Shown here: piece after piece, positions 1 through 64,000 of the stretch | Position numbering within the stretch: position 1 is the first letter of the stretch | How the letters are laid out: every line of letters starts with the position of its first letter | Sequence record: OP595146.1 | Source of the DNA: Escherichia phage vB_EcoM_DE17 | Strand: one strand, 5' to 3' | DNA length: 64,000 nt | Translations under genes and position numbers: made by a program | Notes under the pieces: generated by a model | What the model saw: only the letters and a program-made list of their open reading frames with translations | The model's database searches: none | What the model was told of the DNA's origin: nothing

Positions 1-9170: not shown

Positions 9171-9624
9171 AGAAACAGTTCGAAAAGCAATGCTTGACAA
9201 CTCAACTAAAGATGAAATGTACAAAGAAATTTGTGATAAGTTGAATTGCTCAAGACATGCTGCTAAGGTTCTTGTACATTGTTTTATCTGGGAATGCTCA
9301 GAAGCTTATATGCAGTACGTAGCGTTTGAGAGTTCTCACTTACTAGGTGATGTAGAAGCTGGTGAGAAGCTAAAAGAACCTGAGATGAAAACAGTCCCTA
9401 AAGTTGGAAATGTATACCTACTTAAAGATTTCAAGACTGGAAAGGTTGTTGCAAAAGGTGTAGTAGAGCATGTTTATGATGACGGTGAATACTTACTTAA
9501 AGTATTTGAGTATGATAGCCACCATACACACTTATGTGGGCTTACATTCTTTGTAACAAAAGAAGACCTCATTAAAAACAAAGACAACAAGTTTGCAGTC
9601 CCAGATTACCAAGTCTTACGATAA
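9160..9624 (+). CDS. hypothetical protein
   Basis: 154-aa ORF. Confidence 0.55.
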   Translation: MKVKETVRKAMLDNSTKDEMYKEICDKLNCSRHAAKVLVHCFIWECSEAYMQYVAFESSHLLGDVEAGEKLKEPEMKTVPKVGNVYLLKDFKTGKVVAKGVVEHVYDDGEYLLKVFEYDSHHTHLCGLTFFVTKEDLIKNKDNKFAVPDYQVLR

Positions 9625-10186
9625 TGGTGTGATAGCTATGGAAAAAGATAACTTAAAAGAAGTTGAAGGTAACTACCTAGTCCTTGATTGGGCTGATGTT
9701 CGGGAAGGACTCTCCGAAGAAAATTTTGACTGGTTCCAACAAATTATCTTTGCAGTACGGCATAACAGAGAAGTTGAAAATGGTAAAGAGCCACTTGAAG
9801 GAATCTTTGTAGAAAGGTCGTATCCGTTCTATGAAGACACTTTGCAGAAAGTTAAGATGTACTTTAGACAGAAGAACCGTAAAGTGGTCACTATGGTATC
9901 TCTTGGTGGACAGAGTATGTCTGTGATGGAAGATATCAATCCTAAGAGACCGAGTAAAGGTGTTTGTATAAAAATCTCAGGTCATGAAGAGTACATCTCA
10001 GTGGATGACTTTAGAGCATTCTGTAGTGGTTCTTGTGTCTTTAATGGTTTTCACTATGATATCCGAGTGTACCCAATCAAGGGTGATGATATCATGATGC
10101 AGGTATTCGATAATAACAATGGATTTACTCATTTTTATCAGACAACCAAGTCATCATTGAAAACAGTTCTGGAAACACTGATTTAA
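9593..10186 (+). CDS. hypothetical protein (true start may be the ATG at 9638)
   Basis: 197-aa ORF; last gene of the plus-strand block, followed by a terminator. Confidence 0.55.
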   Translation: MQSQITKSYDNGVIAMEKDNLKEVEGNYLVLDWADVREGLSEENFDWFQQIIFAVRHNREVENGKEPLEGIFVERSYPFYEDTLQKVKMYFRQKNRKVVTMVSLGGQSMSVMEDINPKRPSKGVCIKISGHEEYISVDDFRAFCSGSCVFNGFHYDIRVYPIKGDDIMMQVFDNNNGFTHFYQTTKSSLKTVLETLI

Positions 10187-10197
10187 AATATCTTAAG

Positions 10198-10226
10198 AGC
10201 CTCCTTAATTGGGGGCTTTTTAATTT
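10198..10226 (+). terminator. rho-independent terminator
   Basis: AGCCTCC-TTAATT-GGGGGCT hairpin (one G-U pair) followed by TTTTTAATTTTT. Confidence 0.5.
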
Positions 10227-10229
10227 TTA

Positions 10230-11785
10230 TAAAATTTATCGGTTGTCCCAACCTCTGGGTCACCATCATATGTGAATAAAAATATCTACCCTTCTTAACA
10301 ACCTCCTTAATCTTACTCTCTATATAGTTATATAGTACTATATAGTATCTTAGTATCTATCTAGTGGTCTTAATAGCCCCTCTGTATAGCCCTTCTAAAC
10401 ACTCTTCTAACAAGCCTTCTTAACAACCTATACAATCACATTAACCATCTCTCTATACCCTCTTAGAAGCTCCTATACACCTCTTAATCTCTAGGTTAGC
10501 TATGTTACCCTCTATAGGTGTTCACTAGGTATTACTAAGCCTCTATATAGACTGTTTTAACAAACTTAACAGGAATATCTTTACAGACCTTATCTCACAA
10601 GGTCTAACACGGTACTAACAAGGTATCTTATAAGCCTGTTTATGCCTGTATTTTTAAAAGACTGTCTAGGTAATTATTCAGAATTTTAAAATTTTTATAA
10701 AATAGGACTATCAAGTCGTTTTTTAGGGTCTTTGAAGGAACTGAAAAATATCTGTCTAGGATGTATATCTGCTTGGTAGCCCTTAACAGCTCCCTTACCA
10801 TCCCTTTGCAGAATTTTAAAATATCCTTAACAATCTCTTAATAGTTCTTACAACCTCTTAACATCTCTTCAGAGGTCTTAACAGATTCTTAACAGTTTTA
10901 ACAAGAGCTTAACAGTTTCTTAACAGTTGATACATAGGCTTTACAGAGTCTTAACAGATGACTAACAAGAGCTAACAAGTTAATTTTAAAGAGTTATTTT
11001 GTTAAGATAATTAACAAGTTCCTAACAAGTGTTTAACCTTTTTAACAAGCTATTAACATGGTCACAGTGGTTGTTTACAAACACAACTTATCTCTTTCTT
11101 ATCGTCCCCTTTCCCTCTTAGTGATTCTCTAAATAGCCCTCTTAAAAGCTCTCTATAGCCCCTTATAAGCTCTTTTAAGTCTCTTCCTAGTAATTACACC
11201 CCAACTATGTAGACACCTCTTTATAAGGCTTTACAGGAGCTTTTAAGGCTATGCTAAAGACTCTTACAAGGCTTTTACGTGGTCTTAACAGAGATTTAAC
11301 AAGGGGCTAACAAGTCTCTAACAAGCATAACTATGTAGGGATTGTTAAGAAATTGTTAAGAGAATGTTAAGGGGGCTAGCATTTACGTAACTTTATAGCC
11401 TCTTTTACGTAACTTTTAAGCCCCTATAACATACTTTTAAGACACTAACAAGCCCTTTTTAGATATTCACAAGATAACTAACGAGATGATAAAGCTTACA
11501 CCCTTATAAGATTCTTTTGAGGCTATAGGAAGCTTTATAAAGGGCTTTTTAGAGTGGGTTAATGCAATCCCTTAAGTTAGGTTGATAAGTCTGTTATAGG
11601 GCTTTATAGAGCGTTTAAATGGTTGCCCTTCCCTTTCGGGTTATGGGCTTTTATTTAAGTTGATTTGATAAGAGGTTATAGAGTAGACTATAGAGTTATT
11701 GTTTTTAAGGTACGAGATAGATTCTGTCGAATAAGTGGGATAGATTCTGGAAAGGAAAGGGATTGTATAGAGTCTATTACATAGA
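10230..11785. repeat. ORF-free, repeat-dense region with strand compositional skew
   Basis: No ORF of 60 aa or more in any frame across ~1.6 kb; plus strand pyrimidine-rich and G-poor around 10260-10560; many copies of CTTAACA(G/A), TAACAAG, CTTATAAG and CTTTTAAG, with inverted TTGTTAAG copies near 11340-11375. Confidence 0.7.
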
Positions 11786-11842
11786 CGTAAAAAAGCCCCT
11801 ATGAGAAAGGGGCTGTAAAGGTATCTGGGGCTATTTAGCCCC
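11786..11842 (-). terminator. tandem terminator hairpins closing the minus-strand small-gene array
   Basis: On the minus strand, GGGGCT-AAAT-AGCCCC then AGCCCCT-TTCTCAT-AGGGGCT followed by TTTTTT. Confidence 0.55.
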
Positions 11843-11852
11843 GTTGCGTCGA

Positions 11853-12101
11853 TTAGTTGTACCCTTGTTTGCTGTAGTACAGGGAGACAATCAAATCACC
11901 CCAATAATGGTAATGATGTTCATCGTTTAACGCCTCTTTTACTGCATCTTTCCAGAAGTCATCAGTAGGGTTATAATCTGGGATAACTTGCTTAATAACT
12001 GTCTTCACTAATGAAAAGCATTCATCAGTTCCACCAATATCAAATTTAACGTCCAGAGTGTAGCAGCCATAAGCATTAACAGTAGCGCGGATAGTAGCCA
12101 T
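11853..12101 (-). CDS. hypothetical small protein (array gene)
   Basis: 82-aa ORF preceded by the conserved cassette. Confidence 0.6.
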   Translation of the reverse strand: MATIRATVNAYGCYTLDVKFDIGGTDECFSLVKTVIKQVIPDYNPTDDFWKDAVKEALNDEHHYHYWGDLIVSLYYSKQGYN

Positions 12102-12166
12102 TTTTGAATCTCCTAGTTTAAGGTATTTATCTAGTGGGAGGTAATAACCTCCCGTTGATTAGTAAT
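12102..12166 (-). promoter_or_regulatory. intergenic cassette type A: hairpin plus conserved translation-initiation region
   Basis: Fills the 65 nt between the upstream stop and the ATG: GGGAGG-TAATAA-CCTCCC hairpin then the conserved ...TTAAACTAGGAGATTCAAAAATG. Confidence 0.6.
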
Positions 12167-12430
12167 TTACTGCATGTTGGCGTAGGTTGCAAGTCTTTTT
12201 TCGTTGTATTTTGTCAGAATCTCACAAGATAATACATCGTACTTTGTAATAGCGTTGCCTTTGTCGAGGTCAAAGAATCCGAATGCTTTACCGTCTTTGA
12301 ATCCGACAACTTCGTAAGATTCTTTAATGATTTCACCATTGAACAAATCACTTTCGATACGGTGGAATAGCGCTACATCCTCTTTGTCGGTTGCAATTTG
12401 TAAAAGTGTGGTCAGTTCGACGTGTTCCAT
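12167..12430 (-). CDS. hypothetical small protein (array gene)
   Basis: 87-aa ORF preceded by the conserved cassette. Confidence 0.6.
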   Translation of the reverse strand: MEHVELTTLLQIATDKEDVALFHRIESDLFNGEIIKESYEVVGFKDGKAFGFFDLDKGNAITKYDVLSCEILTKYNEKRLATYANMQ

Positions 12431-12491
12431 TTTGAATCTCCAGTTTAGGATTTTATTTAGTGGGGGAGGTCATCCCCCGTTGATTGACAAT
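12431..12491 (-). promoter_or_regulatory. intergenic cassette type A
   Basis: GGGGGA-TGACC-TCCCCC hairpin then CACTAAATAAAATCCTAAACTGGAGATTCAAAATG; nearly identical to the copy at 13023. Confidence 0.6.
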
Positions 12492-13022
12492 TTACAGACT
12501 TTTGATTGTCTCGTCAATATCTTTTTCAATTTCTCTTAAAGTTTTTTCTAAGTTCTTGATATTCAGCATTAACCCCTCTCCCAGTGTCTTAGCGTAACCA
12601 TTTGGGCGATGGTCATAAAGCTCGATTTCTTCCACTTCGTAAAGGCTGACATTGAAGCCCCCTACCCCGTAGGCTGTGGATGAAGTGCCTTCCGGTGCTT
12701 TGTAGTATTTATTGAGATTCTTTAAAGAGCGCTCGTAAGCCATACGATAACCGTTTAACACTGTTTTGGTGCAATCGCGTACACTTTCACACTGTGCCGC
12801 ATACTTTTCTAAGAACAGCGGGAGGAGTTCCGCTACCGCTTGCATGAAGTGACGAACAACGAAAGTAGACATATTACGGCGGTGAATGTAGAAAACACCC
12901 GTATCAGATTTAGTGATAGTTGCGAAATGTTCACCATTGCAACGGAATTCATAGGTATCTTTTACAGGCTTGGACATTACACGATTTGAACGAATGTAAT
13001 TGATTGCTTGAAACTTGTTCAT
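12492..13022 (-). CDS. hypothetical protein (array gene)
   Basis: 176-aa ORF preceded by the conserved cassette. Confidence 0.65.
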   Translation of the reverse strand: MNKFQAINYIRSNRVMSKPVKDTYEFRCNGEHFATITKSDTGVFYIHRRNMSTFVVRHFMQAVAELLPLFLEKYAAQCESVRDCTKTVLNGYRMAYERSLKNLNKYYKAPEGTSSTAYGVGGFNVSLYEVEEIELYDHRPNGYAKTLGEGLMLNIKNLEKTLREIEKDIDETIKSL

Positions 13023-13090
13023 TTTGAATCTCCAGTTTAGGATTTTATTTAGTGGGGGAAGTCATCCCCCGTTGATTAGTAATTTACTTG
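13023..13090 (-). promoter_or_regulatory. intergenic cassette type A
   Basis: Same hairpin plus initiation region; followed by ~150 nt of AT-rich spacer. Confidence 0.6.
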
Positions 13091-13238
13091 TTTTAATTTG
13101 TCTTTGCAAGCAATTTTTTAAGTTTATCTATAAAGAATCTTTTAAGTAAATCCCTTTTAGATAAACCCCCTCGAACAAATGTACTATTGTCAAGGGGTAT
13201 CGTCAAGTAATTTTTTAAAGTTTTTTATAAGTTATTGA

Positions 13239-13580
13239 TTAACTGATGAATATTTTTTCAGGTTTTACATAACTGATACGCTGGCTTTTTAGCAAGTCAT
13301 CCCAGATTAGCGCGGCAATGTGCCCATATCCGGCCTCACGTAACCCCTTCATCGTTTCAACTCGACTCTCAAAACGATTTGCGTAGTACTCGCTATTCAG
13401 TGTCGTTTTATTCCCTTCGTTATCTGTATGGATGATTTGCATTACCTGAAAGGGGCTTACATCCTCGCCTTTGTTCCACTGCTCAAAGTATTTTAGGCAC
13501 TGCATAGGTGACATCTTATCACTAACCTGAGTTGACCAAGATGAATTCTCTTTATCGGTAATTACAGTTACATAAGCCAT
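13239..13580 (-). CDS. hypothetical protein (array gene)
   Basis: 113-aa ORF preceded by the conserved cassette. Confidence 0.6.
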   Translation of the reverse strand: MAYVTVITDKENSSWSTQVSDKMSPMQCLKYFEQWNKGEDVSPFQVMQIIHTDNEGNKTTLNSEYYANRFESRVETMKGLREAGYGHIAALIWDDLLKSQRISYVKPEKIFIS

Positions 13581-13669
13581 TTTTGAATCTCCAGTTTAGG
13601 ACTTTGTTTAGTGGGGAAGTTCATTCCTTCCCCGTTGATTGACAATTTACAGATTTTTATCAGGCTTGT
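13581..13669 (-). promoter_or_regulatory. intergenic cassette type A variant
   Basis: GGGGAAG...CCTTCCCC hairpin plus the conserved initiation region. Confidence 0.55.
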
Positions 13670-13903
13670 CTAGTCTTTTTCAATGATAATTTCATATTGG
13701 CCGTCCACGCTGTCAAAATAGATACCGTCTTCATCTTCTGTCTTAAAGTAACATTGTATATCATCACTGGCGGGATAATCTTGCCTTGCTATCTGGCAAA
13801 CTTGAATAGCATTTTCTTTACTCCCTGTAAACTCCTCAAGCCCTTTAAAATCGCATGAATGACCGTTACAAATAGAAAGGATGAGATAAATGGTTGTCAA
13901 CAT
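13670..13903 (-). CDS. hypothetical small Cys-containing protein with hydrophobic N-terminus
   Basis: 77-aa ORF; N-terminal MLTTIYLILSICNGHSC looks like a signal peptide; a different hairpin (GCCCC-TACAA-GGGGC) lies upstream. Confidence 0.5.
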   Translation of the reverse strand: MLTTIYLILSICNGHSCDFKGLEEFTGSKENAIQVCQIARQDYPASDDIQCYFKTEDEDGIYFDSVDGQYEIIIEKD

Positions 13904-13969
13904 GATTTAAGCCCTCTAAAAGCCCCTACAAGGGGCTGATTAGTGTTTATAAGGTGATTGCATAGGTTT

Positions 13970-14512
13970 TTAGAAAAAGCTCTTTAAATCCTCTTCTGCA
14001 ATGTTTCCTGTCAGTGTATCCATGATGTCACAAAAAACCTGAATACTGTCTGACTGTTGAACACTTTTAGCGAGAAGCTCCAGAGACTCATCAAGACAGT
14101 TTAAATTTGGGTTATCCAGTGAAGGAAGACAAAAAGGTGAAAACATAGCGTTAAACTCTGTTGTATAGACCTTTTTAATCCAATTTACATCAAAGTACTC
14201 TGTAAAACTTGCTAAACTCGACATATTATCACAAGAATAATCATCATTTAGCTCATCCTCTGGAATATCGAGTTCTAAGATAACAATATTTTGGGTTTTC
14301 ATCTGGAAAGCTGCGGTGATAGTGGCATTTCCTAGAGCTTGTTGGATACCTTCTGATGCTATTTCTTCCTCATCGTCGCCATAGATTTTATTTTCTGGAT
14401 ACACGTAAAAATTGCCGTCCATATCCGAACAATTCCATGCGCCTGATGGTTTATCACCGTTATTAATCAGGTTGATGAAGTTTTCTTGAGTAGTTCCGTG
14501 ATAGCATTTCAT
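13970..14512 (-). CDS. strongly acidic hypothetical protein (array gene)
   Basis: 180 aa; D/E-rich runs (DDEEE, EDELNDD, EEDL) with few basic residues. Confidence 0.65.
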   Translation of the reverse strand: MKCYHGTTQENFINLINNGDKPSGAWNCSDMDGNFYVYPENKIYGDDEEEIASEGIQQALGNATITAAFQMKTQNIVILELDIPEDELNDDYSCDNMSSLASFTEYFDVNWIKKVYTTEFNAMFSPFCLPSLDNPNLNCLDESLELLAKSVQQSDSIQVFCDIMDTLTGNIAEEDLKSFF

Positions 14513-14597
14513 TTTTGAATCTCCAGTTTAGGATTTAGTGGTAAAGCTCTTTATCTGGGGCTTACTTTATCGAACTATAAGCCCCTTGTAAAGTACT
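14513..14597 (-). promoter_or_regulatory. intergenic cassette type B
   Basis: GGGGCTTA...TAAGCCCC hairpin plus the same initiation region; near-identical copies at 15308 and 17169, variant at 16790. Confidence 0.6.
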
Positions 14598-14801
14598 TTA
14601 ACGATTATTTTTGACAACTTTTAAAACTGCAAGATAACCTAAGCAATAAGAATCACCGAAGAGAGTTCTACCCATGAAAGAATCCTCTTTGATATCCTTT
14701 GCAGTGACAGTTTTTTCTACGCCGTGGGAAAGGACTACATCCCCAACTTTGATGTCTTTGATGTGTGTTGTTTCAATGGTTAAGCCGTTAATATTAGCCA
14801 T
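14598..14801 (-). CDS. hypothetical small protein (array gene)
   Basis: 67-aa ORF preceded by the cassette. Confidence 0.55.
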   Translation of the reverse strand: MANINGLTIETTHIKDIKVGDVVLSHGVEKTVTAKDIKEDSFMGRTLFGDSYCLGYLAVLKVVKNNR

Positions 14802-14878
14802 TTTAGAATCTCCTAGTTTAAGGATTTTACTTAGTGGGGAAGGTCATTCCCTCCCCGTTGATGAGTAATTTAATCTAT
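14802..14878 (-). promoter_or_regulatory. intergenic cassette type A
   Basis: GGGGAAGG...CCCTCCCC hairpin plus initiation region. Confidence 0.55.
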
Positions 14879-14902
14879 CTAGAAATCAATGTCAACAGTT
14901 TT

Positions 14903-15307
14903 TTAGAGTTCTGCGTAAATTGCGTCACAAATATCACGAAAATCATGATTTGTTAAATTACGTTGCAACCATGTTGCAAAAAAGTCAGCAATTGCAAAAT
15001 TTGCGTCATACTCGACAGATAGCCACACTTTCACGGCAAAACGAAACATTTTTAAATCAAGCTCTTTATTCATTACCTTTGATTTGCCTAACATGTCAGC
15101 CATTTCATATTGTGCACCGTCTAGCGTGATACCTGCTGCAACGTCAGCCAATGAGTTTTTTACACTTTCAACGTCTAAGATAACACTTTGAATCTTCCCG
15201 ATAATATTGTGCAATGTCTCATCAGGTGCTGATGATGTAATAACATTAATCCGGTTAACGGTTAAACGTGCTTTTAAGATTGATAACTCACGGTTATTAA
15301 TAGTCAT
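14903..15307 (-). CDS. hypothetical protein (array gene)
   Basis: 134-aa ORF preceded by the cassette. Confidence 0.6.
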   Translation of the reverse strand: MTINNRELSILKARLTVNRINVITSSAPDETLHNIIGKIQSVILDVESVKNSLADVAAGITLDGAQYEMADMLGKSKVMNKELDLKMFRFAVKVWLSVEYDANFAIADFFATWLQRNLTNHDFRDICDAIYAEL

Positions 15308-15392
15308 TTTAGAATCTCCAATTTAGGATTTAGTGGTAAAGCTCTTTATCTGGGGCTTACTTTATCGAACTATAAGCCCCTTGTAAAGTACT
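15308..15392 (-). promoter_or_regulatory. intergenic cassette type B
   Basis: Near-identical to the copy at 14513..14597. Confidence 0.6.
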
Positions 15393-15665
15393 TTATACTA
15401 AATGCAGCTTTTTACCTTTTACTATGATGTAACTTGATGCGCTATTGCCGCATACATCTTGATAAATTCTGCGCAAACGGCCTTCGTAGTGGACTTTCCA
15501 GCTAGTTGGAATCTTTTTCCCGTATCCGGTAGCAGTTTTTTGGAGTCCTGCTACTTGCCAATCTAAGATATGTTGCTCAGCTTGTAAATCTTCAAAGTGC
15601 ATCACACCATCAACATAGTGACGTAGAGTGACATTTAAAGTACGACCGTTGTTAGTAGTATACAT
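15393..15665 (-). CDS. hypothetical protein (array gene)
   Basis: 90-aa ORF preceded by the conserved initiation region. Confidence 0.55.
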   Translation of the reverse strand: MYTTNNGRTLNVTLRHYVDGVMHFEDLQAEQHILDWQVAGLQKTATGYGKKIPTSWKVHYEGRLRRIYQDVCGNSASSYIIVKGKKLHLV

Positions 15666-15688
15666 TTTTGAATCTCCTAGTTTAAGGC

Positions 15689-15847
15689 TTATTTTGACAG
15701 TTCACTAATTAAGACATCAAAGATTATATCATTATCTGCTACAGTTGCAACACCAGTGATATAATCAATTTCTAAGATAACAACAACTTTCGTACATAAA
15801 CCGTCATCTATATCATTCCAGACAACTTTATCACCTGCACAAAACAT
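15689..15847 (-). CDS. hypothetical small protein (52 aa, below the ORF-track cutoff)
   Basis: Hand-translated MFCAGDKVVWNDIDDGLCTKVVVILEIDYITGVATVADNDIIFDVLISELSK; has the same conserved initiation region at its 5' end and the cassette core follows its stop. Confidence 0.45.
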   Translation of the reverse strand: MFCAGDKVVWNDIDDGLCTKVVVILEIDYITGVATVADNDIIFDVLISELSK

Positions 15848-15920
15848 TTTTTGAGTCTCCTAGTTTAAGGACTTTACTTAGTGGGGAAGGTTATTCCCTC
15901 CCCGTTGATGTGTAATTTAG
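15848..15920 (-). promoter_or_regulatory. intergenic cassette type A
   Basis: GGGGAAGG...CCCTCCCC hairpin plus initiation region. Confidence 0.55.
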
Positions 15921-15938
15921 TCTATCTAAAAACCAGTG

Positions 15939-16271
15939 TCAACAGTTTTGTTTTCGTTTGCTCAATTCTTGAACAATTACAGCGTAGTAGTCTTTTAAGT
16001 CACTGATATTTAAAGCATTTATCAGAGAATTATAATCATCGACTAACTGGAAATCATCCTTGAAGATGTCACTTATCTGATAGGTTTTCGCTTTGAATCT
16101 GAAGCTCATCTCTAGCCGCTTTATTTGCTCATCACTGAGACGCCCTAGAAAGCTCTCTACAAGGTTATTGCTAACCTGCTGTGTGATTGCCTTATTTGCT
16201 AGATTATAGGCTTTATATGCCTTATATAGCGCTAAAATGGCAATGATTGCAGTGATACCAGTCATTAACAT
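15939..16271 (-). CDS. hypothetical membrane-anchored protein (array gene)
   Basis: 110 aa; hydrophobic N-terminus MLMTGITAIIAILALY; start overlaps the upstream gene (no cassette). Confidence 0.55.
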   Translation of the reverse strand: MLMTGITAIIAILALYKAYKAYNLANKAITQQVSNNLVESFLGRLSDEQIKRLEMSFRFKAKTYQISDIFKDDFQLVDDYNSLINALNISDLKDYYAVIVQELSKRKQNC

Positions 16272-16561
16272 GGTGTTTCCTCTTTACGTGATACTTTGCC
16301 ATTTACAGTTATCTCATAGGATTCTAATAAATCGCTTTTAGACTTTACAGGGCTTTTGAAAGTATCATCATAGATATTGACTTGTAATACAGGTTTTTTA
16401 TATTCCCTGCAACTATTCCATAAGCAAATCACTACACGACGGCCTTTGATTTTTCCGTGTAACCATTCCATAACATCATGACTATTCCTTGATGTCTCGA
16501 TAAAATCGATTTTGTTGAGTAACTTGCTTAAATTTTCACGGACTTTATTTGATAATTTCAT
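16265..16561 (-). CDS. hypothetical protein (array gene)
   Basis: 98-aa ORF; conserved initiation region overlaps the stop of the gene upstream. Confidence 0.55.
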   Translation of the reverse strand: MKLSNKVRENLSKLLNKIDFIETSRNSHDVMEWLHGKIKGRRVVICLWNSCREYKKPVLQVNIYDDTFKSPVKSKSDLLESYEITVNGKVSRKEETPC

Positions 16562-16576
16562 TTTTGAATCTCCAGT

Positions 16577-16789
16577 TTAGGATAAAATAGTAATCGTAAA
16601 ATTGTAATGACCATTAAGCTGATAAACATAACAGTTAGAGAATACACCAACTAACCGAGGTTTTCCATAAATTTTCATGCGCTCTTTAATCTCTTTGAGA
16701 GATTTCAAACCTGTAAGGTCTTTATTGAAATAGTCATCATCTGTGAATAGGACTTGTGAGGCGGTTTTCAGTTTTTGATTAATGTTCAT
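16577..16789 (-). CDS. hypothetical small protein (array gene)
   Basis: 70-aa ORF preceded by the cassette. Confidence 0.5.
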   Translation of the reverse strand: MNINQKLKTASQVLFTDDDYFNKDLTGLKSLKEIKERMKIYGKPRLVGVFSNCYVYQLNGHYNFTITILS

Positions 16790-16877
16790 TTTTGAATCTC
16801 CAGTTTAGGATTTAGTGGTAAAGCTCTTTATCTGGGGCTTAAGATACCAACTTTTAAGCCCCCTGTAAAGTACTTTA
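16790..16877 (-). promoter_or_regulatory. intergenic cassette type B variant
   Basis: GGGGCTTAA...TTAAGCCCC hairpin plus initiation region. Confidence 0.55.
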
Positions 16878-17168
16878 TCAGTTAATTTTCAGCTTTGCAT
16901 GACCTCTCATTGTACGAATGGGGGATGTTAAGGCTACGCGTCTAATATATGCCTTTTTCGTGTGTACATTTGCCTTCCCGATAGTGTTTACACATGTAAA
17001 AAGGTTTATTGGTGAATTTTTTAACTTCAACTGTCTATCAGTCTTCACGCCCCATCTTACAGCAGATTGTTTTCCGTTGTCAACCACTTTCCCGCCTAAC
17101 TTTTTCGCCATAATACGAGCGTCATCACGAGTTTTTGCAGGAATTACAACGTTTTTGATAATAGCCAT
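16878..17168 (-). CDS. hypothetical basic protein (array gene; start set by cassette)
   Basis: The track ORF extends 5 codons into the cassette; the ATG at 17166-17168 sits at the conserved position (MAIIKNVVIPAKTRDDARIMAKKLGG...). Confidence 0.55.
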   Translation of the reverse strand: MAIIKNVVIPAKTRDDARIMAKKLGGKVVDNGKQSAVRWGVKTDRQLKLKNSPINLFTCVNTIGKANVHTKKAYIRRVALTSPIRTMRGHAKLKIN

Positions 17169-17256
17169 TTTTAAGTTCTCCAATTTAGGATTTAGTGGTA
17201 AAGCTCTTTATCTGGGGCTTACTTTATCGAACTATAAGCCCCTTGTAAAGTACTTT
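17169..17256 (-). promoter_or_regulatory. intergenic cassette type B
   Basis: Near-identical to copies at 14513 and 15308. Confidence 0.6.
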
Positions 17257-17637
17257 TTATTTAATTTTGAAGATTGTCACGTAGCCATCACTGCCGATGA
17301 TTTGTGATACCCCAGCTTTTTCTACTTGATAGCCCATATTTTCCAGATGATAGATAGCATCGTCATAACCATATGCACCGCCCTGATAACGTCGCTTATC
17401 ACATCTTACTAAAACCTTTCCACGTCCTGCCAGTGCATTTAGTACAGCTTTTTCACTTGATAGCGTACCATCTATCATGGTTGCCGTGTAATGGTTGATT
17501 TTATTCCCGTTGATATCATACTTGAAATTGAACGAGTGAACAACGATAACGTTACCTTTAAAATTCTCATCAAGTGACTTCTCCAGTGCGTTGCGAAAGT
17601 TGTCTTTATTGATGAATTTAGGTGCACGGTATGCCAT
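17257..17637 (-). CDS. hypothetical protein (first gene of the array)
   Basis: 126-aa ORF preceded by a cassette. Confidence 0.6.
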   Translation of the reverse strand: MAYRAPKFINKDNFRNALEKSLDENFKGNVIVVHSFNFKYDINGNKINHYTATMIDGTLSSEKAVLNALAGRGKVLVRCDKRRYQGGAYGYDDAIYHLENMGYQVEKAGVSQIIGSDGYVTIFKIK

Positions 17638-17705
17638 TTTAGAATCTCCTAGTTTAAGGTTAGTTATTTAGTGGGGAAGGTTATTCCCTCTCCGTTGATG
17701 CAAAT
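17638..17705 (-). promoter_or_regulatory. intergenic cassette type A (most upstream copy)
   Basis: GGGGAAGG...CCCTCTCC hairpin plus initiation region, at the head of the array. Confidence 0.55.
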
Positions 17706-17853
17706 ATTAGATAACCATAGCCAAAGAGTCAAGAAAAATTTTAAAAATATTTTTGAAAAAACTGTAATGGAACGGGCGCACGCGACTACCACAAAACAGA
17801 ACTACAATCAAGAATTATTTTTCAATCCGCTACAAATTTTTCTCTTGACTTTT

Positions 17854-17884
17854 GGGGAGAGGGGGAGTAAGAGGGGAAGAGGGG
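17854..17884 (+). other. G-quadruplex-forming motif (four G4-5 runs)
   Basis: GGGGAGAGGGGGAGTAAGAGGGGAAGAGGGG on the plus strand, in otherwise AT-rich intergenic DNA. Confidence 0.5.
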
Positions 17885-17908
17885 CTTGGCTGGCTATCTA
17901 TAAAAACC

Positions 17909-18086
17909 TACCTGCACAATTCTAAAATGATTTTTCTTGCCCGACCTGAGCGGGGTCTGCACGTTTTGAAAATGAAAAAGCTCTTTGGAGATTACCTGCA
18001 CAATTTGAAAATGAATTTTCTCTTTGGAGTTCAAAATTATCTCTACAGATTTCTCTACAGAACTCTACCTGCACAATCCTAAAATG
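17909..18086 (+). repeat. three direct repeats of ACCTGCACAAT-NNN-AAAATGA
   Basis: Copies at about 17909, 17994 and 18066, spaced 72-85 bp apart; too few and too imperfect for CRISPR. Confidence 0.5.
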
Positions 18087-18160
18087 AAAAAACCCTCCTT
18101 ACCTGAAAAATTTAACAGATAAGAAAGGTTTAGCCTATTGTGAATATTCTACAGAGTTTC

Positions 18161-18946
18161 TTAGTTCTTTGCGTCTAAGAAGGTAACTTCTTGTGATGAG
18201 AAAATCTCCTCGATATCCTCATCAGTTCTTGCATAGATATAAGTATCTGCATCACTGCCAAATGTTACTGCAATCCTGTGATTGCTCTTCGACAGGTGGG
18301 TAACTAGAGCGTTACTTAGAGACATCTTTTCAACCGGAGGGTTACTTTGATGTATCTTGCCTTTTCTTCGTCTGAAGAGGGTAACTGCATCATCAGTGAA
18401 CGTTACTACACCTGCAAAGTATTCTGGTTCACAGTAGTTCTTCCAACCTGAGAGTAACTTGTGGTACAACTCTCCTTCGTAGACATATAGATAAACATCT
18501 ACACTCTTCATCACCTGATTAATGATAACGGTGACGGCTTGAGGGTCTAGTCCACCGATACCTGCACCAATCATAGGTAACCCAACTTTCTTCAACTGAT
18601 TAACTTCACAGTACCTGTTAAGCTGTTTCAAAGATGATTCTAAAGCACTGTATCGGGCATCTTTACCAGTCTTAAGCTGAGTGTAAAGGTTAGCTATACG
18701 GCCTTGTTTTAAACGTGCTACAGAGAAATTACCTAGTAAGTTCTCACAGGGCTTGTGGCCTATGCCACCTGCATACAGATAAACTTCTGTATCAGTCTCA
18801 TATGCTTTTGGGTAAAGTTTAGAAATCTTGTCAGCGATACCTGCACCCATTAAATTCATACAGTTGCAACCGTGACCAATGACGTCAAACTTACCTTTAT
18901 CAAATGCGGCAAAGATATCACCATTGATGATTTTTATAATACCCAT
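18161..18946 (-). CDS. macro-domain (ADP-ribose-binding/processing) protein with C-terminal extension
   Basis: 261 aa; N-terminal IINGDIF...DVIGHGCNCMNLMGAGIA and later GLPMIGAGIGGLDP follow the macro-domain pattern (G-D-I-x, H/N-x-x-N-x-x-x-G-x-G-I-A, second Gly-rich loop). Recalled pattern, not a search hit. Confidence 0.6.
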   Translation of the reverse strand: MGIIKIINGDIFAAFDKGKFDVIGHGCNCMNLMGAGIADKISKLYPKAYETDTEVYLYAGGIGHKPCENLLGNFSVARLKQGRIANLYTQLKTGKDARYSALESSLKQLNRYCEVNQLKKVGLPMIGAGIGGLDPQAVTVIINQVMKSVDVYLYVYEGELYHKLLSGWKNYCEPEYFAGVVTFTDDAVTLFRRRKGKIHQSNPPVEKMSLSNALVTHLSKSNHRIAVTFGSDADTYIYARTDEDIEEIFSSQEVTFLDAKN

Positions 18947-19147
18947 TTAACATCTCTCCCAAGATTCTTTATCTTCTGAAGGTTTTACACGCTGCCCTTC
19001 GTGGTCTACCCAGATGCACCCACAACCTTCACAGATTACTGGCATTGCATAGCCAGCTTTAAAGTCATCTTCAGTGATAAGACCCTTTAAGTCACCTGTA
19101 TCACGTCCGAACATTTCGATAGCACAGTCTTTGCAGAAGTCAGCCAT
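18947..19147 (-). CDS. small Cys-rich zinc-ribbon-like protein
   Basis: 66 aa with C-x-x-C ... C-x-G-C-G-C; translationally coupled to the macro-domain gene. Confidence 0.5.
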   Translation of the reverse strand: MADFCKDCAIEMFGRDTGDLKGLITEDDFKAGYAMPVICEGCGCIWVDHEGQRVKPSEDKESWERC

Positions 19148-19373
19148 GAATAATTACCTCTTGAGTGATGATGCCTTTACCACAGCGACTTTTAAAGTCT
19201 CCTAATGGTTCAGAGAAGAAGTCACGGAAATGGTTACTGCACTCACGTTTCATCACCTTCTTGTAAGTTAACACATCTTCTCCTGTAAACGGGACGACTT
19301 CATGTCTCCCTTTGAATACTGCTGAACTTACAATCTTACGTGTCTTTTTATCTCTGGCTAGTATTACTTTCAT
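19140..19373 (-). CDS. hypothetical protein
   Basis: 77-aa ORF. Confidence 0.5.
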   Translation of the reverse strand: MKVILARDKKTRKIVSSAVFKGRHEVVPFTGEDVLTYKKVMKRECSNHFRDFFSEPLGDFKSRCGKGIITQEVIIHG

Positions 19374-19713
19374 AGTTTACCTTCTCAGTTAGCTCATATA
19401 AATCAACATGCTCAAGACTATCAATGTTGATACCAATCTTTTTGAAGCGTTCTATCACTTCGTTGTCAGTCATCCATATCAGACACCAATGATTGTGGAT
19501 GGATTCTTCAAGAAGGTCAACACAATCTTTAAAAGTTTTTGTATCACTTCTTGTTCCGACTACTGCGATTGTCCCATACAACCACTTACCATTACCATAA
19601 GATACTTGTGCTACGCCAACTTCTTTATCTTTCTCGTAGTAAACGGCTACAAAGTCTCTTCCATTAATCTGCATTTGTAAGTTCCTCTGTTGGTAATTCA
19701 CCATTTTCAGCAA
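19348..19713 (-). CDS. hypothetical protein (start may be the internal ATG at 19674)
   Basis: 121-aa ORF; 50-nt overlap with the upstream gene if the longest start is used. Confidence 0.5.
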   Translation of the reverse strand: MLKMVNYQQRNLQMQINGRDFVAVYYEKDKEVGVAQVSYGNGKWLYGTIAVVGTRSDTKTFKDCVDLLEESIHNHWCLIWMTDNEVIERFKKIGINIDSLEHVDLYELTEKVNYESNTSQR

Positions 19714-19978
19714 AGTACTGAAGGTATGGCAATAACTCTTTCACCTGTTCTTGGTTGAGTTTCATTCTTTGGTTACCTACAAAATCTTTGCCTACTAATG
19801 CTGGGATATCAAGTGTTTTCCAGCCACCATCTAGGTACTGAACAGAGACCTCTTTAGCACCTAACCAAATACATGGTTCATATGATGAACTCTCTTGTAA
19901 AGTACAAATTTCCCCTTTAGCATCTTTAAATTCTGCATAAGAAAATCCACGATTTGTTGGCTGGAATTGCATAATCAT
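19664..19978 (-). CDS. hypothetical protein
   Basis: 104-aa ORF. Confidence 0.5.
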   Translation of the reverse strand: MIMQFQPTNRGFSYAEFKDAKGEICTLQESSSYEPCIWLGAKEVSVQYLDGGWKTLDIPALVGKDFVGNQRMKLNQEQVKELLPYLQYFAENGELPTEELTNAD

Positions 19979-20244
19979 TTCCTCGTTTTGATAACTGCTA
20001 AGATTTCTTTAGAGTCTGGTAAGAACCATGTGTAGTGATTCTCTTTGATTTCTGGATGAGTGTCAACCTTTATTTTGCACTCTTTACCAACGTGCTTAAG
20101 CTGTGCTGTGACACCTTGCATAAAGATATGACACATCACATTATCCATAATGGTTGGTAAGAAGTCAATTCGCATATAAGTTTCTTTTGGTCGTGGTAAC
20201 AGTAAGTAACCCTCTACGTAAAAAGTATCTTCATTCTCTGTCAT
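19975..20244 (-). CDS. hypothetical protein
   Basis: 89-aa ORF. Confidence 0.5.
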   Translation of the reverse strand: MTENEDTFYVEGYLLLPRPKETYMRIDFLPTIMDNVMCHIFMQGVTAQLKHVGKECKIKVDTHPEIKENHYTWFLPDSKEILAVIKTRK

Positions 20245-20510
20245 TGCTGTTTATTTCCTAATAAAATCATATCAATAAGGTTATTAGCTTTGATTGTGCA
20301 CTGGTAAAAACCATCACGATAAAACTCAAGGGCTGCTGCCACATCACTACCGGTATTACCTTTGATAGTGAATCTTGACTCCTCTTGAGTGTACTTGTCA
20401 CTCTCACTTACTTGGGAGTTTTTGAATGTACTGTTCACTTTGTTCGTTGAACACCCTGACATAATTATCAGTAACACAAACATTATAAAACTCTGGCTTA
20501 GTTTTTTCAT
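20241..20510 (-). CDS. putative o-spanin (Rz1-like outer-membrane lipoprotein)
   Basis: 89 aa; signal peptide with lipobox-like IIMSGC; starts inside the upstream gene in another frame, the classic Rz/Rz1 layout. Confidence 0.5.
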   Translation of the reverse strand: MKKLSQSFIMFVLLIIMSGCSTNKVNSTFKNSQVSESDKYTQEESRFTIKGNTGSDVAAALEFYRDGFYQCTIKANNLIDMILLGNKQQ

Positions 20511-20751
20511 ATGTTAGTACCTCTTTTGTATGCTTATTCTTAGCAAGCACATCTTTCAAATCATTTTTGTAATTGGTGCTCAGTGTGGCTAAACCTTCCT
20601 GATAAGCGTCTTTAGCAACACTTATTAGTTTCTCATTGCTTAACTCAGCTTCAGCAACTTGGTAGTCTCTGTAAGAGTATCCTCCCCAGACACCTGCCCC
20701 AACTAAGAAAACAATTATGAAAGTAGCTTGACAGAACTCTTTAAATGTCAT
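20404..20751 (-). CDS. putative i-spanin (Rz-like, N-terminal TM plus periplasmic coiled coil)
   Basis: 115 aa; N-terminal TM (ATFIIVFLVGAGVWGGY) followed by a charged helical region; overlaps the lipoprotein ORF. Confidence 0.5.
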   Translation of the reverse strand: MTFKEFCQATFIIVFLVGAGVWGGYSYRDYQVAEAELSNEKLISVAKDAYQEGLATLSTNYKNDLKDVLAKNKHTKEVLTYEKTKPEFYNVCVTDNYVRVFNEQSEQYIQKLPSK

Positions 20752-20767
20752 TTAACAATCTCCTGAA

Positions 20768-20793
20768 ATGAAAAAGGCTCCCGAAGGAGCCTG
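20768..20793 (-). terminator. rho-independent terminator (minus strand)
   Basis: GGCTCC-CGAA-GGAGCC hairpin with a U-run on the minus strand. Confidence 0.55.
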
Positions 20794-20803
20794 TATCTTA
20801 ACC

Positions 20804-21283
20804 TTAACCGAGGACTTTAGCAAGGATATTTGCAGCCATCGAAGAAGCTTTTGCAGCAGCAACTACGCCAGCTTTGACAGTGCTATCCTTAATAGCAGAT
20901 ACCGTTGCAGCATCAGTAAAGAGATAAGTGATTGTTTTAGAACCACTCGTAAAGGAAAGCATAAGAGTAGTTTCCAGATTGAAAGAGCGATACGGAGCAC
21001 CTTCTTTAACGATACCTTCAGCACCTAACTCTGAAGCCTTACCCATATCATAGATAGTCATCAGGTTTTCTTTGTGTGCAGTCGTTGAACCAGCACCTTT
21101 TACGTGCTTTTTAACATTCAACAATGCACGATATTCACGAATGCTGCCATCAGCTTTTACATTAACAGCACGGAAAATTTTACCTTCAAAGTTACCTTGA
21201 ATCATTTTACGAACTACTTCAGATTTGTTTGCCGTATCGTCCAGTGCTACCGTAATGATATTGTTCATAAGTTTTTCTCTCAA
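20804..21283 (-). CDS. hypothetical protein (start possibly at MNNIITV)
   Basis: 159-aa ORF. Confidence 0.55.
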   Translation of the reverse strand: MREKLMNNIITVALDDTANKSEVVRKMIQGNFEGKIFRAVNVKADGSIREYRALLNVKKHVKGAGSTTAHKENLMTIYDMGKASELGAEGIVKEGAPYRSFNLETTLMLSFTSGSKTITYLFTDAATVSAIKDSTVKAGVVAAAKASSMAANILAKVLG

Positions 21284-21975
21284 TGTTTAACTAACATGGT
21301 TTTAATGTGTGGAAGGATTCTGTTAACCTTCTGAACATTCTTCTCTGTATCTTCTATAAAACATACTATATTAAAATAAGGAAGAATGCAAGATTGAATC
21401 ATCCTCACTTTCAAACTTTCTGCACTTATAGAGTTAGTTCCAAAACCACGCATAAAAAGCATGTAATCATGCTCTATGTAATGCCTTAAAAACATCTCAG
21501 TAGGTACTCTCTGAGATTCACCCCTCGCTGTCAAGAGTCCAATGGTAGCATGATTAGAGATTGCATCAATAATATTGAAAACATATGTTGGTTTTGCACT
21601 TACAGAGTCAAGCAAATTAGTGTACTGTGAAAATGACCCATCAATCAGTTCCGTTGAGCAATCTTCGTGATTAAAATTTGTAAGAACACCATCAATATCT
21701 GCTAAGATGAGGTTACCTTTTTCTACAAGGTCTTTATTAACTATGACTAAACTGTCACGTCTTACACCTATAGATTGCCCCGTCTCTTTATCCACAACGT
21801 TCACAATTGGTTGTGATGTGTGGAACTCTTCAAGTGAACATACAACTTCTCTTGCAGTGTCTTCAAAATCCCTGCACTGTTCTGAAGTCCATACACAGGA
21901 ATCAAGACCTAACTCATGAGGGTGCAAGTCATAAGCATGGCACAATATTTCATCAGACTTTCTTAATTTTTTCAT
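21280..21975 (-). CDS. putative HAD-like hydrolase / nucleotidase
   Basis: 231 aa; ADIDGVLTN resembles HAD motif I (DxDGxL) and GLLTARGE motif II. Weak, motif-only. Confidence 0.4.
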   Translation of the reverse strand: MKKLRKSDEILCHAYDLHPHELGLDSCVWTSEQCRDFEDTAREVVCSLEEFHTSQPIVNVVDKETGQSIGVRRDSLVIVNKDLVEKGNLILADIDGVLTNFNHEDCSTELIDGSFSQYTNLLDSVSAKPTYVFNIIDAISNHATIGLLTARGESQRVPTEMFLRHYIEHDYMLFMRGFGTNSISAESLKVRMIQSCILPYFNIVCFIEDTEKNVQKVNRILPHIKTMLVKH

Positions 21976-22501
21976 GGTTTACCTTAGAAATGTTTGTTGC
22001 AAATTCACATTGAGCGATGACTTTCATATTGTTGTAGACATCTTGAGAGTATTTCTTAGCTTTAGGGATTTTGTACGAATACCCAGCATTATATGATGCT
22101 AAAACTTTTTGTAAAGTCTTCTTTGACTTTGGCTGACCATGCACCTTTGTCCAAAACTCAAGCTCTTTATGTGTTTCTTTTGCGGCATAATCAAAGTCCT
22201 TTAAGAGTTTCTTTTTAGCCACATTAGGACTGATTTTGTTACGCTTTACAACAGTCTTCAAGTGATTCTGGAAAATACCATAGTCGTGGGTCTTTTTATT
22301 CTCTACCTTCAGACCTAACTCTGACTCTTGTAAGGCTATAGCTGCTAGAGTAATACCCCAGCCTTTCCCCATATTATTCTCACCATACTGGTAAGCTTTT
22401 AACATGTTTACTTTTTGGCTAATTGTTAGCTCTGGGCAGTCAACTGCATAAGATAAGTGTGCTGTAAACATTAAGCACAAGCCTAGAATCAATTTCTTCA
22501 T
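21953..22501 (-). CDS. secreted lytic-transglycosylase-like (SLT domain) protein
   Basis: 182 aa; N-terminal signal peptide (MKKLILGLCLMFTAHLSYA), then ALQESELG ... YGIFQ resembling the SLT catalytic Glu-Ser and GLMQ-type motifs. Confidence 0.5.
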   Translation of the reverse strand: MKKLILGLCLMFTAHLSYAVDCPELTISQKVNMLKAYQYGENNMGKGWGITLAAIALQESELGLKVENKKTHDYGIFQNHLKTVVKRNKISPNVAKKKLLKDFDYAAKETHKELEFWTKVHGQPKSKKTLQKVLASYNAGYSYKIPKAKKYSQDVYNNMKVIAQCEFATNISKVNHEKIKKV

Positions 22502-22562
22502 TGGTTCTCCTGTTTAGTTTATCGTGACAACAATTATACAGCACTCTGCACAAAATACAAAT

Positions 22563-22586
22563 AAAAAAGGCCGCCGAAGCAGCCTT
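22563..22586 (-). terminator. rho-independent terminator (minus strand)
   Basis: GGCTGC-TTCG-GCGGCC hairpin then UUUUUU on the minus strand, just after rIIB. Confidence 0.55.
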
Positions 22587-22601
22587 TTAAGAAATTACTT
22601 A

Positions 22602-23711
22602 TTAGATTTCACGTTTACGTTGAGAGATAAGTTCACCAGCAGTGCCAACGATGACATGCAAAGCTTCAGTCTTACCATCCCATGCTTTCAGCACTTTACG
22701 TTGATTATCAACGATTGCTGCAACTTCATAACGAGAGGAACGCATCTTCATATCGTTGTAATCAGTTGGAACAGATACAACATCTCGTGGATGGACACGA
22801 ACCTTCAGGATGGTATCACCTGAGAAGCAACGAACATAATCCCAAGCACCAACATGAAGACCTTGAGAGCAAGTTACGTTACGGTTGTTATCAACCATCC
22901 AACGTGGCATCTCTACAATGTTACCCAAATCATTAGGTACTTTGTAGGTGTGAGAGTCAACCAGCTTGCCTTCACGAGTAGAGACTTTCTTCCAACCAAT
23001 GATGTAGCCTTCTTCATCAATTTCAACATCAAGGTGAGATACAAATCCCCAAAGTTGTTCTACAGAATCTTTAGATGGGTTTTCCATCAGTTTTTCGAAG
23101 AACATTACAAGTCGTTCAAAACCTTTATCACCAGTTTTCATCATGTGAAGAATACGGTCAACCAGAGTAGAACGCATCTCAACAGCACCGTAGAAGAGCT
23201 TGTCACCTTTGATTGTGATAGCGCCCTGAGTGAAGTTTTCGATAGACTTACGAATGTTCATCAGTTCAAATGCTTTCTTGAACTCACCTTTCACAACATG
23301 AACTACAATCTCTTGATAGTTCGGATGAGTAGATTCAACAATTTCAGATTCTGAACCGTAAGTCATAATTACAGAGTCACCAGTAATCATGTACTCAATC
23401 TTGTCATCTTTCTGCATAGCTTCATGCAGTTTATTCACTGGAGCTTTCTGTACAGCGTCTTTAACGACCTTTTCAACTGGTTTGCCAGCTTTCTTCTTAA
23501 AGGTCTTAGCAACTTGCTTCAAAGTCTTCGTAGCTGGTGTAGAAGCTGCCTTTTTCTTTCCTTTTAAGGTTGCTTCATGACGCTCTACAGCACGACCAAC
23601 TGAACGGGTTGAAGTATTGAACTTCTGTGCAATAGCTGTTTTAGTCAGCTTACCTTCTTTAACCAGTTCGTAAATTTCTGCGTCAATCTGTGCTTTAGTT
23701 TTAGTAGTCAT
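22602..23711 (-). CDS. rIIB: rIIB-like protein
   Basis: 369 aa; C-terminal KVRVHPRDVVSVPTDYNDMKMRSSRYEV closely matches the T4 rIIB C-terminus as recalled; adjacent to rIIA. Confidence 0.8.
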   Translation of the reverse strand: MTTKTKAQIDAEIYELVKEGKLTKTAIAQKFNTSTRSVGRAVERHEATLKGKKKAASTPATKTLKQVAKTFKKKAGKPVEKVVKDAVQKAPVNKLHEAMQKDDKIEYMITGDSVIMTYGSESEIVESTHPNYQEIVVHVVKGEFKKAFELMNIRKSIENFTQGAITIKGDKLFYGAVEMRSTLVDRILHMMKTGDKGFERLVMFFEKLMENPSKDSVEQLWGFVSHLDVEIDEEGYIIGWKKVSTREGKLVDSHTYKVPNDLGNIVEMPRWMVDNNRNVTCSQGLHVGAWDYVRCFSGDTILKVRVHPRDVVSVPTDYNDMKMRSSRYEVAAIVDNQRKVLKAWDGKTEALHVIVGTAGELISQRKREI

Positions 23712-23790
23712 CTTATTACTCTCTCTTGTTAATTAATAAATCATTTTGTAAGGCTATTCTAAGGGGCTTTGAAGCCCCTTGTCAAACACT

Positions 23791-26157
23791 TTAATCGTAA
23801 ATTGTAGTCCCTTCTGGAACACACTTCACATCAAAGCCTAAGAACTTACTCACTTCGATGGGTGACACTTTATTCCAATCTAAATGAGAAAGCAAGAAGT
23901 TTTCTTGTTTTCTTTTTGAAAGGTAGTTTGTCACCTTGATGACCATACGGTCACCAGCTTTCTTAATTTTCTTGTACAGCTTTGTATCATTATCAAGACA
24001 GCTTTTTAAATCTTGCAACACACTAATAGTGTAAGTGTATGCAAAAGGTGCAGCAACGTATTGGATTTTACCAAACATTGCCTCTACAGCATCTTCATTA
24101 CCTTCTAAGAAGATAGTTTTGTTTGTGTCTCGTGAATAGCAATAACCGCGAGAAATCTTCCTGTTATTGAACGTAAAGTTTCTGGCAATAATCCAACTGC
24201 TTGTAAGGTCTAGGACACCATTCATATAGATACGTGTCATATACCTGTTATGATTAATCCAGTGAACATCAGTTAAGCTGTCGTTCAAGAGCTTCTCATC
24301 TACTTCAATCCAGTCTTCTGGTATCTTTTTCCAATTTGCTTTTCGGAAAACATAGACTGTCTTTTCAATGACATTGGCAACTGACTTAGCTACATCTTCT
24401 GGAGATGAGCAAAAACATTCACCATCAACTGTGTCGCCTACTGCCTTAATATAAAGCTGAGGCTCTTCAATCGTATCTAAGTCTTCTGACACCTCTTTGT
24501 ATGAAGCTACGCCTTCTGCTGGAACAGCTTTCCAAAGTTTTACAACACCTCTTACAGCTTCTTTACGCTGATAATGGTGTTCCTTATCAGACATCTTCAC
24601 AATCTTTAACAAGCTTTTATCAAGTTTGTGAAGATTGATTAAATCATCTAGCTCTTCCTCATTAGAGAATACAAAGACGATACCATTGTATCTGTGAAAC
24701 AGACTTGACTCACTGGCATAGTCTCGACATGCACCACGCAGAATCTGATTGCGTCCTACAGTCTTCTCAGTACCATTTTTATTGCGACGGTCATTTATAA
24801 CAAACAAAAACTGTTCAATTTGACTTTTACGCATTGCGCCAAAGATATTGAACATACTTGCCTCTTGAGTGTAGGAAAGCGCTGTTGCACGAATCTTACT
24901 TTCTAAAGAGTTGAACTTAACATAAGCAACTGGATTATAAAGATAATCTACTTTAGGGATATTGTTCCCGTTCCTATCAACCTTAATATTGCCTTTACCG
25001 TCACGTTCGTAAATGACTGAGCCGTCTTCTGCGTAGATAATTCCACGACGAATGTTTAGTAATTCTTCTTCCAGAGAATCAAGCTTAACACCACCCCACT
25101 CTAGCTTTGGACACACAGCATTAAACATCTCTCGTGAGTTCAAGCGTAACTCAGCATAAGCCTGTGCAGCATCCATGAGTGTAGGTTGGCTATTAACTTT
25201 CTTGATAACATCCTTTGTAATTGCTTCAGTTATCTTTTTGGTAGCCTCAATGATAACATTTTTTGTCGTATCATTCATCTGCAATGCTTCACGAGAAGCT
25301 GCAATAGCAACTGAGCCAATAGGCATGTAGATGTTTACAAGGTCTACGCTCCTGCGGAAAAATTCTGGCAATACTTTGAAGAAATCATCACCAAGTAATG
25401 CTTCCATATTAACAGGGTAGGCAATGTTACCCATCACCACATTAAACTCTGTCCTGTTACCACTAGAACGCCAGCTTTGTTTGTGAATCATGGCATCATA
25501 AACACCTTCTTCACGGGCAATGACATTCATATCTGCTAATACATCGTCATACTCGATATTACTTTCTGGTTTTACAGCAAAGTATGAGTATACGTTACCA
25601 GCTTCTTCAAAGAACTTTGAGATGCGGTGGTCAGCAACTGCTACACGTACAGCTAAACCATTAGGCTCTTTTGTTGGGTTGGTGGTCAGTTTAGTTACTT
25701 GAGGAATGCCATTCTCAAGGTAAACAGAGTACTTATTAACCACACCATCAACATAGCTAGACACTGTGAATGACTGAGCAATTGCAAATGGGGATTTTGA
25801 GCCGATACCCATTGCACCAATGTAGTCATTAGAGTCATTCTTCGTAGAAGCCCCGTAGTTTAGGTACAAACTCATAACTTTATCATGAGTCAATCCAGTT
25901 CCAAAATCACGGACTTCAAAGTAAGGCTCAAAACGAGTAGGTAAATGCACATGGAACGGGATATTCTCTTTTCCAGCTTCTTTCTGAGCATCTACTGCGT
26001 TACATGACAGTTCACGAATCACTGCCCTTTCTTTAAAGGTATATACACCAGAACTCAAAAGGCTGAACATTTCAGGTGTCATTGTAATCTGTGCTTGAGA
26101 CGTCTCTAAAGAAGTTGAACTCTTAATCACTTCTGCGTGGTCATTTACCATGCGCAT
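23791..26157 (-). CDS. rIIA: rIIA-like protein (GHKL-type ATPase fold N-terminus)
   Basis: 788 aa; AVIRELSCNAVDA, RDFGTGL and SNDYIGAMGIGSKSPFA match the N-box/G1/G2 motifs of T4 rIIA as recalled. Confidence 0.85.
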   Translation of the reverse strand: MRMVNDHAEVIKSSTSLETSQAQITMTPEMFSLLSSGVYTFKERAVIRELSCNAVDAQKEAGKENIPFHVHLPTRFEPYFEVRDFGTGLTHDKVMSLYLNYGASTKNDSNDYIGAMGIGSKSPFAIAQSFTVSSYVDGVVNKYSVYLENGIPQVTKLTTNPTKEPNGLAVRVAVADHRISKFFEEAGNVYSYFAVKPESNIEYDDVLADMNVIAREEGVYDAMIHKQSWRSSGNRTEFNVVMGNIAYPVNMEALLGDDFFKVLPEFFRRSVDLVNIYMPIGSVAIAASREALQMNDTTKNVIIEATKKITEAITKDVIKKVNSQPTLMDAAQAYAELRLNSREMFNAVCPKLEWGGVKLDSLEEELLNIRRGIIYAEDGSVIYERDGKGNIKVDRNGNNIPKVDYLYNPVAYVKFNSLESKIRATALSYTQEASMFNIFGAMRKSQIEQFLFVINDRRNKNGTEKTVGRNQILRGACRDYASESSLFHRYNGIVFVFSNEEELDDLINLHKLDKSLLKIVKMSDKEHHYQRKEAVRGVVKLWKAVPAEGVASYKEVSEDLDTIEEPQLYIKAVGDTVDGECFCSSPEDVAKSVANVIEKTVYVFRKANWKKIPEDWIEVDEKLLNDSLTDVHWINHNRYMTRIYMNGVLDLTSSWIIARNFTFNNRKISRGYCYSRDTNKTIFLEGNEDAVEAMFGKIQYVAAPFAYTYTISVLQDLKSCLDNDTKLYKKIKKAGDRMVIKVTNYLSKRKQENFLLSHLDWNKVSPIEVSKFLGFDVKCVPEGTTIYD

Positions 26158-26185
26158 AATACTTTCCTCTTAGTTTACTGTTAAA

Positions 26186-26362
26186 TTACTTATTAAACAT
26201 TTTACCAGAACCACCACACATAGGACAGCAACCTGCTCTTGTATAGCCTTCTCCATTACAGTAGTCACATTTTTTGTGTTCTGCAAAGTACTTACAAAGA
26301 AGATAAACAAGGACTGCTACACCACCAAGTGACAGTAAAATTTCTACCCAATATGCTTGCAT
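26186..26362 (-). CDS. hypothetical small membrane zinc-ribbon protein (58 aa, below ORF-track cutoff)
   Basis: Hand-translated MQAYWVEILLSLGGVAVLVYLLCKYFAEHKKCDYCNGEGYTRAGCCPMCGGSGKMFNK: one TM helix plus CxxC...CCPMCGG; lies directly upstream of rIIA. Confidence 0.35.
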   Translation of the reverse strand: MQAYWVEILLSLGGVAVLVYLLCKYFAEHKKCDYCNGEGYTRAGCCPMCGGSGKMFNK

Positions 26363-26691
26363 GACTCACCTCTCATATTTTTGTAAAGGATAAAGCTTCT
26401 GTCATGGACGACACTTGTAGACACTGCAAAGTTACTTTCAAGCATCTGTTTGTTTGGATTGTAGAAGCTCTCTTTAAACTCGTCAAGTGCAAATTGGTGA
26501 TTGTCTGGAAGACCTTTTACACACACCTTTATTGTGATTGCTGCTGCAATCTTCCCAGTCAGTTCTTCTTTAGCTGCTACTAAGATTTTGTTGAGGAACT
26601 TATGACCATTTTCAGGCTTCTTGATGTTCTCCCAACGCTCTTCTAAGACAATATTGATGTTCATCTCTTTGATTTTCATAATTTTCACCAA
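26344..26691 (-). CDS. hypothetical protein
   Basis: 115-aa ORF. Confidence 0.55.
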   Translation of the reverse strand: MVKIMKIKEMNINIVLEERWENIKKPENGHKFLNKILVAAKEELTGKIAAAITIKVCVKGLPDNHQFALDEFKESFYNPNKQMLESNFAVSTSVVHDRSFILYKNMRGESCKHIG

Positions 26692-27029
26692 GTCCAGTTA
26701 ACGAGTATGCCATCGAAACCTTTTACTAAAGGTACACCCTCATGTTCATAAAATTCAGGATTAACTTCGAATCCACGATTTTCAATATACTCTATCATGT
26801 ATTTCATTACAAAGCTAATCTCTTCGTAGTCATCTGGGTCTCTGCCAAAGAACTGTTCTATGACAAACATACCCTCTTTTGTAGCAAATTGGCAGTGGTG
26901 ATTGTAGATACCTTCACAAAACTTTTCAAACTTTTCTTTACCGAGAACTTCAAGGATGTCTGTATAGGCAACTTGTAAGTATTTCGGTTGTACAGGTTTC
27001 TTATTAAACCATATGGAAAGGTTGTCCAT
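26685..27029 (-). CDS. hypothetical protein
   Basis: 114-aa ORF. Confidence 0.55.
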   Translation of the reverse strand: MDNLSIWFNKKPVQPKYLQVAYTDILEVLGKEKFEKFCEGIYNHHCQFATKEGMFVIEQFFGRDPDDYEEISFVMKYMIEYIENRGFEVNPEFYEHEGVPLVKGFDGILVNWTW

Positions 27030-27043
27030 AGCATTCTCCAGAA

Positions 27044-27067
27044 ATTAAAAAGGCTCCCGTAGGAGCC
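27044..27067 (-). terminator. rho-independent terminator (minus strand)
   Basis: GGCTCC-CGTA-GGAGCC hairpin with a minus-strand U-run, immediately after the NAMPT-like gene. Confidence 0.55.
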
Positions 27068-27082
27068 TCTTATCATATACTT

Positions 27083-28864
27083 TTAAAGCTGCTTGTCAAT
27101 ATTATTTCGAATATCACCAAGAGTTGTGTAGCCGAACTGCTCAGAGTCGCTAAAGACTAAACGTAAAGCACAAGCTGGATGTTCAAGTGCATCTGCAAAG
27201 CTCTGGAATCCATAGCCATCTACAGCTTTCAGATTCTCACCATCCCACATAGGGGCTACACCACCAAAAGCAGACTTCTTAACACCACTATCTGTTTTAG
27301 GGTCTTTTGCAAGCATAATCTCTTTACCACCAATTCTTGCAAGAGTTGCTTTGACAGCAAATGCAAAGGTGTCACGAGTCATGTACTGGTAAGTGTAAGA
27401 ACCTACACCAAACACTACGTTAGAGCTTGCAAAACCCATTTCATACAAACGCTTAAGGATTTCGTTTGCGCGTTCCAACGTGATAGAGTCACCATAAATA
27501 AGTCCGATATGCTCATCCAGTACTTTAAAACCTTTAGAGTTGATAGTTCCTCCAAAGATGTTATACAGTGTCTTGATAGCTCCATCAATCTCCGCTACAG
27601 GACGTGTTACAACGTTTGCAGAACCAACCATATAAGCATTTTTCAACAGCACTGTATCAGCAACTTCAAAGTCTTCTCTGTCAACAACCATTTCGTAACC
27701 TTCTGACAGTAGCCATCCAGCAATACCATAATTGATGTTTTCAAGCTTCATGTTCAGAACAGCATTCAGCATTGTGTCGCTGGCTTCCAGCTTACTTAGG
27801 TGTTCGTAATAAGCCTTTTTAGCACACTCTAAATGGATTGCTTTGTATCCTGTGACAATATGTACAGGGTCTCCAGAATCAGGACGAATTACCAGTTTGC
27901 CATCACGTTCCATAATCTCTTTACGGAGTTCTGGCAATATGACTGATACAGTTCTCCAGAAGTTATAAGTATCTGAAACAACACTTGCAATACCAGTTGG
28001 GTAAGTTTTTGTTAAGAAACGACGGAAGGTTTGTAACTCACCTTTAAAGCGTCTTTCTTCTTCAATCAACTCGTTACCACCTTCCCAAGCAATGTTTGCA
28101 CACATTACAGAATGTTCAGTGGCTGGTACAGAGCTACCAATATCAGAGATTGGGTAGGACTGTCCATAGATGCGTTTAGCTGTATACACAGCAGGGAAGC
28201 TATCAGTCCCTTTAAAGCTGGTTAAGTGACCTACAGCGTTAAATGCGTCATCAGTAAAGCCAGACATACCACGCATAGCAAAGTCATGGCACTGGTAAGG
28301 TAAATGTAAGTCGTTGTCACAAGTAAGGTCAGCCCACTTCTTACAGATACGTTTGTAGTGCAATGCAATAGTTGCAATGGTACAAGCCTTCCAAATCTCA
28401 GCAGAGAAAGCATCTTCCAGATACCCCGCTACCCAATGGAAACCTGAAACAGTGTTCTGGAAAACAATCATTGGTACACGCATAGGGACAACTGTACCTT
28501 CTTCTACAGCGTAGACTTCAACTGGTAAATAACCTAAGTCGTGGAGTGCTTCCCAATGTTCTCGACCAATAGCATCTTTACCCAGAACACCATTCATGAC
28601 TTCTAAGATTTCGTCAATTGCTTCTTTTTTGTCACGTTCAAAGAACGTAGCATTCCAATGGTCTATCAGGTAATCTTTAACAAAACGTTGAATACCAAAA
28701 GCAACTACACCATCAATTGCTAAGGGGCTGTTAAACCATTTGTCACTACGTGGTGTCAGGTTGAACATCAAGTACTCTGTTGCGCTAGGATACTGGTAGA
28801 TGTGACCAGATTTGTAAGCATCTGCGTTTAAACCTGCTGGTACTGCATAAAGTGATTTAGTCAT
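27083..28864 (-). CDS. nicotinamide phosphoribosyltransferase homolog (NadV/NAMPT family; Namat-like)
   Basis: 593 aa; N-terminal NADAYKSGH and overall length fit the NAMPT family; paired with a PRPP-synthetase homolog. Confidence 0.8.
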   Translation of the reverse strand: MTKSLYAVPAGLNADAYKSGHIYQYPSATEYLMFNLTPRSDKWFNSPLAIDGVVAFGIQRFVKDYLIDHWNATFFERDKKEAIDEILEVMNGVLGKDAIGREHWEALHDLGYLPVEVYAVEEGTVVPMRVPMIVFQNTVSGFHWVAGYLEDAFSAEIWKACTIATIALHYKRICKKWADLTCDNDLHLPYQCHDFAMRGMSGFTDDAFNAVGHLTSFKGTDSFPAVYTAKRIYGQSYPISDIGSSVPATEHSVMCANIAWEGGNELIEEERRFKGELQTFRRFLTKTYPTGIASVVSDTYNFWRTVSVILPELRKEIMERDGKLVIRPDSGDPVHIVTGYKAIHLECAKKAYYEHLSKLEASDTMLNAVLNMKLENINYGIAGWLLSEGYEMVVDREDFEVADTVLLKNAYMVGSANVVTRPVAEIDGAIKTLYNIFGGTINSKGFKVLDEHIGLIYGDSITLERANEILKRLYEMGFASSNVVFGVGSYTYQYMTRDTFAFAVKATLARIGGKEIMLAKDPKTDSGVKKSAFGGVAPMWDGENLKAVDGYGFQSFADALEHPACALRLVFSDSEQFGYTTLGDIRNNIDKQL

Positions 28865-28909
28865 CTTTTAATCTCTCTCAAAATGGGGCTTTTAAGCCCC
28901 TATAAACTT

Positions 28910-29806
28910 TCAATCAAGGTTTGCTACAGTAACTTGACTATAATGTGTTAAGCCACGGTCTTTAGCTTCGCCTAAAGAGTTTGTAGTGTAAATATGGTCG
29001 ATACCATTGTCAAGAAGGTTTTCAACATCTTTAGAGAAGATACCATGTGTTACATAAAGTTCCACACGTTTTGCACCTGCTTCACGAAGATGTTTCGCTG
29101 CTTCTATGAAGGTTCGACCACCATCACAGATATCATCCAGAATCATAACGGTTTTATCTGTCAAATCAACATCATCAAGGATTCGCATACCAGTAATTTC
29201 ACCAGTCTTAAGGTTACGCACTTTAGACATTGTGATGTATGGTTTATCCACCTCTTTAGCAGTCTCTGCAATCTTCTTAGCAGCACCTGCATCTGGGGCT
29301 ACTAAGTAATCAATCAGTGGGTCATTTGCATAGTGGACTGCAATTTCCTTTTGAGGAATACTCTGGAAGCAGTTAAACAGGTTATCTGGTACATAGCTGT
29401 GAGGGTCAACTGCACAGACTGCACCAAATCCCATTGCATTTACCTGTTTAGCAAAAACCTTTAAAGCTGCTGCGTCACCTTTAAACATGTGACGGTCATA
29501 GCGTGCATTTGGTAAGTAGTAAAAGATGACAGTCTTTAAAGCATAATCATGAGGAATTAAATCATCAATTGCTTCTTTAGCAAGTGCCACAGCAAACAAT
29601 GTATCCTTATCATAACCTTTTACAATCATAATCACATTGTTGATGGATGATGCTGCATAAGCAGTGAAATCAACAAACTCTGGCGAAAAGTGTCCACCAA
29701 TCTCACCAGAAGGAAATTGGATGATGTTAAACTCTTCTTCATGAGTTCCTTTAGTTGGTGAATGAACTGTAACACGGATAGATGTTTTCATAGTTTTCTC
29801 TCTCAA
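28910..29806 (-). CDS. ribose-phosphate pyrophosphokinase homolog (Prs family; Adps-like)
   Basis: 298 aa; FPSGE (compare Prs FSDGE), DPHSYVPDNLF (compare DLHAEQIQGFF) and the PRPP-binding loop ILDDICDGGRT. Confidence 0.75.
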   Translation of the reverse strand: MREKTMKTSIRVTVHSPTKGTHEEEFNIIQFPSGEIGGHFSPEFVDFTAYAASSINNVIMIVKGYDKDTLFAVALAKEAIDDLIPHDYALKTVIFYYLPNARYDRHMFKGDAAALKVFAKQVNAMGFGAVCAVDPHSYVPDNLFNCFQSIPQKEIAVHYANDPLIDYLVAPDAGAAKKIAETAKEVDKPYITMSKVRNLKTGEITGMRILDDVDLTDKTVMILDDICDGGRTFIEAAKHLREAGAKRVELYVTHGIFSKDVENLLDNGIDHIYTTNSLGEAKDRGLTHYSQVTVANLD

Positions 29807-30081
29807 TCAAAAGTTACGTTTGTTACTGCCATTGCAGATTTGCATTTTGCAGGGTCTACAACGTGATAAAGTACACTACAGTTACCTGTGCTGTCTGGTA
29901 CAGGTTTAACCCATTGTTGCTTGACAGTTGGTTCGCCTAAGTCTTTGTAAGAACCATCTGTAAAGTTGTTTACCATCTCAAGTGCAATTGGCTCTGGAAC
30001 ATGACCACGTATCATGTACATTTCACAGCCATTACCACCTTCACTGACTAATGGTAAAATCTCCCACTTTTCTTTAGCCAT
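29803..30081 (-). CDS. hypothetical protein
   Basis: 92-aa ORF coupled to the Prs-like gene. Confidence 0.5.
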   Translation of the reverse strand: MAKEKWEILPLVSEGGNGCEMYMIRGHVPEPIALEMVNNFTDGSYKDLGEPTVKQQWVKPVPDSTGNCSVLYHVVDPAKCKSAMAVTNVTFD

Positions 30082-30589
30082 TGTAAGTTGCCCTATAAAC
30101 TATCTCGAACTTCAACAGGAGAGATATTGCCAAATCTGTATAGTTGTTGTCAAGCACATCTGGCATATTATTTTTGATATATCTCTCTTGCTCTTCATAG
30201 GTCATCTTAGGGGTACTTAAAAGACTATCTCCTTGCTTCTGGTTATCAGCTTTAGTCTGAATAAACCAGTTTGCACAGTGATGTTCGCCACCTTTTGTAA
30301 CAGGTTTGTGGTGGCCTAATGTGAAGGATTGACTGCCTGTGTATCTGCAAAGTTTATTGAGTACTGTAATGGTGTTCTTCACAACAAAGCATTCATATAG
30401 GTTGTCTATGGTGTAGTGTGGGTAATATCGAAATAATGCTCTTTCACGAGTACTCTCACGATTCCAGAGAATCATGTGGTTGGAGTTGGAAGGGTCGTAT
30501 TGGTGGGAGTCAATGAACTCTTGACGTTCCTCAAAACTGAGTCTTAACACTGACATTGCAGCAGAACGTTTCAGATTTGACAGATACAT
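30074..30589 (-). CDS. putative HNH-family endonuclease
   Basis: 171 aa; GHHKPVTKGGEHHCANW resembles the HNH H-H...GG...N core. Motif-only. Confidence 0.35.
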   Translation of the reverse strand: MYLSNLKRSAAMSVLRLSFEERQEFIDSHQYDPSNSNHMILWNRESTRERALFRYYPHYTIDNLYECFVVKNTITVLNKLCRYTGSQSFTLGHHKPVTKGGEHHCANWFIQTKADNQKQGDSLLSTPKMTYEEQERYIKNNMPDVLDNNYTDLAISLLLKFEIVYRATYNG

Positions 30590-30640
30590 ATTATCTCCAA
30601 AATAAAAAGGGAACCTTTACAGTTCCCTTATAGTATCTGC

Positions 30641-30961
30641 TTACTGAGCTACTTTCAAGATTCTTGTGAATGGAATTTCACTTTCTTCCATTAACTCTTT
30701 AGTTTCTTTGGTAACTTTCACAAAGTTATCTAGGCAGATAATCTTCTTATCTTTCTTACTATAGGTTAATTTAACCTTTTCAATATCTTTCTCAGAGCTT
30801 TTCTCTTCATTGAAGAGTTTTACAGCCTCTTTGAATGGGAGATATGAGCCATCATTATCACTAATGAATCCTGTACCACAATAGTAGGAGTTATGTTCTC
30901 TAGCCATAAACTGGCACAGTAAGAAAATCTGTAATTTACGAGTGTTATAAACTTTGCTCAT
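30641..30961 (-). CDS. hypothetical protein
   Basis: 106-aa ORF. Confidence 0.5.
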   Translation of the reverse strand: MSKVYNTRKLQIFLLCQFMAREHNSYYCGTGFISDNDGSYLPFKEAVKLFNEEKSSEKDIEKVKLTYSKKDKKIICLDNFVKVTKETKELMEESEIPFTRILKVAQ

Positions 30962-30963
30962 GA

Positions 30964-31248
30964 TTATTTAGCCTTCTTATTACGTTTACGGTTACGAGCT
31001 TTCTTAGCTGCTCGTTTAATAGCTGCTGCACCAGACGGACGGTGGGCTTGTTTCTTACCACCTTTGCCACGGCCTACATAGATGTAAGGTTGCTGTTCAA
31101 TTTGGCTTGTAAGAACCTGTGCAACCGCTGAAGCATCTACACCGACCTGCTTTCCAGTCATAGAAACAATGGCTGCTGCTTTTGCCAGTGCCTTCAAGAA
31201 TCCAGCTTTCATATTACCTAAAATTCCCATTTTTAGTCTCTCTCTCAT
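30964..31248 (-). CDS. hypothetical protein with basic C-terminal tail
   Basis: 94-aa ORF ending in a K/R-rich tail. Confidence 0.5.
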   Translation of the reverse strand: MRERLKMGILGNMKAGFLKALAKAAAIVSMTGKQVGVDASAVAQVLTSQIEQQPYIYVGRGKGGKKQAHRPSGAAAIKRAAKKARNRKRNKKAK

Positions 31249-31328
31249 TAAAGTTTAATACAGAACTTATGAAGTTCTTCTTCAGTGATACCAATTGGAG
31301 TTATACCTTAGTCCATTTGCCAGAATAA

Positions 31329-31814
31329 TCACTCTGCTCTCCACTGACAATCACCTTGCCACCCATACTCTTTTCTCCAGAGGTTTTGATTATCAGAACC
31401 ACGATACGGTTTAACTGTTGGTTTAGATGAATCATACTTACCATCAATCACCACGTCAACATATTTCATCACATCTAGGTGAATTTTTTCGTGTAACTGA
31501 AAACCTGTCCAGAGCCAGATAGACTTCTCTGGATAAACAGTTTTAATACGTTTGCATATGTTGGTAACCTCTTGAATATTTCTATCATCCAGAGGTTCTC
31601 CACCAAGTATTGACAACCCACTGATGGCCTCATCACCCATTAAATTAATAATGCCGTAAAGGTTTGCATAAGTAAACTCTTTACCAGCATTAAACTTCCA
31701 AGACTCCCTGTTAAAGCAGCCTTCACAGTGATGTTTACAGCCAGCTACGAAGAGGCTTACCCGAACCCCTTCACCATTAGCTGTGTCAAATGGTCGAATC
31801 TCCATGTAATTCAT
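31329..31814 (-). CDS. nrdG: anaerobic ribonucleotide reductase activating protein
   Basis: 161 aa; radical-SAM CxxxCxxC (CKHHCEGC) near the N-terminus; next to nrdD. Confidence 0.8.
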   Translation of the reverse strand: MNYMEIRPFDTANGEGVRVSLFVAGCKHHCEGCFNRESWKFNAGKEFTYANLYGIINLMGDEAISGLSILGGEPLDDRNIQEVTNICKRIKTVYPEKSIWLWTGFQLHEKIHLDVMKYVDVVIDGKYDSSKPTVKPYRGSDNQNLWRKEYGWQGDCQWRAE

Positions 31815-31823
31815 CTAGTTACC

Positions 31824-32123
31824 TCACCAATACATATAAGTGTTCTTAGCGGCTTTCTTTGGAGACTTGCTATCAATATCAAAATCTTCATCTAAGAAGG
31901 ATGTCTTAGAAAGCTGCCTTATTTGTGTTCTTGTAAGACGTTTAGTGGCCTTCTTAATCTCTCTACAAGGCTGACTTGTAAAGTCATAAGAGCCACCTTT
32001 TCTGGACATCATATCAGAATGGAAGTAGACATCTAAAGCATTTTCTCTGTTACGTACCTCATTTCTCCACTCATAAAGTCCATGAACGTTCTTTAAACCT
32101 TTTCTTCGAATTGTTTTACTCAT
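31824..32123 (-). CDS. hypothetical protein
   Basis: 99-aa ORF. Confidence 0.5.
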   Translation of the reverse strand: MSKTIRRKGLKNVHGLYEWRNEVRNRENALDVYFHSDMMSRKGGSYDFTSQPCREIKKATKRLTRTQIRQLSKTSFLDEDFDIDSKSPKKAAKNTYMYW

Positions 32124-32515
32124 TCAAACACCACCTGACAAGGAACCTGTTTAGTAATAAATTCTTCACAGTGCTCTTTAATGAAGTTTTGTAATGGTAC
32201 ACAATCTTGTGCGCAAGTCATTAGCATAATGTACTCTGGATTCATGATGTTTTCAAGACTGTAGAAGACAACATCATCAGATAGTTCGTGACCATCTTCT
32301 TCAGACCAAGTTCCAGTGACTACAGCTAATTTGTCAAGCAATTCATTAGGCAATGCTACACTATCTTCTACAGAATCACTTAGAACATTGTCGCCGATAT
32401 ACAATGTGAAGACCGTGTGGAATGTTGAGTATCTTACGTGATTCTTTTCACAAGAGCCACACTCTGAGGCATAATCTTTAATCCACTCTAACTGTTTTTG
32501 GCTCAACTTAATCAT
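32120..32515 (-). CDS. hypothetical protein
   Basis: 131-aa ORF. Confidence 0.5.
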   Translation of the reverse strand: MIKLSQKQLEWIKDYASECGSCEKNHVRYSTFHTVFTLYIGDNVLSDSVEDSVALPNELLDKLAVVTGTWSEEDGHELSDDVVFYSLENIMNPEYIMLMTCAQDCVPLQNFIKEHCEEFITKQVPCQVVFE

Positions 32516-32712
32516 AATTTCACCTTAGTCGGTAATGCACTGAATGCTATAGATAACCCTAAAAATGGTTTGAAGCATGACCATAAATCCATCTGACCAT
32601 GATATGAGAAACCCCATTGTGGGTCTGAAAAACCCCATACCATAACACTAACCCCAAAGAAGAAGACTAGAATATGGAGTATGTATATCAACGCTTTTGA
32701 TATCTTAAACAT
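32512..32712 (-). CDS. hypothetical small membrane protein
   Basis: 66 aa, mostly hydrophobic. Confidence 0.45.
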   Translation of the reverse strand: MFKISKALIYILHILVFFFGVSVMVWGFSDPQWGFSYHGQMDLWSCFKPFLGLSIAFSALPTKVKL

Positions 32713-32865
32713 TTTAACTTACCTTTCAATTCACAATAAGAGAGTCCTAAAAAGAACCCTAGTAAGACAGAACCTATGAACAACCCAATAATACTCTCTG
32801 CCATATCTAACATCCAATAAAAAGGTGATGTAAGCCTACCAAGACCCACATCACCTTGTCAAGTT

Positions 32866-35010
32866 TTACATAGAGACTCTATCACGAATCTCAGCGATTT
32901 TTGCATCGTTCATTCGGGATTCACCTTTAATCTTAGTCCATCCAAGATACCCACACACCCTGTTAATCACAGAGATATCATGTGAATGGCAAACCTCACA
33001 TTCTTCAACATCAGCCTTTGGTCTGTTACCACAATGTTCACAGATTGCTAAGTCAAAGTTAAGCCCCTGATAGAAACCTTTCAACATCCCTCTGGTAATA
33101 CAACTTTTAAGTGCTGTTAAGTTTTCTGGATTAGCTACCCTTACATACTGGATTCTGCCACCTCTACAGATATGGAAGAATGGCTCTTCTAAGTCCTGCT
33201 TCTCAAATGGTGAGATGTCTGCTGCAACATTCATATGAAAACTATTTGTGAAGTATTCCTTGTCAGAAACACCTTTAATAACGCCAAACATATCTCTGAA
33301 CTGTTTTAACTGAGTTCCGCAAAGTGATTCTGCTGGAGTACCATAGACGGCATATAAGAAGCCATCTTCATTTTTAAACTCTTCAGTTTTCATGTTGATG
33401 TATGCCAGAACATCGTATGCAAAACTACAGCTTCCAACTTCATGAAGTCGTTTACCTTCAGCAAGAACAGATAGCTCATCAAGCGCGGTAACCCCAAAAG
33501 AAGCTGTGAAGGACTTCACGATATCCCAGCCAACCTTGTCAGTAGGTTTCTTATTCCCTTTGTACAGACCACCTTGTGTGAATGCAAGAGGGTTAGAACT
33601 TGCTGGCATATTAGCAATCATTTCGTAACGTTTCTTGTGGAAGCTGCGAATCATCTCTAGGTACTTATCAAGCTCTTTCCAGAAATCTAAGCCATTCTCT
33701 TTAGAATACTGGTAAATCATTGGTAAGTTCAAAGATACAGCACCAATGTTAGCACGACCAACATAGAACTCTTCCCCATTCTCATTAAAATATGGAGATA
33801 AGAAGGCTCTGCAACCCATCGGTGAAATTACCTTGCCAGAACGCTCAAAAGCTTCTGCTACAGCACCATGACCAGATACGCTTAAGAAATCTGGATACAT
33901 CGCTTTAGAGCAACACTCAATAGCTTTACTGTACAGGTGTCCTTGACAGATATTTTCATCATGTCTCTTCTGGTCATAGATATAAACCAGCTTAGGAAAT
34001 ACAACAGGTTTTTTACTCTTACCTTGTCCATTCATACGAACATCTAGGAGAGTACTTGCAATCATGTATTGTAGTCGGTTGTCTTCATTAGACATGTCTG
34101 AGTCAAGCAAACCAAATGTTAAAGTTGTGAATGCAAAATCACCACGGCTGCAAGGTACAGTATTTAGTTTCATCTCTAGTGACTGGAAGCCTTGAGTTAA
34201 TTCAATCTGTAGCTGCTCCATGACATAGTTATGGTAATGTTCTTTAGGAATACCGTAAGATGCTGCTTTCTCAGCATGATAGCGTAGAGACTTCTTAGCA
34301 TACGGTACAAGTGCCTTATCAATCTCTGCTAAAGTAAATCCACCAAATTGCTGTGCAGTTGCTGAAAGAACTACATCACCGATAACTTGTAAGGCTGACA
34401 GTACAGACTTCGGTTCACAGTATTCGATGCCAGACATTTCAAAGCCACCTTTCAGTACTTTACCAATGTCGAACAGGCAACAGTTAATCCCACCAAAAAT
34501 TAGGTCTCTTAAGTCATGGATGTAGATAAACCCTTTTTCAATGGCTTCGAGTTCCTCTGGTGTTAAATGGTACTGTTTAAAGATTTCTTTAGTCAGATAA
34601 CCACGAATAATTGAACCTTTTGTAGAAATTAAACTACTGTCAAAGTTAGCATTTTCACGGTCACCTAAGAAGAGTGTGTCTCTGGTCTTTTGGTAAAGCT
34701 CATCCCAATTTTGAGCAACCTCTTTACGGTAATTTCTGTATGTTGAGTAAGACTCATAAATCTCGTGATTGACTTCTGCCAAAGCACCCTCAACAATGCT
34801 GTGGATATCATTTACCGAGATAAGCAAATTACCCTGCTTAGTGGACTTTACCAGAATCCTCATAAATGCTGACTCAAGAGCTTGGGTAACATCTGGTGGC
34901 AGTTCTTTATATCCAACCCTGTTAGCTGACTTTGTCACTGCCGCTAAAACTTTTTTGATATCAGGTTCTTCAAGTGAGCCATTCTTTTTAATAATCTGTA
35001 CTTTGTTCAT
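32866..35010 (-). CDS. nrdD: anaerobic ribonucleoside-triphosphate reductase
   Basis: 714 aa; C-terminal glycyl-radical motif RVCGY and a preceding Cys-rich zinc ribbon (CEHCGN...CEVCH). Confidence 0.9.
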   Translation of the reverse strand: MNKVQIIKKNGSLEEPDIKKVLAAVTKSANRVGYKELPPDVTQALESAFMRILVKSTKQGNLLISVNDIHSIVEGALAEVNHEIYESYSTYRNYRKEVAQNWDELYQKTRDTLFLGDRENANFDSSLISTKGSIIRGYLTKEIFKQYHLTPEELEAIEKGFIYIHDLRDLIFGGINCCLFDIGKVLKGGFEMSGIEYCEPKSVLSALQVIGDVVLSATAQQFGGFTLAEIDKALVPYAKKSLRYHAEKAASYGIPKEHYHNYVMEQLQIELTQGFQSLEMKLNTVPCSRGDFAFTTLTFGLLDSDMSNEDNRLQYMIASTLLDVRMNGQGKSKKPVVFPKLVYIYDQKRHDENICQGHLYSKAIECCSKAMYPDFLSVSGHGAVAEAFERSGKVISPMGCRAFLSPYFNENGEEFYVGRANIGAVSLNLPMIYQYSKENGLDFWKELDKYLEMIRSFHKKRYEMIANMPASSNPLAFTQGGLYKGNKKPTDKVGWDIVKSFTASFGVTALDELSVLAEGKRLHEVGSCSFAYDVLAYINMKTEEFKNEDGFLYAVYGTPAESLCGTQLKQFRDMFGVIKGVSDKEYFTNSFHMNVAADISPFEKQDLEEPFFHICRGGRIQYVRVANPENLTALKSCITRGMLKGFYQGLNFDLAICEHCGNRPKADVEECEVCHSHDISVINRVCGYLGWTKIKGESRMNDAKIAEIRDRVSM

Positions 35011-35029
35011 TATTGCCCCTTTACATGCT

Positions 35030-35050
35030 AAAAAGGTCTCCGAAGAGACC
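35030..35050 (-). terminator. terminator/attenuator hairpin upstream of nrdD
   Basis: GGTCTC-CGAA-GAGACC hairpin with flanking A/T runs. Confidence 0.45.
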
Positions 35051-35058
35051 CTTTCATT

Positions 35059-35265
35059 TTAAATCTTTTTAGAAAACTTCGAAACGAGTTTTCTTAGTTT
35101 TTCAGTGATACCTAGCTGTATCTCTAATATTTCAAAGATAACCCATAGTAACATGGCTCCAAACAATGAACCTTGTTCAAAATCAGTAAATAGGTTAACA
35201 ACAAGCATACCAATCACAATGGCTGGTGCATCAACAACCAAGCCTTCCCAAAGGCGTTTAAGCAT
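35059..35265 (-). CDS. hypothetical small membrane protein
   Basis: 68 aa, hydrophobic core. Confidence 0.45.
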   Translation of the reverse strand: MLKRLWEGLVVDAPAIVIGMLVVNLFTDFEQGSLFGAMLLWVIFEILEIQLGITEKLRKLVSKFSKKI

Positions 35266-35500
35266 TATTCACCTCTGCCATAAAATTCTGTAGCGTTCCA
35301 ACAGGTTTTAGGTTTTGTCCATCAGTTTTCATGATGAATGGCATCTGACGAACTGGCATCTGTGCAATATCCATCAGGTCTGACAGTTCATAATCCTGCC
35401 CTAACATTCTCACAACATGGTCAATACCACGAGCTTTTGCAAAATTCTTTGCAGTCTCACACTGAGGGCATCCAGTTTTGGAGTAAATTACATAAGTCAT
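35258..35500 (-). CDS. glutaredoxin/NrdH-like redoxin
   Basis: 80 aa with CPQC active-site motif; between RNR genes. Confidence 0.75.
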   Translation of the reverse strand: MTYVIYSKTGCPQCETAKNFAKARGIDHVVRMLGQDYELSDLMDIAQMPVRQMPFIMKTDGQNLKPVGTLQNFMAEVNNA

Positions 35501-36573
35501 TAAGGAACCTCTAAAAATCCACTATTCAAATCATCTACAACAGTATTCAACAGGTACGCACCATTCTGTTGCTCCTGATTAGCATTCTGCTCTTTATCAA
35601 TTTCCATCTTCTTAATCATATACTTCAAAGGTGGTTCTTTAGGAGCTATAAAATCTCTGGGAATGCCAAACATATCATACAGTGGGGCAGCATTATAGTA
35701 AACCCACTCATGAAGAAGCTTTGTATTTAAGCCAACTACAGCACGTCCTTCGGAGAAGATATAATACGACCATTTCTCTTCACTTTCAACTACTTCATCT
35801 AAGATTACTTTAATCTCTGGAAGGATTTGTTGAAAAGCTTTCTGCCACTCATCATCTCTTAAAGTTTCTTTTAAAACTTCAATATCAATTTTAGTGTGAA
35901 GGATTTCGTCAAGCATAATTTTCTGGACAGCTTGAGCAATACCTTGAAATTTATCTTGGGCATCAAGTGCAAAAGTACATGCAAAAGATGCCATAAAAGA
36001 AATACCTTCAAGTGCAGTCACTGCAAATAGACCTTTTAGAATCACTTTATGGAAGTGTAAAGGGTCTTTGTCCAGAAGTGAGTCACGCACATAACTCAGA
36101 CGATAGTTTATACCTTCATCCAGTAATTCTTCAAGGACACGATTCACAGTTTTTAATCGGTCTTGTACAGCAACATTCTGGTTAATCTCATCTAAGATTG
36201 TTTCAGGGTTTTTAATACATTGTCTTACAATCTCTGAGTAAGTAAGAGCGTGTAGGTTTTCAATCTCAGACTGCTTCATAATTGCAGTTGCATAGATGTC
36301 ATCAGAGATGAAGGGTGCAAAGGCAAATGCCAAGCTCTTAGCAACTTGAGTGTCTGCCTCCCACTGCCACTTAAGAATCTCAAGCATTACACCTGACATT
36401 GATGCTGGGACACTCTCAAAATCAAGACGTGATTGTTCAAAAGGGAACTCATCTTCTGACCAGTCTTGTGCTTTTTGTTGTTTATAAAGTTCGAAGATTT
36501 TTGGGTAGTGCTTATTAAGTGAGTCAAAAGTTTTTCTCTCACCACCTAAAAAGATTGGGTGCTGGTTAATCAT
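35500..36573 (-). CDS. nrdB: ribonucleotide reductase small subunit
   Basis: Ferritin-like di-iron subunit pattern; start moved to MINQHPIF (ATGA overlap with the upstream stop) rather than the longest ORF. Confidence 0.8.
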   Translation of the reverse strand: MINQHPIFLGGERKTFDSLNKHYPKIFELYKQQKAQDWSEDEFPFEQSRLDFESVPASMSGVMLEILKWQWEADTQVAKSLAFAFAPFISDDIYATAIMKQSEIENLHALTYSEIVRQCIKNPETILDEINQNVAVQDRLKTVNRVLEELLDEGINYRLSYVRDSLLDKDPLHFHKVILKGLFAVTALEGISFMASFACTFALDAQDKFQGIAQAVQKIMLDEILHTKIDIEVLKETLRDDEWQKAFQQILPEIKVILDEVVESEEKWSYYIFSEGRAVVGLNTKLLHEWVYYNAAPLYDMFGIPRDFIAPKEPPLKYMIKKMEIDKEQNANQEQQNGAYLLNTVVDDLNSGFLEVP

Positions 36574-36911
36574 AGCGTGATTTCTCCTTTCTTTATCATT
36601 TCTAAGGCTTGTTTTCTGTCTAAAACTTCCCAATTCTCTTTGTTAAACATCTCATAAGGTCTTGCGTAGATTTTACCATCTGCTGTAGAGATGTAAGAGG
36701 CTCCAGTGACCCATAAGTCATCATTCTGCTTTATCATGATACCTGTGCTGCTCACATAGTACAATGTTTTGCGGGGTTTGTAGAGCAAGTATATTGGTCG
36801 CTCATGTTTTTCTATTAAATCTTTCATGGTCTCTCCAAAGTTATTTTTAGAGGGTCTTTTACGACCCTCATAGTTATTAAAACTAAACACCACAACCCTC
36901 GCAATAAGCAT
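36570..36911 (-). CDS. hypothetical protein between nrdA and nrdB
   Basis: 113-aa ORF. Confidence 0.5.
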   Translation of the reverse strand: MLIARVVVFSFNNYEGRKRPSKNNFGETMKDLIEKHERPIYLLYKPRKTLYYVSSTGIMIKQNDDLWVTGASYISTADGKIYARPYEMFNKENWEVLDRKQALEMIKKGEITL

Positions 36912-39117
36912 CTTGCAGTGCAGATTTACCTACACCAATGCGACTGTTAAGGTAGTACATGGTTTTCATACCTACCGAGTTGGCATAAATCATGTACTTC
37001 AAAGCTTGAGCCAATGATACCTTCTTAGCTTTTGCGTAGTCAACATAGAAATCTGAAGAGATAGCTTGACCAGTGAACTTTTGAACAATTGCATAACAAT
37101 CAATCAGGTCAAAGGTGTCAATACCCCAAGCAATTTCATATACATACTTCAACTCTTCATAATCTGGAACAATAAACAGTACGTTACCAGTTGCAGACTT
37201 TTTGGTTAAAATAAAGTCACGAATTGGGTACAAGCCGTTAGTTGTATTAGTCGCCAGAGAAGAACTCTCGTTAGGCATGTAAGCCTCTAATACAGAGTTA
37301 CGGATTCCACCATTTTCTTTGATACGCTGTGCTAAGTCATCCCAATCATATCGTAGTTTTGCATCATGCTTTTCATCAATCTTCTTGTTGGCTGTCTTTG
37401 GAGGAACCCAACCTTCAGGATACTTAGTGAACTTCATGTACTCTGGAACGCCACGCTCTTTAGCAAGTCTCAGAGAGGCTTCATGCAGATAGTAAGAGTG
37501 CATCTCTGCAAGTTCATGAAGCTTCGTCTTACCTGCTCTTGAAGAATAGTTCACGTAGTTTTTCGCAAGGTAATGAGCCACATTTGTAAGGCCAATCCCA
37601 ACAGAGCGACGCTTCTGAACATGGTTGCGCATCGACGGATACGGATAATCCATAAGGTCAATAACGGAGTCAACCATTGCAAGAGCATAATAAGCAACGT
37701 CAGCGTATTCATCTTCTGAAATTCTCCCTGCAACCAAACTAGCTAGGAAGCAAAGAGCTACCTCACCATCCTCTTTCACAGCATCGTCTCTGTAAAGGTC
37801 TGTCTCTTTCTCAAAACCATACACTGGCAATACAATTTCCATGCAAAGATTTGACATCTTCAATGGCTCTTTAAATGGTGTATGTGTGTTTGCATTATTT
37901 GTGAAGAATGGGTACACACGACCTGTTGCGTAACGCTGCTGGATAAACAGTTTAGCAATTTCACGAGCCTTTACTCGTCTGTGTTTAACACCAGAATGTA
38001 CTGCGTGACCAACTGCCATAGCAAACTCATCAGCGGATGCTGTGTAGAACATGTCATAGAGTTTTGGTGCATCTTTGTAAGAGAATAGCAACCAATCTGT
38101 ATCATACTGGACACACTGCCAGAAATAATCGTTTGTGCCGAATGAGTAGTCCATCTCATTAATACGTTTAGAAGGAACCGTTGTAGGGTGCTTCAAACGC
38201 AGTAAGTCTTCAATCTGTGGGTCTAGAGCGGTGTAGAAGTTGTTAGCTGAACCACCACGGCTCTTCTGTTTGTTTGCCTCTACAGATGAACGTACAAGTT
38301 TGTAATAAGGTAGCTTACCCATGTGCTCAATAGTATTTTGACGGATACCATCACCAATAGTGCGAGTCTCCATCAGCATACCGATACCAGCTTGCTTTGT
38401 AGTCATATCATAAGCAACCTTTGCAGCAATGCCAAGAGATTCAGCAGTATCGTTTGCCTTAATCAAACAGCATGACGCATAACCTGACTTAGTAGCACGT
38501 AAACCATTCAGATAAGGCGTAGGAGCGTTAATCTTCAGGTCAGATAGGTAAGTGTACAGCTTAATCACATCTTGCAGTCTACGGTGTTTTGGTTGCTTCT
38601 CAAAAGCTTTCATAGCCATACCCATAAACATAAATTGTGGTGACTCAAAAAGTCTTCCAGTTTTAATATCACGGATACCATATTTGTCTCTGAACTGTTT
38701 CAACACTGCATAGCCGTAAGAGATATCTTTTGAGTGCACAATATACCCTTGCAGATATTCAAGCTCTTCCTGAGAATAGTCCATCTTCTCCCAAAGTCCT
38801 GCTCTCTCCATATTTTTAACGAAGGTAACCAGCGTAGGAACCTTAGTAAAGCCTCCAAAGGCTTCTTTGTAGATAATCCCCAGAAGTAGCCGTCCAGCCA
38901 TATCTGAGTACTCTTGAGTTTGCTTATCAACACAAACATCAATCATGGCTTGGTGCATCTCTTTTGTAGTGCAACCCTCATAGACACGCTTCATGGCTTC
39001 CATAGTGACTTCTGACCAGATAATTCCACGCTTATCTGCCCATGATGCCCACTTATTCAGTCTTTCTGGGTCAAAGCTGACTACTGTACCGTTTGATTTT
39101 TTAATTGTCTTAATCAT
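36883..39117 (-). CDS. nrdA: ribonucleotide reductase large subunit (class I)
   Basis: 744 aa; N-terminal ATP-cone-like region, overall class Ia alpha-subunit pattern, C-terminal Cys pair. Confidence 0.85.
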   Translation of the reverse strand: MIKTIKKSNGTVVSFDPERLNKWASWADKRGIIWSEVTMEAMKRVYEGCTTKEMHQAMIDVCVDKQTQEYSDMAGRLLLGIIYKEAFGGFTKVPTLVTFVKNMERAGLWEKMDYSQEELEYLQGYIVHSKDISYGYAVLKQFRDKYGIRDIKTGRLFESPQFMFMGMAMKAFEKQPKHRRLQDVIKLYTYLSDLKINAPTPYLNGLRATKSGYASCCLIKANDTAESLGIAAKVAYDMTTKQAGIGMLMETRTIGDGIRQNTIEHMGKLPYYKLVRSSVEANKQKSRGGSANNFYTALDPQIEDLLRLKHPTTVPSKRINEMDYSFGTNDYFWQCVQYDTDWLLFSYKDAPKLYDMFYTASADEFAMAVGHAVHSGVKHRRVKAREIAKLFIQQRYATGRVYPFFTNNANTHTPFKEPLKMSNLCMEIVLPVYGFEKETDLYRDDAVKEDGEVALCFLASLVAGRISEDEYADVAYYALAMVDSVIDLMDYPYPSMRNHVQKRRSVGIGLTNVAHYLAKNYVNYSSRAGKTKLHELAEMHSYYLHEASLRLAKERGVPEYMKFTKYPEGWVPPKTANKKIDEKHDAKLRYDWDDLAQRIKENGGIRNSVLEAYMPNESSSLATNTTNGLYPIRDFILTKKSATGNVLFIVPDYEELKYVYEIAWGIDTFDLIDCYAIVQKFTGQAISSDFYVDYAKAKKVSLAQALKYMIYANSVGMKTMYYLNSRIGVGKSALQDAYCEGCGV

Positions 39118-39163
39118 TTTTGAATCCTACAGATGAGAAGAGCCTCCGAAGAGGCTCCCTAGT

Positions 39164-39496
39164 TTAAATCTTGAAAATTTGCTCATTCTGCCACATATCG
39201 TAAAACTTATCACTTACCTTTGTGACTGACGAAGTGTGCATACAATTGACGAACCATGATATATTACTATTCATAATTATTTCAAGCTGTTTTGTGACAT
39301 CCACATTCATGTCTTCAACAACGTAATTACCTCGCATCTTGCAAACAACTCTTCCAAACAAGATTGCACTTCTGCCTCTTCGGTCGTCACAGTACATAAC
39401 TGTGTCTCCGTGCTTAACATCTTGTCCGATACTATCAACACCTAATTTAGCACCTGAGATAATGTCATCATAAGATAACTTTTTTGCTTTAGACAC
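39164..39496 (-). CDS. hypothetical protein
   Basis: 110-aa ORF. Confidence 0.5.
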   Translation of the reverse strand: MSKAKKLSYDDIISGAKLGVDSIGQDVKHGDTVMYCDDRRGRSAILFGRVVCKMRGNYVVEDMNVDVTKQLEIIMNSNISWFVNCMHTSSVTKVSDKFYDMWQNEQIFKI

Positions 39497-39821
39497 GGTA
39501 TTTCTCCAAGTTTCTTTTTAGATATAACCAACCATAGTCAGTTCTTTCTACACCCATGAAGAGTGGAGCCATTACAACTTTACCAAAAGTATTCCTGTGT
39601 TGACAGATTTCAAAAGAATACTCTTTCTCAATATCAATCCCGTATTTGTACAGAACTGCTTTTAAAACTTGTTCATTATCCAGAAGTGTATCTGGAGTCT
39701 CACCATACTTCTCAAGTAACGGGTCATTCATAAACACCGTCATAGAGATATTGTAGTTTGAGAAGTGGCTCTTCTGAGCCACACCTTCTTTATTAATGTT
39801 CTGTGAATCCATTATAACCAA
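39489..39821 (-). CDS. hypothetical protein
   Basis: 110-aa ORF. Confidence 0.5.
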   Translation of the reverse strand: MVIMDSQNINKEGVAQKSHFSNYNISMTVFMNDPLLEKYGETPDTLLDNEQVLKAVLYKYGIDIEKEYSFEICQHRNTFGKVVMAPLFMGVERTDYGWLYLKRNLEKYRV

Positions 39822-40548
39822 CCCCTTTTAACCAGCACTTCAGGTTATTAGCATCATAATTCAGTTTCGGGTATGAGGTTACATGGAACTGCTCACCATC
39901 ATAGTAGACAATATCTGCAATCCATAGTCCATTCTCTTTACAGAAATCTTTATCTGCTTTAGAGGTAATTGGATTAACTTCTACAAAACCATCTACACCC
40001 AAATCCTTTAAGCTACATACAATACCTTTGCAGATAACGCATGTGTCAGATACTACCACAAAAAGTTCTTGGCTTTCAAGTTCTACAATGTATTCACCAA
40101 GCTGAACTTTAGGGAGATTAGATTGCTTCATAATCTTCCCATCGGCTGCACGAACAATTGCATACCATTCTTTACCATCAACTACTGACATTCTGATGAT
40201 ACACTCTTGACCAGTACGCTTCTCAATATCTGCAAGACGCTTTAAAGCTTCTTCATAGTCGTCTGTGTACTTCAGGTCATTATTATGGCAAACAGCTTTC
40301 ATAGCACCGTTATGGTCATGTTGTGATAGATAAATCAGACCGTCAAGAACATATTGCAAATCTGCCTGAGCATCCAGTGTCTCAATGGGGTCTTTCTCTT
40401 CAATTGCTTTTACAAGCTCTTTTGCTTCTTCAAGCATACATAGAGATTGAGATTTCAAAGACTCCCAATACTCATCACTGTAAGGTTGCTTTTGAGTGTT
40501 TCCACAACGAAGATTCCAGTTTTTTACTGATTCTCTTGAGTTAAACAT
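39793..40548 (-). CDS. hypothetical protein with possible MazG-like NTP-pyrophosphohydrolase N-domain
   Basis: 251 aa; LEEAKELVKAIEEKD...DAQADLQYVLDGL resembles the MazG EExxE / D-x-x-D helix pair. Weak. Confidence 0.35.
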   Translation of the reverse strand: MFNSRESVKNWNLRCGNTQKQPYSDEYWESLKSQSLCMLEEAKELVKAIEEKDPIETLDAQADLQYVLDGLIYLSQHDHNGAMKAVCHNNDLKYTDDYEEALKRLADIEKRTGQECIIRMSVVDGKEWYAIVRAADGKIMKQSNLPKVQLGEYIVELESQELFVVVSDTCVICKGIVCSLKDLGVDGFVEVNPITSKADKDFCKENGLWIADIVYYDGEQFHVTSYPKLNYDANNLKCWLKGVGYNGFTEH

Positions 40549-40787
40549 TTGGACTCCTTAAAATATCTGTTAACCTTTAGCTCTCGTGTTTCAATATATT
40601 CCAGATGCTCACGTAGCTCTTGACGTTTAAGCATTAGGTGCTGCATTTGAGATTCAACAGCTTCAACCTCTTTAATTATTGACTCTCTGGCATTTGCAAG
40701 AATGCGCTCAAGTTCTTCAATCTTGCTGTCAACTTTTGCTACATGACTCACAGCTTTACTTTTGTTAAACATTTTATTCTCTCTCAA
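40524..40787 (-). CDS. hypothetical coiled-coil protein
   Basis: 87-aa ORF. Confidence 0.45.
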   Translation of the reverse strand: MRENKMFNKSKAVSHVAKVDSKIEELERILANARESIIKEVEAVESQMQHLMLKRQELREHLEYIETRELKVNRYFKESKCLTQENQ

Positions 40788-40793
40788 TAGTTA

Positions 40794-41291
40794 TCAAGCA
40801 CAGTTTGCTTTCATTACCTTATGGATTCTTTTTTCAGCATCTTCATAAGTTTCTTTAGTAATAAACTTAATTGCTGCAATATTGGCATTGTAGAAGAGTC
40901 TGAGCTTAGAGTCAATCCTTTTTGTCATTACATCGAATTTATGTTGAAGGTTTGCTTCACCATAAACTAGACCACCTTTTGTGTAGTAGGTTTGAATAAT
41001 GTAAAAGTCAAAAAATTCTTTTCCAAAGCTCTCAATATCTTTTTTGATATACTCAGAAGAAGTCTCATAAGTCATCCAATCACTTTCCTTAGTGACTACC
41101 TTCTTCCGAGTCTTGCCAGCAACTTTTCTTTTGGTCACACTATTAAGCTGTTTCTTTCCGATATAGTATTGTCCGGTTTTCTTACAGTATACTAAATAGA
41201 CAAAGCCAAAATGTTTAGTGGGGTCAACTTCCCCACACAAAGATACCCAATGACCGTAGGTAGGACAATTGCCAAATCCTTTAATCTTCAT
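40794..41291 (-). CDS. putative GIY-YIG-type nuclease
   Basis: 165 aa; VYLVYCKKTGQYYIGKK resembles the GIY-(x9-10)-YIG signature. Motif-only. Confidence 0.35.
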   Translation of the reverse strand: MKIKGFGNCPTYGHWVSLCGEVDPTKHFGFVYLVYCKKTGQYYIGKKQLNSVTKRKVAGKTRKKVVTKESDWMTYETSSEYIKKDIESFGKEFFDFYIIQTYYTKGGLVYGEANLQHKFDVMTKRIDSKLRLFYNANIAAIKFITKETYEDAEKRIHKVMKANCA

Positions 41292-42321
41292 TCATACACG
41301 GCTCCCAATTATATTTCTTAAAAGAGAAATTATCTTTTGGATTTCTCTCTTGATATGCTATCCAGAAATGTTGCTCCATTAACTCTAATGGTGTTTTGGT
41401 AACAGTCTGTCCATCCCATGACACATAGGTGTAAGACTCTTTTTTAGCATAGAGTTCATAGATAGCGTCAAGGCACTCTTTATAGGTCTCTTTACCATCT
41501 AAAGCATTCATCACAGCTACTTTGCCAGCACCTTTAAGGCCGAAGTAGTTGTCTGCATTATCTCCAGCAACAGCCTGATAACACAAAAATTTAAAACCTA
41601 CACCAACTGTTTTTGCAGCTTTTGGTTTTGATTTGATAGGACAATCCCAGATATCACCAACATTATTGTCAGCAATAAAAATTAGTGGTGACTTTTCATA
41701 GGTCATATCAATACAATAAGTCCCTTCAGCTTGTCGAAGGTCTTTGTCAATACTCATAAGAGCAGCCTTCTTACCCATCTTTTCAGCTTTAGCAATTACG
41801 ATTGAGTCTGCTTCGAAGCCACCCTTTAAGAGTTTAAACTCTGGTCTTGATAAAAGATATTCACGACAAGCAACTAAGTGTGTTGGTGTGACAGCTTCTT
41901 TACGGTTACCTTGATATTGGTGCTCAAGCCCTTTAATGTCTTTATGTTTATGTACACCCTTCTCTGTTAGATAACCTACCCAAGTTCTTTCTTTACCAAC
42001 AACCTTAAGCCATTCCTGAAGAACCTGCTGAGTAGCCATGATAGCTTCTTTTTCACTCTTAGCTTCTTTCCAAGTCTGTCTTTCCCATTCATCTTCATCA
42101 AATGTCAGACCAAGTTCTTCCACAAGGATTCTCTGGTCTGCTAACCATCTTGCAGCGTCTTTTGCATTATCAAATGGTTCAGATTCTTCTGCTGTGAGTT
42201 TATTGACATATTTATATTTTGCTTTCTCAACTACACAAGCACCTTTATAGGCAATACTATCAGAGTCAATAAAGACATGTGTAACTGAATCTGGAAGTTT
42301 TGTTAGCGTATACTGCTCCAT
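41281..42321 (-). CDS. 5'-3' exonuclease / flap endonuclease (T7 gp6-like)
   Basis: 346 aa; N-terminal acidic cluster HVFIDSDSIAY and later SIDKDL follow the FEN/PIN-like pattern. Confidence 0.6.
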   Translation of the reverse strand: MEQYTLTKLPDSVTHVFIDSDSIAYKGACVVEKAKYKYVNKLTAEESEPFDNAKDAARWLADQRILVEELGLTFDEDEWERQTWKEAKSEKEAIMATQQVLQEWLKVVGKERTWVGYLTEKGVHKHKDIKGLEHQYQGNRKEAVTPTHLVACREYLLSRPEFKLLKGGFEADSIVIAKAEKMGKKAALMSIDKDLRQAEGTYCIDMTYEKSPLIFIADNNVGDIWDCPIKSKPKAAKTVGVGFKFLCYQAVAGDNADNYFGLKGAGKVAVMNALDGKETYKECLDAIYELYAKKESYTYVSWDGQTVTKTPLELMEQHFWIAYQERNPKDNFSFKKYNWEPCMNED

Positions 42322-42383
42322 TATGAATCTCCATATGAAAAAGCCCCATACTAAGTACAGGGCTTTAAAGTAACTTTTAGAGA

Positions 42384-43241
42384 TTAGTCTTCTGTATCGA
42401 AGTCTTCATCTTCTTCGTCATCTGGGTCTGGCAAGTCTTCATCGTCACCATCATCAGAATCATTTGAAGGTTTGTGGTCTTTTGCGTCTTCTTCAGTGAT
42501 TTCACCGTTATCTTCAACACCATCAAGACCAAGCATAGCCAGTTCGTCTTCATCCAGTTCAGGCTCACCGTTAGCACCGTTACCACCAGTGTAAGGTACA
42601 AGAGTATCAATGATAAACTGTTCCTGAATAGGTTTTGTCAGAACATTGTTCTCAAAAGTGTAGAAGTGAGTAGAAAGAATCACACTACCAAAAGAACCAT
42701 TACCAACTGCAATATCTGGATGAATTACATCATAGTTCTTGTCATCTTCATGTTTGTCAGATGCTTGAGCTTTGATTTTCTTCATCGGCTGTTTAACAGC
42801 TACACGCTTACCGTTTACTTCTTCAATCAGCATTACAGGGAATGACTGTTTAGCTGTCCACACAGCACCATCTTTATAAGCTGCTGCACGACTTACTTTC
42901 AAGATGTAGTAAGTGTCTGCTTCAAATGGTGGTTTGCAACCAAACTTCTCTTCGAAGTCATCTGCATCAACTGCTTCAGTAGTAACTTTATCCCAACCTT
43001 CTGGGTTTTTCTTAGACTTAGTAAACTCTTTAAAGAGCTTGTTACCATCTTCTGCCAGAATTGAAACACTGTAGTTACAGTCTTTTCCTGGGAATTTCTT
43101 ATCAATTGATTTACCTTTTCCCGGACGTGGTGAAGTGTTCAGGTAATAAAACCAGACATCTTTCAGAAGGTAACGCAGAGTTTGACGTTCAGTACCATTG
43201 TACTTCTCTACCGGAGCTTTCATTTTAACAACTTTAGACAT
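42384..43241 (-). CDS. putative ssDNA-binding protein with acidic C-terminal tail
   Basis: 285 aa; last ~60 residues extremely acidic (DDGDDEDLPDPDDEEDEDFDTED), as in T7 gp2.5-type SSBs; within the replication module. Confidence 0.5.
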   Translation of the reverse strand: MSKVVKMKAPVEKYNGTERQTLRYLLKDVWFYYLNTSPRPGKGKSIDKKFPGKDCNYSVSILAEDGNKLFKEFTKSKKNPEGWDKVTTEAVDADDFEEKFGCKPPFEADTYYILKVSRAAAYKDGAVWTAKQSFPVMLIEEVNGKRVAVKQPMKKIKAQASDKHEDDKNYDVIHPDIAVGNGSFGSVILSTHFYTFENNVLTKPIQEQFIIDTLVPYTGGNGANGEPELDEDELAMLGLDGVEDNGEITEEDAKDHKPSNDSDDGDDEDLPDPDDEEDEDFDTED

Positions 43242-43313
43242 TATTTAAACCTCTATCTCAATTTATGAAGAGTACCAATTCTAATTTGTTGATACTCTAT
43301 TGTCAAACATTAA

Positions 43314-43463
43314 TTACTGGAAGTTGTGCTTATCTTTAGAAGCTGCTTTACGTGCAGTTTTTCCAGTTCTTACACGCTTCTCTTCATAGTATTTTGCTGG
43401 TTTACCAGCAGTGGCTTTTAAGGAATCCCCAAAAACTTTTTCAAATGCTTTAGAGTGTTTCAT
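43314..43463 (-). CDS. hypothetical small basic protein (49 aa, below ORF-track cutoff)
   Basis: Hand-translated MKHSKAFEKVFGDSLKATAGKPAKYYEEKRVRTGKTARKAASKDKHNFQ; fills the gap between SSB-like and primase-helicase genes. Confidence 0.35.
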   Translation of the reverse strand: MKHSKAFEKVFGDSLKATAGKPAKYYEEKRVRTGKTARKAASKDKHNFQ

Positions 43464-43715
43464 GATATTCTCCGATATACTTGATATTCAAACACATTTT
43501 CTTTTATTACAAACAGCCAACCAATATTATGTTTAGGTATAGTAATAATGACTGTGATTATGCTGTGATGGAACTTTTCTTCTACCTCAACGCCTCCATC
43601 ACATTTCATGGAGAGCATTCTATAGAACCTATCAACCTTTGTCAAACACTCTTCCTGAAATTCATTTAAACTTTTTTCTTCAAAGAAGGGTATAAACCCC
43701 TCTCTTTTATAACTA

Positions 43716-45707
43716 TCACTCAGTTTCGAATGGGCAGTCATCTGCATCCTCACTTAATACAGGTGGAATCGTTGAGCTTTGACGCTGTTCTTCAGTATAG
43801 ACTTCACCAGTCTCACGGTCAAACACTTCATCCTCATAATGAGGTAAAGAGTCGTCATAATGGTCTTCAGCTTCACCAATACCAAACTGTTGACGAATAT
43901 TTTCTGCTGCGCCATCAATGTCAACACCACACCCAGAAGCTTTGATAAGACGTCCTGTGTCTGGATTGTACCAAGTATGACCAGCAATACCTGTTGACTT
44001 ACCATGACGACGACACTTAGTTAACTTGATTTTTGTCAAGTTTTTCTTAACAGGGTCTGGGTCAACCTTGTTACGCATTAACAGAATGTTGTTCATAGAA
44101 ATCTGGAAATACGCACCAGAACCTTTAATGTCCTCTTCAGAGATATCTCCACCTTCAGAGTTAGCTTTCTGACCACCTGCACTCTTACGAACGTGACAGA
44201 CGTTTACCTGTGCATACTGGTAGCGTTTGCAACGACGCAATAGCTCAGACAAAACTTCCTCTTCATCCGTATCTGAACGTGACAGAGCCAACGTAATAGG
44301 GTCAAGAATAATAATCTTACAGTCTAAACTGTTAACAAGATAGTCAACAAATTCCAGCAGGTTATCTTGGTCAATTGCCCCTTGATGGTCTACGATGTGG
44401 ATGCGACGACCTTTAGATAGTTCTGCGTGTGCTTCCTTTAATTCATCCCAATCACGTTCGTCATAAGGAATCTCAGAAATCTGTTTGCTCAGGTGAATTG
44501 CACAGAGCATCTCCATCAACTCTTCATAGGTATCTTCTACCGGAATTACACCAATATTGTAATCGGTTTCCTTCCAAGCTGAATAAATCATCTCACGAGT
44601 GTAAGCTGATTTACCTACTGAAGATGGTGCTGCCAGAGTTGTAATCTCTCCTAAACCATAACCACCGTAAGTTAGTCTGTTCAAATCCCCGAAAGATTCT
44701 GGGAAAGGAATCAATGGAATCTGACCACGATTCTTCATTGCCTCAAAACCATCTGCAAAGTTCTTGATACCAGCAGGGCAATAACGAGGTGCATTGTAGA
44801 TACGCTGCTTAAATCCTTCCAGAACTGTGTCTTTCTCTTTATAGAACTTTGTCCACCATTCATTAAGGTCTTTTACACCTTCTGGATACTGGAATAAACG
44901 CACCTTCTCAATAGGTAGGATACCAGCAGCCTCTTTGGTGGCTTTAGCACCTGCTTCATCGTTATCAAAGCACAAGTAAATTTCATCAAATGATGTAATG
45001 TACTGATAGTTATCTTTGATAGACTTGATGTTTGCACCTGACGGAACAGATACATGACAGTAATTCTTACGACGAGACTTATCCTTAATCGCCAAAGAAG
45101 TCATGTAGATTGCTGTGGCGCATTCCATCTCACCTTCCCAGATGAACAGACGATTCCCACCTTCTGGGGCAATCCATGAACCGAACATTGCCAGTTCACC
45201 TTTAATGTCTCCAACACCACCTGAAAAGTCTTTTAGCTTACCACGTAGGTGTTCTTTTGGATGGTCTTCTGGGTAACGGTGACGAACACGGTAGCCAACA
45301 TGTTCTAGCTTACCATCTTCATTACGTTTGTAAGTTGGATAGAAATGTGCATCAATTTCACCATCACTGTCAATGTCAACCTTGATACCTAAGCGTTCAA
45401 GAACTTTTGCAGGAATCTTCCTGTCTTTCAAGTCCATAGCTTCAAGGTTTTCTTTTACATCATCTAAATCCATTCCACGGAAAGTACGGTTTTTATTATC
45501 TGAACCAGTAGAATAAGTGCTCACAATTTGTCCTTTATCAAAATCCCACTCTGGAAAACCTTTGTTACAGCTAAAGCAAGTCATTGAATAGGAATCATCG
45601 TCATGGTGGTAGATTGAACCAGCATCTGATGAACCACAACGTGGACATGCACAATGACCAATAAACTGACCAGCCTCTTTCAATTTGCGACCTTTAGACA
45701 TTAGCAC
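43716..45707 (-). CDS. primase-helicase (T7 gp4-like)
   Basis: 663 aa; N-terminal zinc ribbon (CPRCGSSD...CFSCNKG), central TOPRIM-like region, C-terminal Walker A (GLGEITTLAAPSSVGKS). Confidence 0.85.
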   Translation of the reverse strand: MLMSKGRKLKEAGQFIGHCACPRCGSSDAGSIYHHDDDSYSMTCFSCNKGFPEWDFDKGQIVSTYSTGSDNKNRTFRGMDLDDVKENLEAMDLKDRKIPAKVLERLGIKVDIDSDGEIDAHFYPTYKRNEDGKLEHVGYRVRHRYPEDHPKEHLRGKLKDFSGGVGDIKGELAMFGSWIAPEGGNRLFIWEGEMECATAIYMTSLAIKDKSRRKNYCHVSVPSGANIKSIKDNYQYITSFDEIYLCFDNDEAGAKATKEAAGILPIEKVRLFQYPEGVKDLNEWWTKFYKEKDTVLEGFKQRIYNAPRYCPAGIKNFADGFEAMKNRGQIPLIPFPESFGDLNRLTYGGYGLGEITTLAAPSSVGKSAYTREMIYSAWKETDYNIGVIPVEDTYEELMEMLCAIHLSKQISEIPYDERDWDELKEAHAELSKGRRIHIVDHQGAIDQDNLLEFVDYLVNSLDCKIIILDPITLALSRSDTDEEEVLSELLRRCKRYQYAQVNVCHVRKSAGGQKANSEGGDISEEDIKGSGAYFQISMNNILLMRNKVDPDPVKKNLTKIKLTKCRRHGKSTGIAGHTWYNPDTGRLIKASGCGVDIDGAAENIRQQFGIGEAEDHYDDSLPHYEDEVFDRETGEVYTEEQRQSSTIPPVLSEDADDCPFETE

Positions 45708-45894
45708 CTCTTCGTTGTAGTTCTGCCTTCAATCCATTTTCAATCTTGTCAAGTTCATGAATCTCATCTGCAATCTCTTTCCTTCGTGATTCAACTCTCT
45801 TAAGACGTTCAATCATTACCTCATTGGAAAGAGATGAGAGTTCCACTAAACGATGGTCAATAACCTTAAAATTATCTTTTACTCTCATCTTCAT
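45694..45894 (-). CDS. hypothetical protein
   Basis: 66-aa ORF. Confidence 0.45.
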   Translation of the reverse strand: MKMRVKDNFKVIDHRLVELSSLSNEVMIERLKRVESRRKEIADEIHELDKIENGLKAELQRRGANV

Positions 45895-45902
45895 TCTCTC
45901 TT

Positions 45903-46646
45903 TTAAATTTTCAGGATAGCTCTTAGCTTACTTTCAAGGTCTGCAAGAGTACCATTATTATGGATAATGTCACGCGCATATTTGGTAGAAATTCCATTTT
46001 CTGAAACATGTGATGAAACCTTGTCCACATTGTCTCTTTTTACTTCAATAATCTGGTGTGCAAATCTACTCAGCCACTCAGCTTCAGAGTCAAACCTTAA
46101 GTCACTGATTAAAACAACACCCTCTTGATTCATAAGTGAACAAGATTCAAAGAAGCGAGCCATTCGTTTTTCAAGGTCTTTAGCCCAGAATTTGTCACCC
46201 ATAACTTTACGGATTACTTCAGTGCCCCAAATCTGTTGAATTTGTCTTGATGAGAATTTATACTTCTTGCTAAATCCCAGACGTGTCAATAGAGTTGGCT
46301 TAGCAACCTTCTTAAGTTCCATGATTAATCGTCCGGTTAACTCCGACATAAGCTTAAAGTCCATATGATAACGTTCATCTCTGAAGGTGAACTCCATAGC
46401 TTCCGTAACTTTTAACATAAGTTCAGAGTATGATAAATCAAAAACCTGTGGAGTCTCTTTAGTTTCACCGTACAGGTCATTCCATGTCAAGTCAAATATC
46501 TTTGACGCAGATAGCTTAAGATTGTCTGCATAGGCCATTACTGCAACATTGTAGCCATACTCATCCTCTAAGATGTTCTTCACAATAGAACATGAGGTAT
46601 CTTTTCCAGAACGTGCCTTTCCAGTAAATGCGATAATATTGCTCAT
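45903..46646 (-). CDS. deoxynucleoside monophosphate kinase
   Basis: 247 aa; P-loop FTGKARSGKDT matches phage dNMP kinase (T4 gp1-type SGxKRSGKDT). Confidence 0.75.
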   Translation of the reverse strand: MSNIIAFTGKARSGKDTSCSIVKNILEDEYGYNVAVMAYADNLKLSASKIFDLTWNDLYGETKETPQVFDLSYSELMLKVTEAMEFTFRDERYHMDFKLMSELTGRLIMELKKVAKPTLLTRLGFSKKYKFSSRQIQQIWGTEVIRKVMGDKFWAKDLEKRMARFFESCSLMNQEGVVLISDLRFDSEAEWLSRFAHQIIEVKRDNVDKVSSHVSENGISTKYARDIIHNNGTLADLESKLRAILKI

Positions 46647-46707
46647 TCTATCTCCCTTAATTACTAAAAAGCCCCCAGCTAAGGAGGCTTGTAAGTTTTA
46701 TAAAGAC

Positions 46708-47520
46708 TTAGTGCAGTTGGGCAGTATTAATCTGTGAGTGTTCTTTTTCAGCCATAGCTGAGATTTGCTTAACAAAATCATCACCGAAGTTAATGCGAAG
46801 CTTCTCTTCAATGATTGAAGCACCGATGCTTACCAAAACATCATTGATTGCTTGCATACTCACACCGCCAGTCATTTCCTCAACGAACTCAATGGTTACT
46901 CCCAACATCTGAGAAAGTTGGATTAGTGCAACAATATTCATCATTGTAGAAATAGCTGGAATCATCAGAGCAACCTTCACCTGTAGTGGTTCTACATCAG
47001 CTACAGAATCATCTTTCACAGCTTCTTCTAAAGAATCTTTAGTTTGCTGGATAATCTCTTTGATTCGTGGATTTAACTCTTCTACACCCCAATCAAGTTT
47101 TTCATATCGTGACAGCTTCTCTTCCATGCGCTTCTCAAGAGCAGCCATAACAGCACTCGTTGACGAAATTAACAGGTCAACTAGCTCATTATTATCTAAG
47201 AGCAGTAGTAATTCTTTTTCTTCAGAGGTCATGGCAATATAGTCATTTTTCTGCATCTCATAAAAAATGAACTCTGCAAGAGCATCAACACCTACAACAA
47301 TAGATGCTAAAGCAAGTGTTTTGTCACACAACATCATATTAACCTGTTCTGCAAAAGCACCGTTATCAGACTTGTCTTTAGGCAGGTTATAGCTTGCAGG
47401 TATAAACTGCTCTGTGTAGTTGTTTCCACGAAGAATCATAGCCATGCTTTCTACGGCATTGATTAAGAAAGCTTCGTCAATACCTTTTTCTTCAAGCATC
47501 TGGTCTACAGTAGTATTCAT
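46708..47520 (-). CDS. hypothetical protein
   Basis: 270-aa ORF. Confidence 0.55.
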   Translation of the reverse strand: MNTTVDQMLEEKGIDEAFLINAVESMAMILRGNNYTEQFIPASYNLPKDKSDNGAFAEQVNMMLCDKTLALASIVVGVDALAEFIFYEMQKNDYIAMTSEEKELLLLLDNNELVDLLISSTSAVMAALEKRMEEKLSRYEKLDWGVEELNPRIKEIIQQTKDSLEEAVKDDSVADVEPLQVKVALMIPAISTMMNIVALIQLSQMLGVTIEFVEEMTGGVSMQAINDVLVSIGASIIEEKLRINFGDDFVKQISAMAEKEHSQINTAQLH

Positions 47521-47521
47521 A

Positions 47522-47944
47522 TTATTTCTCTCTCAGTTGGTTAAGTTTCTTTCTAGAACATTTTAAGTTTTCGGATGAAGAAAAGTCAAGTGTCTTTTCA
47601 GAACGTGGATAGTAATGTCTATCCCAAGAAGTTTCAACATCATTAATCAGTGACGCTAGATTACACAGGTCTGTACCACTTTGCAACCTCTTTTTAAGAG
47701 AATCTAGTAAAGCAACTGTGTCTTTAGCTTTACGTCTAGCTGTAGCAACATCTTTCATATGCTCAAATACAGAGCATTTTAAGTCATCTTCATAGTTTTC
47801 AGACAACTCTATTTCATGTTGTATATCAACCATTCTCCTGTGATGGTGAGCATATTCCCGTTGAGCAGCAATGTCAAGTTCTTCCAACTTCTGCAAAGCT
47901 CTAACAAAGTCAGCTATGTCTGGGTGAACAAACATTTTCTGCAT
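47522..47944 (-). CDS. hypothetical protein
   Basis: 140-aa ORF; first gene of the long minus-strand block. Confidence 0.55.
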   Translation of the reverse strand: MQKMFVHPDIADFVRALQKLEELDIAAQREYAHHHRRMVDIQHEIELSENYEDDLKCSVFEHMKDVATARRKAKDTVALLDSLKKRLQSGTDLCNLASLINDVETSWDRHYYPRSEKTLDFSSSENLKCSRKKLNQLREK

Positions 47945-48201
47945 GTAAGCCTCTTTTAAGTAACTATTAAGTTTTAATCTTTTATCTTAACGTATTCTAT
48001 ACGTTATACTTTAAAGCTTTTTAAAAGCTATTAAATAATCTTTTAAGAGTTTTAAAGTATCTGTATAGTTAAACTGTTAAGTAACCTTTTAAGTAAAAAC
48101 CCACTTCGCAAAGATTAACACCTTGTCAAGTACATTGTCAACTTGCTTTTTATAATTTTTTGCAGTAATGTATGAGGTTAATGATTTTAGAGGGAGTAAA
48201 A
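47945..48201. promoter_or_regulatory. divergent AT-rich control region upstream of the polymerase gene
   Basis: Strand-switch point; rich in CTTTTAAG/TTAAGT motifs; TATAAT at 48151-48156 and a GGGAG RBS before the ATG at 48202. Confidence 0.4.
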
Positions 48202-50901
48202 ATGGAAAACGTAGATTTTAAAAACTTACATTTAGTTGGTGATACAGAAACTGATGGTTTACTCCTTGAGTTCACTAAAGTGCACGTAATGGCTTTCGCA
48301 GACTATAAATCTGACGATGAAGAGCCACCTGTATGGGTCTTTACAGATGAGCCTATCCTCGGTCACAAATACACCAAGTACATCAAGGGTGGTTTGCGTG
48401 AAGGTATTGAGTTTGCGTTAAAGGCAAAACGACTTTGCATCCATAATGGTCTGGGTTATGACTGGTGGGTATTCAATCACATTGCACCTGATTTGTGGAA
48501 CTTTGATAATCCAAAGTGTAAACCGTGGAGTAATTTCTTTCAGGATTCTCTTATCCAATCTCGTGTTCAGTGGATGGATAGGCCAACTCCAAAAGGCTAT
48601 AAAGGTGCTCATGGCTTGGCGGCATGGGGTGCTCGTGTTGGTGTCCGTAAACCAGAGATTGAACATTGGGGTGTGTGGAATGCAGAAATCTTCACTCGTG
48701 TTGTAGAAGATATCCGTATTAACGCCAAAACTAAACGTGCACTGGATAATGAATACCTGAAGTTAAAGAAGTGTGGTATAGACACTTATGAAACCTATAT
48801 GCGAGCTAAAGAAACATCTTTCTGGATGAGTCAACAAGCTATCAATGGTTGGAAAGCCGATAAAGAGCTTATGGAGTTCCATGTAAAGGAACTTGACAAG
48901 TTGACTAATGAGCTTGCTTCGGAAGTTGAACCACATCTTCCTCCAACTATTAAGACCAAAGGTAAAGTTACTGGGGAAGAGTTTGCAAAAGCTTGGAATG
49001 AGTATGTTGAAGCATTCGGTCATGCAGATGGACTGAAGAGAATTACCAAGTACCCTAAGACAAAGTATCGTCAACAGGTACGTAACGGTGAGATGCAGAC
49101 ATACGAAATCAAGCCATTTGGTAAGCCAACTACAAAGATTTTTAACATTGAAAAGAGAAATTGCTATACACCAACCAACTCTGTAACTGGTGAAGAGTAC
49201 AAGGAAGGTTTTGTAGCAATGAAGGATGCTCGTGCAATTTGCAACGAGTTGAATGCAAAGATTGGTAAGAAATGCAAAGACTGGAAGCCAGTAAAAACAG
49301 TTAAAACTGTGAAGTACTATAACAGTCATGTTGTTAATCACTTTGAACTAGAGTCAAGTCGCTACACAGGATTGATTGATGCACCATATACACCAATTGA
49401 GTTTGAAGTTTCTCGTATGACTCAGGTAGCAGTTGTTAAAGACTACTTAAAATCAGTTGGTTGGATTCCAGATGACTGGAACTACAAGAAAGACTCAGAT
49501 GGTCGCCCTGTCAAAGTTTGTCGTTTCAAAGACAACAAAAAGATGATTACAAAGCATCCTAAGTGGCAGGAGATGGTGGAACGGTGTGGGTTGAGCTATG
49601 TTGAACACGAAGGTGTCCAGTACATTGAGCATAACTGGTCTGTGAAGAAATACACAGATTTACTTGAGCCTTGCTTAATCCGCACTTCACCAAAACTTAC
49701 TGAATCTTCTTATGATACGATTGAAGGTGAGCTTGGACAGAAGATTGCTAAGTACTATACTTTGATGCACCGACGCAGAACCATTGAGAACTCAAAGGAT
49801 GATGAAAAAGGTTGGCTAAACCAGATTCGTCCTGATGGTCGCCTTAGTGCTGGTGCAATGGTATTTGGTACTTCAACTGGACGTATGACACAATATGGTA
49901 TTGTAAACGTACCGTCTGGTGCTGCTGTCTATGGGGAACCAATGAGGGCAGTGTGGATTTGTGAAGAGGGTACTAACGTTGTCTCTGTAGACATGAACTC
50001 AGCCCAGCTAGTTCTCCTTTGTAACTTTATGGGTGATAAAGACTTCACCAAAGCGGTAACGCAAGGTAAAGAAGAGATTGAGTTTATTCGTCAAGAAGAT
50101 GGACGCTATTACTGCAAACACTTTGATGAGTACCTCAACCCAGAGATTGATAAGTACCTTCGCTATGACTCTGAGAATGACCTGTACGTTGTCTATTCAG
50201 GGACTGATGCACACACACTGAACAGTATTTACTTTAGCTTGAATGATGAGCAGGATATCTTGACTTGTCGAGCCACTCAGGATGAGAATCTTCTCCATGA
50301 GATTAGTAAGGGTCGTAAAAAAGCTAAGAATGGTATCTATGCACTACTGTTCGGTGCAGGTGATGAGAAGTTTGCTAAGACGATTAAAGCTGCAACTACT
50401 CAGGAAGGTGCACTGACTAAACAGACTTACTTTATTCGTTTGCCTAAAATTAAGAAGCTGCTAGATGACTTGGAAGCTGACTACAAAGCGACTAAAAAGG
50501 CACTTGAAGAGGTGTTTGGTAAGACTGCTGCAATCTCTAAAGGAGGATTTGTAAAGGTTGCTGGGGCTTGGTTGTGGTGTAAATCTCCACACAAACTGTT
50601 GAACTATCTTTTGATGGGTTCAGAGGCTCAGATTCAAAATGAGGCAATTAACCTTGCTTGTCGTCGTATGATTGACGAAGGTTTGATGAAGTTGAATGGT
50701 CGTCAACCAGCTATTGGTGCTCGTTTGCTCTGCGCATATCACGATGAAACAAGCTGGGAATGTCCAGAAAGTATGACGGCAGAAGTGAAAGCAGTTACTG
50801 ACTGGTATTATGGACAAGCTTCTAAGAACTTAGGTCTTAAGAAAGAAACACTTGTAACAGGTACTGGTAAGGTTGGTAAAAGCTGGCTTGAAGTGCACTA
50901 A
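48202..50901 (+). CDS. DNA polymerase, family A, with 3'-5' exonuclease domain
   Basis: N-terminal Exo I motif LVGDTETDG; polymerase motif A-like VDMNSAQLVLL and motif C-like AYHDET. Start set to the RBS-preceded ATG at 48202. Confidence 0.85.
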   Translation: MENVDFKNLHLVGDTETDGLLLEFTKVHVMAFADYKSDDEEPPVWVFTDEPILGHKYTKYIKGGLREGIEFALKAKRLCIHNGLGYDWWVFNHIAPDLWNFDNPKCKPWSNFFQDSLIQSRVQWMDRPTPKGYKGAHGLAAWGARVGVRKPEIEHWGVWNAEIFTRVVEDIRINAKTKRALDNEYLKLKKCGIDTYETYMRAKETSFWMSQQAINGWKADKELMEFHVKELDKLTNELASEVEPHLPPTIKTKGKVTGEEFAKAWNEYVEAFGHADGLKRITKYPKTKYRQQVRNGEMQTYEIKPFGKPTTKIFNIEKRNCYTPTNSVTGEEYKEGFVAMKDARAICNELNAKIGKKCKDWKPVKTVKTVKYYNSHVVNHFELESSRYTGLIDAPYTPIEFEVSRMTQVAVVKDYLKSVGWIPDDWNYKKDSDGRPVKVCRFKDNKKMITKHPKWQEMVERCGLSYVEHEGVQYIEHNWSVKKYTDLLEPCLIRTSPKLTESSYDTIEGELGQKIAKYYTLMHRRRTIENSKDDEKGWLNQIRPDGRLSAGAMVFGTSTGRMTQYGIVNVPSGAAVYGEPMRAVWICEEGTNVVSVDMNSAQLVLLCNFMGDKDFTKAVTQGKEEIEFIRQEDGRYYCKHFDEYLNPEIDKYLRYDSENDLYVVYSGTDAHTLNSIYFSLNDEQDILTCRATQDENLLHEISKGRKKAKNGIYALLFGAGDEKFAKTIKAATTQEGALTKQTYFIRLPKIKKLLDDLEADYKATKKALEEVFGKTAAISKGGFVKVAGAWLWCKSPHKLLNYLLMGSEAQIQNEAINLACRRMIDEGLMKLNGRQPAIGARLLCAYHDETSWECPESMTAEVKAVTDWYYGQASKNLGLKKETLVTGTGKVGKSWLEVH

Positions 50902-50962
50902 TTAGTATTGACAAGGTGCTCACGGAAGAGTACCTTATACTGTATCTTGTATAGGAGGTCAT

Positions 50963-51181
50963 ATGACACTTTCAGAGATTGAAGTTCAGTTGCAATGTGC
51001 TGGTTACTCTCAAAAAGAGATTGAAGGGATGTTTATCGTTCTTTGCAGTAGCTGTAGGAATTTGAAGGTAAACCCTGAAGTTCTACGTAGAGTCGATATC
51101 TTTATTGCTGGAGGCAAAATCGCAAAAGACAAGACAGGCTACTTAAAAGGTGAGCGTGTAAACATTGAGAGCTTATTATGA
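50963..51181 (+). CDS. hypothetical small protein (paralog of 51384..51596)
   Basis: 72 aa; shares ...GKIAKDKTGYLKGERVNIESL with the downstream paralog. Confidence 0.5.
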   Translation: MTLSEIEVQLQCAGYSQKEIEGMFIVLCSSCRNLKVNPEVLRRVDIFIAGGKIAKDKTGYLKGERVNIESLL

Positions 51182-51387
51182 GCCACCGTGGAAGAACCCA
51201 TGCAGCGATGATGAAAGGTGCTTCAAAGGAGACTATCAAGAATCGTAAGCAGAAGTTGTTTGAGAGAATGAACAGGTTAATTGACAATTCATCTCTTTCA
51301 GGTTCTGAGAAAGTTTTCTTGAAAGGTAATCTGAAAAGCATTGCACAAGAACTTATTGACATTGAATATTGGAGACACCAAAAATGA
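51178..51387 (+). CDS. hypothetical protein
   Basis: 69-aa ORF. Confidence 0.45.
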   Translation: MSHRGRTHAAMMKGASKETIKNRKQKLFERMNRLIDNSSLSGSEKVFLKGNLKSIAQELIDIEYWRHQK

Positions 51388-51596
51388 CACTTGCAGATGT
51401 TATCCAGCAACTTCACGACAATTGCTATACTCCAGAGTTGATTCAGGAAATGCTTATTGTAGTGATGCCTAGCAAGTTCGTAAAAGGTTTTAATCGTGAC
51501 TCCTTAATGTCTGCGCATATCATTATCGTTGACGGTAAGATTGCAAGGGACCGTACAGGAGTCCTTAAGGGTGAACGTATTAGTATTGACCTCTGA
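51384..51596 (+). CDS. hypothetical small protein (paralog of 50963..51181)
   Basis: Start moved to the ATG at 51384 (ATGA overlap). Confidence 0.5.
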   Translation: MTLADVIQQLHDNCYTPELIQEMLIVVMPSKFVKGFNRDSLMSAHIIIVDGKIARDRTGVLKGERISIDL

Positions 51597-51615
51597 GTAT
51601 TGGGGGGACATCAAA

Positions 51616-51771
51616 ATGAAACGCAAAGTAAAATTATTTAGTTTATATGGAAGAGTCGGTAAAGGTTTTGATTGGCAACTGCTACGTTCAGATGTTAAAA
51701 GCAATGAATTAGCACAGCTTATTATAAACTATCGACGAACGTACAGAGAGGTAGAACATCGTGAACAGTAG
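51616..51771 (+). CDS. hypothetical small protein
   Basis: Start moved to the internal ATG at 51616 to avoid a long overlap. Confidence 0.4.
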   Translation: MKRKVKLFSLYGRVGKGFDWQLLRSDVKSNELAQLIINYRRTYREVEHREQ

Positions 51772-51784
51772 TAGGAGAAGTATT

Positions 51785-52021
51785 ATGTGGAAAGCAGTAA
51801 TTGTGTTTGGTGTTATCTTTCTGTCTGGCTGTAACCCATCTTACGAGGACAAAAACGCTTCTTATAGCCTCCCACCAGAGATGCAAGATTGCAAAGTCTA
51901 TAAGTTAAATGGGGATGCAATAAGCACAGATATTGTTGTTGTCAGATGTCCAAACTCTCAAACGACAACATCTTATAGATATGGTAAAAATAGCCAATCA
52001 CACACTACGGTTATTGAGTGA
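51785..52021 (+). CDS. putative lipoprotein
   Basis: Signal peptide with lipobox FLSGC (MWKAVIVFGVIFLSGCNPSY). Confidence 0.5.
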   Translation: MWKAVIVFGVIFLSGCNPSYEDKNASYSLPPEMQDCKVYKLNGDAISTDIVVVRCPNSQTTTSYRYGKNSQSHTTVIE

Positions 52022-52031
52022 GGTTTTTACG

Positions 52032-52238
52032 ATGCAGGTCTTAATAAACTATATCTACTGTTATGATGTTGTTCACTCCACTACAACGGTAGCTCAACGT
52101 AACCCAATCGTCCCACGAGAGGGTGAGTTGGTTAGAATCGAGGGTTGGACTTACACTGTGGAAAGCATCATTCATAAGTTTGATGTTGCTGGTGATGTTC
52201 AAGTTATTGACGTAGAGATTGGTGGTAAGAGAAAATGA
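52032..52238 (+). CDS. hypothetical protein
   Basis: Start moved to the ATG at 52032. Confidence 0.4.
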   Translation: MQVLINYIYCYDVVHSTTTVAQRNPIVPREGELVRIEGWTYTVESIIHKFDVAGDVQVIDVEIGGKRK

Positions 52239-52438
52239 CTGTAGAAGATAAATTTAAGAACGCAGTTCTTACAGAAGATGGTGAGCTTGAAACATTCATT
52301 CTTCGTGTTGATGGTAAGCTATTCCGGTGTCGTTGTGGGTCAAACTGTTTTCACAAACCTGATAACACAAAGTTAGACATATACGAGTGTAATAACTGTG
52401 GGGTAAGGTTCTTAGGTAAGATTAAGGATATGCAATGA
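52235..52438 (+). CDS. zinc-ribbon small protein (paralog of 52763..52954)
   Basis: 67 aa; CRCGSNCFHKPDNTKLDIYECNNCG. Confidence 0.55.
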   Translation: MTVEDKFKNAVLTEDGELETFILRVDGKLFRCRCGSNCFHKPDNTKLDIYECNNCGVRFLGKIKDMQ

Positions 52439-52701
52439 AGATAACTCAAGAAATGAAGGGATTGTATGAGAAAAGTCTGGTAATCCCTCCAAAGACTAAT
52501 ACTAAGAAATTACTATTTGACTCTTGGTTAGATAGCTCTACATATGGGAAGTACTACCTAAAGGTTATTTCATTTGGTGAAAGACCAGAATCACCAGAAT
52601 TTTATGAGAGCTACATAAATGAGCAAGATAAAAAATGTTTATGTTTCTACGAAAAACACATGGAATTAGTAAATTCAATTAATCACGAAAGAGAGCTTTG
52701 A
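52435..52701 (+). CDS. hypothetical protein
   Basis: 88-aa ORF. Confidence 0.5.
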   Translation: MKITQEMKGLYEKSLVIPPKTNTKKLLFDSWLDSSTYGKYYLKVISFGERPESPEFYESYINEQDKKCLCFYEKHMELVNSINHEREL

Positions 52702-52762
52702 TGGTTGTGCTTGGCACTACTTCTACTCAAAAGGTTGCATAGCTTGTGAGGCAAGAGATAAA

Positions 52763-52954
52763 ATGAACAAAGAAGATAAACATAAAAATGCTGTACGAAC
52801 TCCTGATGGAAAGGTTCAATCCTTCATCCTTACAGTTGGTGGAAAGCCATTTCGTTGCCACTGCGGAGCAAACTGTTTTCATAAACCAGATAAAAATGAC
52901 TTAGAGCTTTACGCATGTAATGCTTGCAATACTTGGTATCACTCAGAGGAATAA
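52763..52954 (+). CDS. zinc-ribbon small protein (paralog of 52235..52438)
   Basis: 63 aa; CHCGANCFHKPDKNDLELYACNACN. Confidence 0.55.
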   Translation: MNKEDKHKNAVRTPDGKVQSFILTVGGKPFRCHCGANCFHKPDKNDLELYACNACNTWYHSEE

Positions 52955-52955
52955 A

Positions 52956-54059
52956 ATGACAATTCTGTACAAACAAAATAAAGATAACTCTTTTAACGTC
53001 TGGTCATGCGTTGCTGTAGGTGACAAAGTTATTACAACCTACGGTAAAGAAAATGGCAAGATGATGTTTGAAGAGTATACAGCAGAACCTAAAAACATCG
53101 GTAAAAAGAACGAGCGTAACGCTGAACAGCAAGCTCTCTTTGAAGTCGCTGCTAAGTATAAAAAGCAAGTTGACCGCAAAGGTTATGCTTACACAAAAGA
53201 ATCTGCACAGAATACTGAGAAGGTAGGTGTGCAGCTTGCTCATGATGCTGCAAAGGTTAGTCATGCAAAGTATCTGAAGTTCCCTGCTGATGCTCAACCG
53301 AAACTTGATGGTGTCCGTTGTAGGATTTCAAGGCACTTAAGTATTGGCAGTGTATTCACAGCATACTCTCGTGAAAATACTGTTTACAAAATCCCTACTG
53401 AACTAATACCTGATATTATGGCAATGTTAAGGCTCCACAAAGATGTTGATGAATTTGATGGAGAGATTTATGCTCATGGGTGGGACTTAGAAGATATTGT
53501 CTCTATGATTAAAAATGAAGACAATCCTGACCGTCATCTACTTAAGTTTTACTGGTATGATATCTGTGACAGTACTAAGACGTGGCCTGAGCGTAGAGAT
53601 ATTATTGAGACTTCACCATTGAATGACTTTAGAGACGGCTGTAAAGTTGTTCCTGTTAAGTCTCGTCGTGTAAATTCTTGGGAAGAGTTTGATGAAGCTC
53701 ATGATAAGTGGGTTGAAGCTAAGTTTGAAGGTGCAATGTACCGTTCAATCTCTGAAGACTCCTTCTATGAGTGCTGTCACCGTTCATACTTCTTGATTAA
53801 GCACAAGAAGATGCACACTGAAGAGTTTAAAGTGACTGGTGTAAAGACTGATAAGCGTGGTCATGGCAAGTTCGTTGTAGAGACTCTTCCTAACGTCTTT
53901 GTAGATGTCTCATGGAAGACTACTCATGAGAAGAAACAGTATCTTGCTGAGCATCCTGAAGAGTTTATTGGGAAGCCTTTAACGGTTCAGTTCCAGAAGA
54001 TGACTCGTAAGGGTTCTTTACAGTTCCCTGTTGGGCTAGTTATCAGGGATTACGAATAA
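52956..54059 (+). CDS. ATP-dependent DNA ligase
   Basis: Adenylation motif I KLDGVR (QPKLDGVRC); size matches T7-type ligases. Start set to the GAGGA-preceded ATG at 52956. Confidence 0.8.
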   Translation: MTILYKQNKDNSFNVWSCVAVGDKVITTYGKENGKMMFEEYTAEPKNIGKKNERNAEQQALFEVAAKYKKQVDRKGYAYTKESAQNTEKVGVQLAHDAAKVSHAKYLKFPADAQPKLDGVRCRISRHLSIGSVFTAYSRENTVYKIPTELIPDIMAMLRLHKDVDEFDGEIYAHGWDLEDIVSMIKNEDNPDRHLLKFYWYDICDSTKTWPERRDIIETSPLNDFRDGCKVVPVKSRRVNSWEEFDEAHDKWVEAKFEGAMYRSISEDSFYECCHRSYFLIKHKKMHTEEFKVTGVKTDKRGHGKFVVETLPNVFVDVSWKTTHEKKQYLAEHPEEFIGKPLTVQFQKMTRKGSLQFPVGLVIRDYE

Positions 54060-54065
54060 AAGTTG

Positions 54066-54093
54066 TTGACATAGAAAATTTGGTGAGTATACT
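54066..54093 (+). promoter_or_regulatory. sigma70-like promoter (TTGACA-16 nt-TATACT)
   Basis: Consensus -35 hexamer and near-consensus -10 with 16-nt spacer; the -10 overlaps the left arm of an 8-bp inverted repeat (GGTGAGTA ... TACTCACC). Confidence 0.4.
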
Positions 54094-54340
54094 GAGCAGC
54101 ATAAACTAACAGGTACTCACCAGCATCACTTAAGAGTCTTTTAAGAGGGTTTTAAGTAATGTATTGCACGGCAAGGCGATGTGAAGTCTGGTTTTGCATG
54201 GTGTGGTCTGGTATGGAAGGATGGCAGTAGCCTTATAAAAAATCTGCCAAATAAGCTATAAAATCTGTTGACAAGTCAGGTGTTATAGCTTATTTTTATG
54301 CTCAATGTAATACAAAATTTAATATAACTTTGAGGTCATT

Positions 54341-54724
54341 ATGAAAAAGATTTTATTAGCTGCTGCAATGGTTATGTCAATGAATTTACCAGTCAATGCA
54401 ACAGAACTCCCAAATGTGGACTTATCAGGTGTTCCAGAAGACACTTGTCAGATTGTTAAAGGTGTTGCTTTGACTAATGGTGAGTTACTTAAACCAATCT
54501 CTGAAGAGTCTTTAACAGAGATGACTGATAAGGTAACTGACTATCAGTATCGTGTTCTTGCAGAGTATTTCCTGCAATCTGCAAATATTAAAGAGAAGCA
54601 CCCTGATGATATTGATGTACAGGCTATGCTCAATCATCGTATTCAGTTTAAAGAAGATTTGATGCAAAAAGCTATGTATGGTGTTGAGTATTTCTTAGAA
54701 AACAGAAGCTGCACAGGTATTTGA
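54341..54724 (+). CDS. secreted/periplasmic hypothetical protein
   Basis: 127 aa; signal peptide MKKILLAAAMVMSMNLPVNA. Confidence 0.55.
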   Translation: MKKILLAAAMVMSMNLPVNATELPNVDLSGVPEDTCQIVKGVALTNGELLKPISEESLTEMTDKVTDYQYRVLAEYFLQSANIKEKHPDDIDVQAMLNHRIQFKEDLMQKAMYGVEYFLENRSCTGI

Positions 54725-54725
54725 T

Positions 54726-54938
54726 ATGGCTCTTAAAAAGTTACATCCTAGAAGTGGTTATGGTAAGATAATTGATGATACAGACGGCTTTACAGTCTTT
54801 ACAGTTATCTGTCAAGATGATTCACAGATTGAAAAGGCTCTTGATGATTATCTTAACGATGAACGTGAAAAGGTTAGGGCTACAAACATAGATTCATTGA
54901 TTGACACTTCACGCAAACGGAAGAAGAAAGATGAATGA
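54726..54938 (+). CDS. hypothetical protein
   Basis: 70-aa ORF. Confidence 0.5.
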   Translation: MALKKLHPRSGYGKIIDDTDGFTVFTVICQDDSQIEKALDDYLNDEREKVRATNIDSLIDTSRKRKKKDE

Positions 54939-55230
54939 GACTTTTGACCCTTATGCTCCACAAGATGATTGGGAGGCTGACAGAGAGGTTGAAATGGAGA
55001 GTTATATTTGTCCAATGGATGTAGACGAAATGAGAGATTTCGTTGCACATCGTTTTAAGAGAGAGATTAAATCCAGAGGTCTTTCTCAAGAGCAAGTTGC
55101 TAAAATTTGTGGTATCTCTCAGGCTCGCGTATCCAACATAATCCACCTCACTGGTAATGTCTCCCTTGAGTATATGTTGGAAGTATGCGAAAAATTTGGT
55201 GTTAATTTTAATTTAAGGCTGGCAGATTAA
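54930..55230 (+). CDS. helix-turn-helix DNA-binding protein
   Basis: LSQEQVAKICGISQARVSNI is a typical HTH; start set to the ATG at 54930 (the track ORF begins at a TTG). Confidence 0.5.
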
Positions 55231-55231
55231 T

Positions 55232-55591
55232 ATGAAACGTGAAAATATTATCCACTCTGAAAACTTCGCATTAGGCTTTTATGGTGTACCTACTCACCTT
55301 GAAAAGTATTATGGTGTGAAGATTCTTTCCAATCTCATTATTGCTTATAAAGATGGTAAGATTAAGCATACTGAGAAGAAACGTGTCATGGGTTATATGG
55401 CTGTAGGTTCAGCAATCTCAAACATTAAGCTGGAAACAACTAGTAGCCAGATTGTAAAAGACCACTTCATCAAAGAGCTTTACCACAATCTTGATGGTGT
55501 AGCTGTTCAGGCTGTTTGGCTGGATGTTGATGGTCACAATTACACAAGCTTCGTTTTCAAAAATGATGACATTAAGTGTCTGTTCCCATAA
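55232..55591 (+). CDS. hypothetical protein
   Basis: 119-aa ORF. Confidence 0.5.
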   Translation: MKRENIIHSENFALGFYGVPTHLEKYYGVKILSNLIIAYKDGKIKHTEKKRVMGYMAVGSAISNIKLETTSSQIVKDHFIKELYHNLDGVAVQAVWLDVDGHNYTSFVFKNDDIKCLFP

Positions 55592-55604
55592 TAGGTGATT
55601 AACT

Positions 55605-56120
55605 ATGATTGATGTCTACTTACAAGATGCTCATGCAGATTTCCTTAAAGTGATGCTTAAAAAGTTTATGGCTTCACAGTGTGAGAATGAAGCATCTTTT
55701 AAAATAGTTACATGTGGCGATGAAGCTGGTTTTGTTGAGATTGAACATGAAGGTACTGGAAAGATTGTTTGTAAGTTACCTGATAGTATGTTCTCTAACA
55801 CATTCTTAACAAAGACTAGTATAAATGTTAAGCTTGTACCTCAGATTGAAACATACTCTGGTACAGATTACCCTAAAGGTTTTAAGTCACTGATGAAGTA
55901 CTTCTTAGATGACTTTGTGAGTAATCTTCTGAGAGAGGTAAAAGAAAGTCGTACAGTGTTGACTGTAGAGAACATGGGAGGAACTATCAGGGTTACTTCT
56001 GACTGTTTTGTTATGAGCCTCTTCGACTTCGTTCCTAAGAACTTTGATGGTATTCTGGATGAAGAAGATGACTGTGTAGATTTTATATTGGTTCTTGAAC
56101 CAGTTTTTGAGGTTAAATAA
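55605..56120 (+). CDS. hypothetical protein
   Basis: 171-aa ORF. Confidence 0.55.
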   Translation: MIDVYLQDAHADFLKVMLKKFMASQCENEASFKIVTCGDEAGFVEIEHEGTGKIVCKLPDSMFSNTFLTKTSINVKLVPQIETYSGTDYPKGFKSLMKYFLDDFVSNLLREVKESRTVLTVENMGGTIRVTSDCFVMSLFDFVPKNFDGILDEEDDCVDFILVLEPVFEVK

Positions 56121-56381
56121 ATGAAAATTGAACACTGCTATGAGTCTGACGGAGCACCTATCCGTTGTCCACATTGTGGATGCACAGACTTACAAGGTGA
56201 GGTAAGTGAAATAGTCAACGGTCATATTGCTGAAGAGAGTACAAGGTGTACAGGGTGTAGTGAAGTTATTGCTTTCTGGGCTTATGGTTCATACCAGCCT
56301 ACGCCACACTTAATCTACCATAGCAATAAAGCTGTGAAGAATGTTATCAACTGGTTCATTAAGAAAGGGTTTACAAAATGA
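56121..56381 (+). CDS. small zinc-ribbon protein
   Basis: 86 aa; CPHCGC ... CTGCS. Confidence 0.5.
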   Translation: MKIEHCYESDGAPIRCPHCGCTDLQGEVSEIVNGHIAEESTRCTGCSEVIAFWAYGSYQPTPHLIYHSNKAVKNVINWFIKKGFTK

Positions 56382-56923
56382 TTAAATTAATCTTTGCAAG
56401 TGGTGAAAATGGTGAGTTTGGTACTCCAACTGGTATGCCGTGGCCTCGACATAAACAGGACATGCAAGAGTTTAAGAGACTCACTAAAAACAACTTAGTA
56501 GTGATGGGTAATGAGACTTTCAAGACTCTGGGGAGTAAACCTTTACCAGAACGTGCAAACCTAATCTTAACAAATTCTGTACCATACTTAGGCATAGACT
56601 TTGGCAAAGATGAGGTAATGTATGCTAAGGCCAGCAAAGAATCCTTTGGAGCATTTTTGAACTATCTTGATAGCTCTATTGATGAAGATGTCTTTGTAAT
56701 TGGTGGTGCAGGTGTCCTTGTCAATGCTTTACCATATGCTGGTGTAGTTTTCCATACAGTTTTCCATAAAGTTACTGAAGAGGCCACTGTGTATTTACCT
56801 TTTGAAAACTTTTTTGAGAAGTTGTATGATAACCGTGTATTTACAAAGGTACAGTCAAAACCATCAGAGGATGGTAAAGCAACCTTTGAAATTTATGTTC
56901 CACAAGTAAAAGGGCACTTTTGA
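56378..56923 (+). CDS. frd: dihydrofolate reductase
   Basis: 181 aa; MPW near the N-terminus, VVMGNETFKTLG, PLPERANLIL, as in FolA-type DHFR; upstream of thyA. Confidence 0.8.
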   Translation: MIKLIFASGENGEFGTPTGMPWPRHKQDMQEFKRLTKNNLVVMGNETFKTLGSKPLPERANLILTNSVPYLGIDFGKDEVMYAKASKESFGAFLNYLDSSIDEDVFVIGGAGVLVNALPYAGVVFHTVFHKVTEEATVYLPFENFFEKLYDNRVFTKVQSKPSEDGKATFEIYVPQVKGHF

Positions 56924-56924
56924 T

Positions 56925-57824
56925 ATGTCACAAGCAGATACAAGTTACAAAAATATCCTGAACCATGTTTTATCAGTTGGTGAACTGCGTACTACACGAA
57001 CTGGAGATGTTATCTCTGCTTTTGCTCCACCTCAGTTTCGATTTGATATGCGAACTGGTTTCCCGCTCTTAACATCTAAACAGGTGTTTACACGGCAAGT
57101 TATCGGGGAAGCTTTATGGTTCCTGAATGGTGAGAATAAGCTGGGTGAACTCCGTTACCGCACTTGGGGTGAAAATGATGGGGAACGCTGGACTATCTGG
57201 TCAGATGATTTTAAACGCTGGTTAAGCTCTAATTATTCTTCTGAACAAGATTGGTTAGAGGATGCAGGTGGAAGAATCTATGGGGTGCAGTGGAGAAACT
57301 TTGAAGGTCATAACGGTTGTGTTGTAGACCAGTTAGAGACCTTAGTAACGAAGATGAAGGGTGATATCACAGACCGTTACATGCTTGTTAATGCTTGGAA
57401 TGCAGCAGATATTGCAGCAAACTCAATGGCTTTAGCACCTTGTCATGTTCTGTTTCAGATTTATATCACTAATGAGGGTGAAGTTGACTTACAATGGTAT
57501 CAGCGTTCAGTGGACACCTTCTTAGGACTTCCGTTTAATATTGCATCTTACGGTTTTATTCTGGAAGTTCTTTGTAAGATGACTGGATACACTCCACGGT
57601 ACTTGATAGGTGTCTTTGGAGATACTCAGATTTATCAGAACCATATGAAGCAGGTTTATGAACTGATGAACAATGAAGAGTTCCATGCACCAACTTTTGA
57701 GATTGGTATCCCACTTAACACTTTAAGTGACTTAAAACATCTTACAGCAAGTGATTTTATTGGTGGGATTAATAACTACCAACATGCAGGTAAGATTGAA
57801 GCACCTCTGTCAGTAGGCAAGTAA
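56925..57824 (+). CDS. thyA: thymidylate synthase
   Basis: 299 aa; RTG-FPLLT, ALAPCH active-site Cys, YQRS-D-FLGLPFNIASY, GDTQIYQNH match ThyA throughout. Confidence 0.9.
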   Translation: MSQADTSYKNILNHVLSVGELRTTRTGDVISAFAPPQFRFDMRTGFPLLTSKQVFTRQVIGEALWFLNGENKLGELRYRTWGENDGERWTIWSDDFKRWLSSNYSSEQDWLEDAGGRIYGVQWRNFEGHNGCVVDQLETLVTKMKGDITDRYMLVNAWNAADIAANSMALAPCHVLFQIYITNEGEVDLQWYQRSVDTFLGLPFNIASYGFILEVLCKMTGYTPRYLIGVFGDTQIYQNHMKQVYELMNNEEFHAPTFEIGIPLNTLSDLKHLTASDFIGGINNYQHAGKIEAPLSVGK

Positions 57825-57831
57825 AACAAAA

Positions 57832-57855
57832 AAGGCTCCCGTAAAAAGGAGCCTT
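57832..57855. terminator. bidirectional terminator between thyA and the minus-strand late block
   Basis: GGCTCC-CGTAAAAA-GGAGCC hairpin flanked by A-run and T-run. Confidence 0.55.
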
Positions 57856-57860
57856 AAATT

Positions 57861-58232
57861 TTATTTTTCAGTATTCTTTGTGTTCTTTTCAGTAATAGCT
57901 TGCAAGGCTGATACTGATTGAGCCAGATTGTTCACACTGTCAGAGAATTTATCAAGAGTCTTAGTAAGTTTTGCATTCTCACCCTTAACATTCTCTAACT
58001 GAACTTTCTGGTTCTCCATCCCTAGCTGAATCAGTCTCATGTCAGACTGTAAATCACGAATAGCTGAGTAATTACTTTTGGAATAATTATCTAACTGCTG
58101 TAACTTTGTTGTGACAGAAACTTCTTGTTTACCACTTGAAACTTGCATGGTGGTATACATCCCAATAACACTAAAAATACCAACTACAATTGCACCAATA
58201 TTATTTTTAAAAGCTTCCTCTAGCCACTTCAT
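57861..58232 (-). CDS. hypothetical membrane-anchored coiled-coil protein
   Basis: 123 aa; N-terminal TM (IGAIVVGIFSVIGMYTT). Confidence 0.5.
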   Translation of the reverse strand: MKWLEEAFKNNIGAIVVGIFSVIGMYTTMQVSSGKQEVSVTTKLQQLDNYSKSNYSAIRDLQSDMRLIQLGMENQKVQLENVKGENAKLTKTLDKFSDSVNNLAQSVSALQAITEKNTKNTEK

Positions 58233-58426
58233 TTATTCTCCCCCTTAAAAGCTTTTTCTAAGTTATCTACGAACTCATCATCAATAGGTGTGTCTGTTTT
58301 ACTCGCAAGATATCTTGCAAGCTTAAAGAACACTTTCTCAATCATGTATTCACTTAGAAGGGATAAAATGAGTTTCCAGAAGAAGCTACCTAGATTTTTT
58401 AGAAGAATTGCTAGGATTGTAGGCAT
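58229..58426 (-). CDS. hypothetical small membrane protein
   Basis: 65 aa; hydrophobic N-terminus. Confidence 0.45.
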   Translation of the reverse strand: MPTILAILLKNLGSFFWKLILSLLSEYMIEKVFFKLARYLASKTDTPIDDEFVDNLEKAFKGENK

Positions 58427-58505
58427 TTAATCACCTCATCAGCCAAGATGGTGAGAATACCCATAAAGAATATTAACACCATCTTAACAATCAGTCAACA
58501 AGTGA

Positions 58506-60863
58506 TTAAGCAGTTCTTACCCAAGCCATTAACTTGTAGAACTGGTTTGTAACACTAAATGCTGAACCAGAACCAGTACCACCTGTGTTACCGCTAACTG
58601 TGTGGCTGTGAGCACCAATACCAACAGTGTGGCTGTGGTTACCTGTTGTATTCGTTACACCAGACCAAGTTCTTGACGCATTAAAGTTAGCAGGGATACC
58701 ATAAGTGAAGTTAGAGCCAGTAAAACCCTTAGAAGCAGTTGAGCTACCAAGTGTAAATGCACCACTTGCTGTGTAGAAGCTGCTAGAGTCACTTCTAAAG
58801 TAACCTACTGTACCAGTAATCTCCATAGTACCTCTGTTATGGTTATGGTTACCAGTTGTGCTAGAAGTCTTAGTGCCATAATCAAATGATGAAGTGGTAG
58901 CAGAGAAGCTATGCGTGTGTGAAGGTAAGTTGCCAACAGATAACGTTACAGAGTCTGAACCACCAGTTGTAGCAACATCTGAGCCATTTGCTGCTGCAAT
59001 TCGGATAGTTCTACCAACACCATTGTTCAGGTACGTCCAAGTTAGACCAGGAAGTGCTGTATTAGGGTTAACATTGCTGTTAAACCATGTCACAATACCC
59101 ACTGGGTAGATTTTATTCAGGTCTGTAGAGTCACTTACTGCTTCTGCAATTCTCTGGTCAGTTTCAGCTTTAGTATATGCACCAATTTCTGAAGGGGTTG
59201 GTTTCTGAGCTTCAGTGTAAACCTTAGACCATTCAGCCTCAAAACCAGACCTATCTCTGGCTGTTCTATACCACATCCCACCATTTCTATAATCAAACCT
59301 TAATTGCGCAGTTGGTGTTGATGCTAACATATTAGCGAATAGGTGTAAGACTAAACGGCTTGAACCACCACCCTTGATAGTCTCTACATAAATTCCTGAA
59401 GGTTGGTTCCAAGCCACACCACCATCAGACTCCTCCACCAAAGCTCTGGCTGATGACCATAAGTACTTTGCATCGGTTGCAGATTTAACGTAGTATCTAG
59501 CATCTAAGTTAGAGAAATCCGAAGGTTGAACTTGACCCGTGATTGCTAAAGTTGCATTCATTTCAAATACTGAACCAATGCTAAGCCCTTTACCTGTCTT
59601 GTAGTTAAACACATTTAAGATATCACTGGCATCACCATTACCAATATACCACTTGCTGGTTCCATCAACAGCCTTTCCCCTAATGAATAAGGACGTTGCA
59701 GTTTTTGCTCGTAACGCGAGAGCTTCTCCATCAGAGTTGATAACCTGTTGTGCAGAGAATGTATTAGCAGCATTAGTTCTTGCAATCGTACTTAATGTTG
59801 CTGCCGGAATATATCTAGAGTCAATATTAGCCCAATCTGAAGGTTGGACTTGTCCAGTGATTTGCACAGTCTTATTGATACCAATAGTAGTACCTAGTGA
59901 AATCTGTGAACCTGTAAGGTAGTTATAAATGTTTAGACGTGTCTCGTCAGAATCTGTACCAACATACCATTTATTTGTTCCATCAGACTTCTTACCGAGA
60001 ATGTAAAGTGCTGTACTTGCATCAGTATTCTGTAAAGTAATAGCATTAGCATTCTTCTTAGCAACAAGGTTAGTGAAAGTGTTAGCACCTGTAAAAGTAT
60101 TATTGCCAGCTAACTGTGCAAATCTCTGATTAGCAACTGTCTGAGTAAAGTATCTGGCATCTAAGTTAGAGAAATCTGAAGGTTGAACTTGACCAGTGAT
60201 TCTAAGTGACTTGTTAAATGCTGCTGTTGCATCAAGGGTTAACATTGCACCAGTAGCATGATTGTACAAATAAACATTAGTACTATTTGCATTTCCCTGT
60301 CCAACATACCAAGTTTGCTGGTTATTAGCATCTCTACCTTGAATATATGAAGCACCTGCATTGGTTGCCTTCTTAAGAGTTAACTGCTCACCATCAGTTA
60401 CAATTGCTTGCCTGATACTGAAGTTATTTGTAACAGCAATCCTTGCATATCTTGCATCATTCTCTTCATTAGTTCTCATACCAAGCTCATTAGGGCTTGG
60501 TTTATTCAAAGTATGATAAACAGTTGCCGACCTTGTGGCATCTGCAATAGTGAGTTTAAGCCCATTTGAGTTAATTTTAAAAGTCTTTAAAATATCCCCA
60601 ATAGTAATCTCAGAAGAGCCTGTTGGGTCAAATACTGCCTTACCACCGTAAAGTAACTTGACAATACCTAAATCCCCAACCATAGTACTCCCAGCAATCT
60701 GAACAAACCTTTCTAGTTTGAAGGAAGCTAAGAAGTCTTGATAGGTCATTCTACGGTCTTCGTCACCCAACATTTCAGGTCTTTTCTTAACTCTGATGTG
60801 CAATAGGTCTTCTGAACGAATTGTGTCGATTGAGTTTAATTGACTCAATTTGTAATCTGCCAT
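58506..60863 (-). CDS. tail fibre protein with His-rich C-terminal tip
   Basis: 785 aa; three internal repeats containing ITGQVQPSD(F/W)SN(L/I)D(A/S)RY; C-terminal HNHN / HSHTVGIGAHSHTV boxes like T4-type fibre tips. Confidence 0.8.
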   Translation of the reverse strand: MADYKLSQLNSIDTIRSEDLLHIRVKKRPEMLGDEDRRMTYQDFLASFKLERFVQIAGSTMVGDLGIVKLLYGGKAVFDPTGSSEITIGDILKTFKINSNGLKLTIADATRSATVYHTLNKPSPNELGMRTNEENDARYARIAVTNNFSIRQAIVTDGEQLTLKKATNAGASYIQGRDANNQQTWYVGQGNANSTNVYLYNHATGAMLTLDATAAFNKSLRITGQVQPSDFSNLDARYFTQTVANQRFAQLAGNNTFTGANTFTNLVAKKNANAITLQNTDASTALYILGKKSDGTNKWYVGTDSDETRLNIYNYLTGSQISLGTTIGINKTVQITGQVQPSDWANIDSRYIPAATLSTIARTNAANTFSAQQVINSDGEALALRAKTATSLFIRGKAVDGTSKWYIGNGDASDILNVFNYKTGKGLSIGSVFEMNATLAITGQVQPSDFSNLDARYYVKSATDAKYLWSSARALVEESDGGVAWNQPSGIYVETIKGGGSSRLVLHLFANMLASTPTAQLRFDYRNGGMWYRTARDRSGFEAEWSKVYTEAQKPTPSEIGAYTKAETDQRIAEAVSDSTDLNKIYPVGIVTWFNSNVNPNTALPGLTWTYLNNGVGRTIRIAAANGSDVATTGGSDSVTLSVGNLPSHTHSFSATTSSFDYGTKTSSTTGNHNHNRGTMEITGTVGYFRSDSSSFYTASGAFTLGSSTASKGFTGSNFTYGIPANFNASRTWSGVTNTTGNHSHTVGIGAHSHTVSGNTGGTGSGSAFSVTNQFYKLMAWVRTA

Positions 60864-60874
60864 TATAAATTTTC

Positions 60875-60900
60875 CTCTTAAAAGGGGCTACAAAGCCCCT
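60875..60900 (-). terminator. terminator hairpin between the two tail-fibre genes
   Basis: GGGGCT-TTGT-AGCCCC followed by TTTTAAGAGG on the minus strand. Confidence 0.45.
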
Positions 60901-60909
60901 GTAAAGAAA

Positions 60910-62085
60910 TTAAGCTGTTCTCTGCCACACATATACTACAAAAGATGGCTGCTCAACACTGAAAGCTTGACCACCACCAACAGAACCAGATGTCCCTGAG
61001 TGTGTATGCTCAGAGCTAGAAACAGTAACAGTGCCCGTATGACTGTGTGAACCAATATTGACAGTGTGGCTGTGAGCACCAATTGCAACAGTATGACTAT
61101 GAGCACCAGATGATGCAGTTGTACCTGAGAAGCTATGGGTGTGAGCACCAGCTAAGTCAGTATATGAAGCATTACCAACCCCAGCATCAGCAGATGCGGT
61201 AATAGCATTTGACCCACTTCTATCATTACCCCTCAGAGGTACTCTATGGTTGTGGTTACCAGCATTACTTGTCGTTCCACTAAATGTGTGGGTGTGAGCA
61301 CCAGCACTGTTAGTTGCCTTCGTACCGTAGTCAAAAGTTGATGTACTCTTTGAACCATAATCAAAACTAGAGATAGATACACTTGCAGAGTGTGTATGAC
61401 CACCCCCTGTTAGATAGATAGAGTGAGTATGTGCTGGTAAATTGTTATTTGTCAATACTACAGTCTGAGAACCAAAAGTTGAACCAACAGGTCTAGAATC
61501 TGTATCATAACCAACCAGTGCTCTACCTTTAGAAACTAACTCCCAAGTACCTCCACAAAGCAAGTAAGTGGATGGGTTGGCAGAGTTAACAGATAGGTGA
61601 ATAGTCCCTACTGGATATGATGCTTGAATAGCTTTGTATAAATTATTCACTGCTCTCGCGGTAGCGTACTTATCAGCATCTTCATTGTACAGATTAGATG
61701 TTGTCCAGTTCTGAACATTACTTAAACCTACCTGTGCTTTCGTTGTATTGTGTGGGTTACTTTTGTCGTCAATATGTTGCTGAATTGAGTTATTCACTTC
61801 TTCTGACGACATAATTTGTAGATTTGCTCTTGCCTCAGCAACATTCACAATGTCTGACAAGTTATTGGCTGCAACTAATTGGAGAGAGTTAATAACATTA
61901 TCAAGACCCACTTGTGATTTAGTTACACCATGAGGATTATTCCTCAGAGATGCGTGAGGTGCTAACAACTGTTCAAGCGTACATCTTTTATCCTCAACAC
62001 CTTGCTTAAGGTGGAAGATATCACTTAAATCAACTGGTAAGGCCGCTTGTGGCAAGGCACTAATTTGAATTTCACCTACTGCCAT
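60910..62085 (-). CDS. tail fibre protein (paralogous His-rich tip)
   Basis: 391 aa; N-terminal NPH..TK.QVGL.NV repeats typical of phage fibres; C-terminal HTHS/HSHTV boxes and ending similar to the 785-aa fibre. Confidence 0.8.
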   Translation of the reverse strand: MAVGEIQISALPQAALPVDLSDIFHLKQGVEDKRCTLEQLLAPHASLRNNPHGVTKSQVGLDNVINSLQLVAANNLSDIVNVAEARANLQIMSSEEVNNSIQQHIDDKSNPHNTTKAQVGLSNVQNWTTSNLYNEDADKYATARAVNNLYKAIQASYPVGTIHLSVNSANPSTYLLCGGTWELVSKGRALVGYDTDSRPVGSTFGSQTVVLTNNNLPAHTHSIYLTGGGHTHSASVSISSFDYGSKSTSTFDYGTKATNSAGAHTHTFSGTTSNAGNHNHRVPLRGNDRSGSNAITASADAGVGNASYTDLAGAHTHSFSGTTASSGAHSHTVAIGAHSHTVNIGSHSHTGTVTVSSSEHTHSGTSGSVGGGQAFSVEQPSFVVYVWQRTA

Positions 62086-62087
62086 TA

Positions 62088-62390
62088 TTAAGCTCCTACA
62101 TATTCATATGTGTAAAGGTTTCCTGTACTTGTTGATGCAGTCCCTGTCTCAGATTTAATCAGATTCCAGCCATTAGCCACTAAATCTGGTTGCTCAGTTG
62201 CATATGAGCGAACTTCACCAACAGTGCCGTTTACTTTATTAAGCAGGTAGTTGATAATATAGTTGAACCACTGCCTACCCATAGGTTCACCCTTTAAAAG
62301 ACCTGTCTCTTGAACTTCCGGTGGTGGTAAAACTTTTAACTGGTTACCATCAGTATCTACTTCATTTGTAGACCAATTTAAAACTGCCAT
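62088..62390 (-). CDS. hypothetical protein (fibre-associated by position)
   Basis: 100-aa ORF coupled to the fibre gene. Confidence 0.5.
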
Positions 62391-63244
62391 TAAGAATTTC
62401 CTTCTTGTTGTGATTTATCTTTTCTGCCTTTGACAATTTGTGCAACCTCAGCCATGATTCCATATGCACCACCTGCAATAGCTTCTTTACCAACGATGAA
62501 ATAGCCACTATTATTGGACCTATCTACAGTCATATAATCATCACTCTGTGAGTTTGCTGTTCTGTCAACCCTAAAGTAACCATCAATAACACCAGCATCT
62601 GCAAGACTACCTACTAAGTTGGATTCCAGAGAGCCACCAGTGTTATTTGTGACAAGACCTCTGTTAGCATCAGTTACAAACCAGTTCTCTTTATCATCAA
62701 CAATAGCAAGTGATGAATCAGCAACCTCTACAGGAGTCCAAGCAGTTCCATTTAAAGTAACATCTCTTAAGATGACAGCGGAGCCAGTAGTTGTTGCAGA
62801 AATCTTTGACAATGTATATGCAGCATCTAGAACGCTTTTTCTAGTGTTGATACGGATAACGATACCACCAGTCTTAGGAGTAATATGCTCAAAAATCTGA
62901 GAGAAAGTTGCACCATATAGCGTCATAATTGCTTTTTGCAAGAATGTTGGGGTGGTGTCAGAGCGTCTTAGGAAGATTTGGATATAAAGCATAGCCCTAT
63001 ATGTTTCATCATCTGCACCTAAAGGTCTAGGAACTTTAATCAGTGAGCCAATGTTATCAAGTTGTTGGCCTACTGACGTCCTGATATTTCTCTCTGTGTG
63101 CATCTGCCAGCAAACATCCTCTAGAGTTTGTAATTCATCAGTGATTGCTTTCAAGATACTTGTATAGATAAATTTATCTTTAAACTGTGTTACAGTCCTT
63201 TCATCAAGTGTTTTGTAATAAACACTATCAATCTTTTCAAACAT
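62390..63244 (-). CDS. hypothetical protein, probable virion/tail component by position
   Basis: 284-aa ORF. Confidence 0.5.
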
Positions 63245-63246
63245 TA

Positions 63247-63990
63247 TTACTCCTTAGTGATGGTATACTGGCTGCTTTCCCAAACAGTATATTGGTCACC
63301 GTCAACAGTAATTCTTGCTGTAGTATACTGCCCGTCACTAGGTGGGACTGATTGACTGTTTGATAAGGCTACTTTAACCTCATTAATCTCAATACCTTTA
63401 ATTACGTCATAGATATATCCATAGATTCTGTTAGGGATAACATCATTACCAACCTTAAGAGTTCTCCCATAAGCATTAATACCTTGTACAATGCTGTCTC
63501 TGATATCCTCTTCAGGGATTGTCAAGCTTTCTTCATCATATAAAGAGTAAGAGACTTTAACAAATGCGTATTTTGGTGTTGGTCTGCTAAAATAAATATT
63601 ATGTGCCAAACCACCTAAATCATGGGCTGTACCAAAAATTGAGCCATAAGCCCTAATACCAGCAGGTTTTGTATCCCAGATTGCTTGAGCAACATTATCA
63701 TTTTGACCACCAACTACAACAATCTTAAAAGATTTTGGTGGAAGACCTTCTGAGCTTGTCTCTTCAGTATCATTCTCAACACCTGAAGCATCTGAGACAC
63801 CTTGAACTCTTTTAACAGCAGCTACAATTGCATCCAAAGTCCCTACACCAGTAACTGCTAAAGATTCTAAATATCTCTGTCTAAGTTCTGTGTCAGTTTC
63901 TTCGTTTCTACCAGTTGTTAAGTCATACCTGTTATAAATACTGTCAAGACCATCAACAGTTGTCTCAATCTCAATAAGCGTACCAGCCAA
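63247..63990 (-). CDS. hypothetical protein, probable virion/tail component; 5' end may lie beyond the window
   Basis: ORF runs to within 10 nt of the window edge. Confidence 0.45.
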
Positions 63991-64000
63991 AGCAGGGGTA

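What the first reader, a model, noticed from the sequence alone, without database searches (positions are those of the whole stretch)
11786..17710. Array of about 15 small genes each preceded by a near-identical hairpin plus initiation cassette
Thirteen intergenic gaps on the minus strand carry the same ~25-nt initiation region (CCTAAACTGGAGATTCAAAATG) preceded by one of two hairpin types, while the proteins are unrelated, mostly 50-180 aa and without recognisable domains. This is the architecture described for PeSL (promoter-early stem-loop) cassettes in T4-type phages, where repeated regulatory modules flank a hyperplastic region and mediate shuffling of small ORFs. Such regions are where host-takeover and anti-defence genes concentrate, so every protein here is a candidate for an undescribed function.
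Basis: partly seen in the sequence, partly recalled or inferred. Interest (0 to 1): 0.8.

Follow-up and report, generated by a model that had tools for sequence, protein, structure and literature searches.

The report
Swappable early-gene cassettes in Felix O1-like phage
In this Felix O1-like phage, 15 small unknown genes are separated by near-standard promoter, hairpin and ribosome-site modules, and related phages gain, lose and swap genes exactly at these modules, the kind of system already described in T4-type phages.

Summary
The window is a Felixounavirus. On the minus strand, between two terminators (18128 to 11788), lie 15 unrelated small ORFs. Thirteen share one translation-initiation module, TAAACT(A)GGAGATTCAAAATG.

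Eleven of the 13 also carry a hairpin; two are bare ribosome sites.
- **Type A (7 copies):** TTGACA-17-TAAATT, then a GC hairpin about 10 nt after the -10.
- **Type B (4 copies):** TTTACA-17-TAAAGT, lying inside a conserved interrupted hairpin of about 59 nt.

This fits the published definition of PeSL cassettes. Across about 35 related genomes the array is hyperplastic. Single ORFs are gained, lost, replaced and occasionally reordered, and about 97% of homology breaks fall inside the modules, half of them in the ribosome-site part. The unit that moves is an ORF plus the hairpin/promoter module on its 3' side.

One ORF (w06) has its nearest relatives outside Felixounavirus in unrelated coliphages. 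All 15 proteins lack known domains.

Promoter activity, hairpin function and the recombination mechanism are inferred, not shown. I rate this a new member of a known kind (PeSL-like cassettes outside T4-type phages), of moderate interest.

The parts
18087..18128 (-). Intrinsic terminator closing the upstream operon (after the Macro-domain 'phosphatase' gene). It corresponds to Felix O1 terminator t13.
   Evidence: Sequence read. Same sequence as t13 in Table 2 of PMC3185647.
17635..17732 (-). Module A1: promoter P1 (TTGACT-17-TAATAT, with an AT-rich tract upstream), then a hairpin (GGAGAGGG/CCTTCCCC), the ribosome-site module and the ATG of w04.
17257..17637 (-). ORF w04, 126 aa, unknown function (phrog_4495).
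17166..17258 (-). Module B1: interrupted hairpin of about 59 nt containing TTTACA-17-TAAAGT, then the ribosome-site module and the ATG of w05.
   Evidence: Covariance-model hit at 17196-17258, 85.9 bits.
16878..17168 (-). ORF w05, 96 aa, unknown function. It has a weak BRCT match below the Pfam cut-off. It is absent from some relatives.
16787..16880 (-). Module B2: hairpin variant with loop AAAGTTGGTATC and -10 TATCTT preceded by TG, then the ribosome-site module and the ATG of w06.
16577..16789 (-). ORF w06, 70 aa. This is a variable cassette, present in only 5 Felixounavirus records. Its next-closest homologs, at 53-58% aa identity, are in unrelated coliphages.
16559..16581 (-). Bare ribosome-site module before w07. 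Its TAA is the stop codon of w06.
16265..16561 (-). ORF w07, 98 aa, unknown function.
15939..16271 (-). ORF w08, 110 aa. It has no module; its start overlaps the end of w07, which suggests translational coupling.
15845..15942 (-). Module A2: TTGACA-17-TAAATT (the TGA stop of w08 lies inside the -35), then a hairpin (GGGGAGGG/CCTTCCCC), the ribosome-site module and the ATG of w09.
15689..15847 (-). ORF w09, 52 aa. This is a variable cassette, present in 7 of the loci examined and absent from most.
15663..15688 (-). Bare ribosome-site module before w10.
15393..15665 (-). ORF w10, 90 aa, unknown function.
15305..15396 (-). Module B3, before w11.
   Evidence: Covariance-model hit of 89.4 bits.
14903..15307 (-). 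ORF w11, 134 aa, unknown function.
14799..14895 (-). Module A3: TTGACA-17-TAAATT, hairpin, ribosome-site module and the ATG of w12.
14598..14801 (-). ORF w12, 67 aa. In relatives it is replaced by, or sits next to, family x13, or is absent.
14510..14601 (-). Module B4, before w13.
13970..14512 (-). ORF w13, 180 aa, ortholog of Bas63 gene 107. There is a possible but non-significant resemblance to the ADP-ribosyltransferase fold.
13670..13903 (-). ORF w14, 77 aa. It has no module. It is preceded by a weak terminator-like hairpin (13921-13937) and has its own GAGGG ribosome site.
13578..13672 (-). Module A4: TAGACA-17-TAAATT (the TAG stop of w14 lies in the -35), hairpin (GGGGAAG/CTTCCCC), ribosome-site module and the ATG of w15.
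13239..13580 (-). ORF w15, 113 aa, unknown function.
13020..13109 (-). Module A5: TTGCAA-17-TAAATT, hairpin (GGGGGA/TCCCCC), ribosome-site module and the ATG of w16. Another promoter-like site (TTGACG-17-TACATT, 13178-13206) lies upstream in the same 216-nt gap.
12492..13022 (-). ORF w16, 176 aa, unknown function.
12428..12517 (-). Module A6: TTGACG-17-TAAATT. The -35 and spacer lie inside the w16 coding end, and the TAA stop of w16 is the first 3 nt of the -10. Then come the hairpin, the ribosome-site module and the ATG of w17.
12167..12430 (-). ORF w17, 87 aa. It is absent from Bas63 and several other genomes, and an unrelated ORF replaces it in REP8.
12099..12192 (-). Module A7: TTGCAA-17-TAAATT (the TAA stop of w17 starts the -10), hairpin (GGGAGGT/ACCTCCC), ribosome-site module and the ATG of w18.
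11853..12101 (-). ORF w18, 82 aa, last gene of the array.
11788..11846 (-). End of the array: a degenerate module remnant (CAACGGGGCTAAATAGCCCCAGATACCTTTAC) followed by an intrinsic terminator (AGCCCCTTTCTCATAGGGGCT plus a T-run). It corresponds to Felix O1 terminator t23.

Best explanation
This is the early accessory-gene array of a Felix O1-like phage, built from PeSL-type cassettes. Each module runs in this order: the stop codon of the previous ORF, a sigma-70-type promoter read by host RNA polymerase, a GC-rich stem-loop, a near-optimal ribosome site (GGAG, 8 nt, ATG), and the start codon.

**What each module type probably does (inferred):**
- **Type A.** The hairpin starts about 10 nt after the -10. 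It therefore sits at the very 5' end of the transcript the module starts, and just after the previous ORF in any read-through RNA.
- **Type B.** The -35 lies in the lower stem and internal loop, and the -10 lies in the loop of an interrupted hairpin of about 59 nt. Only read-through RNA can form this hairpin.
- **Net effect.** I infer that each small ORF becomes an insulated, strongly expressed early unit. The promoter restarts transcription, and the hairpin protects or punctuates RNA ends, possibly as a processing or attenuation site.

**Evolution (shown by comparison):** the same modules are the places where ORFs are exchanged. The most conserved segment, the ribosome-site part shared by all three module types, is the main crossover zone. 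The unit gained or lost is one ORF plus the hairpin/promoter on its 3' side.

General homologous recombination between these short repeats is the simplest mechanism for the exchange. That step is inferred.
For: **Identity of the phage.** The closest records are all Felixounavirus (annotated loci).

**Anatomy.**
- There are 13 initiation modules, confined to this array within the 64 kb.
- All 11 hairpin modules have -35/-10 hexamers with a 17-nt spacer at a fixed offset from the hairpin.
- The upstream ORF's stop codon lies inside the -35, the -10 or the hairpin base.

**Hairpins.**
- Type B folds at -24.6 kcal/mol, z = -4.0.
- Across 40 distinct type B sequences from three genera, 96.1% of pair cells are paired, against 33-55% when partners are slid. 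Five pairs show compensatory changes, and 0 of 500 shuffles reach the covariation score.
- The invariant unpaired bases of type B are the TA of the -10 and the CA of the -35. This argues for a real promoter.
- All 59 distinct type A cores fold, with the hairpin starting 4-7 nt in. Native arm pairings are more stable than swapped arms (0 of 2000 permutations).
- The type B covariance model hits only the 4 array copies strongly in the window.

**Plasticity.**
- Every internal homology break between the window and 12 relatives falls on a ribosome-site module or start codon.
- Of 236 homology-break ends (non-redundant within each query genome; the same event recurs across genomes), 51% lie within -30 to +6 of a module ATG, against 7.7% expected. 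All but 6 lie within -102 to +21.
- Genomes lacking w09 carry one hybrid module.
- Across 41 loci there are many single-ORF gains, losses and replacements. The order of x13 and w12 is permuted, and x27 occupies two different slots.
- The 5' module of an ORF changes with its upstream neighbour, while the 3' module of an ORF stays constant.
- Modules are almost as similar between non-orthologous positions as between orthologous ones. In 57% of comparisons the best match is at a non-orthologous position.

**Other support.**
- w06 is in 5 Felixounavirus records. Otherwise its homologs, at 53-58% aa identity, are in Phapecoctavirus and jumbo coliphages.
- The same design occurs in Mooglevirus and Kolesnikvirus.
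- Felix O1 RT-PCR found genes 16, 20, 21 and 22 of this block maximal at 5 min (PMC3185647).
- Bas63 recombines with donor plasmids at about 30% (PMC11482910).
Against: - No 5'-end or 3'-end mapping exists for any Felix O1-like phage in the library searched. The promoters are consensus matches only.
- The promoter scan of the whole region is not enriched over shuffles: 35 sites found against 26 ± 5.5 expected.
- The hairpins have no U-tract and are not called as intrinsic terminators, so the terminator role shown for T4-type PeSLs may not apply.
- In Kolesnikvirus some hairpins flank the -10, so the promoter's own RNA would lack them. This weakens a general 5'-stabiliser role.
- The backbone gene order is largely fixed, and true reorderings are few.
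- Breaks at gene boundaries would also be favoured by selection alone, and BLAST ends can be drawn into paralogous modules.
- Many counted breaks descend from a few shared events.
- Felix O1 genes 14, 17, 19 and 23 peaked at 25 min, not 5 min.
Confidence: 0.7

Rival explanations
1. The modules are expression signals only. They are kept alike by strong selection for high early expression (promoter, hairpin, optimal ribosome site). ORF turnover happens by unrelated mechanisms such as illegitimate recombination or homing-endonuclease traffic, and selection then keeps only events that fall cleanly between genes.
For: - The ribosome-site module is close to an optimal E. coli initiation region: GGAG, an 8-nt A/U-rich spacer, ATG.
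- The backbone order is conserved in all genomes.
- Breaks at gene boundaries are what selection alone would leave.
- The nearest relatives of w06 outside Felixounavirus carry no Felix-type ribosome site, so its original capture was not obviously by module homology.
Against: - Positions with no obvious function, such as the spacer ATTCAAAA and the linker CCACTAAATCC, are as uniform as the functional ones.
- The orthology signal in the modules is nearly erased: the best match is non-orthologous in 57% of comparisons.
- Closely related genomes carry different hairpin or ribosome-site variants at the same position.
- The deletion junctions are clean hybrid modules.
Confidence: 0.15
2. The type B hairpin is mainly an RNA processing site, like the RNase III sites between the early genes of phage T7. 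It would cut the polycistronic early RNA into single-gene messages that end in a protective hairpin. This concerns what the hairpin does and is compatible with the cassette model.
For: - It is an intercistronic, interrupted hairpin of about 59 nt. It has 20 base pairs arranged as 6 + 5 + 9, with a 1x1 mismatch and a 3x3 internal loop.
- Covariation supports both the lower and the upper stems.
- From my own knowledge, this geometry resembles T7 R1.1-type substrates, which are cut in the internal loop.
Against: - No cleavage data exist.
- No Rfam family matches.
- Type A stems of 4-9 bp are too short for RNase III.
- The invariant unpaired bases fit promoter hexamers rather than any known RNase III determinant.
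Confidence: 0.3
3. The hairpins are transcription attenuators or terminators, as shown for one T4-type PeSL stem-loop. They would limit read-through, so that each gene is driven mainly by its own promoter.
For: The stem-loop of PeSL211/210 cut lacZ expression as strongly as the rrnB T1 terminator (PMC2839356). The type B hairpin can only form in RNA coming from upstream.
Against: - Neither hairpin type is followed by a U-tract, and neither is called by the terminator scan.
- The type A hairpin lies within the first 30 nt or so of the transcript its own promoter starts. If it were an efficient terminator it would abort that transcript.
- Four genes (w07, w08, w10, w14) have no promoter of their own and depend on read-through.
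Confidence: 0.25
4. This is a site-specific, integron-like capture system. A dedicated structure-specific enzyme would recognise the folded imperfect palindrome on the 3' side of each ORF, as integron integrases recognise attC, and would excise or insert ORF-plus-element units.
For: - The mobile unit is an ORF plus a 3' imperfect palindrome of about 59-63 nt. Its structure, rather than its loop sequence, is conserved across three genera.
- T4-type PeSLs form circles of an ORF plus a chimeric PeSL (PMC2839356).
Against: - Junctions are spread across the whole module, with peaks at +1, +5, -1, -8, -22, -31, -69 and -90, rather than at one crossover point.
- Cassettes with only a bare ribosome site on their 3' side (w06, w09, x18) are as mobile as those with a hairpin there.
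- By inspection, there are no attC-type RYYYAAC/GTTRRRY cores.
- No integrase is annotated in the relatives' flanks that I looked at.
Confidence: 0.05

Closest known systems
PeSL (promoter-early stem-loop) cassettes of T4-type phages (Arbiol et al. 2010, PMC2839356; Comeau et al. 2014, PMC4122927)
   Same: - A composite intergenic repeat made of the upstream stop codon, an AT-rich tract, a sigma-70-like promoter, a GGGG...CCCC stem-loop in variable register with the promoter, and then the Shine-Dalgarno sequence and ATG.
- Concentrated in a hyperplastic block of small ORFs of unknown function.
- Indels and replacements between close relatives have their junctions in the repeats.
   Different: - The host phage is a Felix O1-like myovirus (Ounavirinae), with no T4 core genes.
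- The modules fall into two sharply defined hairpin classes plus a bare ribosome-site class.
- Crossovers are mostly in the shared ribosome-site segment. In T4-type PeSLs they were mapped to the stem-loop or the AT-rich part.
- The hairpin/promoter travels with the upstream ORF.
- Promoter activity, terminator activity and mini-circle formation are untested here.
Early region of coliphage T7 (host promoters A1-A3, RNase III sites between genes, strong ribosome sites); from my own knowledge
   Same: A run of small early host-takeover genes is read by host RNA polymerase, with conserved irregular hairpins between cistrons. The ribosome site AGGAGAU with an 8-nt spacer resembles the T7 gene 10 leader.
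   Different: T7 has three promoters at the left end only, whereas this array has 11 promoter-like sites spread through 5.9 kb. RNase III cutting is unproven here. The T7 early region is not known for cassette-wise gene turnover at these sites.
5'-terminal stabilising stem-loops (E. coli ompA 5' UTR; T7 phi10 leader); from my own knowledge
   Same: The type A hairpin is predicted to begin within a few nucleotides of the transcript's 5' end. That is the position needed to block 5'-end-dependent decay.
   Different: The transcription start is only predicted. In Kolesnikvirus relatives the equivalent hairpin straddles the -10 and would not be in the RNA.
Integron gene cassettes (ORF plus attC)
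   Same: The unit of gain or loss is one ORF with a folded imperfect palindrome of about 60 nt on its 3' side. Structure is conserved more than sequence. Cassettes sit in a one-directional array.
   Different: There is no integrase, attI site or attC core sites. Junctions are not at one fixed point. The cassettes carry promoters.

Membership tests
PeSL cassettes | Repeated intergenic composite motif that starts at the upstream gene's stop codon and ends with the Shine-Dalgarno sequence and start codon. | tested here: met
   There are 13 modules, and the stop codons lie inside the -35, the -10 or the hairpin base.
PeSL cassettes | Sigma-70-like -35 and -10 boxes with a spacer of about 17 nt. 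| tested here: met
   All 11 hairpin modules have them: TTGACA/TTGACG/TTGACT/TTGCAA/TAGACA-17-TAAATT or TAATAT, and TTTACA-17-TAAAGT or TATCTT. This is a sequence match only.
PeSL cassettes | AT-rich tract upstream of the -35. | tested here: met
   P1 has a long A/T tract. The other type A modules have GAAAAAG-type A-tracts just upstream of the -35. The tract is weaker for type B.
PeSL cassettes | Stable GC-rich stem-loop (often GGGG...CCCC) within or next to the promoter. | tested here: met
   Folds. Covariation or arm co-variation.
PeSL cassettes | Concentrated in a hyperplastic region of small ORFs of unknown function. | tested here: met
   The modules occur only in the array within the 64 kb. 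The ORFs lack known domains. The array varies among about 35 genomes.
PeSL cassettes | Indels and replacements between close relatives have their junctions inside the motifs. | tested here: met
PeSL cassettes | Promoter activity and terminator/attenuator activity shown in vivo. | not testable with these tools
   This needs reporter assays or RNA end mapping. The hairpins lack U-tracts.
PeSL cassettes | Formation of ORF-plus-PeSL mini-circles during infection. | not testable with these tools
   This needs inverse PCR or deep sequencing of infected cells.
PeSL cassettes | Occurs in T4-type phages (the scope in which the family was defined). | tested here: not met
   The window and all close relatives are Ounavirinae. 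This is a matter of taxonomic scope, not a mechanistic requirement.
Intrinsic (rho-independent) terminators | GC-rich hairpin followed directly by a U-tract. | tested here: not met
   On the minus strand, only the hairpin at 11794-11814 passes the scan. The module hairpins are followed by ACUAA or AGAUAAAG.
T7-type RNase III processing sites | Intercistronic irregular hairpin of about two helical turns with an internal loop. | tested here: inconclusive
   Type B has 20 base pairs with a 3x3 internal loop. Type A stems are only 4-9 bp. Cleavage cannot be tested here, and there is no Rfam match.
Integron attC cassettes | Conserved core sites (RYYYAAC/GTTRRRY), a single crossover point, and an associated tyrosine recombinase. 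| tested here: not met
   No core sites are seen in the modules. Junctions are spread over about 120 nt. No integrase is annotated in the flanks seen; I did not search whole genomes.

The most novel reading that the evidence does not exclude
The array is a phage counterpart of an integron. Each unit, an ORF plus a structured element of about 60 nt on its 3' side, would be captured from unrelated phages and moved as an excised unit by a dedicated structure-recognising factor. Passive homologous recombination would then not be the main route. The hairpin with the -10 in its loop would serve both as a recombination signal and as a promoter.
Probability: 0.06. Interest if true: 0.85.

Novelty: new member of a known kind. 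Interest (0 to 1): 0.45.

Why it matters
- **Scope of the mechanism.** This extends PeSL-type modular shuffling, so far described only in T4-type phages, to a different and much-used group. Felix O1-like phages are used for typing, biocontrol and therapy.
- **Old open question.** The Felix O1 genome paper (2010) listed two of these repeats without interpretation and stated that the phage's transcriptional regulation was unknown. The modules give 11 concrete early-promoter candidates to test.
- **A practical rule.** The swap rule (ORF plus its 3' module, with the crossover in the shared ribosome site) predicts where accessory genes can be inserted or removed without disturbing neighbours.
- **Candidates.** It marks about 25 ORF families as the variable, probably host-adaptive gene pool of the subfamily.
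- **Generality.** A Phapecoctavirus shows a similar design, which suggests a common layout for early accessory genes in large virulent coliphages.

Tried and rejected
- **Rfam.** A scan of 10500-19000 at E ≤ 1 gave only two chance-level hits.
- **Consensus fold of type A.** I replaced it with per-sequence folds and an arm-swap permutation test.
- **My first reading of PeSL.** I first thought the PeSL stem-loop is always upstream of the promoter, which would have excluded type A. The original paper lists five positions, including overlapping the -10 and downstream of it, so I dropped that objection.
- **Hairpins as intrinsic terminators.** Rejected, because there is no U-tract.
- **N4-type hairpin promoters.** Rejected: from my own knowledge those have 3-nt loops and need a virion RNA polymerase, whereas the loops here are 4-11 nt.
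- **Function of w13.** The PDB sequence search found nothing. The model is only moderate (pLDDT 69). Foldseek hits are all non-significant (best E = 0.07), although several are ADP-ribosyltransferase toxins. This stays a hint only.
- **Bas63 knockout screen.** No supplementary tables are held, and the text names only gene 107 of this block.
- **Literature.** Searches for transcription-start data or earlier descriptions of these modules in Felix O1-like phages found only the 2010 list of direct repeats.
- **Retron Eco2 paper.** It mentions Felixounavirus only in a host-range screen and is not relevant.

Full report
**What the window is.** The region 11700-18200 matches 258 phage records, and the close ones are all Felix O1-like myoviruses (Felixounavirus, Ounavirinae). 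The best is KEP1, at 97% identity over 75% of the query (annotated loci). The array lies on the minus strand. It starts after a terminator equal to Felix O1 t13 (about 18087-18128), which follows a Macro-domain 'phosphatase' gene. It ends at a terminator equal to Felix O1 t23 (11788-11814).

**Checking the observation.**
- A degenerate pattern finds 13 copies of the initiation module, all between 12106 and 17656 on the minus strand. There is no convincing copy elsewhere in the 64 kb.
- Fifteen ORFs of 52-180 aa fill the block. They form 15 separate families.
- None has a Pfam domain above threshold. The only hit is a sub-threshold BRCT match for w05. Their PHROG matches (14 of 15; w09 has none) are all 'unknown function'.
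Eleven of the 13 modules have a hairpin, not all 13. Two genes (w08, w14) have no module. Type A hairpins differ in sequence from copy to copy.

**Anatomy of the modules.**
- **Type A (7 copies).** It reads -35 (TTGACA, TTGACG, TTGACT, TTGCAA or TAGACA), 17 nt, -10 (TAAATT, or TAATAT at the first promoter), then about 10 nt ending in ATCAAC. A GC hairpin of 6-8 bp follows in the window's seven copies (4-9 bp across relatives), then ACTAA, an A-rich linker, the ribosome site and ATG.
- **Type B (4 copies).** It is an interrupted hairpin of about 59 nt: 6 + 5 + 9 bp with a 1x1 mismatch and a 3x3 internal loop, -24.6 kcal/mol, z = -4.0. TTTACA sits in the lower stem and internal loop. The -10 (TAAAGT or TATCTT) sits in the loop and the first base of the 3' arm.
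- **Bare (2 copies).** These are the ribosome site alone.
- **Stop codons.** The stop codon of the preceding ORF is built into the module. It is TGA or TAG inside the -35, TAA as the first three bases of the -10, or TAA in the base of the type B hairpin. In three cases the -35 and spacer lie inside the upstream coding sequence.
- **End of the array.** A degenerate module remnant lies next to the terminator.

**Are the hairpins and promoters under selection?**
- I collected 40 distinct type B sequences from Felixounavirus, Mooglevirus and Kolesnikvirus. In this set 96.1% of pair cells are standard pairs, against 33-55% when partners are slid by 1-3 columns. Five pairs show changes on both sides (for example G-C to U-A at two positions). 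None of 500 shuffles reaches the covariation score.
- These sequences are related, so the shuffle count is not a probability. The slid controls and the compensatory pairs still support the structure.
- The unpaired positions that never vary are the TA at the start of the -10 in the loop and the CA of TTTACA in the internal loop. The rest of the loop varies freely. That is what a real promoter would give. Several loop variants even add a TGn extended -10.
- A sequence alignment of type A gave no consensus fold, because stem lengths differ. However, all 59 distinct cores fold with the stem starting 4-7 nt after the core begins. The mean energy is -12.0 kcal/mol, against -3.7 for shuffled cores. 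Native 5'/3' arm pairs are more stable than swapped arms (0 of 2000 permutations).
- No Rfam family matches. A covariance model of type B hits only the four array copies strongly in the window. An exact 19-mer from type B occurs in public viral contigs only on genomes of about 53-94 kb, the size of Felix O1-like phages.

- *Window against 12 relatives.* Every internal homology break falls on a ribosome-site module or start codon: 16785 and 16579-16586 around w06, 15848 and 15687-15694 around w09, and 17631-17672 and 17148-17182 around w04 and w05.
- *Hybrid junctions.* Genomes without w09 carry a single hybrid module. Its left part matches the module before w09, and its right part matches the module before w10.
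- *All pairs of 15 genomes.* Of 236 break ends (non-redundant within each query genome; the same event recurs across genomes), 51% lie within -30 to +6 of a module start codon, where 7.7% is expected. All but 6 lie within -102 to +21. By my arithmetic, that window covers about 27% of the array.
- *More genomes.* I added loci from public viral contigs, giving 41 loci from about 35 genomes; some duplicate GenBank records. The array shows a fixed backbone with many unit changes:
  - zero to three extra ORFs before w04;
  - w05 present, absent or duplicated;
  - w06, a 170-aa ORF (x01), or nothing in the next slot;
  - w09 present or absent;
  - w12, x13, both in either order, or neither;
  - four different inserts between w14 and w15;
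  - w16, w17 and w18 each missing in some genomes.
- *True reordering.* x13 lies before w12 in one genome and after it in two others. x27 occupies two different slots.
- Felix O1 itself has only ten genes in this block, and Bas63 lacks w17.

**What the moving unit is.** The type of module in front of an ORF depends on which ORF lies upstream. The module behind an ORF stays the same whatever follows it.
- w10 has a type A module when it follows w08, and a bare site when it follows w09.
- w07 has a bare site after w06, and type B otherwise.
- w13 has type B after w12 or x13, and type A when w12 is missing.
- w15 has type A, B or bare, according to its upstream neighbour.

So the hairpin/promoter part belongs with the ORF on its 5' side, and the exchange point lies between it and the next start codon. 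That point is the ribosome-site segment, the only part common to all three module types. Modules are also homogenised. Identity between non-orthologous positions (0.81-0.82 for type A, 0.90-0.92 for type B) is almost as high as between orthologous positions (0.85 and 0.91). In 57% of comparisons the best match in another genome is at a different position.

**Foreign origin of one cassette.** w06 is present at 95% identity or more in only five Felixounavirus records. In the one I checked (HY02) it sits in the same slot. Its other homologs, at 53-58% amino-acid identity, are in Phapecoctavirus and in jumbo coliphages of about 350 kb. The Phapecoctavirus copy sits in a run of small genes, most of them (7 of 8) preceded by TTGACA-17-TAAACT or TAAGAT, a GC hairpin and a ribosome site. 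The layout is therefore not unique to Felix O1-like phages.

**How it most likely works.**
- *Shown by sequence and comparison:*
  - the module anatomy;
  - conservation of the hairpins and of the promoter hexamers across three genera;
  - confinement to one terminator-bounded block;
  - cassette-wise turnover with junctions in the modules;
  - the 'ORF plus 3' module' rule.
- *Inferred:*
  - Host RNA polymerase starts at 11 sites in 5.9 kb early in infection. Felix O1 RT-PCR gives partial support, with genes 16, 20, 21 and 22 maximal at 5 min but 14, 17, 19 and 23 at 25 min.
  - The type A hairpin sits at the 5' end of its own transcript and protects it.
  - The type B hairpin forms only in read-through RNA, where it acts as an end-protecting, processing or attenuating element.
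  - Exchanges arise by general homologous recombination between the short repeats. This is plausible for a phage that recombines with plasmid donors at about 30%.
- *Rival roles for the hairpin.* Its precise role is the least certain part. RNase III processing of type B, or PeSL-like attenuation, remain live possibilities. Classical intrinsic termination is unlikely, because there is no U-tract.

**Comparison with known systems.** The modules meet every sequence-level feature of the PeSL definition and the comparative-genomic one. The experimental features (promoter and terminator assays, mini-circles) cannot be tested here.
- They differ from T4-type PeSLs in host phage group, in having two sharply defined hairpin classes, and in the main crossover zone.
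- In the library searched, PeSLs are reported only for T4-like phages.
- For Felix O1-like phages I found only the 2010 listing of a 57-bp and a 39-bp 'direct repeat'. These are the type B hairpin and the type A promoter. The paper gave no interpretation and stated that temporal regulation was unknown.

**Function of the ORFs.** Nothing is established.
- The Bas63 ortholog of w13 (bas63_0107) is more needed on E. coli S17-1. Its authors noted a slight resemblance to an NAD-binding domain.
- My model of w13 is moderate (pLDDT 69). Its best structural matches are ADP-ribosyltransferase toxins, but none is significant (best E = 0.07, TM about 0.3).
- The idea that the block holds host-takeover or anti-defence genes remains a reasonable expectation, not a result.

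**Verdict.** It is a new member of a known kind. I rate the interest as moderate (0.45). It is well supported and useful for Felix O1-like phage biology and engineering, but a specialist who knows the T4 work would not be greatly surprised.

Noticed in passing
window 17909-18087 (-): Three exact copies and one degenerate copy of TCATTTTNRNAWTGTGCAGGTA lie between the upstream terminator and the first array promoter. A 31-nt polypyrimidine run (about 17850-17880) and an AT-rich tract just upstream of the -35 lie next to them. This could be a binding-site array that controls the first early promoter. Relatives annotate tiny ORFs here on either strand.
   Followed up: partly
window 10407-11452 (-): The roughly 1 kb non-coding stretch downstream of the array holds 12 of the window's 18 CTTGTTAR motifs, often 11 nt apart. 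Several GenBank relatives begin or end their linear records 0.9-1 kb past the array. This is probably the genome-end or iteron region.
   Followed up: partly
L019 (Phapecoctavirus phiWec188) 1-2604: The region that holds the w06 homolog is a run of small genes. Seven of the eight are preceded by TTGACA-17-TAAACT or TAAGAT, about 10 nt, a GGGCGG...CCGCCC hairpin and an AGAGAG ribosome site. This is the same design in an unrelated coliphage subfamily.
   Followed up: partly
window 18161-18946 (-): The gene just upstream of the array, annotated 'phosphatase' in relatives, is a Macro-domain protein (Pfam E = 1e-7). It may act on ADP-ribose.
   Followed up: no
window 23746-23794 (-): Outside the array there is a promoter-like TTGACA-18-TAGAAT with a GGGGCTT/AAGCCCC hairpin inside the spacer. 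The type B covariance model hits it only weakly (20 bits).
   Followed up: no
type A hairpins, e.g. window 12462-12480 and 13054-13072 (-): The 5' arm (GGGAGG, GGGGAGGG) looks like a Shine-Dalgarno sequence. The loop plus 3' arm (GATGACCTCC) resembles the 3' end of 16S rRNA (GATCACCTCC, from my own knowledge). This may be a coincidence of purine-rich and pyrimidine-rich arms.
   Followed up: no
L015 (Erwinia phage Roscha1, Kolesnikvirus): Some promoters here have the -10 as the hairpin loop itself (TTGACA-18-TAAAAT flanked by GAGGGG and CCCCTC). The shared ribosome-site module is different (AACAACCCTTAWAAAGGAATCAAAAC ATG). The design is conserved, but the sequence has been replaced.
   Followed up: partly
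window 4476-5017 (+): Three direct repeats of about 250 bp lie inside a plus-strand coding region (family D13). I did not check what they encode.
   Followed up: no

Follow-up and report, generated by a model that had tools for sequence, protein, structure and literature searches.

What is the function of a gene-free stretch of about 520 bases that separates the macro-domain gene from the first small early gene in a Felix O1-like phage? The stretch is located at positions 17638-18160 of the window, by which we mean the 64,000 nucleotides of Escherichia phage vB_EcoM_DE17 (OP595146.1) that were analyzed here, and both of the flanking genes are on the minus strand. The window represents a Felixounavirus and is 99.8% identical to phage KEP3. 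A sequence-only reading had described the segment as AT-rich intergenic DNA, which is correct for the whole of 17638-18160, and had suggested that it serves as a control region. The latter suggestion gains support from the content of the gap, which holds the terminator t13, a promoter with a leader cassette, P(-), and a divergent promoter-like site, P(+), and from its strong conservation; the evidence supports the view that the gap is a real, strongly conserved control region.

The operon upstream extends from rIIA to the macro-domain gene and is closed by the Felix O1 terminator "t13" (PMC3185647). The Felix O1 genome paper states that the timing mechanism of transcription is not known. The published RT-PCR analysis of Felix O1 was not strand-specific and had the gap outside its coverage, and no transcriptome of a Felix O1-like phage was found in the literature. 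In public records the gap is annotated inconsistently, with assorted "hypothetical proteins" or with nothing at all.

Terminator and promoter-like sites in the gap

The Rho-independent terminator t13 (18081..18131, minus strand) ends the operon from rIIA to the macro-domain gene and has a 16-bp stem at 18131-18090. The minus-strand hairpin, with UUUUUUCAUUUU (U6CAU4) after it, has a predicted energy of -20.1 kcal/mol (z = -5.0), as compared to only -7.7 kcal/mol (z = -1.4) and no U-tract on the plus strand. Folding predictions thereby identify t13 as a strong intrinsic terminator on the minus strand only. Compensatory and G-U changes were observed in the stem across relatives, and the terminator is annotated in wV8, ASO1A and XTG1; a simple terminator scan did not report it, owing to its 10-nt loop.

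The promoter of the first small gene, P(-) (17704..17765, minus strand), is located about 350 bp from t13 and consists of TTGACT (17732-17727), a 17-nt spacer and TAATAT (17709-17704), with an A/T tract upstream. In a consensus scan it matched the sigma70 consensus at 9 of 12 positions, with A at -11 and T at -7, and a promoter is annotated at the equivalent place in ASO1A. The leader of the 126-aa gene (17638..17700, minus strand) starts with the hairpin cassette CATCAACGGAGAGGGAATAACCTTCCCCAC (17700-17671), followed by GGAG and the ATG codon (17637). All three copies of this cassette in the window precede small minus-strand genes, and they are annotated as DR repeats in wV8.

The promoter-like site P(+) (17833..17873, plus strand) points toward the terminator and is composed of an A/T tract, TTGACT (17845-17850), a 17-nt spacer and TAAGAG (17868-17873), with a predicted start at about 17880. 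It is an inverted copy of the -35/UP cassette of P(-), about 110 bp upstream of the latter, and its -35 hexamer is invariant in 14 aligned relatives. The spacer, the -10 hexamer and the +1 position are formed either by a G-run tract (allele A) or by an unrelated replacement (allele B). In allele B the site is TTGACT-N17(TGn)-TAGCCT, in which the spacer varies, and it conforms to a sigma70 promoter. Erwinia phages have TTGACC or TTGACG-N18-TATACT with a diverged spacer, of which TTGACC-18-TATACT agrees with the consensus at 10 of 12 positions. In the window studied here the site was not reported by the consensus scan, and its activity is uncertain because the -10 hexamer lacks the T at -7; in the uncultured relative L187 no P(+) is evident.

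A second promoter-like site on the minus strand (17783..17811; TTGATT-N17-TAGTCG) was read from the sequence and the alignment. It lies together with the GC box CGCGTGCGCCCG in a conserved block at 17760-17845, and TTGAYT as well as the TA of the second hexamer are conserved. Position -7 is a G, and the site was absent from the consensus promoter scan. We consider it a weak promoter candidate.

Four direct repeat units between P(+) and t13

Exact copies of the repeat pattern were identified at 17910-17929, 17994-18013 and 18067-18086, and a fourth, diverged copy with three mismatches to the pattern at 17955-17974. The three repeats of about 21 nt recognized in the sequence-only reading are thus exact copies, but there are four units rather than three, and the spacing is uneven (84 and 73 nt between the three) instead of about 75 bp. 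The conserved unit is also longer and consists of two parts, W5-TCATTTY-N5-YGTGCAG(GT), on the minus strand.

Unit a (18067..18092, minus strand), TTTTT-TCATTTT-AGGAT-TGTGCAGGT, matches the pattern exactly, is conserved in all relatives and shares its 5' part with the U-tract of t13. Units b (17994..18019, minus strand; AAAAT-TCATTTT-CAAAT-TGTGCAGGT) and c (17955..17980, minus strand; TTTTT-TCATTTT-CAAAA-CGTGCAGAC) are both preceded by CTCCAAAGAG; unit c is the copy that had been missed, and it is found at the same place in all relatives. Unit d (17910..17935, minus strand; AAAAA-TCATTTT-AGAAT-TGTGCAGGT) is preceded by AGGTCGGGCAAG, which is common to the units of Erwinia phages. A profile HMM built from 66 distinct units recovered all four in the window (E = 8.5e-6, 6e-8, 1.8e-7 and 2.6e-6 for units a to d), the next best match having E = 1.9, and a search of the whole 87-kb genome of UAB_Phi87 recovered four units and nothing else, with a clean score gap.

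Each Ounavirinae lineage examined has 3 to 5 units, all in one orientation. The spacing is 73/39/45 in the window, 75/41/45 in Moogle-type loci and 37/37/39, that is head-to-tail, in Erwinia phages, with shifts by 2 nt between lineages. The flanks of the units are homogenized within each lineage, and the 5-nt tract ahead of the core can be either A5 or T5. The core lacks dyad symmetry, with about 13 bp between the centers of its two blocks, and the GTGCAG block is the best-conserved part of the unit. The long spacer between units a and b contains two adjacent 12-nt direct repeats, TCTCTACAGAtt (18040..18063, plus strand), with a third copy at 18148-18158; these are conserved in Felixounavirus and partly in Moogle-type loci.

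Comparison of the core to the DnaA, IHF, Fis, CRP, sigma54, boxA, Chi and T7-primase sites gave no enrichment, and inspection by eye gave no fit to the sigmaE, sigma32, MarA-box, Ter and LexA consensus sequences. No host or plasmid homologs of the array were identified. A scan of viral contigs for the single core yielded chance matches only, and a scan for the two-core pattern yielded the Ounavirinae, L187 and coding repeats in tail-fiber-like genes.

Three other identities of the repeats were rejected. A genome-wide promoter or regulator motif does not agree with a core that is confined to the gap. For a CRISPR-like mini-array, the distances between the 21-nt cores (52, 18 and 24 nt) are not uniform, and the intervening sequences are conserved between phages. 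Four tandem sigma70 promoters on the plus strand were considered in view of two Erwinia units that read TTGCCA-17-TAAAAT/GAAAAT; in Felix-type phages, the corresponding spacing is 25 nt and the best-conserved segment, CTGCAC, would be located in the spacer.

Conservation of the gap

The array is kept across Ounavirinae genera, in phages of E. coli, Salmonella and Erwinia as well as in the uncultured relative, with cores that are invariant down to phiEa104, in which the macro protein is 36% identical. Identity in the intergenic region is 76-84%, as compared to 69-72% at the nucleotide level in the adjacent macro gene and 62-67% at its 4-fold sites; the gap is conserved at least as well as the neighboring coding sequence. 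We count this as evidence that the gap is probably under purifying selection. Relatives differ in the gap by indels of 2, 4 and 10 nt.

This level of conservation bears on the suggestion that the units are decaying duplications of the terminator tail with no present function, where units b to d are slipped copies kept by chance or recombination. We consider such a relic to be very unlikely. Its attraction is that the U-tract of t13 makes up the first half of unit a, that the homogenized flanks suggest duplication or gene conversion and that the number of units varies. A relic would, however, hardly retain invariant cores across genera in which the proteins are only 36-64% identical, nor a gap more conserved than the 4-fold sites of the neighboring gene, and the GTGCAG block, which has no role in termination, is yet the most conserved.

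A putative protein-bound boundary module

Our preferred reading, which we put forward tentatively and with less than even confidence, is that the units are tandem sites for one sequence-specific DNA-binding protein in a boundary module that combines a terminator with divergent promoters. The gap would form a compound boundary between two early transcription units that both run in the minus direction: t13 ends the operon from rIIA to the macro-domain gene, and P(-) with the repeated leader cassette restarts transcription for the array of small genes. The four units between P(+) and t13 may be recognition sites on duplex DNA, in an array resembling iterons or operators. When occupied, an array placed between a terminator and an opposing promoter could act as a roadblock or an insulator, shielding the early promoters from read-through and gating an antisense transcript from P(+). 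The G-run tract would be an optional variant of the P(+) core that can form a G4 or other non-B DNA and that the phage does not need.

Sites on DNA agree with the lack of conserved RNA structure outside the terminator, of Rfam matches and of a coding signal. Also, the interchange of A5 and T5 would fit a readout of DNA shape better than a readout of RNA bases. Several observations argue against DNA sites. The absence of a dyad and the distance of about 13 bp between the blocks are unusual for a DNA-binding dimer; the units are located at about +30 to +210 from P(+), and operators usually overlap their promoter; and the core matches no known host-factor consensus among DnaA, IHF, Fis, CRP, sigma54, boxA and Chi. 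The irregular spacing of the units, which shifts by 2 nt, makes cooperative phased binding unlikely. A conserved promoter that fires into the array fits a function at the RNA level equally well.

RNA-level and coding alternatives

A small RNA locus was the other possibility named in the sequence-only reading. It is possible, although we are doubtful, that P(+) makes a noncoding plus-strand RNA, the first 210 nt or so of which consist of the four units (ACCUGCAC-N6-RAAAUGA-W5). An RNA-binding protein or a nuclease would then recognize the units as linear motifs without structure, and the RNA might act as a decoy or sponge, for example by titrating a translational repressor that recognizes AUG-containing start regions, or alternatively as an anti-defense mimic, comparable to the pseudo-ToxI repeats in phage PhiTE. 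In support of such an RNA, a promoter aims into the array in Erwinia phages and in allele-B Felixounavirus, where its hexamers are conserved and its spacer varies. No plus-strand gene was seen over about 30 kb downstream, and any plus-strand transcript would therefore be noncoding. All units have one orientation and irregular spacing is tolerated; the head-to-tail units of 37/37/39 nt in Erwinia phages are in the size range of type III antitoxin repeats; and the start region of the 126-aa gene has the same sequence as AUUCUAAAAUG in unit d.

The structural analyses weigh against this RNA. RNAalifold applied to 14 diverse sequences supported the terminator alone on the minus strand, and for the plus strand of the same sequences it gave a consensus of -8 kcal/mol with a covariation term of +0.27 and no conserved structure. 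Rfam at the gathering threshold identified two tRNAs only in the window, and at E-values up to 10 it gave only chance matches in the gap region. On these grounds a structured sRNA was rejected; covariation is confined to the terminator. The plus strand also has no terminator, given the weak hairpin described above, and P(+) lacks the -7 T in the window and is not evident in L187. An antisense regulator of the start regions of the small genes was considered because of an 11-nt complement; it was rejected since the complementary 5-nt segment is variable and does not co-vary with the start regions that it should track.

Two known systems resemble such an RNA in part. The OOP RNA of phage lambda, transcribed from pO opposite cII, is like P(+) in that a promoter of the sigma70 type faces the 3' end of an early operon and any product would be antisense and noncoding. 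It differs in being a short RNA with its own terminator and without internal repeats, whereas the gap has no plus-strand terminator and its repeat array is conserved in sequence, which antisense pairing alone does not require.

ToxI, a type III antitoxin, consists of 5.5 repeats of 36 nt. ToxI and the pseudo-ToxI of PhiTE resemble the array in that direct units of about 36-40 nt follow one another in noncoding phage DNA, and the Erwinia units are of this size. There is also a short likeness between GTGCAGGTAGAGTTC in the gap and GTGCAGCTAGAAATTC in ToxI (about 13 of 16 nt), which carries no significance statistic and comes from a comparison to the first 21 nt of ToxI only. In contrast to ToxI, the period is not constant in Felix-type phages and there is no conserved pseudoknot or fold. 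The order of elements in ToxI is promoter, repeats, terminator and toxin gene, while the ToxI-like minus strand of the gap has the order gene, terminator, repeats; in passing, no toxin gene, ToxN-like or other, was noticed beside the array.

A small protein gene, either the 76-aa ORF on the plus strand or ORFs of 46-55 aa on the minus strand, is exceedingly improbable. The sequence-only reading had doubted that the 76-aa ORF is a real protein, and we agree: it has no PHROG or Pfam match, although every flanking gene belongs to such a family, and neither its frame nor its extent is kept in relatives. ORFs have been annotated here in public records (wV8 gene 13, Moogle115, Phi87_49/50). In allele B an ATG near the predicted start of P(+) opens the same frame through three units, and the AGA/CGA difference between Erwinia and Felix units is synonymous for Arg. 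Start, stop and frame nevertheless differ between lineages, which are separated by the indels of 2, 4 and 10 nt; there is no Shine-Dalgarno sequence; and third-codon positions in the core never vary, while the "codons" of the spacers vary freely. Mini-ORFs ending in GTGCAGG-TAG/TAA were rejected as well, with a frame that differs in Erwinia phages.

The G-run tract and its two alleles

The G-run tract, GGGGAGAGGGGGAGTAAGAGGGGAAGAGGGG (17854-17884, plus strand), contains runs of 4, 5, 4 and 4 G separated by loops of 3, 7 and 4 nt and is one of two alleles of a segment of about 50 nt; the minus strand is C-rich and G-poor. With four runs of at least 3 G and loops of 1-7 nt on one strand, it has the form of a canonical intramolecular G4. 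The four-run tract reported in the sequence-only reading is thus present, and it is the sole (G>=3 N1-7)x4 motif in the 64-kb window when both strands are checked. Markov-1 simulations gave an expectation of 0.017 such motifs per window, and a motif in which all four runs have 4 G or more did not arise in any of 300 simulations. With G4 energies included (ViennaRNA gquad, for which the parameters are RNA-derived), the single strand of the tract is predicted to fold as a G4 at -23.2 to -23.8 kcal/mol, as compared to -1.3 (DNA) and -7.3 (RNA) kcal/mol without these energies. These predictions favor a G4 over alternative folds in the single strand; for its formation in duplex DNA or RNA, the assembly breaks at the tract (see below) are an indirect hint.

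The comparison of public records does not support the G4 as a key element. While the tract is kept in 112 records, 140 have an unrelated sequence of about the same length in its place, so the phage can do without it. Allele-A genomes of the Felix, Moogle and SUSP types (three genera) retain four runs of at least 3 G, and Erwinia phages have just three such runs, about 100 nt away from P(+). A conserved functional G4 would be expected to keep its G-runs wherever the surrounding element is kept, which is not the case among these relatives, and an essential G4 is not supported by these alignments. Like promoter G4s, such as the c-MYC NHE III1 and those of bacteria, the tract places four G-runs of the non-template strand over the spacer, the -10 hexamer and the +1 position of a promoter-like site. 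It departs from that paradigm in that it can be exchanged for another allele and belongs to an AT-rich phage, and the G4 is here a predicted one.

Unlikely readings: replication origin, genome end and DNA entry

We regard it as unlikely that the gap is a replication origin, in which the four units would be iterons for an initiator and the divergent promoters and the A/T-rich tract would serve to activate and unwind the DNA. In allele A, the G-rich non-template strand would favor opening by an R-loop or non-B DNA, as in ColE1, T4 ori(uvsY) and mitochondrial CSBII. As an iteron origin requires, at least three direct copies of a site of 17-22 bp are clustered in the gap and absent from the rest of the replicon: there are four asymmetric units in the same orientation, with none elsewhere in 87 kb. 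The gap also has flanking A/T tracts, divergent promoters and a G-tract that follows P(+) directly, on the non-template strand. No replication origin is named in the Felix O1 genome paper, and the published annotation, which lists DNA polymerase, primase/helicase and ligase, names neither an initiator nor an origin.

Known iteron systems (lambda ori, P1 oriR, F/RepE and R6K/pi) are like the gap in having clustered asymmetric sites of about 20 bp in the same orientation, A/T-rich DNA and promoters, and repeat flanks that evolve in concert. The classical iterons of 19-22 bp are contiguous, however, whereas the units in the gap are irregularly spaced by 37-77 bp and lack contiguity and helical phasing. 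No DnaA box or IHF site was found above background, and the neighboring genes encode the macro-domain protein and small proteins without recognized function, with no initiator recognized among them. The G-rich allele is missing from over half of the relatives. A repeat-dense gap of 1.67 kb at 10.2-11.9 kb is at least as good a candidate, and the GC skew tracks gene orientation and provides no independent signal.

Assemblies of tract-bearing phages break at the G-tract. Contigs L009 and L010 stop at the identical base in the tract, L010 continuing into the Nextera adapter, and contig L023 stops 37 nt beyond this end; the record of EC106 begins inside the tract, that of Andreotti just beside it, and KhF1 is of low quality on one flank of the tract. 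These breaks could point to a physical genome end, or to a packaging signal within a direct terminal repeat (DTR) at the tract, but the chance of this is negligible. The decisive observation is that the 613-bp repeat of Ro111lw, which was defined with PhageTerm and is present at both ends of the record, maps to 10,775-11,376, and a DTR at the G-tract (as opposed to one at about 10.8-11.4 kb) is refuted for Felixounavirus. In addition, a comparison of the in-silico SpeI map of UAB_Phi87 to the published Bal31 fragments showed that only one SpeI interval, the one with the 10,775-11,376 region, agrees with the two Bal31-sensitive fragments. A second copy of the repeat region was found in 1 of 232 records (KhF1, in which the record ends overlap).

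With the virion DNA end placed at this DTR (10,775-11,376), the array and the G-tract form the inner border of a terminal block of 7 kb, which begins at that end and contains small early genes only, transcribed toward the DTR end. The array is 6.9-7.4 kb from the DTR end, at about 8% of the genome, and P(+), which faces inward, is the only other plus-strand site in the block with the -35/UP cassette of early promoters. This arrangement may suggest a checkpoint for DNA entry, with a pause or stop in ejection like the first-step transfer of T5, or a T7-like start of internalization driven by RNA polymerase, where the units would bind a factor for hold or release; we consider such a checkpoint highly improbable. 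The region of first-step transfer in T5 is likewise a terminal block of about 8% with small early genes, strong sigma70 promoters and a gene-free, repeat-bearing inner edge. The likeness is positional only: the DTR of Felix O1 is 0.6 kb as compared to 10 kb in T5, and there are no DnaA boxes. Literature searches brought up no description of two-step DNA transfer for Felix O1-like phages.

Implications for Felix O1-like phages

The spurious ORFs in the gap should be removed from annotations, and assembly breaks at the G-tract can be mistaken for a genome end. The two alleles of P(+), one with a G4 tract and one with an ordinary extended -10 element, represent a natural experiment on a promoter-embedded G4 in a bacterial virus. 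Felix O1-like phages are classics of phage typing and biocontrol, for which hundreds of genomes have been sequenced, and a genome-unique array of cis-elements is a new handle on regulation in the Ounavirinae. Identification of the factor that binds TCATTTY-N5-YGTGCAG would give a first grip on the control of early genes, or on replication, in this subfamily.

Minus-strand signals around the gap

The gene-free gap at 17638-18160 separates a macro-domain gene (18161-18946, minus strand; Pfam Macro, PHROG 'phosphatase') from a 126-aa gene (17257-17637, minus strand), the first of the small-gene array, in a part of the window (~10 kb to 48 kb) where the genes are on the minus strand. In database matches, the 526 bases around the gap were 99.8% identical to Escherichia phage KEP3 and 92-98% identical to many Felixounavirus genomes, with 289 matching records that include Felix O1, wV8 and UAB_Phi87. 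In Felix O1, expression of ORF13, which corresponds to the macro-domain gene, peaks 5 min post infection (PMC3185647). Elsewhere in the window, two neighbouring tRNA genes (Glu-UUC and Pro-UGG, 119-280, minus strand) belong to the Felix O1-type tRNA cluster, and a 27-nt tandem repeat of 2.7 copies was found at 61037-61108 (TRF score 81).

Along the minus strand, the gap contains a terminator, the four repeat units a to d, a G/C tract, a conserved block of ~110 nt, the early sigma70-type promoter P(-) and its leader. The terminator (18131-18090, minus strand), a 16-bp hairpin followed by a U-tract that doubles as the first half of unit a, has a fold energy of -20.1 kcal/mol (z = -5.0), while the plus strand reaches only -7.7 and lacks a U-tract. 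Relatives carry compensatory and G-U changes in this terminator, which is annotated in the wV8, ASO1A and XTG1 records and is the terminator t13 of Felix O1 (PMC3185647). Its 3' arm, AGGTAAGGAGGGC (18090-18105, minus strand), is invariant in relatives, in contrast to a 5' arm that co-varies or has been replaced; its conservation exceeds the needs of a hairpin arm. The 3' arm includes a perfect Shine-Dalgarno sequence, TAAGGAGG, the complement of which, CCUCCUUA, equals the 3' end of 16S rRNA.

P(-) was identified by a consensus scan (TTGACT-17-TAATAT, 17732-17704, minus strand) and is annotated in ASO1A. The leader hairpin cassette, CATCAACGGrGAGGGAATrACCTTCCCCAC, occurs in three minus-strand copies upstream of small early genes (14834-14863, 15881-15910 and 17671-17700); these cassettes are annotated as repeats DR_1 to DR_9 in wV8 and generate spurious 'GTG MGKVIPSPLM...' ORFs on the plus strand. 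The ~110-nt block between the G/C tract and P(-) holds an inverted copy of the A/T tract and TTGACT of P(-), located by pattern match at 17839-17850 on the plus strand. The terminator, the P(-) cassette and the opposing promoter-like site are established.

A conserved array of four repeat units

The sequence-only reading had proposed three direct repeats. Exact copies of its pattern occur at 17910, 17994 and 18067; a fourth, diverged copy at 17955 had been missed. The units lie on the minus strand (a, 18067-18092; b, 17994-18019; c, 17955-17980; d, 17910-17935) with starts 73, 39 and 45 nt apart, and the long a-b spacer holds two TCTCTACAGA repeats. Each has the form (A5 or T5)-TCATTTY-N5-YGTGCAG(GT), with the N5 bases variable. 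With a profile derived from 66 distinct units out of many phages, the four units in the window scored E = 6e-8 to 8.5e-6, as compared to 1.9 for the next match, and a search of the whole 87-kb genome of UAB_Phi87 also yielded exactly four. Across lineages there are 3 to 5 units, with flanks that are similar inside one lineage and different between lineages. One chimeric metagenome contig (L018, ~4010-4198) passes from phage to E. coli-like DNA within the c-d spacer.

We compared the gap to its neighbouring gene in the Moogle/SUSP-type relatives, where gap identity to this phage is 76-84%, as compared to 69-72% nucleotide identity for the macro genes and 62-67% at their 4-fold sites. In phiEa104, four units are arranged head-to-tail (37/37/39 nt) with repeat cores still invariant, though the macro protein is only 36% identical. 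An uncultured 88-kb contig from a distant relative (L187, IMGVR_UViG_3300045988_063805, 450-1200), of which only the macro gene matched the cultured-phage collection, has a 148-aa T4 Tk.4-like macro gene followed by 4-5 units with a period of 36-38 nt, a dozen or so TTAACA repeats and a promoter. In Felix O1-type phages, 6.5 kb separates the two types of repeat that are adjacent here. Felix O1-type regions of 94% identity were also found in 'Staphylococcus phage SA1' (GU169904, 147 kb; 128687-129009) and one 'Campylobacter' record, both probably chimeric or mislabelled.

The four-unit array between the terminator and the opposing promoter-like site is unique and under selection, and we consider it improbable that the units are functionless duplications. 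A small gene across the units is very improbable: no protein family matched, frames, starts and stops are inconsistent, indels are of 2, 4 and 10 nt, and the variation is not codon-like. A structured RNA was rejected, with no Rfam match and, the terminator excepted, no covariation on either strand. Consensus scans ruled out binding sites of the host factors tested, and homology searches ruled out host- or plasmid-derived DNA.

The G-tract is an optional allele

The G-tract lies at 17854-17884, exactly as first described. It is the sole (G>=3 N1-7)x4 motif on either strand of the 64 kb (expectation 0.017), and its single strand is predicted to fold at about -23 kcal/mol with quadruplex energies, as compared to -1.3 (DNA) or -7.3 (RNA) without. 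Genomes with the tract, from three genera, keep the four-run pattern despite substitutions and indels, so the tract is not random filler. Of the records in the public phage collection, 112 have the G-tract and 140 an unrelated segment of similar length (allele B). The tract is dispensable; the quadruplex is real as a motif, yet an optional allele, and the repeats outweigh it in importance.

About 17 nt past the plus-strand TTGACT stands TAAGAG, inside the G-tract and without the -7 T. Allele B has TTGACT-N17-TAGCCT with a TGn before the -10; its hexamers are invariant and its spacer varies, a pattern that usually marks a working promoter. In Erwinia phages (Kolesnikvirus), the corresponding position reads TTGACC or TTGACG-N18-TATACT, again with a diverged spacer. 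It therefore appears that a promoter, P(+), directed at the repeat array from the side of the early promoter, is conserved, with the G-tract as one optional filling of its core.

Assembly breaks and the genome end

A number of contigs and records (L009, L010, L023, EC106, KhF1 and Andreotti) have an end within the G-tract or next to it. Independent assemblies with the G-tract allele end at the tract or at most 40 nt away, as compared to none of ~12 allele-B loci; L009 and L010 share an identical end base, and L010 continues into Nextera adapter. Because of these breaks, which reflect either a sequencing or assembly failure or a physical discontinuity in the virion DNA, a terminal repeat at the tract was considered. 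UAB_Phi87 has a 608-bp direct terminal repeat (DTR) and two Bal31-sensitive SpeI fragments of 4322 and 2819 bp (PMC4837284), which in an in-silico map match only the SpeI interval 13014-19582 of its genome. Ro111lw has a PhageTerm-defined DTR of 613 bp (PMC6454146), present at both ends of its record and mapping to 10,775-11,376 of the window. The SpeI map and the Ro111lw DTR position rule out the G-tract as genome end, and a packaging role is most improbable. With the DTR placed elsewhere, the likeliest cause of the breaks is that sequencing or assembly fails at the G-run tract, perhaps in a non-B form, and a physical discontinuity is less likely; this is indirect evidence that the tract is troublesome for polymerases.

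By homology to Ro111lw, the virion DTR would lie at ~10,775-11,376, within a 1.67-kb gene-free gap (10187-11852) between a plus-strand gene block and the minus-strand small-gene array, which run towards each other. In this gap a CTTAACAG/TCTTAACA repeat with an 11-bp period occurs ~25 times, in both orientations. Erwinia phage BoyaciRG1 (L207/L208, OR125561) has an exact terminal redundancy of 1232 bp that covers the macro-gene end and the units, probably an assembly overlap and not a true terminal repeat.

Possible role of the array

The known systems that come closest are origin iterons, the convergent antisense promoter arrangement of lambda pO/OOP, type III antitoxin repeat arrays with the phage elements that mimic them, and G4 motifs embedded in promoters; the T5 injection stop region is alike in position only. 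All are similar in part, and every one falls short on at least one defining feature. That the units are origin iterons, with activation by transcription, is unlikely in view of the unit spacing and the lack of host-factor sites and an initiator gene, and the repeat field at 10.2-11.9 kb looks better as an origin. No description of the array was found in the searched literature on Felix O1, wV8, UAB_Phi87 and others; the feature is real and conserved, and existing annotations do not mark it as such.

No plus-strand genes were seen in the ~30 kb downstream of P(+), so any P(+) product would be noncoding and antisense. Unit motifs read on such an RNA could act as a decoy or sponge, possibly in anti-defence, a reading with some chance of being correct in that the promoter is aimed at the array and irregular spacing is tolerated.

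The idea of a control region was broadly right. What the array does we infer tentatively: the units may be a tandem series of sites at which a single protein recognises duplex DNA, a plausible reading consistent with the asymmetric two-part core, the single genomic location and concerted evolution. The interchangeability of A5 and T5 suggests shape readout. As tandem protein sites, the units would make the array an insulator or roadblock that separates the terminator from the opposing promoter.

Follow-up and report, generated by a model that had tools for sequence, protein, structure and literature searches.

A Felixounavirus macro-domain protein with an orphan C-terminal domain is a candidate AdfM-type anti-DarT factor

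What does a phage macro-domain protein with an additional C-terminal part do for its phage, and is the small Cys-rich protein encoded beside it a dedicated partner? Both questions are raised by positions 18161-19147 of the 64,000-nt stretch of Escherichia phage vB_EcoM_DE17 (OP595146.1) that we analysed, referred to below as the window. An earlier note on this DNA had described a macro domain of ~130 residues followed by ~130 residues of no recognisable kind and a coupled 66-aa ORF, and had suggested that the protein could reverse ADP-ribosylation or degrade ADP-ribose-derived immune signals.

Locus, strand and operon

The phage is Felix O1-like (Ounavirinae, Felixounavirus). Over positions 17000-20500 its sequence shares 99.4% identity with Escherichia phage KEP3, and most of ~190 records of Escherichia, Salmonella, Shigella and Citrobacter phages match this region at 90-95%. 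Within it, the DNA of the macro gene is 94-99% identical in more than 190 Felixounavirus records, and the 261-aa product is assigned to PHROG 335 (E=3.5e-112). The gene has been annotated before, and related GenBank records call its product "macro domain-containing protein", "phosphatase" or "O-acetyl-ADP-ribose deacetylase".

Both ORFs lie at the coordinates of the earlier note, and both are on the minus strand, which inverts the order that it had assumed. The macro gene occupies 18161..18946 (stop codon 18161-18163), and the 66-aa gene, at 18947..19147, is directly upstream of it and does not follow it. On the coding strand the junction reads ...TGT TAA ATG GGT..., so that the stop codon abuts the start codon, and a GGGAGAG Shine-Dalgarno-like run for the macro gene sits within the 3' end of the 66-aa gene. 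The 66-aa gene itself shares 8 nt with the 77-aa gene before it, and such tight coupling extends to every gene of a long leftward operon (rIIA-rIIB-...-spanins-...-66 aa-macro), of which the macro gene is the last. This operon, which also encodes an SLT-like protein and a polynucleotide-kinase-like protein, is located at the genome end; the identities of rIIA and rIIB, which lead it, are taken from the annotation of related phages.

The macro gene had also been placed downstream of a small-gene array, and here the relation is the reverse, since the array is transcriptionally downstream and a ~520-bp non-coding gap separates the two. This gap contains direct repeats (CATTTTNRAATTGTGCAGGTA; 17897..18102, minus strand) in three good copies and one degenerate copy, with 3 matches against 0.04 expected, and a promoter-like site. 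The latter, a sigma-70-like match (TTGACT-17-TAATAT; 17703..17732, minus strand), opens the small-gene array and shows where the macro operon ends. It is followed by a conserved leader block, GGAGAGGGAATAACCTTCCCCAC, at 17671-17693, which is repeated at 14834 and 15881. A search for an intrinsic terminator-like site after the macro gene found none.

The macro domain and its active site

Residues 1-157 of the protein (18476..18946, minus strand) form, we are confident, a genuine macro domain. Pfam PF01661 (Macro) matches residues 25-141 across model positions 2-117 of 118, with 32.3 bits against a gathering cut-off of 22 bits (E=1e-7). An AF2 model of the full-length 261-aa protein, built on 22 homologs, reaches a pLDDT of 92.3 and a pTM of 0.90. 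When this model is compared with the PDB by Foldseek, the best match is TARG1 (4j5q/4j5s, TM 0.81-0.85), and the DarG proteins of T. aquaticus (5m3e, TM 0.80) and M. tuberculosis (5m3i, TM 0.77) are also found; to the TARG1 and DarG macro-domain entries the Foldseek probability is 1.00, with target-normalised TM values of 0.77-0.85. There are 240 PDB matches at E<=1e-3, and macro domains make up 49 of the 50 listed, the sole non-macro entry among those 50 being a designed hydrolase (4etj). Profile search and structure prediction, the checks that the earlier note had proposed for this half, returned a macro fold, which we regard as shown. The length of ~130 residues did not hold. The last strand of the domain spans residues 150-155 in the AF2 model, and both TARG1 and the T4 protein Tk.4, the latter by BLASTP, align to ~157, which sets the boundary there.

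Searching PDB sequences with a profile of the family gave TARG1 (3.8e-16), Streptomyces coelicolor SCO6735 (5e3b, 1.2e-14), M. tuberculosis DarG (1.4e-14), BT1257 (2afc and 2fg1, ~1e-13) and yeast Poa1p (6e-12), the Poa1p match being weaker than those to TARG1, SCO6735 and DarG. Human TARG1/OARD1 (4J5Q/4J5S) is therefore the best PDB match in structure as well as in sequence. The closest curated models are those of DarG (NCBIfam 2e-12, PADLOC 3e-13), and they match in their macro part only.

The ADP-ribose-binding loops of the protein are HGCNCMNLMGAGIA (residues 25-38) and PMIGAGIGG (residues 124-132). Across 22 homologs, N28 of the HGxNC motif and Q90 of the NLYTQ motif are invariant, as are M33, G36 and A38 of the MGAGIA loop and P124, I126, G127, G129, I130 and G132 of the PxIGAGIGG loop. 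The four motifs remain invariant or almost so in homologs down to ~30% identity, an active-site signature that we read directly from the alignments. In HMMER alignments, Q90 stands opposite Lys84, the catalytic residue of TARG1 whose counterpart is Lys80 in the DarG proteins of T. aquaticus and M. tuberculosis, and G131 stands opposite Asp125 of TARG1. With Gln90 and Gly131 in place of the Lys84/Asp125 dyad, the protein is neither a TARG1-type nor a DarG-type catalyst.

A catalytic precedent for such a site exists. SCO6735 carries Gln85 and Asn27 at the positions of Q90 and N28, and its Gln85 has been equated with K84 of TARG1; it hydrolyses the thymidine-linked ADP-ribose that DarT makes on DNA and protects cells against DarT, and its Q85A and N27S mutants are inactive (PMC9411070). 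The equivalence of Q90 and Gln85 rests on our TARG1 alignment together with that study. SCO6735 (PDB 5E3B) belongs to the ALC1-like class and shares with the phage protein the Gln and its supporting Asn. It differs in being a cellular, single-domain protein that has a longer mobile loop with Lys89/Lys94 and no C-terminal domain, and the sequence relationship between the two is remote (the profile match given above). From this comparison, catalysis by the 261-aa protein is probably of the SCO6735 type.

DarG2, the antitoxin of DarTG2 systems (PDB 5M31/5M3E/5M3I), resembles the phage protein in its two-domain layout with an N-terminal macro domain (TM ~0.8), and we considered whether the protein is a true DarG. 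It has Gln90 where DarG has Lys80, and the C-terminal halves do not align. NCBIfam NF048014 (DarG), which has a cut-off of 250 bits, gives 47.1 bits and aligns over model positions 1-149 of 338, and the PADLOC DarG model aligns over positions 2-145 of 329. No darT gene lies next to the macro gene; around it are spanins, rIIA/rIIB and genes for small phage proteins that match no Pfam family. On the low model score, the missing catalytic Lys, the unmatched C-terminal half and the gene context, we rejected this assignment.

The C-terminal domain

The remainder of the protein, residues 158-261 (18164..18475, minus strand), is predicted to fold into one helix, six beta-strands and one terminal helix. 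At ~104 residues this extension is shorter than the ~130 residues first ascribed to it. The same secondary-structure elements are predicted whether the protein is modelled at full length (local pLDDT 88-95) or the domain on its own (pLDDT 77), and the high full-length pTM points to rigid packing of this domain on the macro domain.

That this part has no recognisable domain was borne out by every search that we made with it. Pfam gave no match to residues 158-261, and a C-terminal profile run against PDB sequences returned noise only (BamB 0.07, ribosomal protein S17 0.43). Against 1.84 billion representatives, phmmer recovered the family itself and one repetitive protein of 321 aa (P0033, E=5.7e-4), which we rejected as a low-complexity tandem-repeat artefact; against a set of 5.8 billion proteins, the C-terminal profile recovered a family fragment only. 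Foldseek against the BFVD viral models found only the homolog in phage SUSP2, and neither the NCBIfam nor the PADLOC DarG model aligns its DarT-binding half with this domain. A weak NCBIfam match to inorganic diphosphatase (E=0.099) was set aside as noise. The domain is thus an orphan fold in these searches.

The distribution of the extension is much narrower than that of the macro domain. By tblastn, macro-domain homologs are present in 2,851 phage records, and at least 80% of the 261-aa protein is covered in only 269 of them; the long macro protein is also encoded, with the same synteny, on a few metagenomic contigs. From this coverage, the extension looks confined to Felixounavirus and related Ounavirinae-type phages, together with those contigs. 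In a comparison of the window with phage Pr103Blw, dN/dS is 0.185 for the C-terminal domain and 0.027 for the macro domain, a ~7-fold difference. C-terminal identity drops to ~20% where the macro domain retains 40-50%. The C-terminal domain is therefore under purifying selection yet evolving faster than the macro domain.

What the domain contributes can be approached by analogy with DarG, in which a second domain binds DarT. One rather improbable reading is that the domain is a new toxin- or ssDNA-binding module, making the protein a two-pronged, convergent "orphan DarG", or that it retargets the macro domain to an ADP-ribosylated substrate or defence system other than the one that single-domain AdfM deals with. 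If the first were true, the protein would remove the modification from DNA and also act on DarT directly, by neutralising or locating it; in either case the rapid C-terminal divergence would mark an arms-race interface.

Proposed function and its alternatives

The closest protein with a known phenotype is Tk.4 of phage T4. The homology is direct: BLASTP aligns Tk.4 with residues 3-157 of the 261-aa protein at 34% identity (4e-24), Tk.4 is likewise a member of PHROG 335 (E=1.3e-65), and HGCNC and NLYTQ are present in both. Both proteins, moreover, come from virulent enterobacterial myoviruses and are encoded among early accessory genes. Tk.4 is a stand-alone macro domain of 155 aa, whereas the protein studied here adds the 104-residue C-terminal domain. 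In a transposon screen, tk.4 was the single T4 gene conditionally required on E. coli expressing DarTG2, and its clean deletion sensitises T4 to DarTG2; the gene was named adfM, for a macro-domain anti-DarT factor, with the mechanism of Tk.4 deduced from structural similarity (bioRxiv 10.1101/2025.11.20.689424). Such a genetic phenotype is available for Tk.4 only. Macro proteins of chimalliviruses, also named AdfM, remove the ADP-ribose that DarT2 places on DNA (PMC13309987). As published, this second AdfM (PhiKZ gp104) is a phage macro protein of DarG-like fold that counters DarTG2, retains the DarG-type Lys (N23/K78) where the family of the 261-aa protein has Gln, and enters the phage nucleus by import (PMC13309987).

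Among the activities first suggested for the protein, the reversal of DNA ADP-ribosylation of the DarTG type is the best-supported, because resistance of T4 to DarTG2 depends genetically on the homolog Tk.4/AdfM. We consider it fairly likely that the 261-aa protein is an AdfM-type enzyme that reverses DNA ADP-ribosylation and so counters DarTG2; for its substrate, its hydrolytic activity and DarTG2 as its target, we draw on homology and active-site comparison. The Felixounavirus version would be an orphan-antitoxin-like enzyme produced early in infection. Its macro domain would bind the ADP-ribose put on thymidines of single-stranded phage DNA by the host toxin DarT2 and cleave the N-glycosidic link, so that the DNA could again be replicated and abortive infection by DarTG2 would fail. 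In the active site, Gln90, held by Asn28, would position the distal ribose and a water molecule in place of the Lys of DarG and TARG1. The C-terminal domain, if rigidly packed on the macro domain as modelled, may serve as an accessory module that binds the ssDNA substrate, or that binds and blocks the toxin as the second domain of DarG does; this part of the proposal we only infer. Several points count against an AdfM-type role. Where DarG, TARG1 and chimallivirus AdfM have their catalytic Lys, the protein has Gln, a residue also found in the non-catalytic ALC1 macro domain; the mechanism of Tk.4 itself rests on structural similarity; and the DarG model scores far under its family cut-off (47 vs 250 bits).

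Two observations give context. T5 has been described as sensitive to DarTG2 (bioRxiv 10.1101/2025.11.20.689424), and no T5 record occurs among the macro-domain matches in a spread sample of 60 of the 2,851 records, a combination consistent with the AdfM assignment, as is the place of the macro gene in an operon led by rIIA/rIIB at the genome end. Our search of the literature for a link between Felixounavirus or Felix O1 and DarT or a macro domain found no relevant report.

Other substrates or modes of action would also fit parts of the evidence. The enzyme might act on small ADP-ribose derivatives and not on DNA adducts, as a Poa1p-like ADP-ribose-1''-phosphate phosphatase or an O-acetyl-ADP-ribose deacetylase with substrates left over from RNA repair or NAD turnover, or by degrading Thoeris-type signals. 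We give this a small chance. The GenBank and PHROG names "phosphatase" and "O-acetyl-ADP-ribose deacetylase" point this way, although they are transferred names, as does the remote profile match to yeast Poa1p. The operon also has, 2.3 kb upstream of the macro gene, a polynucleotide-kinase-like gene with an equivalent in distant relatives; no Tpt1/KptA-type enzyme that would generate Appr>p is found among the neighbouring genes examined. One member of the NLYTQ family (P0027) is fused to cREC_REC, a domain predicted to process small ADP-ribose phosphate derivatives, and a survey by comparative genomics made the case that small ADPr derivatives are the main targets of phage macro domains (PMC9503650). 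This fusion weighs against a purely DNA-directed family, and some members may therefore act on small molecules. For the protein studied here, the N/Q active-site pair is like that of the DNA-dT-ADPr hydrolase SCO6735, and the sole genetic phenotype in the family, that of T4 Tk.4, is sensitivity to DarTG2.

It is unlikely, in our estimate, that the protein is a non-catalytic binder, an antitoxin mimic whose macro domain binds ADP-ribosylated DNA or DarT and whose C-terminal domain blocks the toxin stoichiometrically without hydrolysis. ALC1, whose macro domain is non-catalytic, likewise has Gln at the catalytic position, and SCO6735 inhibits DarT by interacting with it even when the Q85A mutation has abolished catalysis (PMC9411070). 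DarG, too, binds DarT through its second domain, and the ~7-fold higher dN/dS of the C-terminal domain, with its ~20% identity, is what an arms-race interface might show. Equally unlikely is an enzyme that reverses ADP-ribosylation of protein or RNA made by an ART of another host toxin or defence, or by a phage ART whose activity it would tune. TARG1 is the best match in both structure and sequence, SCO6735 de-modifies protein substrates too (PMC9411070), and macro domains are promiscuous across substrate classes (PMC9503650). The Lys84/Asp125 dyad that serves TARG1 on Glu/Asp-linked protein ADPr is nevertheless absent, with Q90 and G131 in its place, and no ART is found among the neighbouring genes examined or in the annotated left 50 kb of phage HY02. 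Because the only known phenotype of the family is DarTG2 sensitivity, the small-molecule, binder and protein/RNA alternatives are each less supported than an AdfM-type function.

The 66-aa protein belongs to PHROG 2210, of unknown function (E=1.1e-40), and its invariant C5, C8, C39 and C42 form a CxxC...CxxC arrangement compatible with a zinc ribbon. The coupling described in the earlier note stands in so far as the two genes abut; as a functional partnership it is not supported by the arrangements in T5, rV5 and Panisse. T5 ORF059 is 58% identical to the 66-aa protein and lies beside an HNH homing endonuclease within the tRNA region, rV5 ORF26 is 68% identical and is the final gene before a terminator, and a homolog in a Pseudomonas siphovirus lies among replication genes; none of the three has an adjacent macro gene. 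Conversely, Erwinia phage Panisse (Ounavirinae) encodes the long macro protein with too little space upstream for a 66-aa gene, and a further locus (L004) has the long macro protein with no 66-aa gene immediately upstream. An obligate two-component unit is thus very doubtful: the abutting TAAATG, the retention of the pair across Felixounavirus and in one relative with just 40% identity in the macro protein, and a non-homologous CxxC...CxxC ORF in the same upstream position of another relative, with a 35%-identical macro protein, speak for it, and the separate occurrences above, the 835 phage records with the 66-aa protein versus 269 with the long macro protein, and the tight coupling that is the rule for the whole operon speak against it. 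From its distribution, the 66-aa protein is best described as an independently distributed small phage gene and not as a dedicated macro partner.

The function of the family was already published in 2025-2026, and nothing in current understanding is overturned; the new part is the orphan C-terminal domain fused to the macro domain in Ounavirinae. An AdfM-type assignment would bring a further major phage group into the AdfM family. With it would come a large collection of natural active sites of the Gln-type, SCO6735-like kind, relevant to the question of how DNA can be de-ADP-ribosylated in the absence of a catalytic lysine. The C-terminal domain, compact and orphan, is a candidate for some new accessory role, of which binding the toxin and targeting the enzyme to DNA are examples. 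Felix O1-like phages find wide use in Salmonella and E. coli typing, biocontrol and therapy. An AdfM-type enzyme in these phages would predict resistance to DarTG2 and may help to explain their host range.

Distribution of the 66-aa CxxC...CxxC protein

The 66-aa zinc-ribbon-like CxxC...CxxC protein encoded directly upstream of the macro gene (window 18947-19147) is shared by three unrelated families of virulent phages, with 58-68% identity among Felix O1-like, T5-like (ORF059 of T5, L007:1501-1701) and rV5-like (ORF26 of rV5, L008:1501-1701) members. This conservation is unusually high for a small accessory gene, and it suggests that the gene has spread horizontally among phage families. In T5, the gene is adjoined by that of an HNH homing endonuclease. 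The metagenomic relative L003, whose macro protein is 35% identical, has a 63-aa CxxC...CxxC ORF (L003:4810-5001) at the equivalent position, directly upstream of its macro gene with a 1-nt overlap; this ORF is not homologous to the 66-aa protein.

Repeated elements downstream of the macro gene

The non-coding gap of ~520 bp just 3' of the macro gene contains direct repeats of CATTTTNRAATTGTGCAGGTA (window 17897-18102, minus strand), present as three near-exact copies, compared with 0.04 expected by chance, and a fourth, degenerate copy, with a spacing of 39-84 bp. The plus-strand ORF annotated in this region in one related GenBank record is probably spurious. A second conserved block, GGRGAGGGAATRACCTTCCCCAC, which has hairpin potential, recurs on the minus strand upstream of small genes (window 14834-14856, 15881-15903 and 17671-17693) and also accounts for the artefactual plus-strand ORFs starting MGKVIPSPLM. 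Since its 17671 copy comes after a promoter-like site (TTGACT-17-TAATAT), the block looks like a repeated promoter/leader cassette serving the small-gene array. Within this array, a 101-aa ORF (window 16878-17183, minus strand) gives a weak, sub-threshold BRCT match (E=0.0038, 17.9 bits; cut-off 21.3).

Polynucleotide kinase-type neighbours and a cREC_REC fusion

The macro gene shares its operon with a gene 2.3 kb upstream for a 231-aa protein (window 21280-21975, minus strand), whose counterparts in related phages carry the annotation polynucleotide kinase; the protein from the window has no Pfam match at E<=0.01. HAD_PNKP-type genes are also kept upstream of the macro gene in the distant relatives L003 and L004. 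One metagenomic member of the NLYTQ macro family, P0027 (339 aa), carries a fused cREC_REC domain (Pfam; cyclic-phosphate processing receiver), and this domain architecture hints that some members of the family may act on small ADP-ribose phosphate derivatives.

What the first reader, a model, noticed from the sequence alone, without database searches (positions are those of the whole stretch)
20241..20751. Overlapping spanin-like gene pair unlinked to the endolysin
A TM-anchored coiled-coil protein overlaps, out of frame, an ORF encoding a lipobox-bearing signal peptide. This is the embedded Rz/Rz1 layout, but it lies about 15 kb from the lysozyme and no holin was identified next to either.
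Basis: inference. Interest (0 to 1): 0.35.

Follow-up and report, generated by a model that had tools for sequence, protein, structure and literature searches.

The report
Known Felix O1-type overlapped spanin pair
The two overlapping genes are the standard inner- and outer-membrane spanin pair of a Felix O1-like phage, which breaks the host outer membrane at lysis, and both the pair and its separation from the lysozyme gene are already published for this phage group.

Summary
The window is a Felix O1-like myophage (Felixounavirus, 99.7% identical to Escherichia phage KEP3 here). On the minus strand, 20404..20751 encodes a 115-aa protein with one N-terminal membrane helix. 20241..20510 encodes an 89-aa lipoprotein precursor (MKKLSQSFIMFVLLIIMSGC, lipobox Cys20, Ser at +2). 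The second gene starts inside the first in the +1 frame, shares 107 nt with it and runs 163 nt past its stop. That is the overlapped architecture, not the embedded lambda Rz/Rz1 layout.

The pair is real. An overlapping lipobox ORF is present in 35 of 35 related loci, including relatives with only 28-38% i-spanin identity. Third-codon-position variability collapses inside the overlap (p=7e-6 and 5e-8). Both genes have Shine-Dalgarno sites.

It is also already known. Kongari et al. 2018 place the Felix O1, Mushroom, Moogle and wV8 spanins in the overlapped "JH2" families. GenBank relatives label them i-spanin and o-spanin. Genome papers state that lysis genes of Felix O1-like phages are scattered, as in T4.

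The lysozyme (5072..5536, + strand) is 14.7 kb away. The holin annotated in relatives lies in the tRNA cluster just outside the window. "Coiled-coil" was not verified. No complementation experiment for this family turned up in the two literature searches I ran. Interest is low.

The parts
20404..20751 (-). i-spanin gene (115 aa): N-terminal transmembrane anchor followed by an 89-aa periplasmic domain with one conserved Cys (C92)
   Evidence: ORF. phrog_1152 'Rz-like spanin' E=8.9e-42 over the full length. 96-100% identical to the Felix O1 and Mushroom i-spanins. Conserved C-terminal motif EK..F.N.C...Y...FN across Ounavirinae and Kuravirus.
20680..20736 (-). codons 6-24 of the i-spanin: the single predicted transmembrane helix FCQATFIIVFLVGAGVWGG
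   Evidence: Kyte-Doolittle 19-residue mean of 1.75, the only window above 1.6. AlphaFold2 helix at residues 3-17, low confidence.
20241..20510 (-). o-spanin gene (89-aa precursor, 70-aa mature outer-membrane lipoprotein, no proline, second conserved Cys at C71)
   Evidence: ORF. Lipobox match and composition. phrog_4180 E=9e-51, weak phrog_456 'Rz-like spanin' 5.4e-5. Annotated o-spanin in SME50, Mushroom, Mordin and Moogle. Invariant C20-S-T, E62, C71, N76, L78 in distant relatives.
20451..20510 (-). o-spanin signal peptide with lipobox (MKKLSQSFIMFVLLIIMSG|C; Cys20 codon at 20451..20453; Ser at +2, not Asp, predicts sorting to the outer membrane)
   Evidence: Pattern match. Conserved in 35 of 35 loci. 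The +2 sorting rule comes from established Lol-pathway knowledge.
20404..20510 (-). 107-nt dual-coding overlap (i-spanin codons 81-115 plus stop, and o-spanin codons 1-36, +1 frame)
   Evidence: Third-position variability in the i frame is 60/80 outside the overlap against 10/35 inside (Fisher p=7e-6). In the o frame it is 46/54 against 9/34 (p=5e-8).
20760..20764 (-). Shine-Dalgarno AGGAG, 8 nt upstream of the i-spanin ATG
   Evidence: Read from the sequence. Conserved in relatives.
20520..20523 (-). Shine-Dalgarno GAGG inside the i-spanin gene, 9 nt upstream of the o-spanin ATG
   Evidence: Read from the sequence. AAAGAGGTA is invariant in all 32 aligned relatives. Annotated as an RBS in Mushroom and Mordin.
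20775..20792 (-). GC-rich hairpin (AGGCUCC-UUCG-GGAGCCU) followed by a U-run: terminator-like element immediately 5' of the i-spanin ribosome-binding site
   Evidence: Terminator scan. Fold of -14.1 kcal/mol. Annotated as a terminator in Mordin. Analogous hairpins with different stems in Zyzzx, Rouille and SU10.
5072..5536 (+). soluble lysozyme-type endolysin (154 aa), the muralytic partner in lysis, 14.7 kb away on the other strand
   Evidence: phrog_7 endolysin E=1.3e-56. Annotated endolysin, lysozyme or lysin in relatives.

Best explanation
These two genes encode the two-component spanin of a Felix O1-like phage, of the overlapped architectural class.

The 115-aa product inserts in the inner membrane through its N-terminal helix, with the N-terminus in the cytoplasm, and extends about 89 residues into the periplasm. 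The 89-aa product is exported by Sec. It is lipidated on Cys20 and cleaved by signal peptidase II. Because residue +2 is Ser rather than Asp, the Lol system carries it to the inner leaflet of the outer membrane.

The two periplasmic domains bind each other through their conserved C-terminal regions and form a bridge across the periplasm, threaded through the peptidoglycan mesh. A holin encoded elsewhere lets the soluble lysozyme (5072..5536) reach the wall. Once the wall is degraded, the spanin complexes are free to move and change conformation. They then fuse or disrupt the inner and outer membranes, which is the last step of lysis.

What is shown here: the topology signals, the gene architecture, selection on both reading frames, and sequence membership in a curated spanin family. 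What is inferred by analogy with lambda Rz/Rz1 and T4 PseT.3/PseT.2: lipidation, the i-o contact, disulfide bonding through C92 and C71, and membrane fusion.
For: The window is a Felixounavirus (99.7% identity to KEP3; 275 matching phage records).

The i-spanin matches phrog_1152 'Rz-like spanin' at E=8.9e-42. It is 96.5% identical to Felix O1 ORF6 and 98.3% identical to the Mushroom i-spanin.

Kongari et al. 2018 list Felix01, FO1a, Mushroom, Moogle, WV8, EC6 and UAB_phi87 in the overlapped 'JH2' i-spanin family, together with NJ01 and PhiEco32, and in the 'JH2' o-spanin family. My tblastn recovers the same link between Ounavirinae and Kuravirus independently.

Topology: one TM helix in the i-spanin; a lipobox with Cys20 and Ser at +2 in the o-spanin.

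An overlapping lipobox ORF is present in 35 of 35 loci. This includes Hafnia phage Zyzzx, Erwinia phage Rouille and Kuravirus SU10, with overlaps of 107-137 nt, where i-spanin identity is only 28-38%. Conserved C-terminal motifs and one invariant periplasmic Cys occur in each subunit.

Dual-coding constraint in the overlap: p=7e-6 and p=5e-8. Both starts have Shine-Dalgarno sites.

The scattered lysis-gene layout is documented for this group and for T4, whose spanins also lie next to the polynucleotide kinase gene.
Against: Neither of the two literature searches I ran nor the papers I opened reports an experimental test of this spanin family, such as complementation, lipidation or localisation. 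PMC8300805 says further studies are needed.

No Pfam or NCBIfam family matches either protein above threshold. PHROGs labels the o-spanin family (phrog_4180) 'unknown function'.

The AlphaFold2 model of the i-spanin is low-confidence (pLDDT 58), and heptad periodicity is not significant.

The genes sit in what looks like an early or middle cluster (rIIA, rIIB, vs.1-like, PNK), directly behind a terminator-like hairpin. Their expression timing is therefore unknown.
Confidence: 0.88

Rival explanations
1. The lipoprotein is a superinfection-exclusion or receptor-masking lipoprotein, like T5 Llp or the Cor proteins. The TM protein is an unrelated early membrane protein, and their overlap is just compact phage gene packing.
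For: The genes lie in an early-looking cluster with rIIA, rIIB and PNK rather than with late or lysis genes. PHROGs gives the o-spanin family no function. The phage has another small orphan lipoprotein ORF at 51785..52021, so small lipoproteins with other roles exist in this genome.
Against: The TM-protein and lipoprotein pairing, with the lipoprotein start inside the 3' end of the TM gene, persists across Ounavirinae and into Kuravirus podophages, whose neighbouring genes are otherwise different. Both partners keep conserved C-terminal motifs and one periplasmic Cys each, as expected for interacting subunits. The family is curated as spanins. T4 spanins are likewise placed among early or middle genes next to pseT and have been shown to complement lambda RzRz1.
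Confidence: 0.05
2. The 89-aa overlapping ORF is not translated. It would be a chance open frame, and only the 115-aa membrane protein would be real.
For: Several gene callers miss it, shorten it to 73 or 68 aa, or call a different small ORF (vB_EcoM_D4; fjerdesal 73 aa; Rouille; clusters of 73 and 68 aa).
Against: The full ORF with lipobox is intact in 35 of 35 loci. The GAGG Shine-Dalgarno site is invariant. Third-position variability in the i-spanin frame drops from 0.75 to 0.29 exactly in the overlap. The non-overlapping part of the o-ORF shows normal coding behaviour (third position 0.85, second position 0.15; 61 synonymous against 33 non-synonymous events). Missed and truncated calls of overlapped o-spanins are a known gene-caller bias (PMC6139136).
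Confidence: 0.02
3. The pair is a spanin, but it works mainly with the neighbouring Sec-exported Vs.1-like lytic transglycosylase (21953..22501) rather than with the distant lysozyme. The two together would form a local, holin-independent wall and outer-membrane disruption module.
For: An SLT/GH23-type enzyme with a signal peptide lies 1.2 kb upstream on the same strand. This layout is kept in Mordin and Zyzzx. Some annotators call it 'putative lysin'.
Against: Vs.1 homologs occur in more than 2,100 phage records, including T4-likes, where vs.1 is not near the spanins and is not known as the lysis enzyme (the latter point is from my own knowledge of T4). A terminator-like hairpin after rIIB and another just before the i-spanin separate the units. 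In Kuravirus SU10 the homologous spanin pair has no such neighbour. The phage carries a canonical soluble endolysin.
Confidence: 0.05

Closest known systems
Felix O1 ORF6/ORF7 (Felix01p014/p015) and Mushroom gp124/gp123: the overlapped 'JH2' i-spanin and o-spanin families of Kongari et al. 2018 (PMC6139136)
   Same: 96-100% protein identity. Identical lengths (115 and 89 aa), the same 107-nt +1 overlap and the same flanking genes (PNK upstream, small ORFs and a phosphatase/macro-domain gene downstream).
   Different: Nothing of substance. There are a few conservative substitutions, for example FTIK against YIIK in the mature o-spanin.
Spanin pairs of Kuravirus / phiEco32-like podophages (SU10, NJ01, phiEco32)
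   Same: Same i-spanin family (about 31-37% identity across the Kuravirus hits; listed together). Same overlapped layout (116 nt in SU10), same conserved Cys and C-terminal motifs, and a terminator-like hairpin just upstream.
   Different: Different phage morphotype and neighbouring genes. Kongari et al. do not group their o-spanins with the Felix O1 o-spanins, although my alignment shows shared motifs.
Phage P2 LysB/LysC (prototype of the overlapped architecture)
   Same: The o-spanin gene starts inside the i-spanin gene and runs past its end. The functional logic is the same (architecture definition; P2 as the example is from my own knowledge).
   Different: A different sequence family in Kongari's tables. 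P2 has a contiguous lysis cassette.
Lambda Rz/Rz1
   Same: A type II inner-membrane protein plus an outer-membrane lipoprotein encoded in the +1 frame. At least one periplasmic Cys is available for intermolecular disulfides.
   Different: Lambda is embedded (Rz1 lies wholly within Rz) and sits in an S-R-Rz cassette. According to Kongari et al., lambda's o-spanin is smaller than T4's and lacks helical structure; from my own knowledge, mature Rz1 is about 40 aa and proline-rich. Here the mature lipoprotein is 70 aa with no proline. No Pfam Rz or Rz1 match.
T4 PseT.3/PseT.2
   Same: The spanin genes are unlinked to the endolysin (e) and holin (t) and lie next to the polynucleotide kinase gene. 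The sizes are similar (117 and 99 aa).
   Different: Separated architecture (4-nt junction). No detectable sequence or profile similarity beyond the signal peptide. The cysteine pattern differs: T4 has none in the i-spanin and two in the o-spanin, whereas here there is one in each.

Membership tests
Two-component spanin (generic definition, Summer 2007 / Kongari 2018) | i-spanin: small protein with a single N-terminal TMD and the rest periplasmic (type II, N-in/C-out) | tested here: met
   One hydrophobic segment at residues 6-24 (KD 1.75) and none elsewhere. The orientation is inferred from charge distribution, not measured.
Two-component spanin (generic definition, Summer 2007 / Kongari 2018) | o-spanin: signal peptidase II signal with a lipobox Cys, and a +2 residue that is not Asp (outer-membrane sorting) | tested here: met
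   MKKLSQSFIMFVLLIIMSG|CST matches the PROSITE-type lipobox pattern, with Ser at +2. C-S-T is invariant in distant relatives.
Two-component spanin (generic definition, Summer 2007 / Kongari 2018) | o-spanin gene adjacent to, overlapping or embedded in the i-spanin gene, on the same strand | tested here: met
   107-nt overlap in the +1 frame, conserved in 35 of 35 loci.
Two-component spanin (generic definition, Summer 2007 / Kongari 2018) | at least one periplasmic cysteine for intermolecular disulfides (507 of 528 systems) | tested here: met
   i-spanin C92 and o-spanin C71 are invariant across the family. Disulfide formation itself was not tested.
Two-component spanin (generic definition, Summer 2007 / Kongari 2018) | i-spanin periplasmic domain predicted helical or coiled-coil | tested here: inconclusive
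   AlphaFold2 predicts helices at 39-60, 65-79 and 85-111, but at pLDDT 58. The heptad test is not above shuffles (89 of 500).
Two-component spanin (generic definition, Summer 2007 / Kongari 2018) | functional: needed for outer-membrane disruption; complements lambda Rz/Rz1 amber mutants | not testable with these tools
   Requires a wet-lab experiment. Neither of my two literature searches nor the papers read (for example) reports one for this family.
Overlapped 'JH2' i-spanin and o-spanin families (Kongari 2018) | sequence similarity to listed members (Felix01, Mushroom, Moogle, WV8, EC6) | tested here: met
   96.5% identity to the Felix O1 i-spanin, 98.3% to Mushroom, about 76% to the Mooglevirus phage Mordin. 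The o-spanin is 82% identical to the Moogle o-spanin (P0042).
Embedded architecture class (lambda Rz/Rz1 type) | o-spanin reading frame lies entirely within the i-spanin reading frame | tested here: not met
   The o-spanin ends at 20241, 163 nt beyond the i-spanin stop at 20404.
Lambda Rz / Rz1 sequence families (Pfam) | significant match to the Pfam Rz or Rz1 models | tested here: not met
   No Pfam family at E<=0.01 for either protein.
T4 PseT.3 / PseT.2 spanin families | sequence or profile similarity to T4 PseT.3 and PseT.2 | tested here: not met
   BLASTP E=17 for the i-spanin and 0.035 for the o-spanin (signal peptide only). hhalign probabilities of 1% and 12.7%.

The most novel reading that the evidence does not exclude
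The spanin pair may be more than a passive late lysis gene. It would be a mobile module consisting of a terminator hairpin, an SD site, the i-spanin and the o-spanin. That module is shared between Ounavirinae myophages and Kuravirus podophages and is expressed by regulated read-through of the conserved upstream hairpin. In Felix O1-like phages it would cooperate with the neighbouring Sec-exported Vs.1-type lytic transglycosylase, which would make part of envelope disruption independent of the distant lysozyme and of the still unverified holin.
Probability: 0.06. Interest if true: 0.4.

Novelty: already known. Interest (0 to 1): 0.08.

Why it matters
It matters little beyond correct annotation. 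The pair belongs to a catalogued spanin family, and its scattered genomic position is the described norm for Felix O1-like and T4-like phages.

The practical value is as an annotation check. Many database records of near-identical phages still miss, truncate or mislabel the o-spanin, and they label the neighbouring Vs.1-like transglycosylase as a RegB endoribonuclease.

The only open biology nearby is that the Felix O1-type spanins and holin have not, in the literature I could search, been tested experimentally.

Tried and rejected
- Pfam and NCBIfam scans of both proteins gave nothing above threshold. The only hits were generic lipoprotein-signal matches and one spurious match.
- Homology to T4 PseT.3/PseT.2 was tested because of the shared position next to PNK. 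BLASTP and hhalign were both negative, so common ancestry is not supported by sequence.
- AlphaFold2 on the i-spanin used a shallow 14-sequence alignment. The model has pLDDT 58 and cannot be used for fold search or for a coiled-coil call.
- A crude heptad-periodicity test was not significant.
- The large protein database searches returned only 15 i-spanin and 24 o-spanin clusters, mostly close relatives, and added little beyond the phage-record tblastn.
- I searched the window for a holin. The protein annotated as holin in Mushroom has no homolog in the window. Small membrane ORFs found by hydropathy match only PHROG families of unknown function or 'membrane protein', so no holin could be assigned.
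- I considered the rivals of a spurious ORF and of a superinfection-exclusion lipoprotein, and rejected both on the conservation and dual-coding evidence.
- I did not attempt a fused i/o complex prediction.

Full report
**What is at the coordinates**

Both ORFs of the finding are on the minus strand.

ORF A, 20404..20751, encodes 115 aa: MTFKEFCQATFIIVFLVGAGVWGGYSYRDYQ...QKLPSK. Its only hydrophobic segment is residues 6-24 (Kyte-Doolittle 19-residue mean 1.75).

ORF B, 20241..20510, encodes 89 aa. It begins MKKLSQSFIMFVLLIIMSGC|STNK: a basic n-region, a hydrophobic core, a lipobox that fits the PROSITE-type pattern, Cys20, and Ser at +2.

ORF B starts at codon 81 of ORF A in the +1 frame. It shares 107 nt with ORF A (20404..20510) and continues 163 nt past ORF A's stop. 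By the definitions in Kongari et al. 2018 (PMC6139136) this is the overlapped architecture, not the embedded one of lambda Rz/Rz1.

Both starts have Shine-Dalgarno sequences. AGGAG lies 8 nt before the ORF A ATG, and GAGG lies 9 nt before the ORF B ATG.

**Is it more than chance?**

Among 608 ATG-started ORFs of at least 40 aa in all six frames of the window, only four have a lipobox plus a basic n-region. Only this one overlaps the end of a TM-anchored gene.

I collected 34 related loci from GenBank phage records and IMG/VR and analysed them together with the window. In all 35 sequences an ATG ORF with a lipobox overlaps the 3' end of the i-spanin homolog by 107-137 nt. This includes Hafnia phage Zyzzx, Erwinia phage Rouille (where the o-spanin is not annotated) and the podophage SU10, whose i-spanins are only 28-38% identical to this one.

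In the 32 gaplessly alignable sequences I compared variability at third codon positions. In the single-coding parts it is 0.75 for the i-spanin and 0.85 for the o-spanin. Inside the overlap it falls to 0.29 and 0.26 (Fisher p=7e-6 and 5e-8). That is the signature expected when both frames are under selection.

The GAGG site for the o-spanin is invariant. The o-spanin ORF is therefore a real gene, and the 89-aa start is the correct one. Shorter 73-aa and 68-aa calls in databases lose the signal peptide.

**What genome this is**

Region 19000-23800 is 99.7% identical to Escherichia phage KEP3 and matches 275 phage records, almost all of them Felixounavirus and other Ounavirinae.

On the minus strand, in transcription order, the neighbourhood is:

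- rIIA (23791..26157)
- rIIB (22602..23711)
- a 182-aa signal-peptide protein (21953..22501)
- polynucleotide kinase (21280..21975)
- a 159-aa ORF (20804..21283)
- several small ORFs
- a phosphatase/macro-domain protein (18161..18946)

**Identity of the pair**

ORF A matches PHROG 1152 'Rz-like spanin' at E=8.9e-42. ORF B matches phrog_4180 (no function assigned) and weakly matches a spanin PHROG.

Relatives label the two genes i-spanin and o-spanin: SME50, fjerdesal, Mushroom, Mordin and others.

Kongari et al. 2018 list Felix01, FO1a, UAB_phi87, Mushroom, Moogle, WV8, EC6 and the FSL_SP phages in the overlapped 'JH2' i-spanin family, which also contains NJ01 and PhiEco32. The same phages, minus NJ01 and PhiEco32, appear in the 'JH2' o-spanin family. 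My tblastn independently recovers the link from Ounavirinae to Kuravirus/phiEco32-like phages.

Alignments of distant members show two conserved patterns. The i-spanin has an invariant C-terminal motif, EK..F.N.C...Y...FN, with one periplasmic Cys (C92). The o-spanin has invariant C20-S-T, a C-terminal LEFYRD.FY.C..K.N.LID motif, and a second Cys (C71). This fits two interacting subunits and the general rule that spanins carry periplasmic cysteines.

There is no Pfam or NCBIfam match. There is also no sequence or profile similarity to T4 PseT.3/PseT.2.

**The claim 'unlinked to the endolysin, no holin nearby'**

The lysozyme-type endolysin is at 5072..5536 on the + strand (phrog_7, E=1.3e-56). 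It is 14.7 kb from the pair.

This is the published state of affairs for the group. [quoted passage not shown] In Mushroom the annotated holin (185 aa, one N-terminal TMD) lies inside the tRNA cluster, about 3.5 kb to the left of tRNA-Glu and tRNA-Pro. In this window those two tRNAs are at 119..280, so the holin homolog falls just outside the window. Accordingly it has no tblastn match inside the window. That holin assignment is itself only bioinformatic: the protein falls in phrog_2143, function unknown.

T4 shows the same scattering. Its spanins pseT.3 and pseT.2 also lie beside the polynucleotide kinase gene pseT. They are not near the T4 holin gene t or endolysin gene e, and they have been shown to complement lambda RzRz1.

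**'Coiled-coil'**

AlphaFold2, run on the 14 available homologs, predicts a mostly helical periplasmic domain, but with mean pLDDT 58. My simple heptad a/d contrast test was not above shuffles (89 of 500). Helical character is plausible. A coiled coil is not demonstrated.

**Mechanism**

The shown steps are the topology signals, the architecture, the conservation and the family membership.

The inferred steps rest on analogy with lambda and T4 as summarised in PMC6139136. They are: Sec export; lipidation at Cys20; Lol sorting to the outer membrane (Ser at +2); C-terminal i-o contact spanning the periplasm; possible disulfide-linked multimers through C92 and C71; and membrane fusion once the endolysin has removed the peptidoglycan.

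A terminator-like hairpin plus U-run (20775..20792, -14.1 kcal/mol) lies directly before the i-spanin ribosome-binding site. The pair must therefore be transcribed by read-through, or else the hairpin marks a processed or stabilised 5' end. Hairpins with different stems occupy the same position in Zyzzx, Rouille and SU10. I did not resolve what this means.

**Side finding bearing on 'unlinked'**

The 182-aa protein at 21953..22501, 1.2 kb upstream on the same strand, has a signal peptide. It also has the lytic-transglycosylase motifs E59-S60, G-x-F-Q78 and Y137-N138-x-G140, all conserved in homologs.

Pfam SLT scores just below threshold. A profile of homologs hits the type III secretion transglycosylase EtgA (8urn, E=3.9e-5). 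An AlphaFold2 model with pLDDT 85 resembles goose-type lysozymes and the lytic transglycosylases Slt, MltE and MltF, though only weakly by Foldseek (E about 0.01-1, TM about 0.5).

It is the homolog of T4-type Vs.1 (RB69 vs.1, E=6e-12) and has relatives in more than 2,100 phage records. Several records mislabel it as a RegB-like endoribonuclease.

So a second, exported muralytic enzyme does sit near the spanins. Nothing shows that it is the lysis enzyme.

**Verdict**

The interpretation as a spanin pair is right. Both the pair and its scattered placement are already described for Felix O1-like phages. Novelty: already known. Interest: low.

Noticed in passing
window 21953..22501 (-): A 182-aa protein with a signal peptide and conserved lytic-transglycosylase (SLT/GH23) motifs. 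It is a homolog of T4-type Vs.1 and lies 1.2 kb upstream of the spanins. It is annotated inconsistently in relatives: 'putative lysin', 'RegB-like endoribonuclease' or 'hypothetical'. The RegB label looks like an error carried over from the old note 'protein in vs-regB intergenic region'.
   Followed up: yes
window 20775..20792 (-); L008 about 2431-2449, L009 about 2457-2472, L010 about 2408-2425: A terminator-like GC hairpin plus U-run lies immediately 5' of the i-spanin Shine-Dalgarno site. Hairpins with unrelated stem sequences occupy the same position in Hafnia phage Zyzzx, Erwinia phage Rouille and Kuravirus SU10, but two Felix-like loci (L033, L034) lack one. Its significance is unknown: read-through control, a transcript end, or part of a mobile spanin module.
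   Followed up: partly
window 51785..52021 (+): A second small lipoprotein ORF (78 aa, MWKAVIVFGVIFLSGC|NPS...) among the small genes downstream of the DNA polymerase gene. It falls in phrog_902, function unknown. No TM-protein partner is evident. It could be a superinfection-exclusion-type lipoprotein.
   Followed up: partly
window 57861..58232 (-): A 123-aa protein with an N-terminal TM helix and a long, charged, helical-looking domain. This is an i-spanin-like topology. It lies just downstream of the tail-fibre gene. It matches phrog_4038 (unknown), with a faint hit to a spanin PHROG (E=0.009). No lipoprotein partner was seen.
   Followed up: partly
window 35059..35265 (-): A 68-aa ORF with two predicted TM helices and a basic C-terminal tail, which is a class II holin-like size and topology. 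It sits between the NrdD and thioredoxin-like genes and matches phrog_4532, function unknown. Other small membrane ORFs nearby are at 32512..32712 and 32688..32849 ('membrane protein' PHROGs).
   Followed up: partly
window 7883..8386 (+): A 167-aa protein with two C-terminal TM helices, 2.3 kb downstream of the endolysin on the same strand. It matches phrog_4343, function unknown, and some relatives annotate it 'membrane protein'.
   Followed up: no
window 119..280; L005 7414-7575: ARAGORN places tRNA-Glu(UUC) and tRNA-Pro(UGG) on the minus strand. The Mushroom GenBank record lists the syntenic tRNAs on the plus strand with the same gene order. One of the two strand assignments must be wrong.
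   Followed up: no
window 18161..21975 compared with L010 (SU10) and L041 (T4): Spanin genes lie close to a polynucleotide kinase or phosphoesterase gene in three different phage groups: T4 (pseT.3-pseT.2-pseT.1-pseT), Felix O1-likes (PNK, one ORF, spanins) and Kuravirus SU10 (a phosphoesterase about 1.8 kb upstream and a macro-domain gene immediately downstream). Yet the T4 spanins show no sequence similarity to this family.
   Followed up: partly
L003 24600-24734 (vB_EcoM_D4); L001 4234-4455 (fjerdesal); L009 (Rouille): Annotation errors for the o-spanin in public records of close relatives. It is replaced by a different 135-nt ORF in D4, truncated to 73 aa and so lacking its signal peptide in fjerdesal, and absent in Rouille, although an intact 91-aa lipobox ORF is present at L009 2712-2987.
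   Followed up: yes
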